The notes under the pieces: generated by a model
Seen by the model: the letters and a program-made list of their open reading frames with translations, nothing else
What the model was told of the DNA's origin: nothing
Database searches by the model: none
Program-made: the position numbers and the translations under genes
Shown here: positions 1 to 64,000 of the stretch, one piece after another
How the letters are laid out: each line of letters begins with the position of its first letter
How positions within the stretch are numbered: position 1 is the first letter of the stretch
IMG/VR virus record: IMGVR_UViG_3300008012_000023
Span: 28,982-92,981 of that record
Length of the DNA stretch: 64,000 nt
Strand: one strand, 5' to 3'
Source of the DNA: a virus

Positions 1-1325
1 ATCAAAAATGCCGGTGCTTCGGACACCACGCCAAACACAGCGTCGTCTAATGCTTTGACGCATTTAGTAATTTCTTTATCACCGCCCAATATGACAACAT
101 CTCCCGCTTCAAGTGGCGTGTCAGTTTCGTATCTTTCTGCTAGGTCGGCATATTGTGCCGCTGTCGATGTTGCGTGAACTATGTTTGCTCTAATGTCCAC
201 CAATGTAGCGGCGGATAATTCGTCATCACCACCACCTGATTTAAATGCTGTCCAGGCACCACCGGCGTTGCCGTAGATTGTGGTTCCGTCGTCTGCGAAT
301 GTTTCATCCCATACCCAGTATAGATCCTGTTCAGTGGCAGATGACGTCCTACCTCTGTTTACTTTCATACCCGTGTAATTTGGCATTCCAGCCGCTGTTG
401 AAATATTTCTGTTCAGTTCAATTATGTTATCTTCTATGGAAAGGTTTGAAGTGTTGACAGTTGTTGTTGTTCCCTGTACTTCTAGATTGCCTTTCACTTT
501 GACTGTGCCGGTACCTGTGGGGTCTATTATTATGTCTCCACCACTGTTGATGTTTTGTAATGTGACGTCACTACCGCTTACGGTAATAGTGAAATCTGAA
601 CCAGCACCCACAGTCAATCCGGAGTCGTTCAATACTCCCAAACTACCTGTAGTGGTATCATTGGCATTTGACACCAAGAAACTGGCACTGCTGTTTCCAC
701 CAAGTGCATCTGAATCGGTTGATGTGCCTGTCAACTTGTTGGACGCCACCGCCGTTGATAAATTGATACCTTGACTTATCGTGGCAAATCCTGAAATTGC
801 TGTACCTGGAGTGAATGCCTCTCCACTTACGATTGCCACCACCGTGTCGTTGGTTACAAATTTAAGTATGGATTTATTGACTCCAACATTGTCTGCGATT
901 GTTTCGCTGACCACTTGTGTCACTCCCGAACCTGCCACTGTGGTTGGTCCTATCAGTGTCCATGCAGTTCCGTTGTAGACGTACAACTGGTTGTTGGTTG
1001 TGTCGAACCATGTGTCACCTGTGTTGGCATTTGTCGGGGACGTTGATGAATTAGTGCTGGAACCTACCGGTTTCCATTTTGATCCATTCCATACGTTGAT
1101 TTGATTGGATAATGAATCATACCACAACTGGCCTTTTTGTTTGTTTTGTGGTGACGAAGTGTTTGCGAAGTTTTCTAGTAATTTTACTAGGTTTTCATTA
1201 AGCCTTTCTCCAAAGCCGGCGTATCCTTTACCAAAAAGTGTAAGGTCTGTAGTGGTCGTGTCGATCGTGCCATCGGCCAAAGTGACCAGTGTTGTTCCAA
1301 AAGTGTTGTTAATGGTATACGCCAT
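1..1325 (-). CDS. Tail fibre-like virion protein with C-terminal Peptidase_G2-like intramolecular chaperone (partial, runs off window start)
   Basis: Not in the ORF track (no stop in window). Manual translation from ATG 1325 gives MAYTINNTFGTTLVTLADGTIDTTTTDLTLFGKGYAGFGERLNENLVKLLENFANTSSP..., paralogous to 2940-4379 and 4390-5874. Ends in ...HATSTAAQYADLAERYE..GDVVILGG. Confidence 0.85.
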   Translation of the reverse strand, partial: MAYTINNTFGTTLVTLADGTIDTTTTDLTLFGKGYAGFGERLNENLVKLLENFANTSSPQNKQKGQLWYDSLSNQINVWNGSKWKPVGSSTNSSTSPTNANTGDTWFDTTNNQLYVYNGTAWTLIGPTTVAGSGVTQVVSETIADNVGVNKSILKFVTNDTVVAIVSGEAFTPGTAISGFATISQGINLSTAVASNKLTGTSTDSDALGGNSSASFLVSNANDTTTGSLGVLNDSGLTVGAGSDFTITVSGSDVTLQNINSGGDIIIDPTGTGTVKVKGNLEVQGTTTTVNTSNLSIEDNIIELNRNISTAAGMPNYTGMKVNRGRTSSATEQDLYWVWDETFADDGTTIYGNAGGAWTAFKSGGGDDELSAATLVDIRANIVHATSTAAQYADLAERYETDTPLEAGDVVILGGDKEITKCVKALDDAVFGVVSEAPAFL

Positions 1326-1329
1326 AATA

Positions 1330-1509
1330 TTAGTTTGGTGCGTTATCTCTAACGTGCACCAAGAAACTTACATCTCCAAGTAATTTTATCAAAATTTCTG
1401 CTCTCTCAGGAGTCAACATTTCATCCAATTCGGCAATCTCTTCCGAAGATAAAACAGATTGATAATTGGCATTTATGTAATCTGCCACGTTTTGTTTAGT
1501 TGTTGCCAT
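1330..1509 (-). CDS. Small acidic hypothetical protein (59 aa)
   Basis: Manual translation MATTKQNVADYINANYQSVLSSEEIAELDEMLTPERAEILIKLLGDVSFLVHVRDNAPN. Strong SD AAGGAG and TAAATA upstream; fills the intergenic gap. Confidence 0.8.
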   Translation of the reverse strand: MATTKQNVADYINANYQSVLSSEEIAELDEMLTPERAEILIKLLGDVSFLVHVRDNAPN

Positions 1510-1529
1510 TCTTGCTCCTTTTTTACTAT

Positions 1530-2936
1530 TTAATTGATGTCGGGATCATAAATCTCCAACCATTTTCCAAATCTTTGTTCTACAAACGGTCTTACTATCA
1601 CACCCACAGTCCAACAGAAACTTTCACCAATCAATCTTGTGAAAATTCCCAAAATATCTCTCTTTTTCTTGACTCCCATGGCATATGCCAACTCGTTTGC
1701 TCTTGCTTGGGCCAATGCCCTTATAACTCTTATGACTAATTTACCAAATTTGCTGTTGTTTTTATCGGCTTTGGTCATGTAATTGACCAACGGCACTGCC
1801 CAGAACCAATATCCTATTTTGGTATTTCTTGAAATGTATTTCACACTGTACTCTGTGTCAACCCGCAGATCTTCTGCTGAGAACATTCCTTTGTTCTGTA
1901 ACCAAGTACAGATCACACGTCCGCCACCACCACCGCCGCCACCTGATCCTGGTGTGCCCGAACTAGATCCGCCCGAAGAATCTCCAAACCCGGCCGCTGT
2001 TGATGTGAACGTTACTCCTGAATTGAACAATGCTTTCCATACTCCGCCGACCTTATAGTAGGCCGCTGTAATATTTTTCCATGCTCCGCTAACTTTGTAT
2101 TTGATTGTGTTAATATTTTTCCAATCTCCTGAAACTTTATATTTTGCCTGTACACTGATGTTCAAAACAATTACCGCTTTTCCGTTACCGCCTGTGCTTC
2201 CAGCACTGCCACCCACCGCAATTCCTGATGAATAGAAACCAGATCCTGTTCCTGATGGTGTTGTTCCTGAACCTGCGGCTCCTGTTCCGCCTAATGGTAC
2301 AAGGTTAGAACCCGAATATCCTCCAGTACCTCCATTATCTCCTGAACCACCGTTACCGCCACGGCCTCCGTCATCACCGCCACCACCGGCACCACCACCT
2401 CCACCGTCACCGGTATGATTGGCTCCGTTCTCTCCCAGTGTACCTGGAGAATTTGATGTTGCTGAATTGCTATTGATTCCGGCACTACCTGCTGAGTCAC
2501 GACCGTCACCTGCACCACCGCCACCGCCCGCGGCAATGGCTATTTCGCCACCATTGATAGTGACAACAGTGGCTCCTCCGCCACCGCCTCCAGAACCTGA
2601 TGATCCTCGAGGACCAGATGTTCCACCTGCTCCGCCTGAATAACCTGTTAAACTTTTTCCGTTGCCTCCACCTGGTGCTGATCCTCCACCGGTACCTCCT
2701 GCTCCACCGCCGCCCACAGCGACTTTTAAAATTTTGCCTATATGAGAAGTCATGTCTATGCTGGTTGCTGTGACATATCCTCCAGAAGCACCGACACGAC
2801 CAGGACCCCCTTGGTCACCACCGCCACCGCCTCCGGCGCCACCCCAAAGGTGTACGTCCATAGAAGTAGTTCCTGGCGGAATTGTTAATACTTGAGTAGT
2901 ACCTGTGTACGTGAAAGTTTTTGTAATGGTAGGCAT
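1530..2936 (-). CDS. Glycine-rich virion/adhesin-like protein with C-terminal poly-Gly-RVICT domain
   Basis: 468 aa; Gly-rich domain (LWGGAGGGGGG...GGNGKAVIV), repeated KVSGxWK motifs, distinct basic/hydrophobic C-terminal domain. Confidence 0.7.
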   Translation of the reverse strand: MPTITKTFTYTGTTQVLTIPPGTTSMDVHLWGGAGGGGGGDQGGPGRVGASGGYVTATSIDMTSHIGKILKVAVGGGGAGGTGGGSAPGGGNGKSLTGYSGGAGGTSGPRGSSGSGGGGGGATVVTINGGEIAIAAGGGGGAGDGRDSAGSAGINSNSATSNSPGTLGENGANHTGDGGGGGAGGGGDDGGRGGNGGSGDNGGTGGYSGSNLVPLGGTGAAGSGTTPSGTGSGFYSSGIAVGGSAGSTGGNGKAVIVLNISVQAKYKVSGDWKNINTIKYKVSGAWKNITAAYYKVGGVWKALFNSGVTFTSTAAGFGDSSGGSSSGTPGSGGGGGGGGRVICTWLQNKGMFSAEDLRVDTEYSVKYISRNTKIGYWFWAVPLVNYMTKADKNNSKFGKLVIRVIRALAQARANELAYAMGVKKKRDILGIFTRLIGESFCWTVGVIVRPFVEQRFGKWLEIYDPDIN

Positions 2937-2939
2937 TGG

Positions 2940-4379
2940 TTACGCCTCCCTAACGAACCAAAAGTCCCCATCGCTTCCGTCCCCAGATGTTGGTTCTGAA
3001 GTGGAAACGGTCTTAGCAGATGAGCCCCATTTTGGTTGCTCACTGTTGATTAAGTTTACTACTGCGCCTGTTGTTGGTAAGTCTGTAACAGTAGTATTTG
3101 ATGTTGTAATACTGCCAACAGCCGGTAAGGTGAAATATGTTGCGGTAACTCTTCCATTTGAATCTGTTTTCAAAACTTTTTCTTTGTTAGAATCTCCGTC
3201 TGTTGTGGCATCCGACAAAGTTATGATTTGGGAGTATACTCCGTTTTCTCCTGCTACCCAATCGTTCTCTGATACGTCATAAAACAATCTAGCATCATCT
3301 GTGTCTGTAGTTTCAACAATGATTCCAGCGTCTGCTTCCGAATTTCCTGAATTCAATTTAATGAAAGCATTTTCGATAAGATTGATTGCCGATGATAATT
3401 GTGTGTATTCTCCTGTTACACTCAAATTACCTGTAATTTTTACGTTACCTGTCACTTCTAATGGCACTGTAGGACTTGCTGTGAATATACCAATTCTAGA
3501 ATTTGCCGCATCAATTTTGATAGGTGTCACTGTTGATCCACCATCATTGACCGTGAAACTCAAATCTTTGTCTTGTCTAGTTTGTGCTATCGTGATATCT
3601 CCAGAACTTGCCGTAATTGTTAGTTCTTGTTCGTCACCTATTATTACACCAGCATCTGCGTCAACAGTGATCGCTCCCACTGTGGTCTGGGCAGTGTCTT
3701 TCCTCATGAAATTACCGCCTGCTATCACACTGGCACTGGTGTTTGACGTGCCAGAGATGTTTACGTTAGATGTTGTAGTTGTTGAACCACTGAATGTGGC
3801 ACCTAGTGTTGAATTAAGATTGAAACCAGCACCTATTGTGCTGAAACCTGTGATTGCCACTTGAGGAGTAAAAGATTCTTTAGATAGGATCGCTGTCCTT
3901 GTGTTGGCCACATACATTGATGAAATAACTTTGGCATTACCGCCCGAGTCATTTATGGATTCTATTTTCCAACCTGAGAGTGTTTGGCCTTTTGTGTAGA
4001 CCGGACCCACTAACACCCAGGCAGAGCCTGTGTAAATGTATACCTGATCGTCATCTGTGTCGTGCCATATGTCACCGGCACTAGGTGATGTTGGTTGTGC
4101 TGACTGAGATTTAGCACCTCCGGTTGGTTTGAAACTTGTGCCATCGTATACCTTCAACTGAAGAGTCGAGGTGTCGAACCATAATTCTCCATCCAACGGA
4201 GCAGTAGGTGCCGAACTTGATGCTGAATTTTCTAGTAACTTGACGAGGTTTTCGTTTAGGCCTTCACCAAATCCCGAATATGATTTTCCGAACAACTGTA
4301 AAGAAGTGGTGTTATCCACTGTACCATCAGTGATTGTGGTGATTGCTGTGCCTCTTGTGTTGTTAATTACGTACGCCAT
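2940..4379 (-). CDS. Tail fibre-like protein
   Basis: 479 aa; N-terminal LFGKSYSGFGEGLNENLVKLLEN, GELWFD/GDIWHD repeats, RIGIFTASP fibre motif. Confidence 0.8.
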   Translation of the reverse strand: MAYVINNTRGTAITTITDGTVDNTTSLQLFGKSYSGFGEGLNENLVKLLENSASSSAPTAPLDGELWFDTSTLQLKVYDGTSFKPTGGAKSQSAQPTSPSAGDIWHDTDDDQVYIYTGSAWVLVGPVYTKGQTLSGWKIESINDSGGNAKVISSMYVANTRTAILSKESFTPQVAITGFSTIGAGFNLNSTLGATFSGSTTTTSNVNISGTSNTSASVIAGGNFMRKDTAQTTVGAITVDADAGVIIGDEQELTITASSGDITIAQTRQDKDLSFTVNDGGSTVTPIKIDAANSRIGIFTASPTVPLEVTGNVKITGNLSVTGEYTQLSSAINLIENAFIKLNSGNSEADAGIIVETTDTDDARLFYDVSENDWVAGENGVYSQIITLSDATTDGDSNKEKVLKTDSNGRVTATYFTLPAVGSITTSNTTVTDLPTTGAVVNLINSEQPKWGSSAKTVSTSEPTSGDGSDGDFWFVREA

Positions 4380-4389
4380 ATACCTATAT

Positions 4390-5874
4390 TTAGTGTTTTC
4401 CTACAGATACGAAGATCACGCCCTGACCCGCAGATTTGTGGTTTTCCATAGCCTTGCCAATAATAGATCCAAGTTTTGGTTCTATTGCCTTTTTGGCGTG
4501 GCCCGCATTGTTGCCACTGGTTGTTAATAAATCTCCTTTTTCGATCATACCTTCCACTTTACAAGGCACTTTTCCCACAAGTGCGACAGCAACACCTTCT
4601 GACTTATCATTCATTAGGTAGGCTGGATTTGTGGAAACGATCCCCGCCACTCTTGTATCATTTGCGAAGTTGGATATCATGATTTCTTTTGGTCCTCCGA
4701 ATATCACAACAGTGCCGGGCTGATAAGGATAATCAGATTTATAAATCTCTGCCAAGTCAGCGTACTGTGCCGATGTTGCCTTGGCGTAGACAGTGTTGTA
4801 ACCCAATAAACTTGTTCCTATATCATACGTGGCGTCTGCCGCTGGTTTGATATCTTTTGATGTCAATGTGCTGTTCATCGACAATGTGTTCAAAGTGCTG
4901 GCTCCTGTGGTATCTGTTACTGCACCCGACAATGGTCCTGAAAATGCCGTTGCTCTTACTGTACCCGAGACATCAACTTTTGTGGCAGGACTTGTGGTAC
5001 CAATACCAATTCTTGACGAGGCTCCGTCCAGTGTCATCACAGTGGTCGTCGTGCCACCGTCGTTTACTTTGAATGTAATATCACCGTCACTGATAACGTT
5101 TTGTATCACCACTCCCGAACCGTCCACAGTGACCTTTAGATCATTGTCCGCACCAACTGTTAGACCAGAGTCGTTTACAATACCTAAAGTACCAGTGGTG
5201 GTATCATTTGCATTAGATCTTAGATAGTTTGCCGCGGCGACACCACCTAACTTGTCCGAGTCAGTGGCTGTTCCGGCAAATTTCAAATCTGCTATTGCCG
5301 TAGAAAGTGTAATTCCTTTTGTGATGGAAGCAAATCCAGATATGGCAGATTTTGGTGTGAATGAATCTTCAGAAATTATTGCTATTAAATTTCCATCATT
5401 GTACCATTTTGTTATATTTTGATCTGCGTCTGTGGAATCCTTGATAGTTTCGTATATAAATCCGTTGTTTGTTCCTGTGGATGCCGGTGGGCCCACTAAT
5501 ATATTATTTGTTCCGTTGTAAAAATATAATTGTCCAGTGTCTGAATCGATCCAAATATCTCCAGCCTGTTGATTGGACGGAGCCGTAGACTGATACCTAG
5601 CACCTCCCAATGGATTGAATGTTGAACCGTTGTATACCTTGATCCTGTTATCTGCCGAGTCATACCATAACTGTCCGATAATTGGTTTGCTAGGTGCTGA
5701 TGTGTTGGCAAAGTTTTCTAAGAGATGCAGAAAGTTTTCGGCAATTACTTCTCCATATCCTGCATAACCTTTACCCACAAGGCTTAGATCGGTTTGTGTG
5801 TTGATCACATTGTCTTGTACCGTGTACTGGTTTGGTGATGCCGATGAGTTTGTTTTGTTTACTGTGTATGCCAT
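4390..5874 (-). CDS. Tail fibre-like protein with C-terminal Peptidase_G2-like chaperone
   Basis: 494 aa; GKGYAGYGEVIAENFLHLLENFA N-terminus; C-terminal AQYADLAE...GIVSTNPAYLMN...VALVGKVPCKV...GDLLTTS...IGKAME. Confidence 0.8.
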   Translation of the reverse strand: MAYTVNKTNSSASPNQYTVQDNVINTQTDLSLVGKGYAGYGEVIAENFLHLLENFANTSAPSKPIIGQLWYDSADNRIKVYNGSTFNPLGGARYQSTAPSNQQAGDIWIDSDTGQLYFYNGTNNILVGPPASTGTNNGFIYETIKDSTDADQNITKWYNDGNLIAIISEDSFTPKSAISGFASITKGITLSTAIADLKFAGTATDSDKLGGVAAANYLRSNANDTTTGTLGIVNDSGLTVGADNDLKVTVDGSGVVIQNVISDGDITFKVNDGGTTTTVMTLDGASSRIGIGTTSPATKVDVSGTVRATAFSGPLSGAVTDTTGASTLNTLSMNSTLTSKDIKPAADATYDIGTSLLGYNTVYAKATSAQYADLAEIYKSDYPYQPGTVVIFGGPKEIMISNFANDTRVAGIVSTNPAYLMNDKSEGVAVALVGKVPCKVEGMIEKGDLLTTSGNNAGHAKKAIEPKLGSIIGKAMENHKSAGQGVIFVSVGKH

Positions 5875-5879
5875 CTAGT

Positions 5880-6539
5880 CTATTCCGTAAATGTTGTCAA
5901 ACTTTGTATTCTTATTGTGTAATCTATCTGTATCAATCTGTTCAATGATTTCTGCACCGGATGGAATATCACGTGTGTCAACAATTTGTTTGTTGTGCCA
6001 TTTTCCGTTCCTTCCCAACTCTTCAAACCCAGTTCGTCAAATACATAGTCGCCATTGAAATTTGTCGTGTTATCAAATGCCGCTTGTCCTGTTGGTTCTC
6101 CATAATCCAAAGTACAGGTTACAACAATGTCTGTATATTTGTTGCCGGCTGTGTGCCTCACTTCCATTTTGTTACGTGAGGTATCTTTATTTGTTGCCGA
6201 GTTATCATCAATTACTTTGTAATATGATTGATTATATAAAGTTGCGTTTGTTCCTGTAGAGTTTGGTGTGAGGTATGTTATTATACCTGTGGGATCAACA
6301 GTTGTGCCTCCATTTCCAAAAGCCATTTCGTGAATAAATCCTGTTGATTTATTGGCCAGGCTGTTTGCTAACGCTGTACTCATGTTTTCGTAATGAATAG
6401 CGTTCCTTTTATCTACCAGTACCTCTCCCGACTCAGGATCCCAAATTTTAATGTGTCCCTGCATCATGACTCCGTTTTCTTCTCTCATCGAATCTTTTGA
6501 ATCTTTTTGTTTTTCGTTGTTATCTGACTTTTCTTGCAT
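5880..6539 (-). CDS. Baseplate/tail-collar-type structural protein
   Basis: EMAFGNGGT, FDELGL and HPVQKSLNRLIQIDYTIRI resemble tail-collar/fibre-attachment folds. Start moved from 6563 to ATG 6539, 7 nt after a TAAATA. Confidence 0.6.
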   Translation of the reverse strand: MQEKSDNNEKQKDSKDSMREENGVMMQGHIKIWDPESGEVLVDKRNAIHYENMSTALANSLANKSTGFIHEMAFGNGGTTVDPTGIITYLTPNSTGTNATLYNQSYYKVIDDNSATNKDTSRNKMEVRHTAGNKYTDIVVTCTLDYGEPTGQAAFDNTTNFNGDYVFDELGLKSWEGTENGTTNKLLTHVIFHPVQKSLNRLIQIDYTIRIQSLTTFTE

Positions 6540-6549
6540 CTCGTTGTAT

Positions 6550-9500
6550 TTATTCAGGTGCATTTGTTGGTTCTCCTGCTATGAATCTGGCTTGGTAGGT
6601 ATTGGCTTTTTGTAGTCCTTTACCATTTGCGGCAGTGGAAACACCAGCATCATACCAAACTGATCCTGTTTTTTGTATTATTTTTATTTGTACTCCCGAA
6701 GCAGGAGGTGTTATCAATGTTACATTTGCTGTGGATCCATCAACTATGTAGTTTACTGTGCTACCGTCCTCGCTTGTGAGCAACAATCGTTGGCCACCAA
6801 TGAATATGTCTAACTCACTAGCGGAAGACGGAGCCGTAGTTGTGGCAAATGAAACTGTACTACCATCACCTGTATATGTTTTAGATGATATCGTATCAGC
6901 ATAAGGCACCGTTTGTTGTCCAGATGCGTCTACCACGTCTGCGCCACTGGCGTGTACCTTAATTCCTGTTCCCAATGTACCACGTCTCAGTTGTCCAAGA
7001 GTGTTACCTGTTTTTGAGAAATATTCTATTCTTTCTTTGTCGACAAAAATTACGCCAGGCATATTTGCGGAAACATTTGGTTGTCCTAGTATTGTTCCGT
7101 CCTCCACCGTGATCGTGGTGCTGTCAACAAGAAGATCTTGTGTCAATTTTGTTGTGTGTGTTTTGCTAATTCTTTTATAGAATGTCCTGTTCAACATATC
7201 TTTGAATATCCTGAATCCTGTGGCACCCGTGTTGCTCTCGATAGCGAAATACATCACATCCAATCTATCAGATGTCGTTATGGTCTTGCCAAAAATTGTT
7301 ATCTTGTTGTTTTCAATAGTGTAATCATTATTGGCAACTAAAAGTTCTTGATTCAGTGCCACGTATGTGTAATCACTGTTGAACGGATCTGCTGAAAGAT
7401 AAAATTCTCCATTTGTTCTGCCTTCGAGCACCTCTCGCCTTTGCCTCATTCCAAAAGCATTATTGAATGTGGTGACCACAAACTTGTCTCCCTGACTCAA
7501 TGAGATAGAGTCCGATGAAATTTGTGAGGTATCTATGACTAGATCGGATCCTGTGACTGTGTAGTGCTTGTCAACTTTTGTTGCTATAACAATAATGTCG
7601 CCAGATGCTGGCGCCAAAACAAAACTCACATTTTGCTGTGCGATATCAACAGTGTAATCTGTGTTGAGTAATTGTTTGCTTCCATTTTTATAAACTTCTA
7701 TCTGGCTATTTGAAGTTATTGTCTTGGCAGGATCCACTGTACTGCCATCACTTAACATAGTAGACACTCCGTAGGTGAATGTTGCTGTACTGCCATCACC
7801 TGAATAATAGGTGTTATCTGGACCTCTCAATAACGAACCGTTCAGTTCTACCAATGTAAGGCCTGCGTATGGACCAATAGCGCCGGCAGGATACGTCAAA
7901 GGATAAGTCAATGTAGAACCGTCATACTCAATTTCTTGTGTTCTAACTTCCGCGTATGCTCTGCTTGTTGAATCTTGATTGAAGCCTGCTACCTGTATAC
8001 TGTCACCTGAAGCAGGTGCTGATGTAAAAGACACAGTAATTTTTTTGTTCGATTCTGATGTTGTGTAGTCAGTACTAACTGTTTGAGGTACTCCATTTTT
8101 TGTAACATACAGAGTAGGTAATGCACTGTCTAATTGATATGTGTCTCGAGATGCTGTTTCAAAATCAGTTGTTGATCCATCACCTGTAAATTCATTTAAC
8201 ACAACATAATTTGATCCTGATACAGCAAAACTTCTAACGTTGATCACAGCACCAGTCACCGGAGTGGTTGTTAATGTTATTGTTTCATTTTCAACATCTA
8301 CAGTAAAATCAGTGTTCAATGTTTGAATTGTATTGTTCACTGTTACAAAAACACCCGCTGATGTTCCGGGTTTTTGTCCAATGCTAAATGTAATAGTGCT
8401 GTCATCACCAAAATAAGTTTTATTGACTATGAACGGCACACCCGAAAGAGGTGTTGTATAAACTTTTATGTCCAGAGTATCAAATATTGAACCAGGAACG
8501 TTCTCTTCTGGAGCAAAACTTGTTTCTGGCGTGACGAAGGCATCGCCTTCTACAATTATGTCCGATGGACTTTGACCTAACACACTGCTGAAAAGACCTC
8601 CAGATAATTGAGTGTCAAGAGTCCTGTCATCTGTTGGTGTCAATACTTTATCATCATCAAATGGAATGAATTCGACTTTAACACCATTGCCTGGTGCAGA
8701 ACTCAATGTAAATGAAGTTGTTGTTCCGTCACCTCTGAAAACTTCGCTGGTCTGTCTTGTTCCATCAAAGTACACTGTGTAAACTTCTGTGGTTGCTGGT
8801 GCGGTGTCAAAACTGAATGTTACTGTTGATCCATCGCCGTAGAATGTTTTGCTTCTGCTGGTTCCATAATTGTCCCATGGGTTTTCATACCAGTTCGATT
8901 TATCCCACCCTTGGTCATTAGTGAAGTCTAGTCCAGTGACCATCACTCCGCCATAATCTATTCCTTTCATCAACTGTGAAAGTTCGTTGCCTGGCATTTC
9001 TGTTGTTGGTGTGTAAAGTCCTAGTGTTCTTTCAGTTGCCGTGATATAACTTTCGTCACCACGTAATTTCTGCACACTTCCTTCGTTATCGTCGAAGTCC
9101 GTGGTTGAGGTGAATCTGTTCGTGGCACGGTAAAGTTCGTTGTTGAATCTAATCAATGTTCCATACTCGTAAACCGTATCGCTTGTCCAGTCAAGGACCG
9201 TGGCAGTTTTGCTGATCCTATCAAATTTGATTGTTGTCTGTATGTCTCTGACCTTGGCATTTCCTAATCTTACAGATGCCTTGGCCTGGTTTGTTGGTGT
9301 GCTTCCGCCACTCTCGCCGCCTGTTATCAACACAGTTGGTGTGCTGGTATATCCCGATCCCGCATTGGTCACCGAAATACTTTTGACACTGCCATCACTG
9401 ACTACTGCTGTTGCTGTGGCTCCTGATCCACCTCCACCGGTTATTGTCACAGTCGGAGTCTGTGTGTAACCAGATCCGGCATTTGTAATAACTACCGATT

Positions 9501-12500
9501 GAACAAATCTTTTATAGTTGTCATTCCAGAACTTCCAAGGATACTGTGTAATTCTTGTAGCGTCTGCTGGTCCATCTGGATCAATACTTCTAATCTTTCC
9601 TTCGTTTGTGTCATAGAAAGCAGGATTATCAAAATCTGTGTTTATTGAATCTTGTGTATCAAGAGATGTGTATCCAAGATTATACTCTCTTACTTTAGTG
9701 TGGAAAGGTTTAACCTCATTGATGTAACTCTCAACATATGAATCTGTGCCCACAGTGTATGTTTTACGCTGATCCAAAGATCTAAAAGAGTTACGGACAT
9801 TGATAAAACTAGATTTGAATAGCCAATCAACATAGTTCGATTGTTCTAAAACCTCCCTCAGAGATATGAAGAAAATGTTGTTGTATTCAATTTTCAGGTC
9901 TCCGACAAATATGTCATCTCTCAGTGCCTTCAACACATTCCTTGTTTCTATAGATGGTTCTGCGTCAAAGAAATTTTCATCAAACGTGTCGTCTCCGGCG
10001 TATCCAGTGTTAAGAACGGAATAGTCATACAGACTTGCTTCTAACTGTATCGTTCCGTTTTCTGTTCCTACGTTCTCCCAACCTTGATTGGTCTTCATGT
10101 ACAACTTCCAGCCACCAGTATCTGCATTGGTCACTTTGGCGTGTTTACCTACTTCCAAATCTAGTTCATCTAGCTCATATTCGTACTTGACCTGCTTGTC
10201 TATAAATGTGTTTTCGTCGTGTGTCATCGAACCGTCGACTTTGTACCAGTCAACTAGTTTATAGTAGGTATCTGTTTTGTATGTTTGAACTCTGGTACGA
10301 CTAAATGATGTTCCGTCCCATCTATAGATTGCCCAATACCCGTTTGAATTTTCATCTGCACTAACCAAGAAGTCAACGGTTCCACTGATGTCTCTGGTGT
10401 CTTTGTAAGTTAGATCAGCATATGTGTCAACTTTTTCGTCCCATAGTCCCGATTGTGCTGTGGGCTCTGGTTCTTTGCTGTCAAGATTGGTGTAAGAAAT
10501 ACTGTTTGCTATCTGATTTTTCTTCAACACAGAATTGGTATATGTTATGATCTCTTTGAGAGGTCTGAACCTATCAACGTACCAACTCTGCCTTGGTCTC
10601 AAATTGTTTCCGTAACGTTGGTTTACCGGAAGGTCGATGTCAGGCACACTGTCTCCCGCTTCGTTCTTGCCTACCAGGCTGTTCCACCATCTAGTTTCTA
10701 TTTCTAGATTAGGCCTGTCGTCCTTGTTGCCTTCCTGCACTATCTTCCAGACAGCATTTGATTCTGCCTCACTCAAATTTTCTTTGTAATCTATGTTCAA
10801 GATAATATTATCATTGAACAAGATGTTTTTTACATTGAATGTCAGCAATTTGTTGGTGTCTGTGATAGCATAAAACTTTTTGCCTGAAGTTAACGGGTCT
10901 CTTATAATGTTGCTTACAAAAGAAGTTGTGTTCTTCCTGACCACTGATGATTTATTTGGATCCGGTAGATTGACACTGTTCTTGACCCAAAAATAATAAT
11001 AATTGACCAATGTGTCAATTTTAGAATCATATTTTTGTTTTATACTGTACACAGTGTCATCTGAATTCAGAGGCTGACCTGATATGTTCTGTGCCAATCC
11101 TTGAGGTGTGTCTGCCAATATGGCCCATTGCGAAGGCAGTATAGTTGATTCTGTCCATTCGTACACATCTATTTGCGACCCAGGAAAAATTTTACCCCAG
11201 TTCTTGGTCCTATATTCTTGGGAGCCTTGCTCATACCATAACCATTTTACTGTAGATAGGTCCCACCACACTTCACCGATGTGATCGTCTGTCCATGATA
11301 TCGAATCATTGACATTATTGGTTTCACCTCCCACATTGTACACAGCAGGATCCCATTCGGACTTAACATTTATTTCTCTATCTGCTATTCCCAATATGTT
11401 TCCTTTCACAGGATCATACAAATCCAAGTAATCTATAATTTGGCTTTTGGCTTTGTCGAAAACGAATGCCGATGTTAATTTCCTGTCGTCGATTAAATTT
11501 TGTTCAGTTACTATAGGTTTCCAGGCATAGACTCCTAGTTCGTTAAGATCAAAACTAGACACCGTTCCGTCGTTGCTTACTCCACTGTCGCTATCGTCTG
11601 ACGGTGATCCGGCGAACACACATCCGTCTATGGCAAAAACAGATTTTCCAAATTCATCATTTGCTGTGACCTTTGCTGTGACCAACTTGTCATCTATCAC
11701 ATAGTCTGTGTCATACATCGTGGCTGTGAACACACCGCCCGATTCTTTGTTGATGTCAACAATGTGAGTGTCTTGTAAGTCGAAAGTGGTCGCACCGTTG
11801 TCAAATTTCATGTTTCTTTTTGTATTGAATTTACTAGCGCCAATTATAATCCTACTGCTGTCAGGAGTGATATCGATTGACGTTCCGAATTTCATGTTAG
11901 TCTGTGTTTCGGGAGCATTCAGGGTCTGTTGTAATGTATATGTGTTCGTAGAACCATCGGCGTTCCATTTGTAATAGTAAACAACACCCGCATCGTCTTG
12001 TAGATCGTTGTCAAAACCAGGAGCAGTTATCAAAAGTTTGGTTCCGTCTCTGCTCATGGCAAGGTCAAAACCGAACTGATTGTTCTGACTGCTACCGTCC
12101 GAACTTACCGCTGTCAATGTTTGCCTATGTGTCCAGGTGTTCTGTGTGCTACCATCATTGCTCGTGCCACCTCTTGTGAAAATTTCTACCTTGCCGGCTG
12201 TGCCAGACGAAACCGATGCTACTGCTAAGATATCACCATTATCATTCACTGCGATCTTGTTTCCAAAACGTTTGCCAGAACCTGGATCGTTACTTGTTAT
12301 AGTAACATCCTGAGTCCAGGTATCATATGTTGAACCATCATTTCCTGTACCCCACGTGTACATATAAACTGCACCTGAATCTGAAGTCTTGCCCGGAGCA
12401 CTCACAAAAAGGTATTTCTGTTGTGTGGAACGGGTGCTGTTGGCTCCCGGTTCTGCCATGGCAATGTCCCAACCAAAATTCTGTCCTGTTTCATCCGAAG

Positions 12501-15500
12501 GCGGTGTTATAGTGTTAAGTTGTGCGTAATTCTTTGCTGTGGTGTTCCACAGATAAGTTTTGACCAGACCCGAGTCGGAGAACCTTGTGCTTCCGTCTAG
12601 ACCAATAGTGTTTGTATATGGCGCTCCTGCCATAATGAAGTTTTCATCTGTGCTTATCCTTAAACTCTCACCCAGTCTGCTGGTGTTATCGTTGTTGTCT
12701 GTCATGGTCAGAGACGATTGTATCTGAAAAGCGTCACCGGGAATATTGTCTCTCCTAAATAAGAAATGAATTGTTCCTTGTCCTGTATTAGGTGCACTGA
12801 TTGCCATAAATCTTCCATCATTTCTTGCCACAACTTTGTATCCAAATTCTTGGTCATTTGTTGTCGAAGGACTTTCGATTACTTTTAATGTATATGGATC
12901 ACACTTTTCATATATCGACCATTTGCTGTTGCCGTTATTGTCTACAAAAACTCTGTCACCGTTTACTGAGTTCAAATCGTCTTTGTCTTGGTATTCGCTA
13001 TAGCTCAACAAAGAGTTCACGTTGTTCATTGACGACAACCTTACTGAAACAAATTTGTACACATTGCCATATGAGTCCAAAGTCGATCCGTCTGCCAGCG
13101 TGCCAAATGTTTGTATTCCTGTTTCTTCAAAATCAAAAACAATATTTTTATGGTCTGGAACCGAAGTTATTTTGTATACTCCGTTAAGTTCTGTGAACTG
13201 ACTGTTACTGATCAGTACAAAATCGTTTTTGCTGAAGCCATGGCTGTCACTGAAGGTCAATCTCAATTCGGTCTGATTATTCAAAGGTTGTATAGAAATA
13301 ATGTTGACGCCTGTGTTTGTGATTCGTTGCACGTCCCAATCTGTGTTTTCTTTTTTAGCAATCCATATTAGATCGTTGTTTGATATTCTATTGACATCTA
13401 AATTCAACAAGTCATTGATATTGAATGCTGTGTGCTGTACATCTTCCTGTCTGGCATATCCGGCAGTTTTATATTTTTGAACAACATCGCTGTCAAACCC
13501 TTCTTTGGTATAATCGTATTGAGCAAAGGTTGTTCCTGCTGTGTAATCTATTGGTTTTTGATAAAAATTTTCTTTCAATACAACAGCAGATCTGGCAAAA
13601 TTTTTACTTTCCGTATCCGAATCTAAAAGTTCGATTGATTGAGTGTTGTAAAGGAATTTGTTGTCATCCATTTCAAACTGTATTGATTTTTTATTATCAA
13701 CATTTCCTATTTCGCCGGTCTTGATCATCCATTCAGGATAGATGTCTAAACTGATATTTTCGCCATTGAACTGTGCTTTGACCAATTTGTCTATGGCATT
13801 AAGAGTTCCTTTTTCTCTTATAAAGCCTTGATAAAATTTATATTGCGTAACATCATTGACAAAAAGGTTTTCTAAATAATCTCGAGATTGATAGCCTATC
13901 AAATGTTGGGCGAGTGTTTGTTGTGACTCATCAAAATTGTTTGTTTCCAAATTATAGAAATCGTTGAACTGCGAAATTTTGTAGTCGAAATTTGGTATCA
14001 ACTGAGCATTTGGTTTCTCTTTTTTGATTTGCCAATTTTCGTTCTCGAAACTGTCTCTACTGTTGTGGTTAACTTTTGCTACATAGAAATTATTTTGGTA
14101 CTCTACTGTGTCTCCAATATTGTAATCTTTGTTGTTTGTCCATAAATTTACTTTCGCCTCATCAAAAACAAATCCCGGAGAATAATAATCACCGTTCCAG
14201 TCTCCGGTCTTCCATCCTACCAATTTCAATCTCTGCTGTCTGAAACCCGTGGCAGGATCGTATATGATATCACTGAACACAGTTTTATTGTCAAAAAGTA
14301 TTAGGTGTTCTTTCTGCACAGCATTCATTACAATATTGAATATGCCTTGTTCAACGTTGGTTGATTTTATCTCGAAATTTGTTCCTACTCGTTTAGTGCT
14401 GATATCTTTTGTTGATAGATTCCTTCCTTGCGAATCAAGGACTGTGTACTCGCCTACTAAATTATTCAACTTGTTGACCACAGAATTTTTTGTGGTAACA
14501 CTAAAACCATCTGCTCCAGCGGACATTGTAATAGCCGAACCTGCCGCCCACCCCTGTGTGGTCCAGTATAAAAATTCTCTAGCGGATGTTTTCCATTCAT
14601 TTACTTCTTTCAATTCTCTGCTATATGACTCAAACGCAAATCCTCGACTTTTCAAATATGCCTCATATCCAAGCAAGAAATCAACCACGTCCTGTTTGGT
14701 TTTCAAGACAGATCCGTAAGTTAGTTGCTTTGCGGTAGTATCAAAGGTGTTATAGAATATTGCCTCTGTACTTCCTATAACAAATTTTGTGCTGTTGCTG
14801 TTCTTGATGGGAGAAAAATATTGGAAATATGGTCTTAATTTATTGTAACCTATCACTTTGTATCCACCAACTAAAGTTGACCCATCGTCTGCAATATCAG
14901 TGTTCGCTTCGATCAAGACACCCGAATAATCAAATCTGTCAACAGGGTTCGAGGTTCTAAATATTATTTTGTAATTTTCGTCTGGCACGAACTGTGACCC
15001 ACTAGTGGAAGCAGGAGACACCGAATCGGTCAAAATCTTTATATTTTCTTTGTCTGTGAATCCTCCTAGTTTGTAGGACAACTGGACATTCAAATTTTTC
15101 ATTTTGTCGTAAAAGAAAACAGCAGGATCCAAATTATTTTTTATGAGATAGTTCACAACAAAAGGTTGATAACCCGCTGTCTGATATCTTGTTGTGATCC
15201 CCGTTACAGTATCGGTAACTGTTTCAAGGTGGTATCTGCTAGTGGATAATCTTTGTCTTATTCCTGTTCGAGAGTCTACTAGGTTTCCAGCGGTGTTAGT
15301 GCTCAGTGCTGAATTGTCCAAATACTGCCCAAAGAATTGTGCTGGTTTTGTAAGAGCCAACATCCTCATCACAGCAAAAGGATATTGAGCACTTCTCCTC
15401 CAGGCTGTCTCGCCCGGACCTTGGTCTCCAAATACCCAACTTTTCCTAATGCCTATAGCATCATATGATTGTAAAAGTTTTGCTTTTATAGGATTTAAAA

Positions 15501-18500
15501 GATTGCCGTTTTCGTCTACGGGAATGTAATTTGTCAAACCTTCACGTATATAACGTTCCTTGGTTGTTTGAGTATGCTTGTCAAACCCTGCCTCTAGATC
15601 TTGCCACATCACAGTATTTCCTGCAGAATATGGCGCCGGGCCGTAGTTTGTTTCCCACGAAGAAGGTTTTTCTGAATACCCTAACATCTCCCATGGATGA
15701 GTATGCGGCCTATCTGTGTCATAAAAATATTTAAAAATGCCTCTCCAATGTCCCGGAAGGAATTCATTTGCCAAAGAACTCTTTGCTGTAGAATAATTGT
15801 AAGTGAAAGGATCACCGTCAACAAAGTTCTGTTTCTGATATTGTACGGCATTTATTCCTGCCCAATTGTAAAAATCCAAGGCAAGAATACTATCGACTTC
15901 GTTGTTGCTGTATTCTGTTTCGGTAAAGGCGGATGGTTTGACATCGCTCTCATCTAACAGAGTCGGGTCGTGCTCTACTTTTATATTGTTGTAAATTCTT
16001 TTTTCAAATTCTAATAGCAAGTCGTCTCTGTAGTCACCATAGGCAATAGTCCTCGAACCGTCGTGACCGATGATCACATTCTTTGTGGTTGTGTAGGTGT
16101 TGTCGCTAACCAACTCAGGTTTGTATTTTGGATACATACCCATTTTTGTAGGAGTAGGTGGAACAAAACTTGCGGTTGTGTCTGCATAATCCTTTATCAC
16201 TATCTTGTCACCCACAGCGAGCGTGGTCGTGATGTTTATGCTATCGTCGGTTGTGTCAAAAGTAAAGTCATGATCCCTGACCAACTGTGTGTCATTCAAG
16301 TAAACATACACTGCCCTGTTGGAAAGTGATGTCACATCAAACTGGCTGTCTATCGCATAATCCACTTCTGACGAATCCTGCACCGTGTACGTTCTAACAG
16401 ATACGTTTTCGCCATACCCCATCATGTCTTCATAAAAGAATGGAAAGGTATTATTTTTATTTTCTTTAAGTTTTTCAATTATTTCATCTAGTCTTTGTGA
16501 TATGGTTCCGTCATAATCGGTTCCAACCTGATAATTCAAAATACTTTCTTTGAATTTTTGATATGATGAACTACAATAATCCAAGGCACTGATAAAATTG
16601 CTAGGTGTATCTATCAAACTGAACAGAGCATTTGTCAAAGGTGACGAATGCTGAATAATTGTTCCACCCTTTAGTCTTACATCTGGCAAATCTCTTAGGT
16701 TGGTGTTTCCCGGAAACTCCGCGCCAACTATATCAATATTTTTCTCATGAATGTCATGCAGATGATTTAGTATCTGTCCGTATGTCAATTCATCAAGACT
16801 TGCGTTCAAAGGATTAGTAGAAAGGTTTTCGGGCACCTCGTATACACCCTTGCCTGATAATTTTTTTGAATTACTATGTGTCGTAATTTTTACTAGATTG
16901 CCAACCGCAAGTGCTTTAGTAAATTTAACATATTTGTTGACAGTTCCATCGACTAGTGTGTAGTCTGTGTTTAGATCTTTTCTTTGATGGTCGACATCAA
17001 CACTGACTTCCAGGTCGGTCAATGTTTTGCTGTCTTTGTAAACGTCAATAGCAAAAAGTTGTTTTTCATCCGCTGTGACATCATATGTTCTTATCACCCG
17101 TTGTTTACTTTGTTCCGATCTTTTTATCCATCCATTTTTGCTGTTGTGAGTTGTCAGTCCTGTCGTATAGTGTAAGTGCCCGGATCCAAGAAATTTGCTT
17201 ACAAACTGGTCACCACTTTTATATTTGAATGTACCTGATAGAAGATCAGATGTAAAAACAATATCACCCACATTCTGCACTGTGTTGTATTTTACCCTCA
17301 ATCCCAACACTGTGTCTAATGGTGCCGAATCAGAAATTTTATATTCAAAAACCTTGGCTCCAATGAAATCACTGTTTGGATATGTTGTTGAATTATCAAA
17401 CGAAATGTGAGAATTATCAAACATACCAAACAACGGTTGTTGATTCAGTTTTGTTTTTTCCTGTCCAGTGGCCCACTCGGTTGTAGCAGACTTGTAATAG
17501 AATGTTTTTCCTTGATTCACAGTACCAAATTCTACAAACACATTGTCACCATTTGTTGGTGTACCATCTGACTCTAAAGTAAGATTGATTACACTTGTGG
17601 AGTTGAATGTAACAAAATTCACTTTGTAAATTTTATTTTTATATTGGCTGTCTGGATCTGCTGTGAACAAAACTCGCATTCCGTCTGTGAGGGTGATGCC
17701 ATCCACAATGTAACCTGTGTTGTTTACGATTGTAGACCCAACATCTGTTGTCACAGAATCAATAACTGTTACACTGTTCTTGGCAACTACTCCATGGTCA
17801 TACAAAGAGAGTCCAGAATCAAATTCAATTATGGGTCTCTTGGCCCTGTTTTGTTCCAGAAGGTCCAGTTCCAGGCCGTTAATGGTCGCTGTGTCTTCTA
17901 TCATTGCTCTATGGAACCATCGATTGTACCTGCTCCAGGCATTGCCGTCTATGCTATCTCTTTTGATAGTGATGTAATCAGGATCGGTTGGCCTATAAAA
18001 TGCAATCGAATAAGGTCGAGAATCATAGGCGCTCTCGTCGTACAATGTTGTTGTCTCTTCTGCATAGGATTCTGGTGTTATCAATTTGGTCGTGTCGGTT
18101 AATGTAATTTTTTCTCCAACACCCTCGACATAAAATTCTTTGTTAGCGTAGGTTTCTGTGTCTAAGACATTGTTGCCAAATTTGATCTTCATTCCATTGG
18201 ACAATGCTGTGCCGCCGCTGAAAGTATAATTTTTAAGATTTACTATCTGCTCTGCTACATCTATCTTGGTTGCATCATTGATATCCTTAATTTTTATGAT
18301 GCCGTTCATGGCAGAATGAGAACCACACTGATAATGTAGTGTATCTGGAGCATTTTCCGGAACCACAAAAGTTAAAGTGCCTTTTTTTACCCCATTGTTT
18401 GTAACACCATTATCATACAGCACACTTGTTGAGCCATCGACAGCAATACCTGTCTTGAATGGTTCCGTCATGATGTAAAAAGGATGAGATGTGGTATCTT

Positions 18501-19146
18501 TGACAAATTTGTAAGTGTTTCCTCTGTAAAGTGTTATCTGGGGATTGTCGGTGTTGCCGTGTGTTCCAAATCTGTATGATGTCGAACCGTTGGCAGTGAC
18601 ATCTATCTCATAACTGATACCTGGTCCTATCGTTGACACAAGGATAGGATTTGGACCTTCTGGCAACCAATAGTATTCTCTATAATTGATCAACTTATCT
18701 AGGTCGACCGCAGAGTTCCAACTGTATACATCTTCTTTGGTCAATCTGTCATGGTTGTCAACTATACCGCCTAGGTATTCGATTTGATTGATAAAGTCAT
18801 CATAAGTTGCTGTAAATTTTACTCTATCTTCAGGATTCACACTGCTTGTATCTTTGTCGATATACGTGACAGTAGGTTCTAATTGATAATTTTTCCTTAG
18901 TTCACTTGTGGCACTTACGTATTTGTCAGCACTTTGTCTTGTGTAAGCATATGGCCTTCCAATATAACCGTCTAACCTTTGTAGATTGCCTTTCTGGACC
19001 AAAGGATCAAGTGTGCTTGATAAAAATCGTTGGTTGGCATCTGTCCTGTAGTAGGCAGGTAGATGAGCCACTGTTCTTCTGTAGTTCCTACCCTCTTTGT
19101 CTGTGACTACTTCTAGATTTCTTGATGATTTGTTATCTTCCGCCAT
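6550..19146 (-). CDS. Giant baseplate wedge-like structural protein (4198 aa; gp7-like position)
   Basis: Uninterrupted ORF directly downstream of gp6. Contains FG-GAP-like propeller repeats (FG..VA...DG..LAISAP), [15 protein letters not shown] repeats, many GDGSTxxF repeats and [11 protein letters not shown]. Confidence 0.7.
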
Positions 19147-19148
19147 CT

Positions 19149-22100
19149 TTAGTATCCTGTACCACTACTGCCGGAACTGGAGTTGCTTCCAGAACCGTAT
19201 GTTGTCGAGGTAACCGATGATACTGCCGATGATGATCTTGTTGTGTTTGTTATTGACGTGGTCGATGTTACAACTGTTCCAGAAGCCTCTAGTTGGTTGG
19301 CTCCTAGAGCATCTATGATTGTAACATCATCAACGGTGGCCCCACTGATGAAAATTTCGTCTGATGCTGAACTGATTTGGAACAGAGAACCAAATCCTTG
19401 TCCTGATTGATTAGGCACGATGACCACCGTGAGTAGGTCTGGTGCCAATTGATTGTGTATGTAAGCCGCAAGTTCCGTAAAATAGAAAGTGTCACCAAAG
19501 TTCCAATTTTCTAAGGCAAAAAATCTATTGATTGCCTGAATGACTTTTGTTTTGATTATTGCATTGCTTACATTTGTTTCGGGATTTTTGACAACCTTGA
19601 ATGTTGACTGTAATTCTTCGTTGGCATTTGTGCCAAATAAGATTTTATATTTTACCGGACGGTATATAATTTGATCACTCAAACTTTTTACAGGATTAAG
19701 TTTGCTTCCATAACTTATTCTCAACTGATCACTTGTGCTTGGTGTAGGCCGTGTTCCACCTTCAGAAAGCCAATTTCTAAAATTGATATCATAAGTTCTT
19801 TCCAACATGAAAATATCTATCACGTTGCTTACACTTGGATCTATTCTCGATCCTTGCCCTGCATGATGCTTGTACTGGAAATCGATAGTAGATCTACCAG
19901 ATCTGGCAATATAGTCTGTGGTTGTGTTTAAAGTTTGTGTGGACGAATCATATTTTTTGATCACGTCTTCGCTGGGATCTCTAAAATAAAAAAGTTGGCC
20001 ATTTTCGTATGTTCCGGGTAAAGTTATATCTGACTCATTTGCTGTCACAATAAAATTAGTAGAAGCGTAAGGTCTGAATCTTTCTATGTTGTTGTAAGAC
20101 AAATATTTTTCAAAGAACACATACTTTGTGTTGGGAGATGTTGTGGGTTCAACAATAATATCAAAAATTTCAGGATTATCTACAACGCCATCGTCGTCGC
20201 TATCGAAAAAGCCAACTTCAACTTTTCTATTGTCCTGGTAACCGTCTGCTTCTTGTATGGTGTTTACAACTTGCCAATATATAGGATACCCTACAGATGT
20301 TGAACTTGATAATATCAAATTATTTTTTAATATTTTTACAAAATCTTTTACTAATCTTCCAGTTTTATAATCATAGATTCTTTCATCTATATCGTAATGA
20401 AATTTGTTTTGACCTTCTGATTCGAAAATATATTTCAAAGATCTGTACTCAACTGTGTATGTATTTCCGTCATTTGTAAATTTAAACCACCAACTGGCGT
20501 CCAAACTAGTTTCGGAAGTGTCGCCCTCGTTGTCGAGACTGAAATCATCTGAGGTGTTCAAGTTGGATGATGTGATCACCTTCCATTCTGTGTTTTCTGA
20601 ATCAAATCTCAAACCAAATGTCTCATACGCTTCTATTCTATTTTGTATGTCTTGCTTCAACGCTGTGGTGAATGTGTTAAGGAAAGGTGGTATGACCGCA
20701 TTTGCCACGGCGTTTGCTGGAATAATATTCGCTAAAGTAACCGGACCAACCCCTGACTCTAGATTTCCAACTCCGCCATTTGCTCCGTCTGCCACTACCG
20801 AAGTAACTTTGGCCCATGACCTATCTTCTGCATTGTCTGTGCCACTGGTGACCAACTTGCCGTTTAAAAATTTTCTTGTATCTGGCGAAGTGAATTTCAC
20901 CAAAGATCCAGGTTTTACATACTGCAGATTGCTTGTGCTGAATTCCCCAAGAACCAGAGGCCCGCCTGCATTAAAATAACCTGTGTTTGTATTTGTTCCG
21001 GTTGTTGTGCTTACCCAACTCGCAGTAAGGCTTGATAAATCTTTTGCATCATATTTCAAGTAATAGAATTGCCTCGAATACGCATTTTTTAATTTTGCCT
21101 CAACGCTGGTGTTTATTGTGTTGAGAATATCATTCCTGTTTGTGAAAGTAAAAGTAAAAGTAGGTGATGTTTCTTCTCTGTAAACTATGCCATCTTCAGC
21201 AATAGTGCTTACCTGAGAATATGCACCAGTTGGATCAATGATATCCTTGGCCCTGGAAATGCCAGATGCTGTTCTGTTCACTGATTTTATTTTCACTATT
21301 TCCTGGGATGCACCCAAAGGAACTATGTTGTAATCCTCTGCCGTAATCATTCTATTCTGTGAATAATAAACCTGAGGTGCCTTCTCCCTGATAGAATCGT
21401 TTGATTCTGTGGCCGATGAATTATACACTGATTGTTTCAGGCTGACACTTATTGTTGCCACCTGACTGCCACCATTTTTGTCAAGATACGGAAGATCTAT
21501 TTGAACGTTTTGTATGTCTGTTGCCTGGATAGAATACTTTTCGTTGTCGCTAACTCTGTGGTACACCCTAAAAGCACCCGATGGCAAGTTAGCAAAATTG
21601 CCATCACCGAAGACCAAATCAACTGCGTCGTTATTTTTCGTAATGACATTGTAAACATCTCTTTCGCTTTTAGACAAACTGTTGTATATTGTGTTGTTTC
21701 CGGCAACGCTCGGAACCTTGGTCCATAATTTTGAAACCTGATTGAGGTTGTCAAGACTGTATAACCAAACATCTGTGTCATTGATGCCATTGACATTGAT
21801 GTTCTGCACAAAATTTGTAATGCCTTGTTCGATAGAAAATTCGGTGTTTGTCAATCCTCCCTGTTTGAACAACACAAAGAAGCCTGTATTATTCGAACTG
21901 TCTCCTGCGCCATCTGTTCTGTATAGATAACTGAAACCATCACCCGGTAGAGGTGCCTTTTCATATATAGATTCGCTCGAAGATACAGTTGCGGGCACAA
22001 CTTCGAAATTTCTAGTTACTCCGTTGACCGGTTTTATGAATTTGAAAATTGGAAGGTCTGTATTGATACTGTTGGATGTGTATACTTCAGTAGTGATACC

Positions 22101-22640
22101 ACCAATTATGGCCGACTCCAAAGGCTTTCCGAATTTTTGATCTGTAAAATTTAATGCGTTGAAAATGCTGATAAACTGTTCTCTGTAATTGGCATTTGTT
22201 GGATCATTCCATACCACTGTGGTATTGGCTAAATTAGTGCCTGACGAATCTGTCACTGTTTCTGTTGTTGAAACAGAATCTATCTTTAACAAACCAGATG
22301 CACACTGGTTCCTACGAGCATTGTAATTTATAAGTCTTGCCAATCTTAATACAGAATTTCGTCTTTCTGCGGTTTCTAAAAAATTTTCTCTGGCATTCAA
22401 ATCAACTCTGAACGATAGGGACTGTGCCACATAGGCTATCAGATCGATCAGGGCAACATATTCAGAACTCTCAACAAAATCATTGAAATCATCTGGATAG
22501 TTTTCCTTGATGTAGGACACCATGGTCCTTCTTATGGTCTCAAAATCGTATGATTTGAAATCTGCTTTTTGAAACGCCTGATAGATCTTACGCCAATCTT
22601 CTGCAATCAATAATCTATTTTGTCTATCTGTAGTGGCCAT
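19149..22640 (-). CDS. Baseplate wedge subunit, T4 gp6-like
   Basis: [29 protein letters not shown]...[24 protein letters not shown]; [11 protein letters not shown]...[10 protein letters not shown]. Confidence 0.9.
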
Positions 22641-22655
22641 TATGTATAATGTAGA

Positions 22656-22663
22656 TATTTATA
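22656..22663 (-). promoter_or_regulatory. T4-type late promoter TATAAATA for the gp6-like gene
   Basis: Exact TATAAATA on the minus strand, 15 nt upstream of ATG 22640. Confidence 0.75.
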
Positions 22664-22683
22664 TGATTATAAATGTGCGTATA

Positions 22684-23088
22684 TTAAGATAGACGTATCG
22701 TGCTATTTTGATCAAAATCTAACTGTAACTTTTCGGTGATATTGTAAGGAAGATAACTGATTGTGGCCTGTATTGATATGCCATGATCTTCTTCGGATAC
22801 CAATATTTCTTCTGTGTTGATCCTGGGATCGGCGTTTAAATTTCTGGTGATATCATCGGCTATGGCCTGTCTGAGATCCTCGGTCAGAGGTTCAAACAGT
22901 ACATCATATATTATAGTGCCAAATTCGGGGTTTTCCACACGCTCTCCCTTACGAACACTCAAACGGTTCAACAAGTTTTGTTTGACCAATTCAAAATCAT
23001 ACAGTTTGTAATTGGTCCTTGACGCCTGACTGCTAAAACCTTTGAATGTTTTGGATTTTGGTATTGTGTTTTTTCCTGTGTCTGCCAT
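22684..23088 (-). CDS. Baseplate wedge/sheath-initiator protein, gp25-like
   Basis: LVKQNLLNRLSVRKGERVENPEFGTIIYDVLFEP...DPRI is the GPW_gp25 signature. Confidence 0.9.
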   Translation of the reverse strand: MADTGKNTIPKSKTFKGFSSQASRTNYKLYDFELVKQNLLNRLSVRKGERVENPEFGTIIYDVLFEPLTEDLRQAIADDITRNLNADPRINTEEILVSEEDHGISIQATISYLPYNITEKLQLDFDQNSTIRLS

Positions 23089-23090
23089 TT

Positions 23091-25652
23091 TTAGTTCAAT
23101 CTCCTAAACTCAACATCTGTTTTACTATAGTCTACTTTATAGTATCCTGTATCAGTCATTACACTTGCCCATGGAACCTCTTGTGCCATTACGCCCTGAT
23201 ACGTTCCAGGCTGTTGTTTGTATTTAAACTGATAGATGTTAATTCCACGTGGTGATTTTCCAACAAGTGTAATTTCTTCTTTTAACCTTTTGTCGCTCCA
23301 TTTAGAGAAAAAGCCTCCAACCGCTGATGTAACAGATGCAAAAGTTTTTCCTATATTTGTGCCAAGGGTGCTGACCATTGATTTGACATTTGTGACCGCA
23401 GTCACTTTGCCTCCCATGATATTCTTGTAAGTGTTTTGTACAAATGAAGCACCTTTTGAATATATTTCTAATTGTGATTTTCCTGTTATGGCACTTGCTA
23501 CTTCTACACCTTTGGCTCCGATCTGCAGACCTGTGTTCACGGCATTGTACGCTTTATTGAATTTGCTAGAGTTGGATCTGAGTATTCCTAGTCCGGCCTG
23601 TGTGAGTCCAATTTTGTCAATTTTGCCTGCACCTGCGGCTGTGTCAACGAAACTCAAAGCAGTATCTGGAATTCCCGCATTGTCCTGGAATATTCCTGCG
23701 ATGGTGCTTGTCGACGACGTGGGAGACGAAAGGCTCTCAATCACCTTGCTGGCAGTGTTGCTGACTTTCTGAGAAAGATTTCCTGCCGTGAAAAGCACAC
23801 CGGAATCTTTGACAAATATTTGGTCTTTCAAAGTTTTGGATACCTCGCCTTTTATCGAACTTATGGTCTGGTCGATGGCATCGTTTACTCCTGCCGTTAT
23901 CGGAGACATGGGATTGTTGGTCACACTATAAAGTGTATTGTAACTGTTTGTGAAATCGTCGGCGGCTTTTTGTATTTTTGCTATGGTGCCCACACTGGTT
24001 GATTTTTTTGAAATTTTGCTTGTGGCAGAATCTACTGTTCCTAATCCTATGCTTTCGAGGTGCGCCTGGAGATCTGCCTGGAACTGTCCTATCCTGATTG
24101 TGGGATTTTCGCTGGTTCTATTTCTCTGAGCGATAAATTCTGCTGTGCCAGGAATTTTGTCATTTAGGCTTGGCCCCAATCCAACGAATGAAACAATTTT
24201 ATCGTAGTGATAAGGAAAAGGTTCGTGCGTTGGCACTCTCATACCCGACATTGAAACGTTTCCTTCCACAGTCACTTCCAATGGACCTGCTTGATATTTT
24301 TCCATTGGGTTGACATCTGGCACGAACACGTGTCGCGTTCCTGTTCCAAACGGATTTGTATCTGTGGCATTTGTCCTTTCAAGGTTATTGAAAAGACTAG
24401 AATTGGTTCCAATACTGTTGAAATGCACCTGACCACCCGTCAAGTGATGTTGGCCTGATGCCATGTGTATCTGTTGTTGTCCTGCGTAACTCAATATAGA
24501 GCCGTTGGGTGCTTTTTCAGTGATGCTACCTGTGGTTGCCTGTAACTGAATGTCTGTGTCTGAGTATTGCTGTATCGCTCCGCCGTCTATAACCATTTTG
24601 TTCAGAGAACGTAATTTTATCTGATTCCTGGCAAACATATTGATGTCAGAATCACTGTGAAGATTTAGATCTCCGCCTGCCCTGATGTTTACCGAGTTTC
24701 CGGCGTATATGTCAATTGCTCCGTTGGCGGAAAATTCCATCCAAACATTTCCTGATCCATTTGCTAGATATACAACACCGGCCGAGTCATTCAAAAGCAA
24801 TTGATGTCCTGAAGCACTTCTCATCCTGACTAGTTGATTTTCTCCGGCACTGTCACCATCGTCCATGACGAAAGTGTGACCAGTCAGTCTATCCACTATC
24901 TCCTGCTTGATCGAATCAACACCGCCTATTTTTCGTTTTTTGCCTCGCGGGTCTTTCCTTCCCGGTGTGCTTATTCCGTAGACCTGGCTTGGAGATTCTC
25001 TTCTGGCGCTAGATGTGGTTGTTCCCCTGACCGCGTCCTGTATAAGTCCTTCCTGCCTTAATGTTTCAGCGAAAGGATGCACAGGCTGTTTGATGTTGCC
25101 GGGGGAGTCCGCCAAAAGACGTGTGTTGATTTCTCCGGCCGGAACCTTGTCTGTGCCATACAAGTCTTCTTTGGATAATTGAAAATCACCCATGGCATCA
25201 ACTTGCGTATTGGTGGATGCCGCTATTCCAGGAGTCATAAAATTGTTGTTTGGTTCTGGTATACACCCTATCCAGTAGGCCTGGCTGGCGTCGCCCTCGA
25301 CGAATAAAACCATGACTCTGGTTCCCACATCTGGTGGTACCATCCACATTCCATATGAGTGCCTGGATTGGCTGTAACTACCGGGTGCATCACTGTTGTT
25401 ATAACTGCCTTCTGTGTGTTCGGCACCTTTGGTTCCATAAAAAGGAGTCATATATCTGCATATAACTTCGTGCGATTGGTAGGTTTTTGTTGTTCCCACC
25501 GATGCTTCTATTATTATCGCTATTCTACCCAATCTTTCTGGGTCTCTGTTATTTGTAACCAACCCCACATAAGGACCAGAGTTTTTTTCCACCATCTTCT
25601 GTAACTGAAGACTTGGTTTAATTGTTGAAAAATCTCCGAATTGAGTTGACAT
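23091..25652 (-). CDS. Baseplate central spike, gp5/VgrG-like, with C-terminal Peptidase_S74 chaperone
   Basis: N-terminal OB-fold (VTNNRDPERLGRI...GMWMVPPDVGTRVMVLFVEGD..YWIG), beta-helix (GHTFVMDD, SGHQLLLND), C-terminal WSDKRLKE...GVMAQEV...VDYS. Confidence 0.85.
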   Translation of the reverse strand: MSTQFGDFSTIKPSLQLQKMVEKNSGPYVGLVTNNRDPERLGRIAIIIEASVGTTKTYQSHEVICRYMTPFYGTKGAEHTEGSYNNSDAPGSYSQSRHSYGMWMVPPDVGTRVMVLFVEGDASQAYWIGCIPEPNNNFMTPGIAASTNTQVDAMGDFQLSKEDLYGTDKVPAGEINTRLLADSPGNIKQPVHPFAETLRQEGLIQDAVRGTTTSSARRESPSQVYGISTPGRKDPRGKKRKIGGVDSIKQEIVDRLTGHTFVMDDGDSAGENQLVRMRSASGHQLLLNDSAGVVYLANGSGNVWMEFSANGAIDIYAGNSVNIRAGGDLNLHSDSDINMFARNQIKLRSLNKMVIDGGAIQQYSDTDIQLQATTGSITEKAPNGSILSYAGQQQIHMASGQHHLTGGQVHFNSIGTNSSLFNNLERTNATDTNPFGTGTRHVFVPDVNPMEKYQAGPLEVTVEGNVSMSGMRVPTHEPFPYHYDKIVSFVGLGPSLNDKIPGTAEFIAQRNRTSENPTIRIGQFQADLQAHLESIGLGTVDSATSKISKKSTSVGTIAKIQKAADDFTNSYNTLYSVTNNPMSPITAGVNDAIDQTISSIKGEVSKTLKDQIFVKDSGVLFTAGNLSQKVSNTASKVIESLSSPTSSTSTIAGIFQDNAGIPDTALSFVDTAAGAGKIDKIGLTQAGLGILRSNSSKFNKAYNAVNTGLQIGAKGVEVASAITGKSQLEIYSKGASFVQNTYKNIMGGKVTAVTNVKSMVSTLGTNIGKTFASVTSAVGGFFSKWSDKRLKEEITLVGKSPRGINIYQFKYKQQPGTYQGVMAQEVPWASVMTDTGYYKVDYSKTDVEFRRLN

Positions 25653-25657
25653 ATGAA

Positions 25658-28024
25658 TTACTTACTAAAAAATTTTTTAATTTTTTGGGTTATTGAGTTG
25701 AAAAGATCACGTATGCTAGGTCCTTCGGGAATCTCGCTATCGTCCACGATGCCCCGCCATGCGTCTAAATATTTGTCTTTGCTGGTTGGTACGTTACCAA
25801 AATTAGTTTTAGTAAACTCGTCTGGCAATGGATCTTTGACCTTGATTCCTTGGTTCCTAAATCTTGCCATGTGAAGCATTTGTCTAAATTGTCCCCTATC
25901 AAATATATTTTCTATTCTAAAAATCCTGTACAACCCACTGAACGGTATTCTGTCTCCCTGATTCAATTTGTAAGTACCTGATTCGCTGTCTATGTCGACA
26001 GGAAATCTAAAGTCCAGTGCCACATATGGTTCTGCCATGTTCAAATTATAACTTTGAGAATTTTCATCGAACGCATTGTATGACCCATCGTTTACGCTTC
26101 TGTTTTTGTTGTTCCATACTCCCGGTCCAGAAAGATCATTTATGCTTGGTGTAAGCAAGGGTGCGAATTGGTTGTTACTTAGATAGACAGGATCACCCAA
26201 TATTTCCATCTCTATCTTGACCATGTCACCTTCGGGGTTACTGAATGCATCCTGGAATTGTACTAAACTTTCATTTACTCCCGACACTCCTGTTCCTGCT
26301 GTTTTTCCTCCGCCGGGATATGCGGCATTTGGCAAGTCGGGTTCAACATTTTCTGTGTCATCGGACAAGTTTCCCGTCTGTCCCGATCCTGGCTTGACCA
26401 CTGTGGCGTACTGTTGCGGAGCAAGTGCCTTGTATCTCGGATTGTAGTATGCCACATTGTATCTTAAATTTAGATTTAATATTTCTGTATTTTCTCCAGT
26501 GAAAACATATTGATATTTTTTCCTTGCTAAAAATTTGTTATTGATAGCAACAAAGTTCCTAAATTTAGAATGCAGACCAGGCTGTGTGTAATTCAAAATG
26601 TGTATTTTGATCGGCTCAATATGGAAATGAATTATTTTTGAATGCTGTTTTGTTTTTATGTCTATTGTTGATTTTTGTTTTAGGTTTGTAGTGACCTTGA
26701 AATACCTGACATAAAATTTGTCCTCATTATCCATTATAAATTTTGCTTTGGCCTCTTCGCTTACTAATTTGTCAATGGTGTCACCTAGTTCACCGTTTGC
26801 CTTGACTGCCCAATCTCTCAATCTTTCTTTATCATTGTTGTATGGTGGTATCAATTTCATTACTTCGATAAGATGCTGACTAATACCCGTGCCCTTGTCG
26901 ATGGTCGCTAATCTGTTGGCCAGTTGTTTGTTTGTGTTAAATTTTTTTTCATCTGCATTGTTTTCGGTCAAAGAGTCGTCGTCTACATCTGTGGGTGAAA
27001 GTCTCGTGTAATTGATGTTGCTGGCTTTGTCAATAACAAAACTTGCGTCTAGTGTGGGATCGCAGGTCACCAAATACTGGTCTGCTGTGTCTGGTCCAAA
27101 TTGTTTCTGGTCTATTTCAATTTTTATCATTTCATTAAGTGCTTTTGTTAGGTCTTTGCAGTAATCGGAAAGTTTGCCCCCACTTTTGATGTCAACACTA
27201 ATGGGACTTCTTGTGTAATTGAATCTATTCATGAATGCGTATTCGTTGATAGGCACGGCATTCACGTTGTATTGTGCGCCTCCTTGATTGACGTCGATCT
27301 GCATCTGGGTTATATGAATCGGTATTGAACGTTTAAGGTTATCGCCGTTGACCAAAGGTTTTCCGTGACTGTCGTACCCTTTGTATTCCACTGTCAACAG
27401 GAACGGTGCTGTCACGTGATCCTTGAATCCCGAAGCGTTTGCGGCGCCTCTGACCTTTGTCACTAGGCTGAGACCATATGGTTCTGCGATGCTCATTTCA
27501 ATATTTGTCACTGACGTAAATTGCCTTGATGGGTCGGCAACAGGCACTGTTGTGATATTACAGGTTTCAATAAAAAAATCATGAGCCCTTGTAAGGACTG
27601 ATTTGGCAAAGTCAGTAATCTGTCTCTGTTCTACTGTTCTTGCCGATGCGTCGCTGGTCATGGCATCCGAGTTCTCGTTGACCTGTGCTTCTGGAAAAAT
27701 GCTGTTAGACTGATCAATAAAGTTTAGACTGCCATTTATACCACCGGTCCTTGCTATTACATTCCTGGGCCTGTATCCTCCCTTCAAATAGGCCACCGAC
27801 TCCAGTTCTTCTCTGGTCAGGGCACTCAGGGTGAATATGCTGGAAAAACTAGAAAAACGTGCCAGCGGATTGTCGTAATTTATTTTTGCTCTTTGTTGTG
27901 TCGAATCTACTTTTACAACTGTCTTGCTCGAGAAAGCATTTTCGTTGAAAGTATTGATTTCTTCTTGAATCTTGATCTTTTGTTGATCTTTTATTTTCTG
28001 TCTTTTTTCGTAACGTGTAACCAT
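25658..28024 (-). CDS. Putative baseplate hub protein (gp27-like)
   Basis: Position upstream of gp5; MEILGDP and FSGLYRIFRIENIFDRGQFRQMLHMAR are typical of hub C-termini. Confidence 0.6.
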   Translation of the reverse strand: MVTRYEKRQKIKDQQKIKIQEEINTFNENAFSSKTVVKVDSTQQRAKINYDNPLARFSSFSSIFTLSALTREELESVAYLKGGYRPRNVIARTGGINGSLNFIDQSNSIFPEAQVNENSDAMTSDASARTVEQRQITDFAKSVLTRAHDFFIETCNITTVPVADPSRQFTSVTNIEMSIAEPYGLSLVTKVRGAANASGFKDHVTAPFLLTVEYKGYDSHGKPLVNGDNLKRSIPIHITQMQIDVNQGGAQYNVNAVPINEYAFMNRFNYTRSPISVDIKSGGKLSDYCKDLTKALNEMIKIEIDQKQFGPDTADQYLVTCDPTLDASFVIDKASNINYTRLSPTDVDDDSLTENNADEKKFNTNKQLANRLATIDKGTGISQHLIEVMKLIPPYNNDKERLRDWAVKANGELGDTIDKLVSEEAKAKFIMDNEDKFYVRYFKVTTNLKQKSTIDIKTKQHSKIIHFHIEPIKIHILNYTQPGLHSKFRNFVAINNKFLARKKYQYVFTGENTEILNLNLRYNVAYYNPRYKALAPQQYATVVKPGSGQTGNLSDDTENVEPDLPNAAYPGGGKTAGTGVSGVNESLVQFQDAFSNPEGDMVKIEMEILGDPVYLSNNQFAPLLTPSINDLSGPGVWNNKNRSVNDGSYNAFDENSQSYNLNMAEPYVALDFRFPVDIDSESGTYKLNQGDRIPFSGLYRIFRIENIFDRGQFRQMLHMARFRNQGIKVKDPLPDEFTKTNFGNVPTSKDKYLDAWRGIVDDSEIPEGPSIRDLFNSITQKIKKFFSK

Positions 28025-28030
28025 GACATC

Positions 28031-28330
28031 TTATATTCCCAGATCGTCTTTTAGACTAGACAATTTTGGCAGTTGTATGGTCACTCCTGGAGAGAAGTCA
28101 TATATGGGATCTTCTATCTCGTCTGGATTCCTTTGTGCAAAAACCCACCACAATCTCGGAGATCCATACAAGTCATATGCCAACAAGTCCGGCCTGTAAG
28201 CATAAATTCTGTCTATGGTATAACTGACGTCGTCGTCTCTCGCAGTTATTGGTCTAGGAACAAAAAAATCTAAATTTAAATTGTTCTGTGGCGTGACAGC
28301 GTACGGTGAGGTATTGCTATACTTTGCCAT
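28031..28330 (-). CDS. Baseplate wedge protein, gp53/LysM-like
   Basis: YRPDLLAYDLYGSPRLWWVFAQRNP...PIYDF.PG.TIQLP. Confidence 0.85.
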   Translation of the reverse strand: MAKYSNTSPYAVTPQNNLNLDFFVPRPITARDDDVSYTIDRIYAYRPDLLAYDLYGSPRLWWVFAQRNPDEIEDPIYDFSPGVTIQLPKLSSLKDDLGI

Positions 28331-29229
28331 TAAATGAATCCTATTTGTTCTATGTTGTTTCCAGAATCTTTACCTGTAAGTTTTCCATTTGCGAACTCCT
28401 GCAGACTGAATCCTTTTACTGCTTCCCTGCTGTAGATAGGTTGTATCTGCACTGTGAAGATGCTAGAAGTTGGTGCCCAGGTTTCTGGAATCCTTGTAGA
28501 AGTAGACGAATACGATCCTTCACTTGCTTCGGGTAGATCTGCGCCTTGCGAGGTGCAGATATAATCAACGTTGTTTGTCATTTCAACCGTGAAGTTAGTG
28601 ACCACCACTGGTATATTTTTGAACACGTGTTGACCGTAACCGTTTAACAACAATATAGGCGGTGGACTTCCTTTGAAATTTTCTTCTCCTCCAAAAAACA
28701 TTTTTGTTACTGTTCTTAGAAAGTGCAGTGTTGCTACCCAATGCTGGGCATCGTCTTGATTTTGTACTGGAAACTCTCCAACTATTGTCATGTTGCTGGT
28801 TTCTGAATTTTGGTATGCGTAAAAAGGATAATTGTTGTGGACCATCGCCATTGGATTGTAAGCGGCCTGGTGCTGTATAATCACGTTTGGCGTCAATGGA
28901 AAAATAATTCCTCCAGTATCTGATAATCTAGAAAGTATGCTGTATTTGGTGCCACCGGTTGTCTTGTCCTGTTTCTGTCCGTCTCCAAACATTACCTGTC
29001 GCAGATATGTGTTCGCTGTAGGAACTGTAAGTCTTACACGCCAGTCTGTCTGAAAATCTCTTCGGGTCCATGACGCATCCGCTCTCTGCCTCAAAGGCGA
29101 TTCTGCGCCTTGCTGTAATCCGGCACCCAGTAACCTGCCCAATGTTCTGTTGAAAACATTCGAGGCTACACCGCCTATCACATTGGCTAGTGATTTACCA
29201 TCTGGGTTTGTCAAATTTGATTCACTCAT
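28330..29229 (-). CDS. Putative tail tube initiator/baseplate protein (gp48/gp54-like)
   Basis: GIIFPLTP...LHFLRTVTKMFFG...GSPPPILLLNGYGQHVFKNIPVVVTNF. Start moved to ATG 29229 (MSESN), downstream of the late promoter. Confidence 0.6.
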   Translation of the reverse strand: MSESNLTNPDGKSLANVIGGVASNVFNRTLGRLLGAGLQQGAESPLRQRADASWTRRDFQTDWRVRLTVPTANTYLRQVMFGDGQKQDKTTGGTKYSILSRLSDTGGIIFPLTPNVIIQHQAAYNPMAMVHNNYPFYAYQNSETSNMTIVGEFPVQNQDDAQHWVATLHFLRTVTKMFFGGEENFKGSPPPILLLNGYGQHVFKNIPVVVTNFTVEMTNNVDYICTSQGADLPEASEGSYSSTSTRIPETWAPTSSIFTVQIQPIYSREAVKGFSLQEFANGKLTGKDSGNNIEQIGFI

Positions 29230-29235
29230 TTTTCG

Positions 29236-29264
29236 TTGACTTAAATGTTTAAATTTTGTATAAT
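29236..29264 (+). promoter_or_regulatory. Sigma70-type promoter for the gp55-gp47-gp46 operon
   Basis: TTGACT (29236-41), 17-nt spacer, TATAAT (29259-64). Confidence 0.85.
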
Positions 29265-29270
29265 CAATAG

Positions 29271-29278
29271 TATTTATA
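29271..29278 (-). promoter_or_regulatory. Late promoter TATAAATA for the baseplate operon
   Basis: Exact TATAAATA on the minus strand upstream of ATG 29229. Confidence 0.8.
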
Positions 29279-29341
29279 GGCACAATTATAGGCGCACTTT
29301 ATATCCCCTTCAGGCTCTAATCGTTAATAAAACGGAGAAAT

Positions 29342-30280
29342 ATGAAAAAAGTAAACTATTTGAACAATCGAGACCTGATGCTCGAAATCCACAGGAGCAA
29401 GAACACCTACTGTTCATACGTCGGAGAAGGCGACGACCAATACGATATTATCTTGACCGATGTGAAAAAAATTAATCAGCCAAACATCGCCAAAGCCAGA
29501 AAAGCACGTGCCAAAAGAATGACGCAACAGGCATGGGAAGAAGCCAAGTCTCAAGGCATCAAGAGAGCAAAAATGAGCGACTACGAAGTTTCTCCCAGAA
29601 AAATAGACAAGACTGATCTAATTTTTAGGGTGATGTCTTTTGATCACATTCCGGTCGATTCCGAAAGGAAGAAAAATCCAAAAACACGTGCGGACCATCA
29701 CGTGAAGATAAACTTTCCTCCATTCCAACACTTCAAACTTGACAAAAAAGGAAAACCAAGATGTGTGGGGAAAAGTCACTGGGTGGGAGGAATGAGCAAC
29801 GGAGAATTTAAACACGACCACGGTAAAATTACTAACAAACTGGCATTGATGTTCATGAAACTGTGCGAAAGATATGGCACAAGGTCAAACTGGAGAGGTT
29901 ATACCTACAATGACGAAATGCAGTCACAAGCGTTGATGCAATTGAGCCAGATAGGACTACAATTCGATGAATCAAAATCTGAAAATCCATTTGCGTACTA
30001 CACCGCCGCAATCACAAATTCATTTACTCGAATACTGAATCTTGAAAAGAAAAATCAAAATATCAGAGACGACATAATGGAGATGAATAATTTGATGCCT
30101 AGTTTCACAAGACAGAATCAAAACGAAGTAGAGGCAAAAAAATTTGCCGGCAAGTACAGAAAAGAAAAGCAAGAAGTTGCGCCTGTGAAAACTTACACAA
30201 AAAAAGCAATTAAAGAGTTGAATAAGAGGTTAAAAAATACAGGTAAAATTTCTGCTAACGATTTCGAAGAGGTAAAATAA
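29342..30280 (+). CDS. Late-transcription sigma factor, T4 gp55-like
   Basis: NYLNNRDL...NWRGYTYNDEM...QFDESKSENPFAYYTAAITNSFTRILNLEKK; lies upstream of gp47/gp46 as in T4-like phages; SD GGAG. Confidence 0.9.
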   Translation: MKKVNYLNNRDLMLEIHRSKNTYCSYVGEGDDQYDIILTDVKKINQPNIAKARKARAKRMTQQAWEEAKSQGIKRAKMSDYEVSPRKIDKTDLIFRVMSFDHIPVDSERKKNPKTRADHHVKINFPPFQHFKLDKKGKPRCVGKSHWVGGMSNGEFKHDHGKITNKLALMFMKLCERYGTRSNWRGYTYNDEMQSQALMQLSQIGLQFDESKSENPFAYYTAAITNSFTRILNLEKKNQNIRDDIMEMNNLMPSFTRQNQNEVEAKKFAGKYRKEKQEVAPVKTYTKKAIKELNKRLKNTGKISANDFEEVK

Positions 30281-30283
30281 ACT

Positions 30284-31306
30284 ATGCCATTATTCAAAAA
30301 GGCGGCCTGTTTCACAGACATACATTTTGGGCTAAAAGGAAATTCTCGTGTACACAACGACGACTGTGAATCTTTTATCAAATGGTTCATACAACAGGCC
30401 AAAGCACAAGGTTGTGAAACCTGTATTTTTCTAGGCGACTGGCATCACCACAGAAGTTCCACAAATGTATCCACAATGAACTACACAGTGTCAAACATGG
30501 AAAGACTAGGTGCGGCATTTGAAAAAGTTTATGTGATAATGGGCAATCATGATCTTTTCTACAGAGAAAAAAGAGAAATCAATTCCATGGAATTTATAAG
30601 ATATATTCCAAATGTGCATATTGTCAACGAGTGGCTTGTCGACGATGAATGTGCTATTATTCCTTGGATAGTCGAAGACGAATATAAAAAAATACCCGAA
30701 ATGAAACAGAAATATATCTTTGGACATTTTGAATTGCCATATTTCAAAATGAATGCCATGGTAGAAATGCCGGACGTGGGCACAATCCAGGCCGATCATT
30801 TTGTTAACCAAGAATATGTTTTTACAGGACATTTTCATAAAAGACAAATTAGGAAAAACATTCACTACATTGGTAATGCTTTTCCGCACAACTACGCAGA
30901 TGCCGGTGACGACGAACGTGGCATGATGATTCTTGAGTGGGGCGGTCAGCCCAAATACTTTAATTGGCCCGGAATGCCAAAATATAGACACTATAAAATA
31001 AGCAACCTACTAGCAGACACCGACAGGATGTTGGAAGAAAGGATGTATGTAAGGGTGGGTCTAGACATAAAAATTTCCTACGAAGAAGCCAATTTCATAA
31101 GAGAAACATTTATCGAAAAATACAAATTGAGAGAACTACAACTGATACCCGAACAATTGGATCAGGCAGAGGCAAAACCTGTAAAAGTTGAAAAATTTGA
31201 CTCAGTTGACCAGATTGTGATCAAACAGTTGGAAAGCGTTGATTCAAAAACTTTTGATAAAAATATTTTAATGGCAATTTACAACAACTTAGATGTCAAC
31301 AACTAA
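30284..31306 (+). CDS. Recombination endonuclease subunit, gp47/Mre11/SbcD-like
   Basis: Metallophosphoesterase motifs DIHFG, GDWHH, GNHD, GHFH. Confidence 0.95.
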   Translation: MPLFKKAACFTDIHFGLKGNSRVHNDDCESFIKWFIQQAKAQGCETCIFLGDWHHHRSSTNVSTMNYTVSNMERLGAAFEKVYVIMGNHDLFYREKREINSMEFIRYIPNVHIVNEWLVDDECAIIPWIVEDEYKKIPEMKQKYIFGHFELPYFKMNAMVEMPDVGTIQADHFVNQEYVFTGHFHKRQIRKNIHYIGNAFPHNYADAGDDERGMMILEWGGQPKYFNWPGMPKYRHYKISNLLADTDRMLEERMYVRVGLDIKISYEEANFIRETFIEKYKLRELQLIPEQLDQAEAKPVKVEKFDSVDQIVIKQLESVDSKTFDKNILMAIYNNLDVNN

Positions 31307-31469
31307 AAAAAGAATAACAAAAAAGAAATTAATGGAGATATTAAAAAAAACTCCAGAAGAACACAGGTTCATTGACGATTTTTTCACACGTAAAAGAACA
31401 CACAAAGAGTGGTTACAGGAATACTGGAGATGGAGAGCAAAAAAGGAAAGACACGATGCTGACAATTAG
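31293..31469 (+). CDS. Small basic hypothetical protein (58 aa)
   Basis: Manual translation MSTTKKRITKKKLMEILKKTPEEHRFIDDFFTRKRTHKEWLQEYWRWRAKKERHDADN; overlaps the gp47 stop and the gp46 start, filling the gap. Confidence 0.55.
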   Translation: MSTTKKRITKKKLMEILKKTPEEHRFIDDFFTRKRTHKEWLQEYWRWRAKKERHDADN

Positions 31470-33225
31470 GACTCTCACTGTAAAGAATTTCTTGTCTGTT
31501 GGCAATCAGGCTCAGGCCATCAATTTTGACAACAAAAATTTAGTTTTAGTAATAGGTGAAAACATGGACCTCGGCGGTGATGACGCAGGGGCCAGAAACG
31601 GAACAGGAAAAACCACAATCATTAATGCGATAAGTTATGTGTTTTTTGGCGATGCTCTCACGCAAATCAGGAAAGACAATCTAGTCAACAAAACAAACAA
31701 CAAAGAAATGCTAGTGGCAGTGGAGTTTGAAAAAAATGGTACCAAATACAAAATCGAAAGAGGCAGAAAACCTCAGGTTTTGAGGTTCTACGCAAACGAC
31801 ATCGAGCAGGCATCCAACGAGGCACAAGGAGAGAACAGGGAGACTCAGGCAGAGATCAACAAACTTTTAGGTATGACTCACGCTATGTTCAAAAATATAG
31901 TGGCTCTAAATACCTATTCCCAACCGTTCCTGTCTACAAAACAAGCAGAACAAAGAGAAATCATAGAACAATTATTGGGAATAACACTTTTGAGTGAAAA
32001 AGCAGACATACTCAAGGAGCAAATGAAAGCAACAAAACTTCAATCAACCGAAGAAAAATATAAAATAGATTCCACCATTGCTTCAAATGAGAAAATAGAA
32101 GACTCGATAAAAAATTTGAAATTAAGAAATTCGGCATGGCAGTCAGCACAGAAAGAGGACATTAAAAAGTTTAATTCTGCTATTGAGGAATTGGAAAAGG
32201 TTGATATAAAGAACGAACTAGAACTACACAAAAAAATACAAAAGCAACAGGATGATCTCAAATCCCTTAGAAGTCTTGAAAAAGAACGTGCATACCACGA
32301 AGATAGCCTTACTAAGACTGTAAGACAACTGGATCTAAAAAAGAAAGACATAGATTATGCAAATGATGCCAAGTGTCCAACCTGTGAACAGTCACTGCAC
32401 GACGAGAAACACCAACAACTGTTAAAAAAACTTAATACCGATCTAGAAGAACTACAGAAAGACGAACAAAAACTATCTAATGAATTGAAAGAAATAAACA
32501 GTTCGATAGAAAAAATAGGTGATGTTGGTCCTTTACCAGACACTTTTTATGACTCAATCGATGAAGCATACAATCATCAGGGTACCTTGAAGGATTTGAA
32601 AAGACAACTGGAGCAAACAGAAAAAAAAGAAAATCCTTATCAAGAACAGATAGACGACCTAACAGATTCTGCCTTGCAGAAAATAGATTACACCAAACTA
32701 AATGAGTTGGAAGACCTATCGAGACACCAGGATTTCTTATATAAACTACTGACGGCGAAAGATTCTTTTGTGAGAACAAGAATAATAGAGCAAAACCTAA
32801 CATATCTAAATCAACGTTTGGCTTGGTACCTCAGTCAAGTAAAACTGCCACACACAGTAATTTTCCAATCCGACCTCACAGTGCAGATAGAAGAGCTAGG
32901 CAGAGAATTAGACTTTGACAATTTGAGTCGAGGCGAAAGGAACAGATTGATTCTAAGTATGAGCTGGGCATTCAGAGACGTATGGGAGAGTCTGTATCAA
33001 CAGATCAACTTGCTGTTCATAGACGAATTGATAGACGCAGGTATGGATACATCGGGCGTGGAAAGTTCAATGGCAGTGCTAAAAGAAATGGCACGTACAC
33101 AACAAAAAAATATATTCCTTATCTCACACAAAGACGAACTGGTAAGCAGGGTCAATTCTGTGCTTAAAGTGATCAAAGAAAACGGTTTTACAAATTACGC
33201 CAATGACGTGGAAATTGTCATATGA
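31456..33225 (+). CDS. Recombination ATPase subunit, gp46/Rad50/SbcC-like
   Basis: KNFLSVGN, Walker A NGTGKTT, Zn-hook CPTC, signature LSRGE, Walker B LLFIDE, ISH. Start placed at ATG 31456 (MLTIRTL). Confidence 0.95.
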   Translation: MLTIRTLTVKNFLSVGNQAQAINFDNKNLVLVIGENMDLGGDDAGARNGTGKTTIINAISYVFFGDALTQIRKDNLVNKTNNKEMLVAVEFEKNGTKYKIERGRKPQVLRFYANDIEQASNEAQGENRETQAEINKLLGMTHAMFKNIVALNTYSQPFLSTKQAEQREIIEQLLGITLLSEKADILKEQMKATKLQSTEEKYKIDSTIASNEKIEDSIKNLKLRNSAWQSAQKEDIKKFNSAIEELEKVDIKNELELHKKIQKQQDDLKSLRSLEKERAYHEDSLTKTVRQLDLKKKDIDYANDAKCPTCEQSLHDEKHQQLLKKLNTDLEELQKDEQKLSNELKEINSSIEKIGDVGPLPDTFYDSIDEAYNHQGTLKDLKRQLEQTEKKENPYQEQIDDLTDSALQKIDYTKLNELEDLSRHQDFLYKLLTAKDSFVRTRIIEQNLTYLNQRLAWYLSQVKLPHTVIFQSDLTVQIEELGRELDFDNLSRGERNRLILSMSWAFRDVWESLYQQINLLFIDELIDAGMDTSGVESSMAVLKEMARTQQKNIFLISHKDELVSRVNSVLKVIKENGFTNYANDVEIVI

Positions 33226-33707
33226 AAACTCTAGTCACGGGTGGTAACGGCAGGTTTGCCTCTCAACTAAAAAAATACCTCAACGGTGATTATCTTGGCA
33301 AAAACGAACTTGACCTGGGTAACATAAAAGATATTGCTAAATTAAGTGAATACGATTGTGTAATACACACGGCCACGGGCACACCATCGGTCAATCAGAA
33401 TTTACTTTTTTTGATTTATAAAACCAAGGCCAAAAAAGTTTTTCTCTTTACCAGCAAACAAGGCACATTTTTGAATTGGAAACAACCCGGAAACATGATG
33501 TATGGTATAGAAAAACTTGTGATGAATTTTATGATTTACAGATTCAACATGGAACACGAAAACTGCCAACTAGTCGAACCCGGACATATGGGCACCGAAC
33601 AGGATTACGACACCATGGCCCAAAAATTCAAGAATTATATAGATACTTGGAAATATTCTAAAAATCAAATATACGATCTTGCCAGAGACCGTTTCATTGC
33701 TTATTGA
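33222..33707 (+). CDS. Short Rossmann-fold (SDR/epimerase-like) protein
   Basis: MKTLVTGGNGRF dinucleotide-binding motif, VIHTA, YGIEK (YxxxK). Confidence 0.65.
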   Translation: MKTLVTGGNGRFASQLKKYLNGDYLGKNELDLGNIKDIAKLSEYDCVIHTATGTPSVNQNLLFLIYKTKAKKVFLFTSKQGTFLNWKQPGNMMYGIEKLVMNFMIYRFNMEHENCQLVEPGHMGTEQDYDTMAQKFKNYIDTWKYSKNQIYDLARDRFIAY

Positions 33708-34264
33708 TACCTAACGTACAAACTCTTCCTATCGCCGGATTTTACAGGATAGGCCGTGGAATGATAGGTATTTTTGCCGCACAACAAACTGTATCCTCTG
33801 TTTACCTTGTAATCAAAAATTTTGAAAGGCATGTCGTCTTCGCTGTAGTGGAGTGCAGTGCCTGGATGCACACCTGTAGACAGGTAGATCTGCAGGCTTA
33901 ACTTTATTGATGGGTCATCCACATGAGTTTTCAATACGTAGGGCGGTTGATCATACCAAATGTCCAAAGAGGACAATGTCAACTCTGTTTCAAACGCCTC
34001 TTCCAGTGCCTTTATAAGTTTTGCGTTGGAAAAAATTATTGTCAATTCTCTTACCAGCAAATTGGAATAGTCTGCCTTGTGCCTGTTTTGGTTTTCTTGC
34101 CCGCGAAGTTTTGATTTTTCCAAATTGTCAACGTTGGAATTGATGTGTTCCAGCATCTTTTCATCGAAAAAGTTTTCATATTCTTGGTAAACAAACTGTG
34201 ATTTTTTGGTAATTGGTGTTTTTTGTATTGACTCGACCAAGAATTTAGTGCTATCATTGTTCAT
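33701..34264 (-). CDS. 2OG-Fe(II) oxygenase family protein
   Basis: HVD...LQIYL...GT...YH...RKSLY: HxD..H..RxS arrangement. Confidence 0.8.
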   Translation of the reverse strand: MNNDSTKFLVESIQKTPITKKSQFVYQEYENFFDEKMLEHINSNVDNLEKSKLRGQENQNRHKADYSNLLVRELTIIFSNAKLIKALEEAFETELTLSSLDIWYDQPPYVLKTHVDDPSIKLSLQIYLSTGVHPGTALHYSEDDMPFKIFDYKVNRGYSLLCGKNTYHSTAYPVKSGDRKSLYVRYQ

Positions 34265-34303
34265 ACGTTAATTAATTAGCGTGAATAACAAAGGAGATCA
34301 AAA

Positions 34304-34501
34304 ATGTCTGAGACACATGATCAAATAATGTCTACAATTCAAACCTACTCTGAGGAGAACTCAAAGTTCACAGATAAAGGTGTGAAGGCTAGTGCCACAA
34401 GAGCAAGAAAGGCACTTGCAGAATTAGGCAAATTAATAAAAGCAAGAAGAAAAGAAATCCAAGAAGTAAAAAACGCGGCGAAAGAATCAGCGTCTGCGTA
34501 A
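34304..34501 (+). CDS. Histone H1-like (Hc1-like) protein
   Basis: KF.DKGVKASATRARKALAELGKLIKARRKEIQ; SD AAGGAG. Confidence 0.8.
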   Translation: MSETHDQIMSTIQTYSEENSKFTDKGVKASATRARKALAELGKLIKARRKEIQEVKNAAKESASA

Positions 34502-34533
34502 CTTATTTTAATTGGATCCAATTTAGAAAGCCT

Positions 34534-34956
34534 CTACAATTTTTTTGTAGGGGCTTTTTTTATCACATTACCATGAATACGAACTCTTATGTGTCCGTTG
34601 TAATATTCGTCGCTTTCAAGAACTTTCCTGGAAAATTGTTCTCTGGCCTCGATGTAATTGCACTCTCCTCTGGTCCTACAGAAAAATAATATTTCTCTTA
34701 CAATGTTGTTTGTTCCTTGCGACTCTATGTCTTTGAGCAACTCGTCGTTACTGCCGTAATAATCTCTCCAGTCTGATTCTATCTTGAACCTTCTCTTGTT
34801 TTTTCTACCTTTCAACGGCGGTCTTGATCTTTTGAATTTTGCCAGTTTTTTACCAATATATTTCCGTCCATTGTTTTTGTTCAGTATTTCATAGACAAAA
34901 CCTTCACAATCTTTTGGTAATTCTTCCACTGCGTTTCCTTTGTAAATCCAAGACAT
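34534..34956 (-). CDS. GIY-YIG (Seg-like) endonuclease, catalytic domain only (140 aa)
   Basis: GFVYEI...NGRKYIGKK...DWRDYYGS...E...YYN. Start at ATG 34956, 5 nt after TAAATA. Confidence 0.85.
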   Translation of the reverse strand: MSWIYKGNAVEELPKDCEGFVYEILNKNNGRKYIGKKLAKFKRSRPPLKGRKNKRRFKIESDWRDYYGSNDELLKDIESQGTNNIVREILFFCRTRGECNYIEAREQFSRKVLESDEYYNGHIRVRIHGNVIKKAPTKKL

Positions 34957-35059
34957 CGTGGTATTTAAAGCCAAAAAGATTGACTCGGAAAGAAAACTCA
35001 TATAAACAAGTGCGATAGGCACACTATTTTTCAAAACAAAAAAACTTCATTAGGCACAC

Positions 35060-35430
35060 ATAGCATCTCAGAAGTGAGCAGGGAAATGCGGCAGTAATGC
35101 GACAGGTGAATCCCTTGATGCGAAAGGCAAAAACGATGGGGCTCTGAGCAAAAAGCAACCCCAGGTCCGTCCAGGATGATCATGCATAGATTGGACAGGC
35201 TCGCGTTGTATGAATAAGCGAACGGGTACAGCACAACCGCCCGGTTACGACAGCGTTGCATGGTGACTGCGATACTCGCCACACGGGGATCAAGTCAGTT
35301 CGGCTAGAAATAGCCGAATTGTGACTGCTCATCTGCCACAGCAGGCGCAAACGTTTTTTTGTTGCTTTAGCGTAAATTAAGAAATAGGAAACGAGCGTAA
35401 GCGAAGTTTCAGATGGCTGTAAGCCATCTT
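35060..35430 (+). ncRNA. Putative large structured non-coding RNA or structured cis-element, family unknown
   Basis: Intergenic and GC-richer than its flanks. Closing helix TGAGCAG 35075-81 / CTGCTCA 35325-31; at least six internal stems; GAAA/GTAA tetraloops on the + strand. Confidence 0.65.
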
Positions 35431-35459
35431 TGTTTGGCCTTAAGTATTGTGAGAAACAC

Positions 35460-36215
35460 ATGGAATTGATATTCAATCACCTTTTCGGCAAACAGGAACA
35501 CCAGGATCTGGTACTGTGCCATCCCATGGCCCGCGTGTCTCCGGACGAAGAGGAAGAGGCGATCGCCACTGGTTGGCTGGCGCTGGACCATCCCGTGGAT
35601 GGCAAGGAGATGTGGTACCAGAGCCGTAGCACACGTGTGGACCTTTCGGCATACAAACCCAGATTCGCCAGGCACGAATACCAGGGCAAGAGGATAGAGT
35701 TCAAGATAATAGACGCCAACGAGATGGTGACCCTGTTGGGACTGCCCAAGATATACAGGGACTACATGAAAAAGAAAAATTTCACCGCGGACTACAATCC
35801 ATTTGAAAATTTCCACCGCAGGGACCAGTTCATGATCTTCTACGTGGACCGTGCGGACCACATAGTGGGTTTCACCAAACAGAAACGCTATGGCGGGGAC
35901 GACGGATACGGGTTCTCGGAGGGAATGGCCAGCGGATACGAGAGCGTGATACACGCCTGCTCGTTGCCCATCAGCCACATCACCCTGGACATCGAACTGA
36001 ACTGGGCGAGGACCACCGGAGTGGACTACTATATGCTGGGCAGTGGCTACGAGAACAGTTCGGCCTACAAGAGCAAGTACAAGGGTTTTGAGTGGTGGAC
36101 CGGCACACAATGGAGCACCAGCCGTAAACAGTACAACAAGTTGTGCAGGCGAGATTCGCGTGTGCAGACTATTTCCGAGATCTCCAACCTTTCACAGATT
36201 CCAGATAGGTCTTAG
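35460..36215 (+). CDS. Aminoacyl-tRNA-protein transferase-like (ATE1/Bpt C-terminal GNAT fold)
   Basis: AIATGW...WYQSRSTRVDL, IYRDYMKKKNF, ELNWARTTGVDYYMLGSGYENSSAYKSKYKGFEWW match the ATE/Bpt 'YxYLGY...YK..Y' pattern. Start at ATG 35460. Confidence 0.7.
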   Translation: MELIFNHLFGKQEHQDLVLCHPMARVSPDEEEEAIATGWLALDHPVDGKEMWYQSRSTRVDLSAYKPRFARHEYQGKRIEFKIIDANEMVTLLGLPKIYRDYMKKKNFTADYNPFENFHRRDQFMIFYVDRADHIVGFTKQKRYGGDDGYGFSEGMASGYESVIHACSLPISHITLDIELNWARTTGVDYYMLGSGYENSSAYKSKYKGFEWWTGTQWSTSRKQYNKLCRRDSRVQTISEISNLSQIPDRS

Positions 36216-36672
36216 ACCAATTCCGGTAGTAGGGACCTGACTCCAGCATCTTCGAGAACCTGTTGAGTTTGCTCAATCTCTGTGCCAGGAACAGTGTGTA
36301 ATGACCGTTGTTCAATTTCACACCCTTCACCGATTCCTCCACGTCGGGATGATCCTCGAGGACAACAATGTCTTTGTCCATGAAATGGTTGTTCAACTGT
36401 TCGGCCAACTGCTGGGTCTGTGCGGCCGTGAACCAGGCAGGTTCCGCTATCAAGACCAAAACATCTTTCTCGTCAAAATCGCAATCCAAGATGTGTTGAC
36501 ACAGTTGTTCGTAGTTGTCCGTGTCGTTCAACTCGACGAATTTCACTTTTCGATCCACCATGGCCTTCTGGGCAAACGGACAGGGAGGTAGATTGCCAAA
36601 CACCGGATTGGGTTTGGTCACAAAATTATTGATCCAGTGCTGTATCTTCTGTGTTGGTGTCGTCGATGTCAT
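36169..36672 (-). CDS. DUF1415-like protein
   Basis: HWINNFV...NLPPCPFAQKA, DHP, LAQRLSKL...YY.NW. Confidence 0.6.
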   Translation of the reverse strand: MTSTTPTQKIQHWINNFVTKPNPVFGNLPPCPFAQKAMVDRKVKFVELNDTDNYEQLCQHILDCDFDEKDVLVLIAEPAWFTAAQTQQLAEQLNNHFMDKDIVVLEDHPDVEESVKGVKLNNGHYTLFLAQRLSKLNRFSKMLESGPYYRNWSKTYLESVKGWRSRK

Positions 36673-36922
36673 CTTCCTGATTTACTCTTTCCTTGATCGA
36701 TTCAAGTTTTTGTAATTTTTCTTTCAGGACTGATGCTTGTTCTTGTGCCTCCACCATTTTTTTGGCACAGGCCTTGGTCTCTGTGTTGGCCTGGTCCAGT
36801 TTCACGAGCAACTGCTTGATACGAGATTCTTTGTTCGCAATGGCAGTGTTTAGGGACTGCTTCTCGTCGGTGAGGTCCTTGATGTGGTAACGGAGTTCCT
36901 GTACTAGATCTCGGTCTGACAT
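36626..36922 (-). CDS. Coiled-coil hypothetical protein
   Basis: 98 aa with a heptad pattern throughout; TAATTA 6 nt upstream. Confidence 0.7.
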   Translation of the reverse strand: MSDRDLVQELRYHIKDLTDEKQSLNTAIANKESRIKQLLVKLDQANTETKACAKKMVEAQEQASVLKEKLQKLESIKERVNQEDDIDDTNTEDTALDQ

Positions 36923-36970
36923 ATTCTTTAATTATCCTGAATTTTTATCATCATTATATTGTACTATAAT

Positions 36971-37198
36971 CTAGAAGAAAGGTTGACCGGTTTTTTTGGC
37001 TGTTTCCAGATTGTCTTTTATTATGTCCGCACACATTTTGCGTTCTTCGTTGCTCATGTTGAGTGCTTCTTGGTAAGTGACGCCACCCCTCATATACCAG
37101 CATATACGCAGTATCTCGTGTTTGAGATTTTTTCCTTCGTTTTCGAGATCTTTGAGGTAAGTGACAATTTCAGAATCCGACAGTGATAGAAGTTTTAT
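36971..37198 (-). CDS. gp51-like hub/tail assembly chaperone segment, probably expressed by -1 frameshift from the gp26-like gene
   Basis: Open frame IKLLSLSDSEIVTYLKDLENEGKNLKHEILRICWYMRGGVTYQEALNMSNEERKMCADIIKDNLETAKKTGQPFF*. No upstream ATG or SD; lies in the -1 frame of 37195-38052. Confidence 0.75.
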   Translation of the reverse strand: MKLLSLSDSEIVTYLKDLENEGKNLKHEILRICWYMRGGVTYQEALNMSNEERKMCADIIKDNLETAKKTGQPFF

Positions 37199-38052
37199 CC
37201 GAAAAAATTTGAGTTATCGAAAGTTACGGGTACCTCGTATGTTGCAGGAGCACCTTTTTTGATCTGCTCTTCGTTGGCCTTGACAGTGAGAGGCTTGAGG
37301 TTTCCCTGGGTTCTCAGTTCTCCCAGTCCCTCCTGTATGTCATTTGTTATCTTGACATCGGCATTGTTGATGAATTCCCTGATCTGTTCCTTGTCCGTGA
37401 CGGCAGTTCCGTCCGGGGTGGTGATACTGACTATGCTGGATACCAACACATCAAAGTTTAACTCACTCAACTTTCTAAAACTCTCGGCAAATGTCTTGCT
37501 CTTCTGCGTTTCGTCCATTTGTGTCTGCGACACAGTGGCATAGATCTTCTGTTGCTCGAACGTTGCCAATTGATTTTTTGTCAACTCCTTGTAGGTAAGC
37601 GGAGACACCTTGACCTTGAATCCCGACTTGGTGGAAAATTCGTCCTTGATATCTATGTTCTTCAATGTTTCAAGCATCTGTGGTAGATTGACCGTGTGTA
37701 CCTGCATCTCGTTTGCCTTGGGCACGGGTGCCTCGATATCCATGGTCTCACCAAAAGTGGCTATCCTTATGGCCAGCAATATGGTGTCCAGGTCGTGATT
37801 CACTACCTGCCAGGCATCCTTGATGTTGGGCATACAACTCTGTATCACGTCCACCGTGCTCTGCCCGTTAAGGAGTGCGTCCGGTGTCTTGAAATTGAGT
37901 TCATCTTTGGCTGTCATTGGAAGCACAGGCAGTTCGCCTGTCTCTGTTTTTTCAAATCCCTTGTCGTCAAAATACTTGCCCTGTGACGGCAATGTGATGT
38001 ACACAGCCGGCTGTCTGTAATATTTGCTTAATGGTTTTGTGTTTTCTGTCAT
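37195..38052 (-). CDS. Baseplate hub assembly chaperone, T4 gp26-like
   Basis: YITLPSQGKYF...LPMTAKDE...DLDTILLAIRIATFGE; ends ...SNFFG. Confidence 0.85.
   Translation of the reverse strand: MTENTKPLSKYYRQPAVYITLPSQGKYFDDKGFEKTETGELPVLPMTAKDELNFKTPDALLNGQSTVDVIQSCMPNIKDAWQVVNHDLDTILLAIRIATFGETMDIEAPVPKANEMQVHTVNLPQMLETLKNIDIKDEFSTKSGFKVKVSPLTYKELTKNQLATFEQQKIYATVSQTQMDETQKSKTFAESFRKLSELNFDVLVSSIVSITTPDGTAVTDKEQIREFINNADVKITNDIQEGLGELRTQGNLKPLTVKANEEQIKKGAPATYEVPVTFDNSNFFG
37201..37210 (-). other. Tandem -1 slippery heptamers (A AAT TTT and T TTT TTC)
   Basis: Minus-strand sequence TCA AAT TTT TTC GGA TAA holds two in-frame X XXY YYZ motifs just before the stop. Confidence 0.7.
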
Positions 38053-38062
38053 AATTTTTGTC

Positions 38063-38105
38063 TATAAATATACACTAAAAGTATCAGTGTGTCTATATAT
38101 TTATA
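38063..38105. promoter_or_regulatory. Two face-to-face late promoters (TATAAATA + 38063-70; TATAAATA - 38098-105)
   Basis: Exact motifs on both strands between the divergent gp26-like and tape-measure genes. Confidence 0.75.
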
Positions 38106-38135
38106 TAGGCGCAGATAATGGATTTTTAAAACCGT

Positions 38136-40334
38136 ATGGCCATAGATCGAGAAGACGCAAAAATAATAGCAGATGAGTTTGCCAAGGCACTCAGGATACC
38201 CACTTCCGGCATCTCGGCCAGGAATCTGCTCGACAGGGCTCCCGAACAGTTCAAGGAAGAACTAAAAAAACAGATCAGGTCACTCCAGGACCTAGCCAAA
38301 CAGCACGGCGCCACTGAACAGCAGTTGATAAAATTCAGGCTCCAGGCGGAGGAAGCAACCGAAGGGCTTACAAGAAATGCAAGGGCCTATAGAATTGTGT
38401 CCCGAGTGCTGGACACAACAGAGAAAGCGATCAGAGGTTTTGCGGATTCTGGCAGGAAAGGTGCCGACACCTTCAGCACTTTTACCAAAGCATTCGAGGG
38501 AATGCCTCTATTGGGTAACTTCAATGACCTGGCCAACAGTTTTGATTTCAACATTGGCATATTCCGAGCCCTTTCCAGCCAAGGAGCCGATTTTGGACAA
38601 AGTCTAATACGGCTTAGACAGGCCGCGGCAGATGCCAGATTGCCTCTATTGGAATTCGTTGACCTCACATCTTCGAACGCAGTCACTCTTGCCGCATTGT
38701 TTGGAACAGTCAACCAAGGCATACCATCGTTGACGAGGTTTACAGAACAACTGAGAACGCAAGGCATACCACAGTTGGCCGCTCTGGGTTTGACCACAGA
38801 AAACCTAAACGAATTTTTAACAACCTATCTCGACATACAAAGAGTTCAACAGAGATTCCAACGACTTTCCGATCAAGAGATAACGGCAAACACTATATCA
38901 TATGCCAAGGAACTGGACAGACTGACAAGATTGACCGGTATTCAGAGAGAACGGTTAGACGAAGAAATAAAAAGACAGAACGCAGATGCCATATTTCAAA
39001 CATATCTACAAGGTCTGGATGAAAAACAGGCCATGGCCAGCCAACAATTAGTGGCAACAGTGAGCCAACTTAATCCGGCACTGGGCACCAGCCTGAAAAA
39101 CTTCCTGGCAACAGGTGTACAGTTTGACGAGTTGTCGCAACAGGCATCGGCATTGGTGCCAGGATTCAGTGATGCGGTGTTGGCATTCCGATCGGGACAG
39201 ATAGGAATCGACCAGGTGCTGACAACCCTGAGAGATGGGGCTAGAAATTTCAGATCACAATTCAATGAACCTGCGGTATTGTTGGGCGGAGGACTAGAAA
39301 ATTTAGCCAATGCCTTCTTGCCATTAAGCACATTGACCTTGGACACAGCCAAGGCATCCGAAGAACAACTGCTGGCACAAGAAAGTTTGACAAAAAATTT
39401 AGCAGAATTTAATGAATCCGCGAAGAGATTGAAAGCAGGGTTCGAAACGATACAAACATCGATCCTGATAGGACTGGGTCCACTTGTCAGTGGACTGGTC
39501 GGAGGAACCAACGAGGGATTCATCATGATAGGCAACGCCCTGGCAAACTTCAGCAAGGACTTTCCGGGAGTTGTGGCCGGGGGATTCGTGGGAGCGTTGG
39601 CAGGCAAATATCTTTTTGACAAAGCGGCCCAGATACTGATCATAGCCACAGGTGTAAGGATAGGACAAACCAGCCTCACAAGTTTCATGAAAGGCATCAC
39701 CGGCACATTCATGAGAACAACAGGCACCATGCTGGGACTGTTTACGAGGATAGCAGGTCCGCTGGCATCGATTGTTACGATCTTGAGCAGTCTTTCAATG
39801 ATCTTTAACGAGGAGACAAGAGCAAGAGGTGTTGGAGGAGTAGCAGGAGGAGTGGCCGGTTACCTGGGAGGCAGGATGGCGGCCAGAGCAATTGGTGCCG
39901 CGATTGGCGGAACCGTGGGTACATTTATCGGTGGACCTATAGGCACAGCGTTAGGTACTGCCCTTGGTACTGTGATAGGTACCATAATTGGCCAGATGAT
40001 GGGAGGTTCGTTTGACAGCAGATTGACAGGTACCGACGGTGAAACAGGCAGATTGCTTGAAACCAAAGACACTCTGACAAAAGTTCACAGAGGCGAAATG
40101 GTACTGCCGGCCAAGACCGCCAAAAAAGTGGCAGATGCTATCCAGGAAGAAGCAGTTACAAGTGTTGTGGATCAGGATATGATCAAAAACAATAAGTACC
40201 TTGAAGAATTAATAACAACAAATAAAAAAGTGGAGAGATATCTATCAACAGTGGCGGCGGCAACAGTCAAAACAGCAGATAACACTGGTAAAACAATCAG
40301 TAACATCAAAGCATTGGGAGGAATAATCCAATAA
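38136..40334 (+). CDS. Tail tape measure protein
   Basis: 732 aa, helical and Ala/Leu/Gln-rich, with C-terminal Gly-zipper hydrophobic helices and H.GEMVLP; adjacent to the chaperone gene. Confidence 0.75.
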   Translation: MAIDREDAKIIADEFAKALRIPTSGISARNLLDRAPEQFKEELKKQIRSLQDLAKQHGATEQQLIKFRLQAEEATEGLTRNARAYRIVSRVLDTTEKAIRGFADSGRKGADTFSTFTKAFEGMPLLGNFNDLANSFDFNIGIFRALSSQGADFGQSLIRLRQAAADARLPLLEFVDLTSSNAVTLAALFGTVNQGIPSLTRFTEQLRTQGIPQLAALGLTTENLNEFLTTYLDIQRVQQRFQRLSDQEITANTISYAKELDRLTRLTGIQRERLDEEIKRQNADAIFQTYLQGLDEKQAMASQQLVATVSQLNPALGTSLKNFLATGVQFDELSQQASALVPGFSDAVLAFRSGQIGIDQVLTTLRDGARNFRSQFNEPAVLLGGGLENLANAFLPLSTLTLDTAKASEEQLLAQESLTKNLAEFNESAKRLKAGFETIQTSILIGLGPLVSGLVGGTNEGFIMIGNALANFSKDFPGVVAGGFVGALAGKYLFDKAAQILIIATGVRIGQTSLTSFMKGITGTFMRTTGTMLGLFTRIAGPLASIVTILSSLSMIFNEETRARGVGGVAGGVAGYLGGRMAARAIGAAIGGTVGTFIGGPIGTALGTALGTVIGTIIGQMMGGSFDSRLTGTDGETGRLLETKDTLTKVHRGEMVLPAKTAKKVADAIQEEAVTSVVDQDMIKNNKYLEELITTNKKVERYLSTVAAATVKTADNTGKTISNIKALGGIIQ

Positions 40335-40339
40335 TGTTC

Positions 40340-40368
40340 TTGATCTTTGCTCGTGAAAAAGGTATAAT
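40340..40368 (+). promoter_or_regulatory. Sigma70-type promoter upstream of portal
   Basis: TTGATC, 17-nt spacer, TATAAT; ATG lies 7 nt after the -10 box. Confidence 0.65.
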
Positions 40369-40375
40369 ATAACGT

Positions 40376-42112
40376 ATGGCTTGGAAAAAATATTTTAAAG
40401 ATGCTAATATGTCGCCCATAGCAGGTGACAGAAATCCCCAGTTCGCTAAAAGAAACTACAGTTCCTATCTACCGGACGTGTACACAGGACACCCTAACAG
40501 AATACAGAGGTATTTCCAGTACGACCAAATGGACACTGACTCAGAAGTAAATGCCGCTCTTGATATTTTGGCAGAATTCTGCACACAAACCAATCAAGAA
40601 AACGAAACACCATTTGACATCGTTTTCAAAGATGATGTTGTTGAATCGGAAGTCAAACTGTTGAAGAAAGCGTTACAGCAATGGACAAAAACAAATCACT
40701 TTCAGAAAAGAGCATTTAGAATTTTTAGAAATGTTTTGAAATACGGAGACTGTTTCTTTGTCAGAGATCCGGAAACAAACAAGTGGTTGTACATCGATGC
40801 CGCCAAGGTAGACAGAATTATTGTAAATGAATCAGACGGCAAAAAACCGGAACAATATATTGTAAGAGACATAAATCCAAACCTCGAAAGATTGAGTGCC
40901 ACACAGGTTACACCAAACCAGGTGTATGGTGGTACAGGCACAACATCCGGTCCTTATCACGCAAACTATTCGTCGGCTGGATACGGATACAACATCAATT
41001 CGGGTGCCGGCGCCGCCGGCGGACAAGGTGGAAGATTCTATCGTACCATGAATCAGTATGCGATCAACGCCGAACACGTGGTTCACATGAGTATGTCAGA
41101 TGGTCTAGACAACTTGTTTCCGTTTGGACAATCCATACTAGAACAGATTTTCAAAGTTTACAAACAAAAAGAATTATTGGAAGATGCCATAATCATCTAC
41201 AGGGTACAGAGAGCGCCAGAAAGAAGAGTGTTTTATATTGATGTGGGTAATATGCCAACACACTTGGCAATGCAATTCGTCGAGAGAGTGAAAAACGAAA
41301 TCAACCAAAGAAGAATTCCTTCAACATCGGGTGGTGTAAACTACGTGGACGCCACATATAACCCAATGAGTATCAACGAGGATTACTTCTTTCCACAAAC
41401 AGCAGAAGGTAGAGGATCTAAAGTTGACACACTGCCAGGCGGTACTAATCTAGGTGAGATTGATGACTTAAAATTTTTTACAAACAAACTTTTCAGAGGT
41501 TTAAGGATTCCGAGTTCTTACCTGCCCACTGGACCAGACGATTCGCAACAATCATTCAATGATGGAAGAGTAGGAACAGCATACATCCAAGAATTGAGAT
41601 TTAACAAATATTGCCAAAGATTACAGTCAATGGTAGCACCCATATTTGACGAAGAGTTTAAATTATGGATCAAAGCAAAAGGTTACACATTGGATAACTC
41701 TATGTTTGAAATCAAAATGAATCCGCCACAAAACTTCGCACAATACAGGCAGACAGAAATGGACCAGGCCAGAGTCCAGACATTCACTCAAGTGGCAGAA
41801 CTGCCATATATGAGTAAAAGATTTGCTCTAAAACGTTTCTTGGGATTATCTGAAGAGGAAATGGCAAGAAATGCGGAACTATGGGCACAAGAAAACAATG
41901 TGGCACAGAAACAACAGACAAAATCAACACAGATGAGATCGGCAGGAGTGAGTCAGTCGAACATTTCATCCGATCTAGATCAATTTGAAGAGCCTACAGC
42001 AGACGCCGAGGCACCCGAACCAGGTGGACCGGGAGCAACCCCCGGAGCGGCAGGACCGACCGGTAACACAGGCACACCAGGAACAACCCCCGGTGGCGGA
42101 GGCACAACGTAA
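40376..42112 (+). CDS. Portal protein, T4 gp20-like
   Basis: LLEDAIIIYRVQRAPERRVFYIDVGNMP, EDYFFP..EGRGSKVDTLPGG.NLGEIDDLKFF, ELRFNKYCQRLQ. Confidence 0.95.
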   Translation: MAWKKYFKDANMSPIAGDRNPQFAKRNYSSYLPDVYTGHPNRIQRYFQYDQMDTDSEVNAALDILAEFCTQTNQENETPFDIVFKDDVVESEVKLLKKALQQWTKTNHFQKRAFRIFRNVLKYGDCFFVRDPETNKWLYIDAAKVDRIIVNESDGKKPEQYIVRDINPNLERLSATQVTPNQVYGGTGTTSGPYHANYSSAGYGYNINSGAGAAGGQGGRFYRTMNQYAINAEHVVHMSMSDGLDNLFPFGQSILEQIFKVYKQKELLEDAIIIYRVQRAPERRVFYIDVGNMPTHLAMQFVERVKNEINQRRIPSTSGGVNYVDATYNPMSINEDYFFPQTAEGRGSKVDTLPGGTNLGEIDDLKFFTNKLFRGLRIPSSYLPTGPDDSQQSFNDGRVGTAYIQELRFNKYCQRLQSMVAPIFDEEFKLWIKAKGYTLDNSMFEIKMNPPQNFAQYRQTEMDQARVQTFTQVAELPYMSKRFALKRFLGLSEEEMARNAELWAQENNVAQKQQTKSTQMRSAGVSQSNISSDLDQFEEPTADAEAPEPGGPGATPGAAGPTGNTGTPGTTPGGGGTT

Positions 42113-42123
42113 TAAATATTGTT

Positions 42124-42366
42124 ATGAAACTAAATGAAATGTTTGGATATGGTGAATCGGGTTTTGAACAACAGAAAAATTACGACGCTGACCAAGATAT
42201 TTCCATACTAGACTCAGAAGACACTAGAAAAACAAGGCTAACACTCAAAGACATCAACAAAATGAGATTGGCCTCGGAGCATCACGACCAAGAACAAAAG
42301 GCAGAATCCGAATTTGTTCAAAAGATGTATGCTCAACCACAGGCAGAAGATAATATATCTCTGTAA
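42124..42366 (+). CDS. Small head-module protein (80 aa)
   Basis: DTRKTRLTLKDINKMR...VQKMY; directly follows portal; TAAATA 5 nt upstream. Confidence 0.7.
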   Translation: MKLNEMFGYGESGFEQQKNYDADQDISILDSEDTRKTRLTLKDINKMRLASEHHDQEQKAESEFVQKMYAQPQAEDNISL

Positions 42367-42989
42367 TGACCACAGCATTTGTACTAGGAAACGGCGAATC
42401 CCGTAAAGGCATACTCATAAACGACCTTAAGCAACACGGCAAGGTGTTCGCCTGTAACGGTGTCTACAGAACAGAGACGCCTGATTTCCTTATAGCAGTT
42501 GACCCAAAAATGATATTTGAAATTTTTGAATCAGATTATGCTGTCAAAAACCCAGTTTGGTCCAATTACAATCATCAATATGACAAAAATCCTAAAATAC
42601 TGGACCACTGCAACTGGTTTCAGCCGTCTTTGGGATGGTCCAGCGGCCCCACAGCACTTAGGTTTGCGGCGGAACAAGGGTTTGACAATATATATGTGTT
42701 AGGTTTCGACTATCAAGGACACATTAATAATAGTAAAAACAAAAATTATATGTTCAACAATGTGTTCAAAGACACACGAAATTACAAAAAATCCGTAGAC
42801 ACAGCGACTTTTTACGGCAACTGGATGAACCAAACCAAACGGGTGCTACAGGATTTTCCTAAAATAAATTTCCATAGAGTTGTTCCTAACAATGGCTTCA
42901 AACCCCATGATTTGGAATTCAATCAGAACTTTAAGCACGTACATATCGAAGAATTTCTCAAGATATATAACTTACAGATAAAAATCTAG
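42366..42989 (+). CDS. MptE/Maf-like (glycosyltransferase-related) protein
   Basis: AFVLGNGESR...FACN..YR...PDFLIAVD...WSSGPTAL...IYVLGFDY. Confidence 0.65.
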   Translation: MTTAFVLGNGESRKGILINDLKQHGKVFACNGVYRTETPDFLIAVDPKMIFEIFESDYAVKNPVWSNYNHQYDKNPKILDHCNWFQPSLGWSSGPTALRFAAEQGFDNIYVLGFDYQGHINNSKNKNYMFNNVFKDTRNYKKSVDTATFYGNWMNQTKRVLQDFPKINFHRVVPNNGFKPHDLEFNQNFKHVHIEEFLKIYNLQIKI

Positions 42990-43086
42990 AAAAAATAACC
43001 TTTTTTGGCCGCTTTTTGCCACCATTTTCGCAAGGTCATAGTAAATACCTACACTTTAAAGTACAAATCTAAAAGGAGCACGTGCA

Positions 43087-44046
43087 ATGTCAAATAAATT
43101 TGAACAATTATTAGAATTGCTAATCAATGAAGAAAACGAAAAAGCGGAATCTTTATTCCACGAAATCGTTGTAGAGAAGTCAAGAGACATCTACGAAGGG
43201 TTAGCAGAAACAGACGAGACTAAAGCAGAAGAAAAAGTAGAAGAAACTACAGAAGAAAAAGTAGAAGAAACTACAAAAGATGAGAAAGTTGAAGAAACTT
43301 CAGAAGAAAAAGTAGAAGAAACTTCAGAAGAGATCAAAGAAGAACAAGTCGGTGAAGAAGTTGAAATCGAAGACGAAGCAACTGAATCTGAAACTACAGA
43401 AGAAGAGTCAATCGAAGAAGTTGGTGGCGACGCTACTGATGAATTAGTGAAAGACATTTCGGCTGAAGAAGAAGGTGAAGCAGAACAGGCCGCTGACGAC
43501 ATGGGTGACGAAATGGATGCCGATGCTGAAGCAGGCGATGATGCTGAAGACACTGAAGAAAGAGTTTCTGACTTAGAAGACGCTTTAGACGAACTAAAAG
43601 CAGAATTCGAAAAAATGATGGCTGGCGACAATGACAAACCAGAAATGGAACCAGAAATGGAACCAGAAATGGACAAAGAAGAATCATTGGAACCGGTTGC
43701 TGACCAAACACAGCCAATGGAAGCGAAACACGACGACAAGAAAAAAGAAAAAATGGATGAATACAAAATCCAAAAGTCGGCGGATAACGCAGACCATTCA
43801 GACAAAGGCGCAAAATCACCAGTTAACTCATCTGTTAAATCAGCAGGTGGTACTACTGCCAACATAGCAAAAGGCGGAGCAGAAGACAAAGGAAGACCGG
43901 CTCCAACTGCTCAAAAAATGGCAGGTGACTTTGAAAACACAGGCGGAAAAGACAAATCTACTTCTTTCAAGAAGCAAGAGAAGGCTAACACTGCCGATGG
44001 TTCAGACAAATCAGCAAAATCTCCAATTAACGCAAAAGCGAACTAA
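43087..44046 (+). CDS. Acidic prohead core/internal protein
   Basis: Very Glu-rich; EERVSDLEDALDELKAEFEKMM coil; lies just before the protease; SD AAGGAG. Confidence 0.7.
   Translation: MSNKFEQLLELLINEENEKAESLFHEIVVEKSRDIYEGLAETDETKAEEKVEETTEEKVEETTKDEKVEETSEEKVEETSEEIKEEQVGEEVEIEDEATESETTEEESIEEVGGDATDELVKDISAEEEGEAEQAADDMGDEMDADAEAGDDAEDTEERVSDLEDALDELKAEFEKMMAGDNDKPEMEPEMEPEMDKEESLEPVADQTQPMEAKHDDKKKEKMDEYKIQKSADNADHSDKGAKSPVNSSVKSAGGTTANIAKGGAEDKGRPAPTAQKMAGDFENTGGKDKSTSFKKQEKANTADGSDKSAKSPINAKAN
43226..43330 (+). repeat. Coding tandem repeat (~24-nt unit, EEKVEETx, about 4 copies)
   Basis: CAGAAGAAAAAGTAGAAGAAACT repeated; a second microrepeat CCAGAAATGGA x3 lies near 43639-43673. Confidence 0.85.
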
Positions 44047-44070
44047 TTGAGATTTTAGGAGAAGGTCGGG

Positions 44071-44700
44071 ATGTCATTATATCTTAGAGAACACTTAACC
44101 TTTGATCAGGCTAGAGTACAGGTTTTGCACGAGGGAAAAGACGGCAAGGATTTGTACATGAAGGGGATCTGTATTCAAGGCGGCATCAAAAATGCCAATC
44201 AAAGAGTTTATCCTGTTAATGAAATTCAAAAAGCAGTGAAAACACTCAATGATCAGATCAGTTCTGGTTACAGCGTACTAGGTGAAGTGGATCATCCAGA
44301 CGATTTAAAAATTAATTTGGACCGTGTGTCTCATATGATTACTGAGATGTGGATGGACGGTCCAAATGGATACGGCAAGATGAAAATCCTGCCAACACCG
44401 ATGGGTCAACTTGTCAAGACTATGTTGGAATCAGGTGTGAAACTGGGCGTATCGTCAAGAGGAAGTGGCAACATTTCCGAATACGGTGGCGGCGAAGTTT
44501 CAGACTTTGAAATCATCACAGTCGATGTTGTGGCCCAACCTTCGGCACCAGGTGCTTACCCTACGCCAATTTACGAACACCTAATGAATACAAGAGGTGG
44601 AATCGTGGCCAAGGGTCTGGCGGCAGAAGTTGCAAATGACAAAAAAGCACAAAAATACCTCAAAGAGGCACTAACCAACATAATAAAGGACTTGAAATAA
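44071..44700 (+). CDS. Prohead protease, T4 gp21-like
   Basis: KNANQRVYP, LGEVDHP, NLDRVSH, LGVSSRGSG, DVVAQPSAPGAY. Confidence 0.95.
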   Translation: MSLYLREHLTFDQARVQVLHEGKDGKDLYMKGICIQGGIKNANQRVYPVNEIQKAVKTLNDQISSGYSVLGEVDHPDDLKINLDRVSHMITEMWMDGPNGYGKMKILPTPMGQLVKTMLESGVKLGVSSRGSGNISEYGGGEVSDFEIITVDVVAQPSAPGAYPTPIYEHLMNTRGGIVAKGLAAEVANDKKAQKYLKEALTNIIKDLK

Positions 44701-44701
44701 A

Positions 44702-45790
44702 ATGTTCGATGCTATAACAAAACTAGTTGAGTCAGGCGTTATCGGAGAAGATACTAAAAAGTCAATCGAAGAAGCGTGGGATTCAAAAATAAAGGAAAAC
44801 AGAGAGCAAGTGACTGCTGAACTGAGAGAAGAGTTTGCCAAAAGATACGAGCACGACAAATCAAACATGATCGAAGCAATTGACAAGATGATGACTGATA
44901 AGTTGAGCGAAGAAATCAGCAAATTCGTTGAAGACAGAAAACAACTTGCTGTTGAAAAAACGAACTACAAGAACAAAATGGGCGACCATTCTAAAAAAAT
45001 GGAAGCATTTGTACTTGATAGATTGACAAACGAAGTTAAAGAACTACACAGCGACAGAAAAACTGTTGGTGAGAATTTTGCTAAATTGGAAGAGTTTGTT
45101 GTAAACGCTCTTGCCAAAGAAATCAAAGAATTCTCAGAAGACAAAAAAGGTGTAGTTGAGACTAAAGTTAAGTTAGTGAAAGAAGCCAAAGCACAATTGG
45201 CAAAATTAAAAGAATCTTTCATTAAGAAATCAGCCAAAGTGGTAGAGAATGCTGTTACTAAAAAGTTAGGTGAAGAAATCAGCCAACTTCAAGAAGACAT
45301 CACATCTGCTAGAGAAATCAACTTTGGTAAGAGAATTTTCGAGGCGTTCGCTTCTGAGTATCAGGCTTCTTACTTAAATGAGAAATCTGAGACTGCGAAG
45401 TTAATGAAAGTTGTGGATGAAACCACTCTTAAGTTAAAAGACGCCGAGAAATCCATCGAAGAGGCAAAAACGGTGATTGAATCTAAAGAGAGAGAAATTT
45501 CTCAACAAAAAGATTTGATGGAACGTAAGGCGACGATGGCTGAGATGCTCAAACCTTTGAGCAAAGACAAGGCAGAAGTTATGAGTCAGTTGTTAGAGTC
45601 AACTCAAACTGACAAATTAAAATCTGCTTACGACAAGTATCTTCCTGCTGTGATGGAGGACGCACCAGTAGCCAAAGCAAAGAGAATTATTTCTGAAGCG
45701 TCAGGCGACAAAACAGGTGCTCCAAGATCCCAAAGAGGAGATGCTGAAATGATAGAGTTCCGTAAATTAGCGGGTCTCTCAACAAACTAA
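44702..45790 (+). CDS. Prohead scaffold protein, gp22-like
   Basis: Long Glu/Lys-rich coiled coil between the protease and MCP genes. Confidence 0.85.
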   Translation: MFDAITKLVESGVIGEDTKKSIEEAWDSKIKENREQVTAELREEFAKRYEHDKSNMIEAIDKMMTDKLSEEISKFVEDRKQLAVEKTNYKNKMGDHSKKMEAFVLDRLTNEVKELHSDRKTVGENFAKLEEFVVNALAKEIKEFSEDKKGVVETKVKLVKEAKAQLAKLKESFIKKSAKVVENAVTKKLGEEISQLQEDITSAREINFGKRIFEAFASEYQASYLNEKSETAKLMKVVDETTLKLKDAEKSIEEAKTVIESKEREISQQKDLMERKATMAEMLKPLSKDKAEVMSQLLESTQTDKLKSAYDKYLPAVMEDAPVAKAKRIISEASGDKTGAPRSQRGDAEMIEFRKLAGLSTN

Positions 45791-45809
45791 ACTAAAGGGG
45801 AAACGAATA

Positions 45810-46982
45810 ATGTCAGAACTATTCGAATCAAAATGGGGCGAAACTAAAGCCGCATTAACAGAAGGTTTAGAAGGCAACAAGAAAAAGACTATGGATGTAG
45901 TCTTAGAGAACACTAAGAAGTACTTGGCTGAGCAGGCAACTGCTGGTGCCACTTCTGCAGGTAACGTTGCTACTCTAAACAGGGTTATCCTACCAGTAAT
46001 CAGAAGGGTTATGCCAACTGTGATCGCTAACGAGATCGTAGGTGTACAACCAATGTCTGGTCCTGTAGGACAAATCCACACATTAAGAATAAGATATGCA
46101 GACACAGTTGCTTCAAACACAACTGCTGGTGAAGAAGCATTATCTCCGTTCAAAATTGCGAAAGCATACTCTGGTAACCAGAACAACACAACTCCTAAAG
46201 CGGCTTCTACAGCATCTTTAGAAGGTACTCCTGGTAAGAGATTATCGATCCAAATCTTGAAACAACCGGTTGAAGCGAAATCTAGAAAATTAAGTGCTAG
46301 ATGGACTTTCGAAGCGGCTCAAGATGCTCAAGCACAGCAAGGTATCGATGTAGAAGCAGAAATCATGGCGGCATTAGCTCAAGAGATCACTGCTGAGATC
46401 GACCAAGAGATCATTGGTTCATTAAGAACATTAGCCGGTTCGGCTTCTGAGACTTTTGACCAATCTGCTGTATCTGGTACAGCAACATTCGTTGGTGACG
46501 AACACGCGGCATTGGCTGTGTTAATCAACAGAGATGCAAACAAAATCGCAACAAGAAAAAGAAGAGGCGCTGGAAACTACGCTGTAGTATCTCCAACTGC
46601 TTTAACTATTCTTCAATCTGCTACAACTTCAGCATTTGCTAGATCAACTGAAGGTACTTTCGAAGCACCTACTAACACAAAATTTGTTGGTACGTTAAAC
46701 GCTTCTATGAGAGTATACGTTGACGCATATGCTTCAGACAACACAAGCATACTAGTTGGTTACAAAGGTGCTAGTGAGGCAGACGCTCCGGCGTTCTACT
46801 GCCCTTACATTCCTTTAATGTCATCAGGCGTTGTGTTAGATCCATCTACTTTCGAACCAGTAGTAGGCTTCTTAACAAGATACGGATACGTAGAGTTAAC
46901 AAACACTGCGTCTTCACTTGGTAACGCGGCTGACTACGTTGGATTAGTAGGTGTTAACAGCACAAACTTAAAATTCAAGTAA
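45810..46982 (+). CDS. Major capsid protein, T4 gp23-like
   Basis: VGVQPMSGPVGQI, VEAKSRKLSARWTFEAAQD, EIDQEII, RRGAGN, FYCPYIPL, FLTRYG. Confidence 0.95.
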   Translation: MSELFESKWGETKAALTEGLEGNKKKTMDVVLENTKKYLAEQATAGATSAGNVATLNRVILPVIRRVMPTVIANEIVGVQPMSGPVGQIHTLRIRYADTVASNTTAGEEALSPFKIAKAYSGNQNNTTPKAASTASLEGTPGKRLSIQILKQPVEAKSRKLSARWTFEAAQDAQAQQGIDVEAEIMAALAQEITAEIDQEIIGSLRTLAGSASETFDQSAVSGTATFVGDEHAALAVLINRDANKIATRKRRGAGNYAVVSPTALTILQSATTSAFARSTEGTFEAPTNTKFVGTLNASMRVYVDAYASDNTSILVGYKGASEADAPAFYCPYIPLMSSGVVLDPSTFEPVVGFLTRYGYVELTNTASSLGNAADYVGLVGVNSTNLKFK

Positions 46983-47001
46983 TCATTACTTCAATTTTCA
47001 G

Positions 47002-47030
47002 AAAGGGCGGCTTCGGTCGCCCTTTTTTTT
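47002..47030 (+). terminator. Rho-independent terminator after MCP
   Basis: AAAGGGCGGC-TTCG-GTCGCCCTTT followed by a T-run; cUUCGg loop. Confidence 0.9.
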
Positions 47031-47057
47031 GACTTCTTTTCCGCTATAATATAAAAT
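47029..47057 (+). promoter_or_regulatory. Sigma70-type promoter for the sulfotransferase
   Basis: TTGACT, 17-nt spacer, TAAAAT; the -35 overlaps the terminator T-run; ATG lies 6 nt after the -10 box. Confidence 0.6.
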
Positions 47058-47063
47058 AGCAGT

Positions 47064-47777
47064 ATGGAATACTGTTTTCATCACATACCAAAGACGGCCG
47101 GATCTTCACTGCAACTTAGATTGGCACACAGAGAACACGCAGGTCAACTGCCAAAAGGAAGCACCATGGTAGTGTATCCTCTATTCGGCGACATGAGATT
47201 TTACAGGGTGTCTGAGGATTCCGGATTTGATCCCAACCAACCGATCAAAGAGGCATTTTTAAGAACACACAAACAGCCAAGGACAGAAGGCAATGCCTCT
47301 ATCGTGTGTGGACATTACACCACATCCGCCCAGCCGGGAACCCACTACACTTGGTTAAGAGAACCACTGGCGAGAGACATCAGTCATTTCAACTATGACT
47401 GCAATTACGGTCACGAACTTTCAAAAGATTTCACTGAACACCTGAGCCAGATGGCAGGAAATTTCATGGTGCTTTGGTTATGGGGCAAATACATGAGCAA
47501 TGACGTCAATGCCCCCATCCAAGAAAAATATGAGGGCGTGAGACAATGCCTGAAAACAAAATTCGCCAAGGTTTTTGATTCAGATAGGTTTGAAGAATCC
47601 TGGACTGAATTGTCTGCCATACTGAAAGTGGACACAGAACCAAGACTCAATTCCAACGAAGGAGGATCTAGTTATAAAAAAGTCATAACAAAAAAAGATC
47701 TTGATGAAAAATTTATCTCATGGCACAAGTCATACAATCAATATGATTATCTGTTGTATAAAGAATTTTGTTTGTAG
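47064..47777 (+). CDS. Sulfotransferase family protein
   Basis: 5'-PSB motif FHHIPKTAGSSL and 3'-PB motif LREPLARDISHFNY. Confidence 0.8.
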   Translation: MEYCFHHIPKTAGSSLQLRLAHREHAGQLPKGSTMVVYPLFGDMRFYRVSEDSGFDPNQPIKEAFLRTHKQPRTEGNASIVCGHYTTSAQPGTHYTWLREPLARDISHFNYDCNYGHELSKDFTEHLSQMAGNFMVLWLWGKYMSNDVNAPIQEKYEGVRQCLKTKFAKVFDSDRFEESWTELSAILKVDTEPRLNSNEGGSSYKKVITKKDLDEKFISWHKSYNQYDYLLYKEFCL

Positions 47778-47895
47778 TTAATGGCATTTTTTTCTTGGTC
47801 ATACGAAGCACAAACAATTTAATATGTTTTAATCAATAAAAAACTGTTCTAAATATTTTACCGATTCAACAAGAATCGTACAAGGGAGGTCCAAT

Positions 47896-48129
47896 ATGGA
47901 TATCATGATGAAAGTAAAAGGATGGGCCAAGGCCATCGCCGACGTGGGAGTTAGTCTTATCGCGTTGGGGATCGTATTAGAGATCCTTTTCAAAGGTCAA
48001 GGTGTTCCGTTCTGGCCAAATATTTCTGTAATAGGAAATATCCAGGGCGTTGTGCAAGGTTTCTCAGATCAAGGTCTGTTGGGACTTGTAGCAATTTGGA
48101 TTTTATATCATATCTACAACAGGAAATAA
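47896..48129 (+). CDS. Small two-helix membrane protein
   Basis: 77 aa; two hydrophobic segments and a basic C-terminus; SD GGAGG. Confidence 0.75.
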   Translation: MDIMMKVKGWAKAIADVGVSLIALGIVLEILFKGQGVPFWPNISVIGNIQGVVQGFSDQGLLGLVAIWILYHIYNRK

Positions 48130-48208
48130 TATAAAAATCTAAAAGCACATATCCGCGGAGGGCGGTTGAATAATTTTTTCTATCGCTCTCCGTTGTTTAA
48201 ATATCTTT

Positions 48209-48853
48209 GTGAAATATCTCTTGTCATCAGGATGCAGTTTTAGTATTCCCAGACCTCATTTGGGTATCCATACCTGTGTAGGAAAGGAAATTGCCAATTA
48301 CAAGCAACTGCAACATTTAAACATAGCAGAACCCAGTTCCGGTAACACTAGGATAATCGCCAATACAAAAATTTTTTATGAAAAGTATCCAGAACGCAAA
48401 AAAGATACGTTCGCCCTTGTACAATTTAGTTACGGTGGTAGACTCGACTATATCAAGAAATCAGACAACAACAATCTGAAAATGAATACCGTCAACATTG
48501 TACGAGAACATCTATCCACTTCCAAGATTTTTACAGATGCTGACCTTGTGGAATGGACGGCATTCAACTTTTATAACTCTGTGTTGGATATGCAGAACTA
48601 CCTAAAACAGAATGACATACCTTATTATTTTTACAACGGAATGCAGAGTGTTGTTAGAAAACCTAAATCCTATCTTAATAACATAATTGATGCGATAGAC
48701 CAAAATTATTTTTTCAATTTACATGATCAAGACACTGTGCATTACAAATGGTGTGAAGATCGTGACTTCCTAATACCCAACGACCTGCATCCCAACAATG
48801 ATGGCGTACAACAGTATGCCAAATTACTCCAGGATAAAATCAAACACATATAG
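48209..48853 (+). CDS. SGNH-hydrolase-like protein
   Basis: GCSFS, N.AEPSSGNTRI, DLHPN.DG; GTG start 5 nt after TAAATA. Confidence 0.6.
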   Translation: MKYLLSSGCSFSIPRPHLGIHTCVGKEIANYKQLQHLNIAEPSSGNTRIIANTKIFYEKYPERKKDTFALVQFSYGGRLDYIKKSDNNNLKMNTVNIVREHLSTSKIFTDADLVEWTAFNFYNSVLDMQNYLKQNDIPYYFYNGMQSVVRKPKSYLNNIIDAIDQNYFFNLHDQDTVHYKWCEDRDFLIPNDLHPNNDGVQQYAKLLQDKIKHI

Positions 48854-48963
48854 TATAAATACCAACAGTTCAAACGTGCTTCGACACAGTGTCGGAGACT
48901 TATGCGGAAACAAACCGCGTACCCAGGAGAACTGGGATTGGACTCCTAAGAAGGAGAAAACAA
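48854..48963 (+). promoter_or_regulatory. Late promoter TATAAATA plus multi-hairpin 5' leader sequestering the SD
   Basis: TATAAATA 48854-61; hairpins at 48879-97, 48901-21, 48922-36 and 48943-56 (CTCCT/AGGAG). Confidence 0.65.
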
Positions 48964-49377
48964 ATGGGAAGACCGATCAAAAAATCAAGAATGTTATCTG
49001 ATTTCAATCCAGGATCAACTGCAACACTGGCTGTAACAACTTACAGAACTGGTGATTCAAACGTGACTGGTACAGGTTCATACATCGTGTCTCAGAGAAG
49101 TTCAAGAAGTTTCAAAATTCACTTGAACGATTCTTCTGAAACAGTAATGAAACTGGTTGCCAAAGCAACACTTACAGATAACGACACATTCAACGTTAAA
49201 GTCATACTTGACGACTCGACTGTGGCATACGTGGAGAAGTTCTACAACGGCACTATTCACTATGTTCAGTCAGACGGTACGACTACAGGAACGGTACCTT
49301 ACACGCTACAAACATCTGAGTCCGCGGACGAAGGTCAAGTTAGTAACAAAGGAAACATTGACATTAGAACTCACTAA
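48964..49377 (+). CDS. Probable virion structural protein (MGRPIKK..., 137 aa)
   Basis: ATG 48964 follows AAGGAG; the ORF-track start at 48889 lies inside the structured leader. Confidence 0.7.
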   Translation: MGRPIKKSRMLSDFNPGSTATLAVTTYRTGDSNVTGTGSYIVSQRSSRSFKIHLNDSSETVMKLVAKATLTDNDTFNVKVILDDSTVAYVEKFYNGTIHYVQSDGTTTGTVPYTLQTSESADEGQVSNKGNIDIRTH

Positions 49378-49396
49378 TAGTCAAGACACGTGCTTT

Positions 49397-49422
49397 ATGG
49401 GGGAGATTTTGCACTCCCCCAT
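49397..49422 (+). terminator. Intergenic hairpin (possible terminator or processing site)
   Basis: ATGGGGGAG/CTCCCCCAT 9-bp stem with a weak U-tail, followed by TAAATA 49430-35. Confidence 0.5.
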
Positions 49423-49441
49423 TTCCACATAAATAACACAA

Positions 49442-50308
49442 ATGGCAAAGACTCTCAGAACATCAGGTGATTACACAATCAAGACCGGCACAGGATTTAC
49501 TGGTGACAACTCGGTAATTTTAGATTCAAAGTTCACAAGAGTCAAGGGCGACCTAATAGTAGACGGCACTGAGGTAACTGTAAACACCACAAATATCACA
49601 GTCGAAGATCAATTCATGGAATTGAACAGAAACAACTCCACAGCGGGTATAGAAGATTCTGGAATTGTATTCAATCAGGGCACGGCGGACCACGCGGTTC
49701 TCTACTATGATGCCAGTTCAAACGAATTCAGGATAGGAACGACACCAACCGTAGATATTGCGGACGGATCAACTATCAAGACAGAGATACAGGACGGCGC
49801 CTTCACTTTGGCAAATATCAAAGTTGCAACAACACCATCAGATTCTAATCACGCCGCATCAAAGAGTTATGTTGACTCACAGGTTTCAGGCGGAGGATTT
49901 GCTATAGGATTCAGAGGAGATGATTCTGCTGTTGTAGATGTTGCTTCAGGAAACAGTGTTTTAATAGCAGGTGGTTCAAATATTTCAACAGCGGCAACCG
50001 AATCAGATACGGTGACAATAACTTTGGATAGAGATCTAAACGGGATAGACACAATTTCAACCGATAGATCAAATCAAGATTTAACATTAACAGCAAACGG
50101 AACAGGATCGGTCGTGATCGAGGATGTATTGACATTCTCGGGCGCCGCTTCAACACCAACAGCCACAACAGTAACCAAATTATACAACAAAACAGCGGCA
50201 GGTGGCGGCACAGGATTATACTTCATTAACTCAAACATCAGCTCTGGTTCAGAGGGAGAACTGATAAGTAAAAAGAAAGCAACTGCTTTGGCAATTGCGT
50301 TAGGATAA
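49442..50308 (+). CDS. Virion fibre-like structural protein
   Basis: GDLIVDGT...VEDQFMELN...GIVFNQG motif shared with other fibres; HAASKSYVD; ends ATALAIALG. Confidence 0.7.
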   Translation: MAKTLRTSGDYTIKTGTGFTGDNSVILDSKFTRVKGDLIVDGTEVTVNTTNITVEDQFMELNRNNSTAGIEDSGIVFNQGTADHAVLYYDASSNEFRIGTTPTVDIADGSTIKTEIQDGAFTLANIKVATTPSDSNHAASKSYVDSQVSGGGFAIGFRGDDSAVVDVASGNSVLIAGGSNISTAATESDTVTITLDRDLNGIDTISTDRSNQDLTLTANGTGSVVIEDVLTFSGAASTPTATTVTKLYNKTAAGGGTGLYFINSNISSGSEGELISKKKATALAIALG

Positions 50309-50311
50309 AAT

Positions 50312-50626
50312 ATGGCTATTACAAATTTTCAAGTCACAGCAAACACGGCATCAGCCGCTTTCACGGCCTCAGCAGACACGGCAGTTACAGTGATTTATGT
50401 CACAAACAAATCTTCATCAGACGGTAACATTAATATATATGTTGTTCCGTCAGGAGACTCTGTTTCAGAAAACTTTAAAATTTACAACAACGTGTTGGTC
50501 CCAGCACAGGACACATACATCGTTGACACAGAAAAATTAATTCTTGAAAACGGTGATGCGATCTACATCGAAGCACCAGACTCTGCGGCGCAGTTCAATG
50601 CAACAATCTCAACAATAGGATTATAA
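50312..50626 (+). CDS. Small beta-rich virion protein
   Basis: 104 aa; TEKLILENGD; located within the structural operon. Confidence 0.6.
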   Translation: MAITNFQVTANTASAAFTASADTAVTVIYVTNKSSSDGNINIYVVPSGDSVSENFKIYNNVLVPAQDTYIVDTEKLILENGDAIYIEAPDSAAQFNATISTIGL

Positions 50627-50628
50627 TC

Positions 50629-51054
50629 ATGGGCAGGCTTTTGAAAAACAGAGAGCTAGACCACGGAGCTCTTGCAGTCAGCGTACCGCCGGTGACTTCT
50701 GATCAGAGACCATCGGGCATCAATGGGCAATTGATCTACAATACACAGACAGGCACTCTACAAGCCTACGACAATGGTTGGTTCAATATTTCAACTGCCA
50801 ACTCTGCTCCGGCAACAATCACACAAGACAACCTAACAGGCGACGGTTCAACTGTGGCTTTCACGATGAGTCTATCGGTTACGGATCAACAGGACGTTTT
50901 GGTTTTCGTTGGCGGTGTATATCAAATACCGGGCACGAACTATTCTGTGTCTGGAACAACAATAACATTTGGTTCTGCTCCACCGGCAGACAACTCAATA
51001 GACAACTCACACCTTATCACTATACTTCACGGTTTTGATTCAATTGGCGCTTAA
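50629..51054 (+). CDS. Virion protein with a GDGST repeat domain
   Basis: TGDGSTVAFTM...VFVGGVYQIPGTNYSVSGTTITFGSAP. Confidence 0.65.
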   Translation: MGRLLKNRELDHGALAVSVPPVTSDQRPSGINGQLIYNTQTGTLQAYDNGWFNISTANSAPATITQDNLTGDGSTVAFTMSLSVTDQQDVLVFVGGVYQIPGTNYSVSGTTITFGSAPPADNSIDNSHLITILHGFDSIGA

Positions 51055-51899
51055 TTGATGTGTCCGAATGATCTCCAAGCACCCGGCTGACCGCCTTTGA
51101 TGCAGATCCAACCCAACACTTCGCCTATGTCTGGTTCTGAATTCCAAACTATAGATCCCTTGGTCCATGTGCCCGTTGTTGGTATGCCGGAAGCGGAAGA
51201 AAAAATCCTATTTTGAAATGCGATGTTGCCAGCGACCTCTAGGTCGTGATCGGGGTTTTGTATACCAACTCCTAATCGACCTTTAACATTTACATCTTTT
51301 TCAAATGATACCTTGCCGTTTGTTGCAACTACAATTCTTTTGGTATCATCGGTTGATATGGCAAACGGTCGTGCTTCGTGTGTGCCTACAAATCCTGTAG
51401 CATCATCACTGCCGATAACGATCTCGACTCCTTCGGCATCGACAGCAAATGTTTTAGATGGTACTGTGGTGTTGATTCCCACTCTTCCATCCGCTACATA
51501 TAAAGTGTCTTTGACTTGTAAATTTTCTAACACACCAACTTTGGTCAGAGAACTTTCTTTGACACTCTTGCCCAGTTTGGTTCTCCATACAACTTCATTG
51601 CCATCAATTCTCAGTGCTTCTTTGACATCCAACACAGGCACTTGAGCTCGATTATATTGTAGAGTTTGGCAATTTATCTTGCCTTGAATAAAAACATCAT
51701 TGTTGATATTTGTTACGTCGTCTGCGATTTCTAATATGTTGTGTGTTGCTGAATCTTTGATACCGGTGCTGGAAAAATTTGTGATTGTGCCCCCGTTGAT
51801 CACGTCTCCAGAGATGGAATCTTTTTTAAAATCTATGTCAGACACCTTGACAGATTTAGCGGTGATTTTTTGTTGGATGTTGATAGGTTTGAGTGCCAT
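51051..51899 (-). CDS. Fibre-like protein on the opposite strand (282 aa)
   Basis: Start MALKPINI at 51899, 8 nt after TAAATA; GRVGINT repeats; C-terminal WTKGSIVWNSEP..GWIC..GG.PGAWRSFG. Confidence 0.7.
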   Translation of the reverse strand: MALKPINIQQKITAKSVKVSDIDFKKDSISGDVINGGTITNFSSTGIKDSATHNILEIADDVTNINNDVFIQGKINCQTLQYNRAQVPVLDVKEALRIDGNEVVWRTKLGKSVKESSLTKVGVLENLQVKDTLYVADGRVGINTTVPSKTFAVDAEGVEIVIGSDDATGFVGTHEARPFAISTDDTKRIVVATNGKVSFEKDVNVKGRLGVGIQNPDHDLEVAGNIAFQNRIFSSASGIPTTGTWTKGSIVWNSEPDIGEVLGWICIKGGQPGAWRSFGHIN

Positions 51900-51963
51900 A
51901 ATAAGAGTATTTATTGATTGATCCATAGGTATGTGATATGTTGGTAAATACGAAAGTAGTATT

Positions 51964-54900
51964 ATGGCATTTAATAAAATTGGTGGAGATCTATTAGAAT
52001 CTAATCTGTTGAGAGCAACAGATATAGCCTTCCAAACGGATTTACTATACATAGATGTAGACAACAATCGGGTCGGTATCAAAACAAATTCGCCGGGCAA
52101 TTTCGCACTTGATGTCAACGGAGCAGTAAGAGTACAAAACGATTTGACTGTTGTGGGAGACCTTATTGTAGAAGGCGAAACCACACAGTTGGACACACAA
52201 AATTTAGAAGTGGAAGACAATATCATTGTCTTGAACAAAAATAACTCAGCGGCAACAGATGCCGGCATAATGATCAACAGAGGAGACGCCCTCGACGACG
52301 CTGTCTTCTATTGGGACGAAACGGTAGATAAATTCCGGTTAGGCACGACTCCGCAAGACGGATCAACTGTCACAGATTTTTCTAACGTCACATTGGCAAA
52401 ACTACAGATAGGTGAGCCAGTTGCAGACGCGGATGCAACAACAAAAAAATATGTTGACGATCAAATTTCTTCTGTGTCATCAAGCGGTGTTACAGGTGAC
52501 AACGTCGAACTCCGTTTACCCGATGATTCAACGTTTGGTGATGGTGCTTATCTAGGACTTACCTCTACAACGTCGGTTACACAGGCAATCGACGATTTAA
52601 ACGAGACCATGGACAATATCAGGGCAGGAACATATTTGAAATCTGTTTCGTTTGTCGCTGACCAAACATCTATCAGTTTGAACGACACAGTCACCCTAAC
52701 AATCACTACCACACCGACAGCAGGAGCAAACACTAGATACACAATCACGTGGGGAGACGGCGACGTTACAACGGCAACATCGGATTCAACACCAAGTCAC
52801 ACCTACGCAGAAAATTCGGGATCACCGTACACAGTCACAGTTAAAGCATTTGAAAACGATGCGGCAGTAACCGACTCGTCGGGATCTTTTGCTACATCAA
52901 CAAGGACAAATTATATTACAGTGGCTACAGCAGAACCTGTTGTAAACTTTTTCATGTACTCGGCCGCATCGGGCGGATCACCTATAACTTCCGCCGACAA
53001 CGGGGCAACAGTTTATTTGGAAAACACAACCACAAACACAAACGGGGCCACAGTTACCTATGAAGTGGACTGGGGAGATACAACCACGAGCACAATCGCC
53101 TCTGATTCAGCGGCGGGAGGGGTATCTGGTTCTAGATTATCTCATACCTATAACAACTCAGCGGCAGATGATGGTTCAAGTATAGGTACAGGGAGCGGAG
53201 ACACAAGATACACAATCACTTTGAAACTTCTCACTCACTCGACAGCAGACCCGGCCGTGATACCTGCCACTGAAAATAAAAATTTTGATGTGTACAGTGA
53301 TCACACTGTGGAATATTCTGTCACTGACTCTACTATTAGAGGAGTAAATGAGGAAAGCACTTCGGGATTTCCAGTCACATTCACGAACGACACAGCAACA
53401 AATCCAGGACCACAATCGACATTTTCGTCAAACATTTACACCTGGAATTTTGGAGAAGGTGATGCCAATACCAACGTCAATGTTGGATCAGGAGCATCGG
53501 GTGACACAGGAAATACAATCGCAAATACATTTAATTTGAGTTCAGGACAGCAATCCGGTGGCACGACACAGACATACACAACCAGTTTAAGTTTGGCTAA
53601 CGGACACTCCAATTCACCTTTCACATATAACATGAACATTATCGTTGAACCGGATGTCAGAGCAAATATTGCCGCGACTGCTGTGACAGTTTCAACCGGA
53701 TCTGGTGATAACCAATACACATTGTATGACACAACAGACCTGGACAGCAACAACAGAGCACTTGCTAGATTCACAAACACATCACAGAACGCCGACGACT
53801 ATGATTATGACTACTTTGATGATTCATCTGACATTGTAAACATAGTGGAAGACGGAGCATCCGCGGGAACTATAGCCGCCACGCTTGACAAAAATTTCAC
53901 AGGAACAAGTAATGGTGCGTTTACAACGAGATTCAGAGCACATGGTACTCCAGATACTATAGAACAAGACGACGAAGAAACCATCACGTGGACAATGAAG
54001 GCAGTGCCGGCGGCACCCGCCGACCTGTCAACTAAATCATTAACTTTGAGTGATTCGGCTCAGGGCACTTCGCCAAAATTATGTGCAGGATTTGACGACA
54101 ACACATCATCATTCGCCACGTTGACTGCGGGTGATTCCTTGAATACAACAACTGCCAGAAGGTATACATCGGGAACAATTGACACAAACACCGTGACCAA
54201 TTTTTACAACGGCGCCACAGGCACACTGTCAGCGGCAATCAATGCCTCAGCGGATGGATCAAAGGCATTCACCACAGCAGAAAACGAAACAGGCACATTC
54301 ACAAGTCTTGTCGTGACATCCAACGTGGATTATGACACGGTAGTAGCCACATATCCTCAAAGACTGTATCTTGTTGCCTCGGCAAGAATTACAAAAGCAT
54401 TGTCGGGATACACAGTTGGCGTAAATGCTCAGAGACTTGAGCACACAACAACCGGAAACACAAATCTAGTTCATGTTGTTAGGGATGACATAACCGCAAC
54501 ACCTACCACTACAATAGGTACTGTGACAGAAAATGTCGCGGGTACATACGAATATGTGTCGGGAATACCGTACTATGACACCAGTTCACCCAGTCTCACT
54601 GTGTCAGGCACCTCGGTTGCTAATTTTACTGGACAGGCCTATGCAGACATTGTTGATCCGCACGAAATTGATCCCGGAACCAATCAGGAATCAACTTCTG
54701 GGTCAATTATTTCCAACTTAAATTTCACTTATGCCAATGTTGATGGCACAAGTTCATTCTTGACAGGCGGGATTCCTAATACAGACACAGGAGTAGCATC
54801 CGCTTATACCTTGGGCGACTTAACGGTACCCCTAACATCAAGTCCTATTATGAGTATCCAAACTATCAAAGCAAGGAGTAAAAATGCTAATGGTACAGGA

Positions 54901-55635
54901 TCTTATTCAGAAACATCAACAAAAATACAAGTTTTCACAGCAACACCGGGAGGTCTTAACAAAGATCAGGGTGGCATTGTTGTCAGCGACTCCCTTGGAG
55001 CCACGTATGACGATGATGCTGTGCGAATTGCGGGATTTGGTTCCTTGTCAGGTGACACTCCATCACTGTTTGACTCGTCAAATGCCAACTACTACACCGA
55101 TCATGCATGGTCCGGAGCAGTCACAGTGGCAGGAACCAACGAAGCAATAGTCAGACCAAGTGCTTCCAGCACCGGTTCAATCAAACATTTCACAACAGAT
55201 CTAAGTTCGGGATATCTCCCATCAGGTCCAGACCTGGCAACAGGTAGATCTGGAGCACAATACTACACATTCGCATTCAGACGAACTTCGGTAGCAAACT
55301 TCACAGTGACACTGACAGGAACAGTTTCGGGATTCTTTATTGCGGCACCAGGCACAGCGATAGATTCCGCTTCGACCTTGAACGGTTGGCTGGATGCCAG
55401 CATACAATATGCGGGATCGGGTGTACCAGGAGCAGACACAGGCAACGGAGGAAACGGTTCCAATGGTTGTGCATTCACAGGCGGAGATATTATTTCAGAC
55501 GGAACAAGTTATTCAAATCAATCATTTACTTTGACGTTGGGATCTGAAAATGCTTCCAATGCCACTGGAAATGTTATTTTGTGTAGAGTAAAATTAAATT
55601 CAGGAGACAGTGTGACAGCACTGAGCATAAGTTAA
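51964..55635 (+). CDS. Large PKD-domain-containing virion fibre/decoration protein
   Basis: 1223 aa; PKD-like YTITWGDG..SHTY, YEVDWGD, YTWNFGEG; N-terminus shared with the genes at 57640 and 61153. Confidence 0.75.
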   Translation: MAFNKIGGDLLESNLLRATDIAFQTDLLYIDVDNNRVGIKTNSPGNFALDVNGAVRVQNDLTVVGDLIVEGETTQLDTQNLEVEDNIIVLNKNNSAATDAGIMINRGDALDDAVFYWDETVDKFRLGTTPQDGSTVTDFSNVTLAKLQIGEPVADADATTKKYVDDQISSVSSSGVTGDNVELRLPDDSTFGDGAYLGLTSTTSVTQAIDDLNETMDNIRAGTYLKSVSFVADQTSISLNDTVTLTITTTPTAGANTRYTITWGDGDVTTATSDSTPSHTYAENSGSPYTVTVKAFENDAAVTDSSGSFATSTRTNYITVATAEPVVNFFMYSAASGGSPITSADNGATVYLENTTTNTNGATVTYEVDWGDTTTSTIASDSAAGGVSGSRLSHTYNNSAADDGSSIGTGSGDTRYTITLKLLTHSTADPAVIPATENKNFDVYSDHTVEYSVTDSTIRGVNEESTSGFPVTFTNDTATNPGPQSTFSSNIYTWNFGEGDANTNVNVGSGASGDTGNTIANTFNLSSGQQSGGTTQTYTTSLSLANGHSNSPFTYNMNIIVEPDVRANIAATAVTVSTGSGDNQYTLYDTTDLDSNNRALARFTNTSQNADDYDYDYFDDSSDIVNIVEDGASAGTIAATLDKNFTGTSNGAFTTRFRAHGTPDTIEQDDEETITWTMKAVPAAPADLSTKSLTLSDSAQGTSPKLCAGFDDNTSSFATLTAGDSLNTTTARRYTSGTIDTNTVTNFYNGATGTLSAAINASADGSKAFTTAENETGTFTSLVVTSNVDYDTVVATYPQRLYLVASARITKALSGYTVGVNAQRLEHTTTGNTNLVHVVRDDITATPTTTIGTVTENVAGTYEYVSGIPYYDTSSPSLTVSGTSVANFTGQAYADIVDPHEIDPGTNQESTSGSIISNLNFTYANVDGTSSFLTGGIPNTDTGVASAYTLGDLTVPLTSSPIMSIQTIKARSKNANGTGSYSETSTKIQVFTATPGGLNKDQGGIVVSDSLGATYDDDAVRIAGFGSLSGDTPSLFDSSNANYYTDHAWSGAVTVAGTNEAIVRPSASSTGSIKHFTTDLSSGYLPSGPDLATGRSGAQYYTFAFRRTSVANFTVTLTGTVSGFFIAAPGTAIDSASTLNGWLDASIQYAGSGVPGADTGNGGNGSNGCAFTGGDIISDGTSYSNQSFTLTLGSENASNATGNVILCRVKLNSGDSVTALSIS

Positions 55636-56657
55636 TGGCAATCACAGACGCAAAAAAAGTTGACTATTTGTGGAAGAAGATAGGTTATGGTGTTGCCAAG
55701 ACCGATACCAATGCCAACAAGAAGGCACCCAATGAATCTATTGCGTCACCATTGTTATTGAACGGAGCAAACACTTGGAACAGGGCAGACCAAATTCCTG
55801 CTGTGTTGCCGGGATCGACAACAGGTGTTGTTACAGTTTATCCAACCAGCACACCCACAGAAGCAGTGGTCGACAACACAACAGTCGAAGCAAACAGGAC
55901 CTGGAAAACCAATTTGATCGACTGGATACCACCAGAATTTGGTTCCACATATCAGGTAAAAGTTTACATCCATACTTCTTCAGATGCGGCCAATGCCGCG
56001 TCTTCGGGAACACAGGTGTTTGCCACAGGTTCGGGCAATAACGACGAGTGGTTCTTTGACTATCAGGCAGGTGTTCTACACTTCATTGGCAGTAACTTGC
56101 CCAACGGTGTAGATTTCACAGGAAAATCTGTCTATATAGCAGGTGGTCGATACACAGGCACAAAAGGTTTACAAAACATTACTTCTAACACAGGAAACTT
56201 TGAATTCAGTGGTTCCACAATGAACCAAACTGTGACCGATGCCGATGTCACGTTTGACACGGCAGGATCGGGCAGTTTCACATTTAGTTCAACAACCGCA
56301 GTGAATCTTCCTTCGGGAACAACAGCGGAGAGGCCGACTGCTACTGCGGGTATGTTGCGTTTTAATTCTGAAACCGGCAAATACGAAGTTTCGGAAGATG
56401 GCTCAACATTTACAACACTAAGAACCGGATCAGAAGCAGGTGACATCACTAAAGATATTTTTACTGGTGACGGCTCAACGACCAATTTCACAATGTCAGT
56501 ATCACCCACAGATGAAAACACAATCATTGTGTATATCGATGGCGTCATGCAGGAGCCAGATACCAACTACACCATTTCGGGAACCACTGTGACCACAGTG
56601 GGAGAAGCCGCACACCCGGGTGCCAGGATCGTGATAATGCATGGATTCGCCGACTAG
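55635..56657 (+). CDS. Virion structural protein
   Basis: KKVDYLWKK..., WFFDYQAGVLHF, LPSGTTAERP..GMLRFN, and a GDGST repeat. Confidence 0.7.
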   Translation: MAITDAKKVDYLWKKIGYGVAKTDTNANKKAPNESIASPLLLNGANTWNRADQIPAVLPGSTTGVVTVYPTSTPTEAVVDNTTVEANRTWKTNLIDWIPPEFGSTYQVKVYIHTSSDAANAASSGTQVFATGSGNNDEWFFDYQAGVLHFIGSNLPNGVDFTGKSVYIAGGRYTGTKGLQNITSNTGNFEFSGSTMNQTVTDADVTFDTAGSGSFTFSSTTAVNLPSGTTAERPTATAGMLRFNSETGKYEVSEDGSTFTTLRTGSEAGDITKDIFTGDGSTTNFTMSVSPTDENTIIVYIDGVMQEPDTNYTISGTTVTTVGEAAHPGARIVIMHGFAD

Positions 56658-57013
56658 GCTATTGTGATTCCTGTGGGAGTGTACACCACTTGCCATTTCT
56701 TCAACTCACCCGTCAGTCTGTTCACAGTGGACAATTCTGGAACGATCTCCCATTCAAATTCTGGTTGTCGGATGATAAAATCATACACATCCTGTCCACT
56801 CTCCAACCACATATTCACTCCCTGTAGATCGTGGTTGCTGTCTATCCTGTACGATTTCCTTAGTATCAGTCTGCACACTCTTTCTACTTTTTGCCTAAAC
56901 AGATTCATCTGTTCCACTAGATCTGGTCTTTCTTGTAAAACATCGTAGGACCTGTTTCGGCAAGGAGCGGGCCATCTAACGGTCAAGTGATACTTGAAAT
57001 TTTTATTTGCCAT
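56654..57013 (-). CDS. Hypothetical protein (119 aa)
   Basis: Start MANKNFKY after GGAG, overlapping the end of the upstream gene. Confidence 0.65.
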   Translation of the reverse strand: MANKNFKYHLTVRWPAPCRNRSYDVLQERPDLVEQMNLFRQKVERVCRLILRKSYRIDSNHDLQGVNMWLESGQDVYDFIIRQPEFEWEIVPELSTVNRLTGELKKWQVVYTPTGITIA

Positions 57014-57545
57014 TTTTGATTTCTCCAAATTGGTTGTAATCGATAACCTCCATGTTGTCGTATGCGTCAAACAGATGGATCTTAGAAGGATTTGGTTTCC
57101 TTACATAAAAAATATTGCTGAAATGGTTGGCTCCCAGTATCAACATTAGTGTCGCCCTCTCGTCTAGGTTCTCTATGTCGTATCCGAAAAGATAGATATT
57201 TTTCTTTTCCAACCATAGAGCCAACATCAAGGCCAGGCTCTGATCGCTGAGATTTTCTGTGGTTTTGCCGGTGCTTTTGACATAGGGCAAAGAAGGCAAG
57301 TTGTCTATCTGTTCAAAAAAAACATATTTTTTGTAAAGTTTGTCGGGAGCAAGTATGATTGTATCCCTGAAACTGGGTGTGTTTAGCATATCCTGAAGCC
57401 TTGTTTCACTGGCCACAGTTGCGTAGGTAAAACTGTTGTTTTTGTGCGTGTTTCCTGCCACCACGGTGTCGCTGAAAGAGACCAGTTTTTGAAGGTCATA
57501 TCGCACGGGAGCGGGTCCGATAACTACGCAGTTTTCTGGGTTCAT
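57003..57545 (-). CDS. Degenerate MptE/Maf-like protein
   Basis: CVVIGPAP...LALMLALWL.KKNIYLFGYD parallels 42366-42989; TAAATA upstream. Confidence 0.5.
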   Translation of the reverse strand: MNPENCVVIGPAPVRYDLQKLVSFSDTVVAGNTHKNNSFTYATVASETRLQDMLNTPSFRDTIILAPDKLYKKYVFFEQIDNLPSLPYVKSTGKTTENLSDQSLALMLALWLEKKNIYLFGYDIENLDERATLMLILGANHFSNIFYVRKPNPSKIHLFDAYDNMEVIDYNQFGEIKNGK

Positions 57546-57639
57546 AGTGTATTGTACTATTTAACGGGCACAAAATCAAGTTTTACAATAAATACTGACG
57601 TTATAACACAAAAAAAAACAAACGTTTGGAGATTAAACA

Positions 57640-59874
57640 ATGGCAATAGGTAGAATATCAGGACAGATGTTGAAGTCTAACCTTTTAAGGTCGGGCACGG
57701 ATTTAGCATTCGAGACAACATTATTGGTCCTTGACGTAACAAATTCAAGAGTGGGTATTGGTACAGCCAGCCCAGCAACAACTTTTCACGTATCGGCGAC
57801 TGACGCATTAAGATTACCAGCAGGTTCAGATGCACAAAGACCTGGTTCACCAGCAAACGGTGACATCAGATACAACTCAGACCAGGCAAGGATCGAAGGT
57901 TATTCCAACGGTGCTTGGGCCAACCTGGCATCGGGCACACTGATCAAGGATTTAGACGAGGACACATCAGTCGACGTTGAACCTTCATCGGATCTAGATG
58001 AAATACATTTCTCGGTAGCAGGCACAAAGCGAATGAAAATCGCGGGAGCAACTATCGAAGCAGGTGTCACAGGAATCTCGACAACAGCATCGACAATCAC
58101 AAGTTTGACCACTAACGGCGACATCACGTTCACTCCAAACGGAACTGGTAAAGTGATAGTGACAGATGGTACAACATTACAGACTAACACAGCAGACATC
58201 AATGGTGGTGCAATCGACGGTGTCACAATTGGTGCGGCTTCGGCGGCGACACACTTGAATGTAAGCGGTGGTACAGTTACAATTACTGACACTGGCGGCG
58301 ACGGTACTATGGACGGTGTGATCATCGGTGGTACAACAGCGGCGGCTGGTACTTTCACAACTGTAACTACAACAGGTAACGCTACCATTGGCGGTAACTT
58401 GACAGTACAGGGTACAACCACAACTATCGATTCAACAACATTAGTGGTTGAAGATCCACTTATCCAATTAGCCAAAAACAACTCAGGCGGAGCGGCGAAC
58501 ATATTTGACCAAGGTCTATTCTTCAACAGGGGATCGTTGGACAACGTTTCTTTCCTATGGGACGAATCAGCGGACCAATTCGTGTTCGCGGTGACATCAG
58601 CAGAGGATGGTACAACAGCAGGTAACGTTACTATTGACAGTTACGCAGATCTTCAGATCAAAAACTTAACCGCAAATGAAATTACTGTAGACGGACTATT
58701 ACTGTCTGATAACCAGATCGGCGGAACAAGATCGAACGACGACATCTTGATCGTGCCATCGGGTACAGGTTCAGTGAGAATTGACAAAGTCGACATCAAC
58801 GGTGGTGCCATCGATGGCGCTATCATAGGTGCCAATTCGGCGGCGGCTGGTACTTTCACTACATTAGAAACATCACAAACAATCACGGTAAATGCAGATT
58901 CACAAGCAGTAAGAATTGGTGCTGGTAATGACCTGCAGTTATCACATGACGGCACAAACTCTATCATAAGCAACGCAACTGGTGACTTACAGATCACTGG
59001 TGTCGCTGGATCAGAAGTTGTGTTCAACGAAGCAGGTGCCAACATCGACTTCAGAATAGAAGGTGACACAGACACTGATCTATTCGTAGTTGACGCATCA
59101 GCAGATGGTATTGGTATATCCACAGCGGCTGGTTCGGTCAGTTATGTATTAGATGCTTCTGGAAGCACTGACGCATTTAGATTACCATCAGGTAACACAT
59201 CGGCTAGACCTACAGCGGCAACTGGTATTATTAGATTCAACTCACAGACAGGAAAATACGAAGGTTGTACAGACGGATCAACTTACGTCGAGTTCGCAAC
59301 TGCGGGCGACACACCGATCTTCTCAAAAGTTTCTGCGACAGGTGATGGATCTACAACTACTTTCACTGGTTTCTTTGGCTCTGCTCCGGCAAACGCCAAC
59401 AACGTGTTCGTTTACATCGACAACGTTTACCAGGAACCAACTGAAAACTACACAGTATCATCAACAAACATCACGTTCACTAGTGCTCCTCACTCGGGTG
59501 CGAGAATATTCGCAATCTCAGGTGCTGACAACACAGCACTGGTATCGGGAGGAGTTGCGAGATCAGAGACAAGTTCGACCAACTTCACGTCGACTGCTAC
59601 TACACTCATGAGTTTCAATGCCACGACTTACAGATCAGCAGAAGCATTTATCACAACAACTGATAGTTCGAACGCTGAATACGAAGTGGCCAAAGCATTG
59701 ATTGTACACGACGGCTCAACTGCCTATGTCACAGTTTATGGTCAGACTTCTTCTACAGGATCAGACCTATCAACTTACTCAGCGACACTGTCAGGTGGCT
59801 CTGTGCTGTTACAGGGAGTATCAGCAGGCGGTCAACAGTCAGCCAAGGTACAGTACTCGTTATCAGGCGTATAA
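57640..59874 (+). CDS. Virion fibre protein
   Basis: MAIGRISG..LKSNL.R.GTDLAFET N-terminus, DINGGAIDG repeats, GDGST repeat and C-terminal YRSA..HDG domain. Confidence 0.75.
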   Translation: MAIGRISGQMLKSNLLRSGTDLAFETTLLVLDVTNSRVGIGTASPATTFHVSATDALRLPAGSDAQRPGSPANGDIRYNSDQARIEGYSNGAWANLASGTLIKDLDEDTSVDVEPSSDLDEIHFSVAGTKRMKIAGATIEAGVTGISTTASTITSLTTNGDITFTPNGTGKVIVTDGTTLQTNTADINGGAIDGVTIGAASAATHLNVSGGTVTITDTGGDGTMDGVIIGGTTAAAGTFTTVTTTGNATIGGNLTVQGTTTTIDSTTLVVEDPLIQLAKNNSGGAANIFDQGLFFNRGSLDNVSFLWDESADQFVFAVTSAEDGTTAGNVTIDSYADLQIKNLTANEITVDGLLLSDNQIGGTRSNDDILIVPSGTGSVRIDKVDINGGAIDGAIIGANSAAAGTFTTLETSQTITVNADSQAVRIGAGNDLQLSHDGTNSIISNATGDLQITGVAGSEVVFNEAGANIDFRIEGDTDTDLFVVDASADGIGISTAAGSVSYVLDASGSTDAFRLPSGNTSARPTAATGIIRFNSQTGKYEGCTDGSTYVEFATAGDTPIFSKVSATGDGSTTTFTGFFGSAPANANNVFVYIDNVYQEPTENYTVSSTNITFTSAPHSGARIFAISGADNTALVSGGVARSETSSTNFTSTATTLMSFNATTYRSAEAFITTTDSSNAEYEVAKALIVHDGSTAYVTVYGQTSSTGSDLSTYSATLSGGSVLLQGVSAGGQQSAKVQYSLSGV

Positions 59875-59895
59875 TAGATAACAAACACTAAATTC

Positions 59896-59938
59896 AACCC
59901 CCTGCGGTAAATAACAACACTGCAGGGGGTTTTCTTTT
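59896..59938 (+). terminator. Terminator-like hairpin with TAAATA in its loop
   Basis: 13-bp stem AACCCCCTGCGGT/ACTGCAGGGGGTT followed by TTCTTTT. Confidence 0.65.
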
Positions 59939-59979
59939 GCAGGAGTATATCAAACATAACATGAGGGAGAAATGGAACC

Positions 59980-60999
59980 ATGACAACTAGAAATTTTAGA
60001 GTCAATAATGGTATATCGGTTGGTGACGTAACAATAAGTGCTTCATCTAACACGATCACAGGAATGTCCGCATCAGCGCCATCGAGCGACGGTGACGCGG
60101 CAAACAAAAAATATGTGGATGATCAGATCTCGGCGATATCGCAAACAGCGATCACGTCTGGGACCACTAATGCCACAGTAAACGCAACAACATTCACAGT
60201 CACAGCATCTGGAAACACAGAACTTACAGTTGACGACGGTGGTGTAAGGATTTACGGTAACCTGACAGTGGACGGCACAGAGTCCATCATCAACACACAG
60301 AACTTGTCGGTTGAAGATGCGATCATCTCAATGAACAGGAACCTTTCAAGTTCAACGGAAATGCCAAGATTCACTGGTATACACGCACACAGGGGATCAG
60401 GTTCAACACTGACAGAACAGGACCCTTACTTTGTGTGGGATGACGCTTTCGCGGACGACGGTACGAGTATCTATGGAAACACAGGTGGTGCCTGGACTGC
60501 CATGGTGTCAACTCACAACGAAGGCTTGGAGACTCCAAACTCGGACTTCACACTAGCGGACATGAGATGTAACGTGATGCACGCCACGTCAACTTCGGCC
60601 CAATACGCCGACGTTGCTGAAAGATTTGCCGCTGATGCTCCAATGGCTGAAGGTGCTGTTGTAATGTTAGGTGGAACACAAGAAATCACAGAAACAACTG
60701 AAGACAAATCAGATTCTGTATTTGGTGTTGTTTCTTCTAAACCAGCATATGCCATGAATGCACTAGCAGGCAACAACGAATCACACCCGTTTGTGGCAAT
60801 GACAGGTAGAACTCCAGTGAGAGTATCTGGTACTGTACAAAAAGGTCAAAGATTGGTAACTTCATCCATCAAAGGAACTGCCAGAGCAGTGGAAGATGGT
60901 GAAACTATCAACCCATTCCACGTTATTGGTAGAGCACTTGAAAGCAAAACCGATGCGGATATTGGCATGGTAAATTGTGTGGTGAGAACCAACAACTAA
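59980..60999 (+). CDS. Short fibre/spike protein with Peptidase_G2-like chaperone
   Basis: HATSTSAQYADVAERF...FGVVSSKPAYAMN...VAMTGRTPVRV...KGQRLVTS...IGRALE. Confidence 0.8.
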   Translation: MTTRNFRVNNGISVGDVTISASSNTITGMSASAPSSDGDAANKKYVDDQISAISQTAITSGTTNATVNATTFTVTASGNTELTVDDGGVRIYGNLTVDGTESIINTQNLSVEDAIISMNRNLSSSTEMPRFTGIHAHRGSGSTLTEQDPYFVWDDAFADDGTSIYGNTGGAWTAMVSTHNEGLETPNSDFTLADMRCNVMHATSTSAQYADVAERFAADAPMAEGAVVMLGGTQEITETTEDKSDSVFGVVSSKPAYAMNALAGNNESHPFVAMTGRTPVRVSGTVQKGQRLVTSSIKGTARAVEDGETINPFHVIGRALESKTDADIGMVNCVVRTNN

Positions 61000-61023
61000 T
61001 AAATATTACAACTTTTTAGTAGT

Positions 61024-61054
61024 AAAAGGGCGGCTTCGGTCGCCCTTTTTTTTT
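61024..61054 (+). terminator. Rho-independent terminator
   Basis: AAAGGGCGGCTTCGGTCGCCCTTTTTTTT, identical to the post-MCP terminator. Confidence 0.9.
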
Positions 61055-61059
61055 AGGCG

Positions 61060-61067
61060 TATAAATA
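61060..61067 (+). promoter_or_regulatory. Late promoter TATAAATA
   Basis: Exact motif directly after the terminator. Confidence 0.75.
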
Positions 61068-61152
61068 CTCATACTGCTGTCGGCCGGCAATGACAACGAG
61101 GCCGTGTAGAGCATATGCTCTGCTAACAAAATTATAAAAGGAGTACCAGAAT

Positions 61153-64000
61153 ATGGCCATTGGTCGTATATCGGGTTCGGTTTTAAAGTCCAATCTGACT
61201 AGGAATGGCACGGACCTTGCATTTGAAACAAACCTATTGTATCTCGATGTCACGAACTCACGTATAGGTATTGGTACTTCAGAACCCACATCGACACTAC
61301 AGGTTTCGGGCCTGGTCACTGCCACAAATCTTGTATCAACACAAAATATAACATCGGGTGCCAACATACTTCTGGCAGACAACGGCATACTGTACGCAGG
61401 ATCAGGAAACGACCTGCAGATATATCACAACGGGACCAACAGTTACATAGACAATTCAACAGGAAGTCTCTACATCAGGGATACCAGTGGAGGCGACGTA
61501 AGGATACAGGGCAAGTCCGGCGAGGAATCCCTCGTGGCAAACGCGGACGGCAGTGTGGAAATCTATCATGACAACAGCAAAAAAATAGAGACCACATCAA
61601 CAGGAGCCACTGTGTTTGGAGATGCCTCGATACAGGGATCACTGTACACAGACACCATTGTAGCATCAACTTCGAATTCAGACTTAACCATCGATGCCAG
61701 CGGTACAGGTGAAGTAAGGATCAACGGTATAACAATGCCGTCAACAGATGGATCAAACGGACAAATACTTCAGACAAACGGATCTGGGGTACTATCGTTT
61801 GCGGATGCATCTGGGGGTGGGGGTGGAAACAACACAGCAGTCAGACAGTTCAACTACTACAAACTAGACACAACATCGGCAGTCATAGACCAATTTAACA
61901 TAGCAGAATATCGAGGTGCCATATATGACATAGTTCTCGAAGACCAGGCAAACGGATTCGTGGGACATCTAAAAGTCTCTGTGGTGCATGATGATTCTAC
62001 TCCGTATGTTTCGACCTACAATGTCAATGAAGATTCTACCAGGATTGCGGATTTCACAGTTGCCATATCGGACGGAATGGTGCAGTTGTCGGGTGCGACC
62101 AACACCTCATCACACACCAACCTGAGGATATACAGGATAGCACTGGGAGATCATCATGAAACGGTCTCTAACACAAATTCCAAAATTATAAAAACCACTA
62201 GCAACATTGGATCAAGTGCGACCACATTGGATCAGTTCACTAAAACAGATATCAGAGGTGCGAAATATGTGATATTGATAAAAGACGACACAGCAGGTGA
62301 CTACCAGATATCGGAGACCAGTCTTACACATGATGGCACAACTGTTTACCACAATGACTATGCCTATGTGTCAAGCAGAGGAGCACCATTACACACCTTC
62401 AGCGGTTCGATATCAGATGCCACAGTGACCTTAAGTTCGTCATCGGCAGGAAACACCACAGGCACAGCAATACTATACAGGCAAGACTTGGGTACAAAAA
62501 CCAAACTGGGAGAGTTTGACAAATTCCTTTACGGAATAAAAGAAGACATTGACAGTGCGATCGAAACTGTTGATTCCTTTGATGTTTTTCAATACAAAAC
62601 GGCCAGATATTTTATAACGCTGGAATCTGGTTCGGAATATCAAAATTCCGAAGTGACAATGACCGTAAACAATGCTGGCACAGATGCCACAATTTCAGAA
62701 AGTTTTGTGATCACAGGCAATAATACCCTAGCCACATTCACGGCAGACGTCTCCGCGGGTAAGGCCAGATTGAGAGCAAGTTGTAACCCCAACACCAAAG
62801 TTTATTACGCTAGACTGGCAATAGAAGCCGACAATATCTATAGGGCGAATGGCCAGACATTGGATAATGTCTTCATAAGACACAACAATTTTGATTTGAC
62901 CGACACACAAGCAAATTTTTCTGGCACAACTGGATCATTGACACTGCCCAACGGTACCACGGCACAGAGACCAACCGGTGCCAATGGTATGTTGAGGTAC
63001 AACACATCTCTGTCAAGGTACGAGAAATGGGATGGTTCGGAATTCGTGGACATATTGGCCACAACCACAGCGGCCGCGGACACAGACAACACAACTTCAC
63101 CGACTCCAGATACCGGCATAGGAACAGCACAGTCGGTAATAGATCAATTTTCAACATCAAGTTTTGACAGTGCCTACTACTATGCTGTAACCAGAGACGA
63201 GATCAACAATGATGTAGCGACGGAAAGATACACCTTGGTTCACAATGACTCACAGGCATTTGTGTCATCATCAAACGGTGTTCAGTCGGGATCGGCAGAC
63301 CATATGAGTGTCGACGCCGACATATCCGGTGGCAACGTTAGGTTACTGGCCACGGGAGCCAGTGTGGTCAACTCCGTGTCTTTGTTCAGAATAGGTCTGG
63401 GAGATTCGACAACAGCATCAAGTTCTGGCAACACATCAACCATACTCAACACAGACGTAGACAGTGCTGTAGAAAATTTAGATACCTGGAGTGCAACCAC
63501 ATACAGAGGCGCCAAATATTTCATATCAGTCAATGCCGCCAACGGAGAACTTTCAAACCTTGAGGCGGTGGTTGTAACAGATGGTTCAGATGCCTACATA
63601 TCAATTTACAATGAAATTTTCACAGGCAATGATTCCTTGCTGACCTTGTCGGCGGATGTTTCTTCGGGTTCGGTGAGATTGAGGGCATCCGGCAACACAC
63701 CAAACTGCAATGTCAAGATGTACAGGATACTGCTGGGAGATTCAGAAACAACAGCAACAGGTGACACTATCAAGACAGTGGGAGCATCCAGTGTCAGCAG
63801 TAGTGCCACATCAATAGACACTTTCTCAACCGAATCTGTGACAGGTGCCCAGTACGTTGTTGTTGGATACAATTCAGCGGAAGGTGCCGCCAGCATCTCT
63901 GAAGTACACGTGGTCACTGATGGTTCCGACGCATATGTCAGTTCTGGACCAATAGTTTCCAGTAAAGATTCAGATCAATTGACATTCACTGCCGCGTTAT
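61153..64000 (+). CDS. Large repeat-containing virion fibre protein (partial, runs off window end)
   Basis: Not in the ORF track. ATG 61153 after AAGGAG gives MAIGRISGSVLKSNLTRNGTDLAFETNLLYLDVTNSRIGIGT...; at least six ~90-aa D(Q/S/T)F...YRGA.Y...HDG repeats. Confidence 0.85.
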   Translation, partial: MAIGRISGSVLKSNLTRNGTDLAFETNLLYLDVTNSRIGIGTSEPTSTLQVSGLVTATNLVSTQNITSGANILLADNGILYAGSGNDLQIYHNGTNSYIDNSTGSLYIRDTSGGDVRIQGKSGEESLVANADGSVEIYHDNSKKIETTSTGATVFGDASIQGSLYTDTIVASTSNSDLTIDASGTGEVRINGITMPSTDGSNGQILQTNGSGVLSFADASGGGGGNNTAVRQFNYYKLDTTSAVIDQFNIAEYRGAIYDIVLEDQANGFVGHLKVSVVHDDSTPYVSTYNVNEDSTRIADFTVAISDGMVQLSGATNTSSHTNLRIYRIALGDHHETVSNTNSKIIKTTSNIGSSATTLDQFTKTDIRGAKYVILIKDDTAGDYQISETSLTHDGTTVYHNDYAYVSSRGAPLHTFSGSISDATVTLSSSSAGNTTGTAILYRQDLGTKTKLGEFDKFLYGIKEDIDSAIETVDSFDVFQYKTARYFITLESGSEYQNSEVTMTVNNAGTDATISESFVITGNNTLATFTADVSAGKARLRASCNPNTKVYYARLAIEADNIYRANGQTLDNVFIRHNNFDLTDTQANFSGTTGSLTLPNGTTAQRPTGANGMLRYNTSLSRYEKWDGSEFVDILATTTAAADTDNTTSPTPDTGIGTAQSVIDQFSTSSFDSAYYYAVTRDEINNDVATERYTLVHNDSQAFVSSSNGVQSGSADHMSVDADISGGNVRLLATGASVVNSVSLFRIGLGDSTTASSSGNTSTILNTDVDSAVENLDTWSATTYRGAKYFISVNAANGELSNLEAVVVTDGSDAYISIYNEIFTGNDSLLTLSADVSSGSVRLRASGNTPNCNVKMYRILLGDSETTATGDTIKTVGASSVSSSATSIDTFSTESVTGAQYVVVGYNSAEGAASISEVHVVTDGSDAYVSSGPIVSSKDSDQLTFTAAL

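What the first reader, a model, noticed from the sequence alone, without database searches (positions are those of the whole stretch)
34980..35430. Unexplained ~370-nt multi-domain structured RNA between a GIY-YIG nuclease and a tRNA-dependent transferase
Seen: the only long non-coding gap in a tightly packed window. A closing helix (CAGA..TGAGCAG 35069-81 / CTGCTCA-TCTG 35325-35) encloses GCA-GTAA-TGC, TGC-GAAA-GGCA, TGGGG/CCCCA, GTCCA/TGGAC, CGCGTTGTA/TACGACAGCG (with inner CGGG/CCCG), TGGTGA/TCGCCA and GTTCGGCTA-GAAA-TAGCCGAAT. A possible pseudoknot pairs ATCATGCA (hairpin loop) with TGCATGGT. Two more hairpins follow (GAAACGAGC-GTAA-GCGAAGTTTC; AGATGGC/GCCATCT). GNRA loops and G-U pairs favour a + strand RNA, and TTGACT/TATAAACA lie upstream. 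I cannot match it to tRNA, tmRNA, SRP, RNase P or intron consensus. Inference: a candidate new large ncRNA or ribozyme. It could partner the minimal GIY-YIG protein (which has no evident DNA-binding domain), or act as a tRNA-related cofactor or leader of the transferase. A structured replication origin is the alternative.
Basis: partly seen in the sequence, partly recalled or inferred. Interest (0 to 1): 0.85.

Follow-up and report, generated by a model that had tools for sequence, protein, structure and literature searches.

The report
Twin-box structured RNA of aquatic phages
The gene-free gap holds a real gene for a knotted RNA of about 420 bases; its family is common in uncultured aquatic giant T4-like phages, it carries the same short variable word twice, and its job is still unknown.

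Summary
Window 35015-35436 (+) is a gene for a roughly 420-nt pseudoknotted non-coding RNA with its own early-type promoter and a 3' hairpin.

- **Structure:** across 60 non-redundant homologues, 82 base pairs are 95% paired and 39 show compensatory changes. Its closing helix and its TGGTGA/TCGCCA stem are not.
- **Distribution:** more than 140 IMG/VR contigs carry the RNA, in at least four subfamilies. It was not found in cultured phages. In cell genomes it appears only on a few short, probably mis-binned contigs.
- **Known relative:** no Rfam model matches this copy. However, bona fide Polynucleobacter-1 (RF01718) loci continue downstream into the same architecture. That orphan 2010 motif is therefore the 5' domain of a sister branch.
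- **Odd feature:** the word GCCACA occurs twice, 57 nt apart, in matching contexts. The two copies are identical in every homologue while the word itself changes (at least 15 alleles). No complementary partner exists inside the RNA.
- **Neighbours:** a DenA-like GIY-YIG nuclease and an aminoacyl-tRNA-transferase-like protein are frequent neighbours but not obligatory.
- **Best reading:** a trans-acting scaffold that shows two identical reader elements to an outside partner still unknown.

This scan has flagged the same family many times on other DNA.

The parts
34980..35008 (+). Early-type promoter: -35 TTGACT (34980-34985), 17-nt spacer, -10 TAAACA (35003-35008; TATAAA at 35001-35006 would give a 15-nt spacer). 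The expected start is near 35015.
   Evidence: AAAAAGATTGAC and the -10 region are conserved across the 60-sequence alignment; relatives have TTGACC-17-TATATA. The strict consensus scanner does not call it, because the last base of the -10 is A, not T.
35016..35059 (+). 5' leader with two TAGGCACAC boxes (35016-35024, 35051-35059) around an A/U-rich spacer of variable length.
   Evidence: The second box plus ATAGCATC is conserved in all subfamilies. The spacer varies in length, and some relatives have a third box.
35063..35121 (+). 5' domain: outer helix GCATC/GATGC, a 13-nt conserved bulge (with GTGAGC), helix AGGGA/TCCCT, and the inner hairpin GCA-GTAA-TGC.
   Evidence: Helices 1-3 each have 3 pairs with changes on both sides; helices 1 and 2 are 97% and 93% paired.
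35137..35163 (+). Hairpin TGGGG/CCCCA enclosing GCTCTG...AG.
   Evidence: 98.7% paired with 3 compensatory pairs. 100% paired with 4 compensatory pairs across subfamilies B-D.
35164..35201 (+). 11-bp hairpin; its loop carries the 5' strand of the pseudoknot (35179-35186, ATCATGCA).
   Evidence: 9 of 11 pairs are compensatory in family A and 11 of 11 across subfamilies.
35204..35255 (+). Three-way junction: CGTT/AGCG encloses the hairpin CGGG/CCCG, which has an invariant 13-nt loop, and a 2-bp tetraloop hairpin. The family's invariant 17-mer GGTACAGCACAACCGCC lies at 35225-35241.
   Evidence: The 17-mer is invariant in 60 of 60 sequences and retrieved at least 120 IMG/VR loci. Helices 7-9 are scored; the closing helix covaries across subfamilies.
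35257..35264 (+). 3' strand of the pseudoknot (TGCATGGT), which pairs with 35179-35186.
   Evidence: Helix 6 is 98.7% paired, with C-G to U-A at 27 sequences and A-U to G-C at 10-12. The pseudoknot is also present with other sequences in subfamilies B and C and in Polynucleobacter copies.
35263..35291 (+). Twin box 1: GTGACTGC (35263-35270), then a hairpin GATACTC/GGGGATC whose loop holds the word GCCACA (35278-35283) straight after ACTC.
   Evidence: Word columns 384-386 are identical to columns 444-446 in all 60 sequences and in all 89 family-A loci. The local fold puts the word in a hairpin loop in 54 of 68 distinct sequences.
35293..35326 (+). Long GAAA-capped helix (AGTCAGTTCGGCTA / TAGCCGAATTGTGACT) that separates the two boxes.
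   Evidence: Helix 12 is 96.9% paired with 4 compensatory pairs.
35322..35343 (+). Twin box 2: GTGACTGC (35322-35329), prefix ATCT (35331-35334), word GCCACA (35335-35340), 57 nt after the first copy.
   Evidence: The local hairpin (TCT/AGG) is weak and is predicted in only 45 of 68 sequences.
35344..35387 (+). Variable A/U-rich linker. Many relatives have an extra small hairpin here; this copy does not.
   Evidence: Alignment columns 455-545 of A1 are poorly conserved and rich in gaps.
35388..35410 (+). Hairpin GAAAC/GTTTC with the conserved inner motif GAGCGTAAGCGAA.
   Evidence: Helices 13 and 14, with 3 compensatory pairs. The same motif, GAGCGATAAGCGAA, occurs in Polynucleobacter copies.
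35411..35436 (+). Terminal hairpin AGATGGC-TGTAA-GCCATCT followed by TTTGTTT: terminator-like, and the probable 3' end.
   Evidence: The terminator scan calls it. Helix 15 is 98.8% paired with 2 compensatory pairs. In many relatives the tail is not U-rich.
34534..34956 (-). Neighbour, not shown to be a partner: a 140-aa GIY-YIG nuclease with a catalytic domain only, in the position of T4 denA in cultured relatives.
   Evidence: Pfam PF19835 E 8e-35; phrog_447 E 1e-38; 40% identical to P-SSM2 PSSM2_218. Next to the RNA in most loci, in two orientations.
35460..36215 (+). Neighbour: a 251-aa protein with the fold of aminoacyl-tRNA-dependent transferases.
   Evidence: AF2 model with pLDDT 81. Foldseek matches: human ATE1 at E 2.7e-6, then MprF C-domain, yeast ATE1, FemX and L/F-transferase. 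No Pfam hit and no cultured-phage homologue.
36169..36672 (-). Neighbour: a 167-aa DUF1415/DUF6875-like protein, convergent with the transferase-like gene and overlapping it by 47 nt. It always travels with that gene.
   Evidence: The fold is not decisively assigned: AglA at Z 8.0, Alba/IF3-C-like at Z 4-5.

Best explanation
**Shown.**
- This is an independent gene for a trans-acting, pseudoknotted, non-coding RNA of about 420 nt.
- It belongs to a large RNA superfamily carried by phages and other mobile elements.
- The orphan Polynucleobacter-1 motif (RF01718) is the 5' domain of a sister branch.
- A conserved core holds two near-duplicate modules, GUGACUGC...ACUC-[word] and GUGACUGC...AUCU-[word]. 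The core comprises the 5' domain, a hairpin whose loop forms a pseudoknot across a three-way junction, and an invariant 13-nt loop.
- The two modules sit about 57 nt apart, on either side of a GNRA-capped helix.
- The two words (GCCACA here) are always identical to each other. Across the family they differ from phage to phage.

**Inferred.**
- The core is a rigid scaffold that presents two copies of one short recognition element.
- The RNA would then engage two copies of one outside partner, a dimer, or a partner with a repeated site.
- That partner's specificity drifts together with the word.
- The partner is not identified. Branches of the family lack every phage neighbour gene, so a host-supplied or universal molecule (tRNA or another RNA, or a host protein) is somewhat more likely than the adjacent nuclease or transferase.
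- Transcription from a sigma-70-type promoter suggests that the RNA acts early in infection.
For: **Real RNA.** 95.1% of cells are paired, 39 pairs are compensatory, and 0 of 500 shuffles reach this. The central domain holds up across subfamilies that were not used to build the model: 24 of 28 pairs are compensatory, 90.4% paired against 63.5% shuffled. Dozens of G-U and U-G pairs would be A-C on the other strand, which fixes the + strand. The region is not coding.

**Independent gene.** The upstream TTGAC/-10 is conserved and 3' hairpins follow. The downstream gene differs between loci. In subfamily B the transferase gene is upstream and divergent.

**Twin words.**
- The two word column sets are identical in 60 of 60 sequences, so their mutual information equals the full entropy.
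- They are identical in 89 of 89 family-A loci, with five triplet alleles.
- The identity often extends 2-4 nt further.
- Other branches have other word pairs: ACAUGAUG/ACGUGAUG, AGAUGAU/AGAUGAG/GGAUGAU/GGAUGAG/AAGAGA/AGAUAGA, GGUAAU/GGGAAAU, and AGCGAAA/GGCGAAA.
- That makes at least 15 alleles, each needing a concerted change in both copies.
- The word changes at least 6 times on the RNA tree.
- No third column or segment in the RNA covaries with the word or complements it.
- Copy 1 sits in a hairpin loop in 79% of local folds.

**Partner not necessarily a neighbour.** D-type loci, the 93%-complete G001 and the Polynucleobacter copies lack the transferase cassette. The Polynucleobacter copies also lack the nuclease.
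Against: - No partner has been found. Neither the word nor its complement is enriched in the flanking phage DNA.
- No residue of the nuclease, the transferase-like protein or the DUF protein tracks the word class. That test was underpowered.
- Recombination moves the whole 3' module, so both words travel together. L039 and L057 have an identical 5' two-thirds and a swapped 3' part. Tree-based counts of concerted changes are therefore inflated.
- Box 2 has no well-supported hairpin.
- No expression data were available, so the transcript ends are inferred.
- Identity of two segments could also come from a DNA-level constraint or from a processing or copying mechanism.
Confidence: 0.5

Rival explanations
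1. The RNA is a cofactor for the neighbouring aminoacyl-tRNA-transferase-like enzyme. On this view the variable triplet at the start of each word acts like a codon that pairs with a tRNA anticodon, as a T-box specifier does. Two charged tRNAs would then be brought to the enzyme.
For: - The 251-aa neighbour has the fold of ATE1, MprF, FemX and L/F-transferase, all of which use aminoacyl-tRNA.
- The transferase/DUF cassette sits next to the RNA in three different arrangements, in subfamilies A, B and C.
- Cultured phages show neither the RNA by blastn nor the enzyme by tblastn.
- The family-A triplets are ACC, ACU, GCC, AGC and AGU, each followed by A. These are sense codons for Thr, Ala and Ser, and they include two synonymous C/U pairs.
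- Several of these phages carry 27-33 tRNA genes.
Against: - D-type loci, G001 (93% complete) and the Polynucleobacter copies have the RNA but no detectable transferase.
- In other subfamilies the variation lies outside the first triplet, as in AGAUGAU versus AGAUGAG.
- G002 has the word AGAUGAG, but its phage tRNAs are only Thr(UGU), Trp and Arg(ACG).
- No T-box or tRNA-like model matches.
- No enzyme residue tracks the word.
Confidence: 0.12
2. The RNA is the partner of the adjacent minimal GIY-YIG nuclease. It could act as an inhibitor that occupies two active sites. Alternatively it could be a specificity factor whose two identical words read a two-fold DNA site.
For: - Of 130 loci with enough upstream DNA, 113 hold a homologue of the nuclease, mostly adjacent to the RNA. 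It is divergent in A/B and in tandem upstream in C/D.
- Weinberg et al. 2010 saw the same linkage for Polynucleobacter-1: the upstream genes were homologous to PSSM2_218. PSSM2_218 is 40% identical to this nuclease.
- The protein is a catalytic domain only.
Against: - Homologues occur in 481 cultured-phage records. In those I inspected they sit beside nrdB, at the T4 denA position, with no RNA next to them. The covariance model finds no copy in three whole genomes.
- In both A and D the pair lies at the same place, between gp46 and a baseplate gene, so inherited synteny explains the adjacency.
- Free-standing GIY-YIG genes typically settle beside conserved RNA genes; this rests on my background knowledge of T4 segB.
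- The Polynucleobacter copies have no nuclease within 1.5 kb.
- Words of 6-9 nt are short for a guide.
- No residue tracks the word.
Confidence: 0.1
3. The RNA works alone, either as a ribozyme or as a self-assembling RNA-only particle like ROOL, GOLLD or OLE. The twin boxes would be pseudo-symmetric structural modules or subunit contacts.
For: - The size, ornate fold, pseudoknot, GNRA loops and invariant 13-nt loop fit such RNAs.
- It is carried by phages, as ROOL and GOLLD are (10.1101/2024.12.08.627333, listed).
- It persists without any constant protein neighbour.
Against: - No Rfam ribozyme or large-RNA model matches.
- The words are not self-complementary, and no complementary segment covaries with them. 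Loop-loop contacts between subunits are therefore not visible.
- Purely structural modules need not stay identical in sequence.
Confidence: 0.1
4. The constraint on the twin boxes acts on DNA. The two 25-bp direct repeats would be iterons of a replication origin, operator sites, or target sites of the neighbouring homing-type nuclease. The transcript could also serve as an origin R-loop primer.
For: - Two imperfect direct repeats at a fixed spacing of 52-60 bp.
- The locus lies at the junction of divergent transcription units, between the recombination genes and the baseplate genes.
- Repeats bound by one protein stay identical. T4 oriF and oriG use promoter-driven R-loops; this is my background knowledge.
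Against: - Most of the element is under RNA-level selection, with compensatory pairs and strand-specific G-U pairs. A DNA role could only be an additional one.
- No initiator-like gene is linked.
- The window's composition and skew were not examined.
Confidence: 0.08
5. The RNA is a cis-acting leader, like a riboswitch or T-box, that controls the downstream transferase-like gene.
For: - In most family-A loci the gene starts 25-35 nt after the last hairpin, with no promoter of its own in between. A conserved TTAAGTA precedes the ATG.
Against: - In L003, L004 and L006 other genes follow the RNA.
- In subfamily B the gene is upstream on the other strand, and in C it is convergent.
- D-type and Polynucleobacter copies have unrelated downstream genes.
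- The terminal hairpin looks like a terminator here.
Confidence: 0.05

Closest known systems
Polynucleobacter-1 RNA motif (Rfam RF01718; Weinberg et al. 2010, Genome Biol 11:R31, PMC2864571)
   Same: - Bona fide RF01718 loci in small Burkholderiales genomes (67-82 bits) continue downstream into the same collinear architecture.
- That architecture includes a hairpin-loop pseudoknot (CCACUUAU/AUAAGUGG) and a core loop ending in AACCGCC.
- It also includes twin boxes AACUC-word and AAUCU-word 57-59 nt apart. The two words covary together: AGCGAAA in one genome, GGCGAAA in two others.
- A GAGCG-NNA-GCGAA hairpin and a terminal hairpin follow.
- The paper's supplement says most examples lie downstream of genes like P-SSM2 PSSM2_218. 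That gene is a homologue of this window's nuclease.
- The function is unknown in both.
   Different: - The Rfam model covers only the 141-nt 5' domain. It does not match this copy, 14 relatives, or 5 whole phage records.
- My central-domain model and my HMM do not reach the Polynucleobacter copies either. The kinship therefore rests on collinear motifs, not on a significant score.
- The 2010 description includes neither the core, nor the pseudoknot, nor the twin boxes.
- Those copies sit in a bacterial chromosome next to an integrase fragment, not in a T4-like phage.
GOLLD (RF01998) and ROOL (RF03087) large ornate phage-associated RNAs
   Same: These are also large, multi-domain, pseudoknotted RNAs with no known function, carried by phages and prophages and expressed as independent genes.
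   Different: - There is no sequence or model match.
- This RNA is smaller.
- Those RNAs self-assemble through complementary contacts. Here the odd feature is two identical, non-self-complementary words.
T-box leader RNAs (RF00230)
   Same: - A structured RNA linked to a tRNA-using enzyme.
- A short variable triplet followed by a purine, which would resemble a specifier codon if the tRNA reading is right.
   Different: - No model match.
- This RNA is not a leader of a constant gene.
- It has two identical words rather than one specifier plus a UGGN bulge.
- It is found in phages of probably Gram-negative hosts.
HEARO / omega-RNA of IscB, and other nuclease-associated guide RNAs
   Same: A large structured RNA habitually next to a small nuclease gene, with a short variable element.
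   Different: - The nuclease here is GIY-YIG, and it exists widely without the RNA.
- The variable element is 6-9 nt, internal and duplicated, not a terminal guide of 16-20 nt.
- No model match.
E. coli thrS operator and CsrB/RsmZ-type RNAs (two or more identical loops binding a protein dimer)
   Same: The logic of presenting the same short loop sequence more than once, so that a symmetric partner binds bivalently. This comparison rests on my background knowledge.
   Different: - No homology.
- Those repeated loops are constant across species. Here the word changes from phage to phage.

Membership tests
Twin-box phage RNA superfamily (defined here and in earlier notes of this scan; unpublished) | Invariant core loop inside NGGG/CCCN' (17-mer GGTACAGCACAACCGCC) | tested here: met
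   Present at 35225-35241. It is invariant in 60 of 60 homologues and retrieved at least 120 IMG/VR loci.
Twin-box phage RNA superfamily (defined here and in earlier notes of this scan; unpublished) | Pseudoknot between the loop of the long hairpin and the strand 3' of the three-way junction | tested here: met
   35179-35186 pairs with 35257-35264. 98.7% paired, with 4 compensatory pairs.
Twin-box phage RNA superfamily (defined here and in earlier notes of this scan; unpublished) | Two identical words after ACUC and AUCU, 52-60 nt apart, each preceded by GUGACUG | tested here: met
   GCCACA at 35278-35283 and 35335-35340, 57 nt apart.
Polynucleobacter-1 RNA (RF01718) | Score at or above the Rfam gathering threshold (37 bits) | tested here: not met
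   No RF01718 hit at E up to 10 on 34900-35500. None at E up to 1 in 14 relatives or in 5 whole records including this contig.
Polynucleobacter-1 RNA (RF01718) | Neighbour gene of the PSSM2_218 family (supplement of PMC2864571) | tested here: met
   The window's GIY-YIG protein is 40% identical to PSSM2_218, E 1e-23.
Polynucleobacter-1 RNA (RF01718) | Shared downstream architecture with bona fide RF01718 loci | tested here: inconclusive
   The collinear motifs are the same by inspection: pseudoknot, AACCGCC loop, twin boxes with the same prefixes and spacing, and the GAGCG..GCGAA hairpin. However, my covariance model scores only E 0.35-0.5 there and nhmmer finds nothing.
Group I intron (RF00028) | Model match, interruption of a host gene, and the P3-P7 pseudoknot order | tested here: not met
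   No hit at E up to 10. A promoter lies upstream and a hairpin downstream, with no split gene. The pseudoknot topology differs.
RNase P RNA / tmRNA / tRNA | Model match (Rfam, ARAGORN) | tested here: not met
   No Rfam hit. ARAGORN finds no tRNA or tmRNA in the window.
T-box leader (RF00230) | Model match and a constant downstream aminoacyl-tRNA-related gene | tested here: not met
   No hit. The downstream gene varies, and the transferase lies on the other side or is absent in other subfamilies.
GOLLD / ROOL / HEARO / OLE / raiA large RNAs | Model match | tested here: not met
   No Rfam match at gathering threshold in the window or in 11 distant relatives. None at E up to 1 in 14 relatives.
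Aminoacyl-tRNA-dependent transferases (ATE1/Bpt, L/F-transferase, FemX, MprF C-domain): neighbour protein 35460-36215 | Tandem GNAT-like fold of the superfamily | tested here: met
   Foldseek finds 49 PDB matches at E up to 0.001. The top ranks are almost all enzymes of this superfamily, and the best is human ATE1 at E 2.7e-6. The model has pLDDT 81.
Aminoacyl-tRNA-dependent transferases (ATE1/Bpt, L/F-transferase, FemX, MprF C-domain): neighbour protein 35460-36215 | Sequence-profile membership and catalytic residues | tested here: inconclusive
   No Pfam hit at E up to 0.01. NCBIfam arginyltransferase reaches only E 0.07. A PDB sequence profile finds nothing. Catalytic residues were not examined.

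The most novel reading that the evidence does not exclude
The twin words may be two copies of a short, reprogrammable reader that base-pairs with an outside nucleic acid. One candidate is two tRNA anticodons delivered to the linked aminoacyl-tRNA-transferase-like enzyme. Another is a two-fold site in DNA or RNA cut by the linked GIY-YIG nuclease. Either way the family would be a new class of bivalent RNA-guided phage device, one that retargets by changing both words together.
Probability: 0.12. Interest if true: 0.9.

Novelty: new variant of a known kind. Interest (0 to 1): 0.66.

Why it matters
Large, ornate RNAs of unknown function are rare. Past examples such as RNase P, tmRNA, HEARO/omega-RNA and ROOL/GOLLD each opened a new piece of biology.

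This family is abundant in uncultured aquatic giant T4-like phages and escapes current RNA catalogues. It shows a signature that ordinary structure searches do not look for: two segments kept identical rather than complementary while their sequence drifts.

Showing that the 2010 orphan motif Polynucleobacter-1 is only the 5' end of such an RNA has two practical uses. It gives that motif a full-length context, and it offers a cultivable bacterial system (Polynucleobacter) in which to study the family.

If the words turn out to read a nucleic-acid partner, this would be a new RNA-guided mechanism in phages.

Tried and rejected
**Single-sequence and catalogue searches**
- Single-sequence folding is not informative (z about -1 on both strands).
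- Rfam at the gathering threshold and at E up to 10 gives nothing in the gap.
- ARAGORN gives nothing.
- blastn of the gap against 50,697 cultured-phage records finds no match.

**Coding reading:** rejected.

**tRNA link**
- This contig has no tRNA gene.
- Related giant contigs have 27-33 tRNAs, which is too many to be informative.
- The one complete genome with few tRNAs does not match its own word.

**Search for the partner**
- Neither the word nor its complement is enriched in flanking DNA.
- No cis complement exists inside the RNA. The regular expression was loose and picked up some spurious pairs.
- No residue of the three neighbour proteins tracks the word (underpowered).

**Cellular origin:** the 17-mer hits 87 cellular contigs, about the number expected by chance (roughly 69). 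Only 4 are real, all on short MAG contigs.

**Models against Polynucleobacter copies:** the central-domain covariance model is not significant and nhmmer finds nothing.

**Neighbour proteins**
- The 224-aa gene after the Polynucleobacter RNA is not related to the transferase.
- The DUF1415-like fold gets no decisive match.

**Literature:** I found no paper describing this RNA beyond the 2010 motif. A 2023 catalogue of short phage RNA candidates (PMC10690425) may contain fragments of it; I could not check.

- The first translation of the nuclease was out of frame; redone.
- Two structure strings were unbalanced and were corrected.
Full report
**What is in the window.** The gap 34957-35459 lies between two genes.
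- On the minus strand is a 140-aa GIY-YIG gene (34534-34956; Pfam SegE_GIY-YIG, E 8e-35).
- On the plus strand is a 251-aa gene (35460-36215).

The window is part of a 92,981-base IMG/VR contig of a T4-like phage, estimated 26% complete. Rfam finds nothing in the gap, either at the gathering threshold or at E up to 10. ARAGORN finds no tRNA or tmRNA. The minimum-free-energy fold of the single sequence is no better than shuffles (z -1.06 on +, -1.33 on -). By itself the sequence proves nothing.

**Comparative evidence.** Seven IMG/VR loci were fetched through the 251-aa protein. They carry the gap DNA at 76-82% identity, although the protein is only 53-59% identical. A variant pattern added 22 more. 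nhmmer matched 115 loci, 68 of them full-length and 60 non-redundant, at 50-76% identity to this copy.

I curated a structure of 82 pairs in 15 helices on the 60-sequence alignment A1.
- It is 95.1% paired, against 86.4% for column shuffles and about 36% when partners are slid.
- 39 pairs change on both sides, in 451 cells, and 0 of 500 shuffles reach this.
- Many positions are G-U or U-G in most sequences, which fixes the + strand.
- Indels are mostly not multiples of three, and variable columns show no codon periodicity.

A covariance model of the central domain (R1) was built from family A only. It matched every locus of the divergent subfamilies B, C and D over its full length. On that alignment, 24 of 28 pairs are compensatory.

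- The closing helix GTGAGCAG/CTGCTCAT is not supported. Its 5' strand is a conserved bulge inside the covarying helices GCATC/GATGC and AGGGA/TCCCT. It breaks without compensation in 13 of 60 sequences.
- TGGTGA/TCGCCA is wrong because TGGTG belongs to the pseudoknot.
- The long CGCGTTGTA/TACGACAGCG stem is really CGTT/AGCG closing a three-way junction. That junction holds the CGGG/CCCG hairpin and a 2-bp tetraloop hairpin.
- The transcript probably runs from about 35015, downstream of TTGACT-17-TAAACA, to the hairpin 35411-35429 with its T tract.

**The twin boxes.** After the pseudoknot the RNA contains two near-duplicate modules.
- Box 1 is GTGACTGC (35263) followed by ACTC-GCCACA (word at 35278-35283).
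- Box 2 is GTGACTGC (35322) followed by ATCT-GCCACA (word at 35335-35340).
- They lie 57 nt apart, on either side of the GAAA-capped helix.

- The two word column sets are identical in all 60 aligned sequences and in all 89 family-A loci. The alleles are ACC 50, GCC 20, AGC 11, AGU 6 and ACU 2, each followed by ACA.
- The identity often extends further, as in ACCACAGGG, ACCACAGAG, GCCACAGT and GCCACAAGA.
- Other branches have quite different words, again always in matching pairs.
- No other column has comparable mutual information, and no complementary segment recurs inside the RNA.
- The word changes at least six times on a tree built without the word columns.

There is a caveat to that tree count. 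Close relatives such as L039 and L057 share an identical 5' two-thirds and differ throughout the 3' module. Recombination therefore moves both words as a block. The robust statement is that there are at least 15 distinct alleles, each with both copies alike.

Copy 1 lies in the loop of a hairpin, (GA)ACUC/GRG(UUC), in 54 of 68 local folds. The context of copy 2 is weaker.

**Neighbours.**

*The nuclease.* The GIY-YIG gene has a homologue in 113 of 130 loci with enough upstream DNA, mostly adjacent to the RNA. It is divergent in A and B and in tandem upstream in C and D. It is not sporadic, at 55-68% identity. Yet homologues are present in 481 cultured-phage records. In those I inspected they sit by nrdB, the position of denA in T4, with no long gap beside them. 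R1 finds no RNA in the complete genomes of Melnitz, S-SRM01 or ACG-2014f. In both family A (this window) and family D (L120) the pair lies between gp46 and a baseplate gene, so inherited synteny can explain the adjacency.

*The transferase-like protein.* The 251-aa protein has no Pfam hit. Its AlphaFold model (pLDDT 81) matches human and yeast ATE1, the MprF C-domain, FemX and L/F-transferase, all of which depend on aminoacyl-tRNA. With its DUF1415-like companion it flanks the RNA in three arrangements, in A, B and C. It has no homologue in cultured phages. It is missing near D-type RNAs, from a 93%-complete genome, and from the Polynucleobacter copies.

*Word tracking.* No residue of any of the three proteins tracks the word class, although that test had little power.

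**Relation to what is known.** Earlier notes of this scan named Polynucleobacter-1 (RF01718) as a relative.
- The Rfam model does not hit this copy, 14 relatives, or five whole records.
- The supplement of Weinberg et al. 2010 says the motif's 3' half is often not detected. It also says most examples follow genes like P-SSM2 PSSM2_218. I showed that PSSM2_218 is a homologue of this window's nuclease (40% identity, E 1e-23).
- I then found bona fide RF01718 matches (67-82 bits) in three small Burkholderiales genomes and read on downstream.
- The same order of parts appears there. These are a loop-to-3' pseudoknot, a core loop ending AACCGCC, twin boxes AACUC-AGCGAAA and AAUCU-AGCGAAA 59 nt apart, the GAGCGAUAAGCGAA hairpin and a terminal hairpin. 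In two other genomes both words read GGCGAAA, at 57 nt.
- Neither R1 nor nhmmer reaches these copies. The kinship is therefore architectural, not statistical.
- The copy I inspected (L274) sits beside an integrase fragment, and none of the three phage neighbour genes lies within 1.5 kb of the copies.

**How it most likely works.** What is shown is a conserved, pseudoknotted scaffold, expressed from its own promoter, that carries two copies of one short, fast-changing word in equivalent settings. The simplest reading is bivalent recognition of an outside partner whose specificity drifts with the word. The partner could be two molecules, a dimer, or a repeated site. I put this at about 0.5. The partner is unknown. 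Because whole branches lack each phage neighbour, I lean slightly to a host-supplied or universal partner.

The rival readings, with their probabilities, are set out in the rival explanations. They are a tRNA link (0.12), a nuclease link (0.10), an RNA-only machine (0.10), a DNA-level role for the repeats (0.08) and a cis leader (0.05).

**Verdict.** The element is a new, uncatalogued branch of an RNA superfamily. Only a fragment of that superfamily, the 5' domain of one sister branch, is in the literature, as an orphan motif. This scan has met the same family many times on other DNA: 66 notes matched my word search. I scored it on what I tested here.

Noticed in passing
window 48880-48966 (+): A full-length match to the Rfam family freshwater-2 RNA (RF02980; 76.2 bits against a gathering score of 49.9), ending at an ATG.
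   Followed up: partly
window 35460-36215 (+) and 36169-36672 (-): A phage-specific protein family (341 metagenomic clusters, no Pfam) with the fold of aminoacyl-tRNA-dependent transferases. It is always paired with a convergent DUF1415-like gene that overlaps it. No homologue of the transferase-like protein was found in 50,697 cultured-phage records.
   Followed up: partly
window 34534-34956 (-); P-SSM2 PSSM2_218 (L273:26712-27149): This GIY-YIG protein family (phrog_447) is widely annotated as 'NAD synthetase' in cyanophage records, which looks like a propagated mis-annotation. In cultured relatives it sits at the T4 denA position, next to nrdB.
   Followed up: partly
window 34962-34972 (-): The conserved TATTTAAAG just upstream of the nuclease start reads CTTTAAATA on the minus strand, like a T4 late promoter. 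The nuclease may therefore be a late gene, while the RNA has an early-type promoter.
   Followed up: no
window 35016-35024 and 35051-35059 (+): Two TAGGCACAC boxes in the RNA leader; relatives have two or three AGGCA(A/C)AC boxes. Their role (start-site context or processing site) is unknown.
   Followed up: no
L039 versus L057 (alignment A1, columns 131-600): Two RNAs are almost identical over the 5' two-thirds and diverge throughout the 3' module. This is a recombination mosaic inside the RNA gene, with a breakpoint at the end of the pseudoknot.
   Followed up: partly
L274 (G056:C4:71077-74217), minus strand 1180-1700: A full-length twin-box RNA in a small Burkholderiales chromosome, beside an integrase fragment and a DUF6641 gene. 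This looks like an integrated element and offers a possible cultivable system for studying the family.
   Followed up: partly
G001, G004, G005 (contigs behind L040, L010, L085): Related giant phage contigs carry 27-33 tRNA genes each. The complete 328-kb genome G002 has only three clear tRNA genes (Thr, Trp, Arg).
   Followed up: partly

Follow-up and report, generated by a model that had tools for sequence, protein, structure and literature searches.

A very probable programmed -1 frameshift, identified by sequence comparison, in a gp26/gp51-family gene of an uncultured giant phage of the T4 superfamily

Among examples of recoding, the frameshift in tail chaperone genes has reached the textbooks. 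Phage P2, which has a contractile tail, reportedly makes its tail chaperones E and E+E' in this way at a slippery T_TTT_TTG (Christie et al. 2002). A 2016 review (PMC5009743) cites Levin 1993 and Xu, Hendrix and Duda 2004, 2013 and 2014 for lambda gpG/gpGT and for the -1 frameshift that is conserved among tail assembly chaperone genes of long-tailed phages, and it names T4 as the exception. T4 gp26 and gp51 are listed as hub assembly chaperones in a review of this phage (PMC3004832). Here, we analyze a gene of the gp26/gp51 family in a window of 64,000 nucleotides (the whole stretch of DNA under study) from the IMG/VR virus record IMGVR_UViG_3300008012_000023. A preliminary description, made from the sequence alone, had proposed that this gene is joined by a -1 frameshift to a second, gp51-like reading frame as a lambda G/GT-type chaperone pair. 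No report of such a slip was found by full-text literature searches or in the papers that describe the PA5oct, CBB, and Atu_ph07 genomes.

The gene and its two reading frames

Within the T4 superfamily, the phage belongs with giants of the RaK2/PA5oct type and is not a close relative of T4, so the earlier label "T4-like" holds at the level of the superfamily only. Searching the locus DNA against cultured phages by blastn gave no match. The features of the locus are listed in Table 1. The protein encoded by the short-product gene matches PF12322 (T4_baseplate) with 37.3 bits, above the curated Pfam cut-off of 24.5, and phrog_150 at 4.6e-13, and its AlphaFold2 model (pLDDT 92.8, pTM 0.87) is uncertain only in the last approximately 6 residues. 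The elements reported in the preliminary description are all present on the minus strand: the ORF ends with ...TCA AAT TTT TTC GGA TAA, this end contains both heptamers, and the sequence continues in the -1 frame as FFRIKLLSLSDSEIV...WYMRGGVTYQEALNMSNEERK...GQPFF. The predicted products, put at 285 and about 360 residues, come to 285 and 360 residues, and a tape-measure-like gene lies next to the family gene as described, although in divergent orientation. No tail-tube gene is adjacent to the family gene in the window. Likewise, the first ATG of the -1 frame is found where it had been noted, in the middle of the motif; it is codon 40 of 78 counting from FF and encodes the Met in WYMRGG. On the 5' side of the TTC codon, the -1 frame is open for 3 codons only (L-K-F, 10 nt), in which ATG, GTG, and TTG are absent.

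Table 1. Coordinates of the features of the locus in the window.
Feature	Position	Strand	Remarks
Short-product gene P0001 (285 aa, gp26/gp51 family)	37195..38052	-	PF12322, phrog_150; stop TAA 37197-37195
Slippery heptamer T_TTT_TTC	37201..37207	-	0-frame codons AAT TTT TTC; two tRNA-Phe are proposed to slip by -1 in tandem
Overlapping A_AAT_TTT heptamer	37204..37210	-	Probably incidental; in only about half of relatives
-1 frame extension (CGG ATA AAA ... TAG)	36971..37201	-	76 codons after FF; stop 36973-36971
360-aa trans-frame product (predicted)	join 38052..37201 with 37201..36971	-	282 + 78 aa
Tape-measure-like gene, 732 aa, presumed client	38136..40334	+	phrog_167, phrog_794, phrog_973 (tape measure), phrog_1047, and glycine-zipper Pfam matches
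Control region common to the gp26/gp51-family gene and the tape-measure-like gene, 83 nt	38053-38135		Between the divergent genes
Portal gene (gp20), T4-type	40376..42112	+	PF07230 1.9e-113; context marker only

We consider it highly likely, on the comparisons presented below, that ribosomes decode this gene in two ways; the resulting pair would act as a short and a long hub/tape-measure assembly chaperone. Very probably, one gene gives proteins of 285 and 360 residues through a backward slip of one base, made by some ribosomes on the conserved TTTTTTC. Most ribosomes would stop at the TAA and release the gp26-like 285-residue protein, and a fraction would slip by -1 with tRNA-Phe on UUU in the P site and on UUC in the A site of U_UUU_UUC. 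The slipped tRNAs would re-pair with UUU UUU, and the -1 frame would resume at CGG (Arg), adding 76 residues. The 2 products would thus have 284 residues in common, and the frequency of slipping would set their ratio. The tryptic peptide of the window predicted to span the junction and to end in the -1 frame Arg is GAPATYEVPVTFDNSNFFR.

Conservation of the slip site and of the -1 frame

T_TTT_TTC occurs 30 times in the window versus 27.7 copies expected by chance; by itself the heptamer is therefore not significant, and its weight lies in its position, its phase, and its conservation. We compared the locus with 123 distinct relatives (65 giant-phage-type and 58 cyanophage-type sequences, protein identity 36-100%), a set that covers uncultured giant phages, RaK2, PA5oct, CBB, Atu_ph07, and cyanophage S-PM2 and its kin. 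The heptamer was found with identical phase in 122 of the 123 relatives, and the sole departure is T_TTT_TTA, with the Arg retained as AGA. RaK2, PA5oct, CBB, Atu_ph07, and S-PM2, which are cultured phages with complete genomes, all carry it in the same phase, and among related IMG/VR loci of the S-PM2 type it is common to 80 of 80. The codon preceding the heptamer encodes N, S, D, A, or T, yet it ends in T every time. The distance from the heptamer to the 0-frame stop differs among relatives (1 or 4 codons), and the homology of the -1 frame begins exactly at FFR. Two slippery heptamers had originally been pointed out. Unlike T_TTT_TTC, A_AAT_TTT is conserved in only about half of the relatives, and it was rejected as a slip site. 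Altogether, the comparison speaks very strongly for programmed -1 frameshifting at T_TTT_TTC, and it fixes both the site and the phase.

In the relatives, the entropies at the 3 codon positions of the -1 frame are 1.08, 0.69, and 1.59, the third position being the most variable. The 78-residue peptide that starts at FF aligns without gaps and is conserved in 62 relatives, with invariant F1, F2, R3, L7, W37, R40, G41, and N66. As judged by comparison, the -1 frame evolves as coding sequence under purifying selection. This bears on whether the arrangement could be an artefact, i.e., a homopolymer sequencing error or a recently broken gene, given that a homopolymer run forms the junction and that the contig was assembled from a metagenome. 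The arrangement recurs, however, in 123 distinct sequences that come from many samples, as well as in 5 finished genomes of cultured phages, and its -1 frame is under selection. The comparative data thus already refute error or decay, to which we give practically no credence.

A search with a profile of the extension matched 446 proteins. Among these, at least 20 clusters are in-frame fusions of 319-351 aa, in which the body and the extension are in one frame and joined at the homologous residue (..LDxxxxFRxKLI..). The position of the trans-frame junction is that of these natural fusions. Their DNA was inspected in the L053-L055 lineage only, where the T run is absent from the junction, indicating that the in-frame fusions are not sequencing errors. 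The AlphaFold2 model of a fused homologue (pLDDT 96.7, pTM 0.92) shows a single compact fold that takes in the extension, whose 3 helices are packed onto the body and do not form a free domain like lambda T. What the natural fusions attest is a functional fused protein only, the trans-frame product of the window being predicted. Two longer extension-bearing proteins obtained in a search for them (P0002 and P0003) were chimeric short contigs and were discarded. Against Pfam and PHROG, the extension matched no family, with the exception of phrog_18291, which was matched by the miscalled ORF of RaK2 itself.

The same evidence can be set against the possibility that the 2 frames yield separate proteins, the downstream one being a small "gp51" produced without fusion by internal initiation or termination-reinitiation. 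Many database gene calls of 40-98 aa exist for the -1 frame, S-PM2 "gp51" and CBB_249 are annotated in this manner, and the Met in WxMRGG is conserved. However, initiation at this Met would leave untranslated the 39 conserved residues that precede it, including the invariant F-F-R and L7. An upstream start (ATG, GTG, or TTG ahead of the heptamer in the -1 frame) is absent in 120 of the 123 relatives, and in 19 a stop codon lies immediately 5' of TTT TTT in this frame. Moreover, the natural fusions share the joint residue, and the extension is integral to the predicted fold. We therefore regard separate proteins as highly improbable. The comparison of 3' ends suggested in the preliminary description thus favors the frameshift, since the phase is invariant and an independent start is not conserved. 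Its expectation that annotation would miss or truncate the second part was also borne out: RaK2 and PA5oct have no call, Atu_ph07 has a 40-aa stub, CBB_249 is 58 aa long, and S-PM2 "gp51" (57 aa) represents the 3' portion of its -1 extension.

Sites of -1 frameshifting commonly, but not obligatorily, have a stimulatory RNA structure 5-9 nt downstream. In most relatives, a stem of 10-16 bp was found 5-7 nt 3' of the heptamer, and in one subgroup compensatory changes occurred at 5 of the 10 stem pairs. No significant downstream stem was detected in the window or in its closest relative, L006 (duplex z > 0; fold z -0.67), so the efficiency of the slip may here be low or rely on other signals. The stem is also informative about transcriptional slippage, in which RNA polymerase would add a U within the U6 run, bringing a subset of the mRNAs into one frame and producing the same proteins. 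That a homopolymer run sits at the junction, and that one extra U would yield exactly ...N F F R..., agrees with such a mechanism; the invariance of the C after the run is no specific argument for ribosomal slippage, because it follows from the invariance of the Arg codon. Yet bacterial RNA polymerase slippage usually requires runs of about 8-9, and the run is of 6 in all 123 sequences and never longer, even though longer runs slip better. Furthermore, the co-varying stem of most relatives is at the spacing typical of ribosomal -1 stimulators. Transcriptional slippage is thus very unlikely, and the slip would be made by the ribosome.

Relation to T4 gp26 and gp51 and to cyanophage S-PM2

T4 gp26 (208 aa) and gp51 (249 aa) each match PF12322 and phrog_150 over their full length, and they match each other by BLASTP (2e-6). 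The tail of gp51 (residues about 199-247) finds its match in the -1 extension of S-PM2 (BLASTP 5e-5; 24 bits with an HMM of the cyanophage extension), and phrog_150 positions 227-281 match the S-PM2 -1 frame. The gp51 tail starts at F-K-L-L, homologous to the S-PM2 slip junction F-R-I-x. In a word-indexed protein database, the tail retrieved only 3 close T4 relatives. On this sequence evidence, gp26 and gp51 are paralogues and gp51 is the long form. The preliminary description had equated gp26 and gp51 with G and T: the parallel of a short and a long form is supported, but gp51, as a full-length gp26 paralogue with a C-terminal tail, would be the counterpart of "GT" and not of the "T" part.

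The window gene and the T4 pair belong to the same family, have a short and a long form with a common body, and lie near a tape-measure gene (gene 29 in T4). T4 has 2 diverged paralogous genes without frameshift, whereas the window has one gene and a probable -1 slip for both forms; PF12322-family genes number one in complete slip-carrying genomes versus 2 in T4. Since gp26 and gp51 are paralogous and gp51 is the long form, one frameshifted gene would here do the work of 2 T4 genes. The window protein has lost the CxxC...CxxC cysteines, and its 78-aa extension, which has an extra long helix, is only weakly alignable with the gp51 tail of about 50 aa. S-PM2 gp26 has the same heptamer, phase, and family as the window gene; the extension there is of the T4 gp51-tail type and is shorter, at 61-68 aa, and the tape-measure-like gene of S-PM2 follows on the same strand, whereas that of the window is divergent.

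The extension had been called gp51-like. In a pairwise comparison, BLASTP aligned it with residues 39-64 of T4 gp51 (E 6e-4), but hhalign gave a probability of 4.7%, and direct homology with gp51 is unproven. Against the gp51 tail, hhalign probabilities were 3-5%, and the alignment of the window-extension profile with the S-PM2 extension covers FFR only. With the cyanophage-extension profile, hhalign P was 0.016 and 0.012 in 2 alignments of identical register. Position and this weak alignment (P about 0.01) suggest a likeness to the gp51/cyanophage tail; homology is not demonstrated.

In the in-frame lineage of L054, a short paralogue ending in ..GSNFL adjoins the fused gene. Nature would have solved one and the same problem of stoichiometry in 3 ways: by a slip, by a fusion with a short paralogue, and by 2 diverged genes. 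We see the chances as evenly balanced that gp26/gp51-family proteins serve the T4 superfamily as a whole as its true tape-measure chaperone, that the U_UUU_UUC slip is their old and general mode of expression, and that T4 with its close kin and, separately, the L054 lineage swapped the slip for a duplication in which one copy has the extension in frame. If so, T4 would no longer stand apart in "all long-tailed phages except T4", and the requirement for a short plus a long chaperone form would be universal, although these proteins are unrelated to lambda G/GT.

Gene context and the proposed chaperone role

The divergent pair with a tape-measure-like neighbor is also present in RaK2, PA5oct, and CBB, and this neighbor was found in virions by mass spectrometry (MS) (PA5oct gp335; CBB_251). 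In Atu_ph07, the tape-measure gene is approximately 15 genes away from the family gene. In S-PM2, the order on one strand is tail-tube-like gene, gp26, -1 extension, and tape-measure-like gene, which is the canonical order of lambda-type systems. Like lambda gpG/gpGT, the window gene would have a -1 slip near its 3' end, beside a tape-measure gene, giving a short and a C-terminally extended form. It differs from lambda in that it is transcribed divergently from its tape-measure neighbor, the extension is apparently packed onto the body, the heptamer is U_UUU_UUC instead of G_GGA_AAG, and the protein family and fold are unrelated as far as testable. P2 E/E+E' reportedly has a near-identical U-rich heptamer and short and long products, in a different protein family.

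Scans of the window proteins against Pfam and PHROG matched no tail assembly chaperone family. The structural comparison with tail assembly chaperones that had been suggested brought no support: Foldseek against the PDB returned nothing at E <= 0.001, and VIA-align against PDB folds returned generic helical hairpins only (Z <= 8.1). In the BFVD, Foldseek matched the fused-homologue model to models of baseplate hub or assembly chaperone proteins. The likeness to the lambda G/GT-type pair initially claimed lies in the slip logic and the synteny; these searches gave no sequence or fold link to lambda-type chaperones.

From synteny and T4 genetics, we infer a G/GT-like chaperone role, in which the common body would handle the tape-measure/hub complex, its probable partner, and the rarer form would carry an extra C-terminal module; the T4 equivalents would be 26 (short) and 51 (long). 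It is rather unlikely, in our estimation, that the frameshift is real but its products are structural hub components or have another assembly role. Older T4 genetics assigned gp26 to the hub (PMC3004832), CBB_250 is labelled "structural protein" in GenBank, and this reading would fit with the missing link to known tail assembly chaperones and with an extension that the model does not show as a domain of its own. However, CBB_250 is missing from the CBB virion MS table, in which the neighboring CBB_251 has 29 peptides, and PA5oct gp336 has no MS note while its neighbor gp335 has one. In addition, T4 gp51 is needed for assembly and absent from particles (PMC3004832), and the S-PM2 gene order (tube, chaperone, tape measure) is the canonical one. 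These observations, of which those on the CBB and PA5oct virions are indirect, speak against such a role.

By these comparative data, the T4 superfamily very probably uses a tail-gene frameshift too, in an unrelated protein family. The slip would account for the 2 paralogous hub "catalyst" genes of T4, whose roles have been obscure since the 1970s, and raises for T4 the question of whether gp51 acts as "GT" and gp26 as "G". It would also mean that hundreds of records need correction, the cyanophage "gp51" and small hypothetical ORFs of giant phages being fragments of a longer protein. In the GenBank record of phage Berthold, gp26, gp51, and gp28 are all named "tape measure protein assembly chaperone".

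The gene and its probable slip site

The window encodes a gp5-like hub protein, a late sigma factor, gp46/47-like nucleases, a prohead protease and a major capsid protein, which indicates that it derives from a T4-superfamily phage, and the CheckV rating of the 93-kb IMG/VR fragment (26% complete) implies a giant phage. The -1 slip arrangement put forward in the preliminary description was borne out, since the 0-frame end, the slippery heptamer and the open -1 frame are all present. The 0-frame product (P0001) matches Pfam PF12322 'T4_baseplate' (37.3 bits, cut-off 24.5) and also phrog_150 'baseplate hub'. Because its ORF end carries the heptamer and the -1 frame is open beyond it, a slip would yield a 360-aa protein, in agreement with the predicted products of 285 and ~360 aa. 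The -1 frame was correctly described as having no early ATG: the only one encodes the Met of WYMRGG, 39 codons inside the conserved block. The frequency of T_TTT_TTC in the window is not above chance (30 copies versus 27.7 expected), and its occurrence by itself is therefore meaningless.

Features at and around the slip site (window positions)
Feature	Position	Strand	Basis
gp26/gp51-family ORF, 285 aa (P0001)	38052 to 37195	minus	PF12322 and phrog_150
Slippery heptamer T_TTT_TTC	37207-37201	minus	ORF 3' end reads TCA AAT TTT TTC GGA TAA
-1 frame extension FFRIKLL...WYMRGG...GQPFF	closes at 36973-36971	minus	reading frame
Tape-measure-like gene, divergent neighbour	38136-40334	plus	family matches
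98-aa coiled-coil-like ORF, no family match	36626-36922	minus	48 nt past the extension's stop

As claimed earlier, the gene adjoins a tape-measure gene, here a divergent tape-measure-like neighbour, beyond which lies a T4-type portal gene. The two are separated by an 83-nt region (38053-38135), whose plus strand contains TATAAATA, a T4-late-promoter-like sequence pointing toward the tape-measure-like gene; a sigma-70 scan of this region returned a weak minus-strand match only.

Conservation of the junction

Programmed -1 frameshifting in this gene is very probable, and ribosomal slippage is a much more likely cause than transcriptional slippage. The nearest cultured relatives by tblastn (~30% identity) are the giant myoviruses Atu_ph07, Phosso, PA5oct and the RaK2/121Q/CBB group, in which a homologue of the -1 peptide lies immediately 3' of the gp26-like gene in -1 phase. 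Atu_ph07, PA5oct, RaK2 and CBB have a 0-frame xxT TTT TTC near the stop and a -1 frame that runs 65-75 more codons; in all 4 this second part has either no annotation or just a short stub, as had been anticipated for annotation pipelines. Two IMG/VR scans added ~90 further giant-phage-type loci and a third, seeded with cyanophage S-PM2 gp26, 80 cyanophage-type loci, leaving 123 distinct junctions after duplicate removal (65 giant-phage type and 58 cyanophage type).

Aligning these 3' ends, the check originally proposed, gave T_TTT_TTC in 122 of the 123 junctions, the exception (L093) having T_TTT_TTA and retaining the invariant Arg as AGA. The codon ahead of the heptamer varies in meaning (N, S, D, A or T) yet ends in T in all 123. 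From the heptamer to the 0-frame stop the distance is 1 or 4 codons, and homology in the -1 frame constantly begins at F-F-R. Upstream of the heptamer, this frame lacks ATG, GTG and TTG in 120/123 junctions, and a stop codon immediately precedes TTT TTT in 19/123. In 62 giant-phage-type sequences with the 78-aa extension, entropy per codon position was 1.08, 0.69 and 1.59, the signature of a translated frame. At a separate locus, L079, the junction has five T's only (AAATTTTTCC) and the extension would fall in the +1 frame; either another kind of recoding or an error in the sequence may account for this. Full-text searches of mainly open-access papers, together with the genome papers of the carrier phages PA5oct, CBB and Atu_ph07, turned up no description of this gene's slip. 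A 2016 review (PMC5009743) names T4 as the exception to the conserved -1 frameshift of tail assembly chaperone genes in long-tailed phages.

Among 1.84 billion representative proteins, a profile built from 26 extension peptides (A1) gave 446 matches. Most were miscalled fragments of 40-98 aa, and at least 20 clusters were proteins of 319-351 aa with a gp26-like body and the extension at the extreme C-terminus. In the joint alignment of slip-type and fused proteins (A6), the window's 0-frame end ..VPVTFDNSNFF and -1 start FFRIKLL.. meet exactly where the fusions have ..LDxxxxFRxKLI... The junction DNA of one fused lineage (L053-L055) reads CAA TTT AGA without a T run, which rules out homopolymer errors as the source of the fusions. 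In a maximum-likelihood tree of 85 full-length sequences, one branch (SH-aLRT 96) separates the 20 fusions from the 65 slip-type genes, so that a single change of state suffices; the tree was a quick search with midpoint root and the split is indicative only. Two short ENA contigs (proteins P0002 and P0003) join bacterial gene fragments, DNA polymerase III beta clamp-like and peptidase M20-like, to a phage -1 extension and are probably chimeric assemblies.

Most relatives have a stem of 10-16 bp starting 5-7 nt past the heptamer; the distance to its 3' arm differs between subgroups, at ~40 or ~60 nt (L010-L050 and L001, region ~5-80 nt 3' of the heptamer; alignments A2-A4). Compensatory double changes occur in 5 of 10 consensus pairs in the subgroup with Atu_ph07, and in 2 of 10 in the other. 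No such stem was found in the window or in L006, its closest relative; together with the two arm distances, this suggests that the stimulator was repeatedly remodelled or lost. In the window, slippage would thus depend on the heptamer alone, as is said of the lambda G/GT slip.

Relation to T4 gp26 and gp51

A slip from gene 26 (208 aa) into gene 51 (249 aa) is impossible in T4, where the gene after 26 is gene 25 and gene 51 runs divergently. Both products give full-length matches to PF12322 and phrog_150 and also match each other by BLASTP (2e-6), which makes them paralogues, and gp51 carries ~50 additional C-terminal residues. In S-PM2, where the gp26 gene ends TCT TTT TTC GCA TAA, the phrog_150 match covers gp26 and goes on in the -1 frame (profile positions 227-281); the annotated 57-aa 'gp51' is the 3' portion of this extension. 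From the junction residue on, the S-PM2 extension aligns to T4 gp51 residues 200-246 (BLASTP 5e-5; cyanophage-extension HMM, 24 bits), which indicates that T4 gp51 corresponds to the long form, made in frame, and gp26 to the short one. The proposal that gp26 and gp51 are the G and T equivalents needs refinement: gp51 is a full-length paralogue with a tail and would correspond to GT, not to a separate T part.

Gene numbers fit this reading: the complete slip-bearing genomes Atu_ph07, PA5oct and RaK2 have one family gene each and T4 has two. L054, of the in-frame lineage, has a short, cysteine-free paralogue immediately upstream of the fused gene (tandem pair at L054:2989-5017), whose end, ..FMGSNFL, corresponds in position to the slip site. 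This adds to T4 another, independent case of the two-gene solution. Short and long forms are thus obtained in three different ways. There is good support for equating one slipped gene with T4 gp26 plus gp51. At 78 aa, the window's extension exceeds the gp51 and cyanophage tails in length and aligns weakly to them, twice in the same register (..Y-x-E-A-x-x-L-S-x-x-E-R.. versus ..Y-S-L-x-E-I-x-N-M-x-P-x-E-R..; P about 0.01); it is probably homologous to the gp51 tail. T4 also makes gp26' (95 aa; L004 7803-8090) by internal initiation inside gene 26, giving three family products.

Predicted structure and proposed chaperone role

AlphaFold2 predicted the fused homologue P0044 as a single compact unit (pLDDT 96.7, pTM 0.92) with three main helices in the extension. 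The window's short product has the same topology (pLDDT 92.8, pTM 0.87), with low certainty confined to its final residues, the point from which the extension would carry on. The structural comparison with tail assembly chaperones, which the preliminary description had recommended, provided no link: Foldseek found no solved structure, VIA-align only generic helical hairpins, and neither sequence nor fold connected the family to lambda-type chaperones. In BFVD, the matches were models of many myovirus proteins labelled 'baseplate hub' or 'hub assembly chaperone'.

Several indirect lines point to a chaperone role. T4 gp26 and gp51 are listed among the hub assembly chaperones, and gp51 is missing from particles (PMC3004832). 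In GenBank, gp26, gp51 and gp28 of Acinetobacter phage Berthold all carry the name 'tape measure protein assembly chaperone'. Gene order in S-PM2 is canonical (tube-like gene, gp26, extension, tape-measure-like gene), and the divergent tape-measure-like neighbour is found in the window, RaK2, PA5oct and CBB. The virion proteomes of CBB and PA5oct included this neighbour, and the gp26-like protein was not reported in them. Three points speak against a straightforward copy of the lambda model: the missing sequence or fold link, an extension that in the model seems to be packed on the body, and a tape-measure gene that in Atu_ph07 lies elsewhere than next to the gp26-like gene. We infer, with a slight leaning in its favour, that the family would act as tape-measure chaperones. 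Four cysteines (CxxC...CxxC), likely a zinc ribbon, are invariant in the in-frame fusions and lost from the window's protein and many relatives (A6); slip-type L045 and L048 and T4 gp26 and gp51 keep them.
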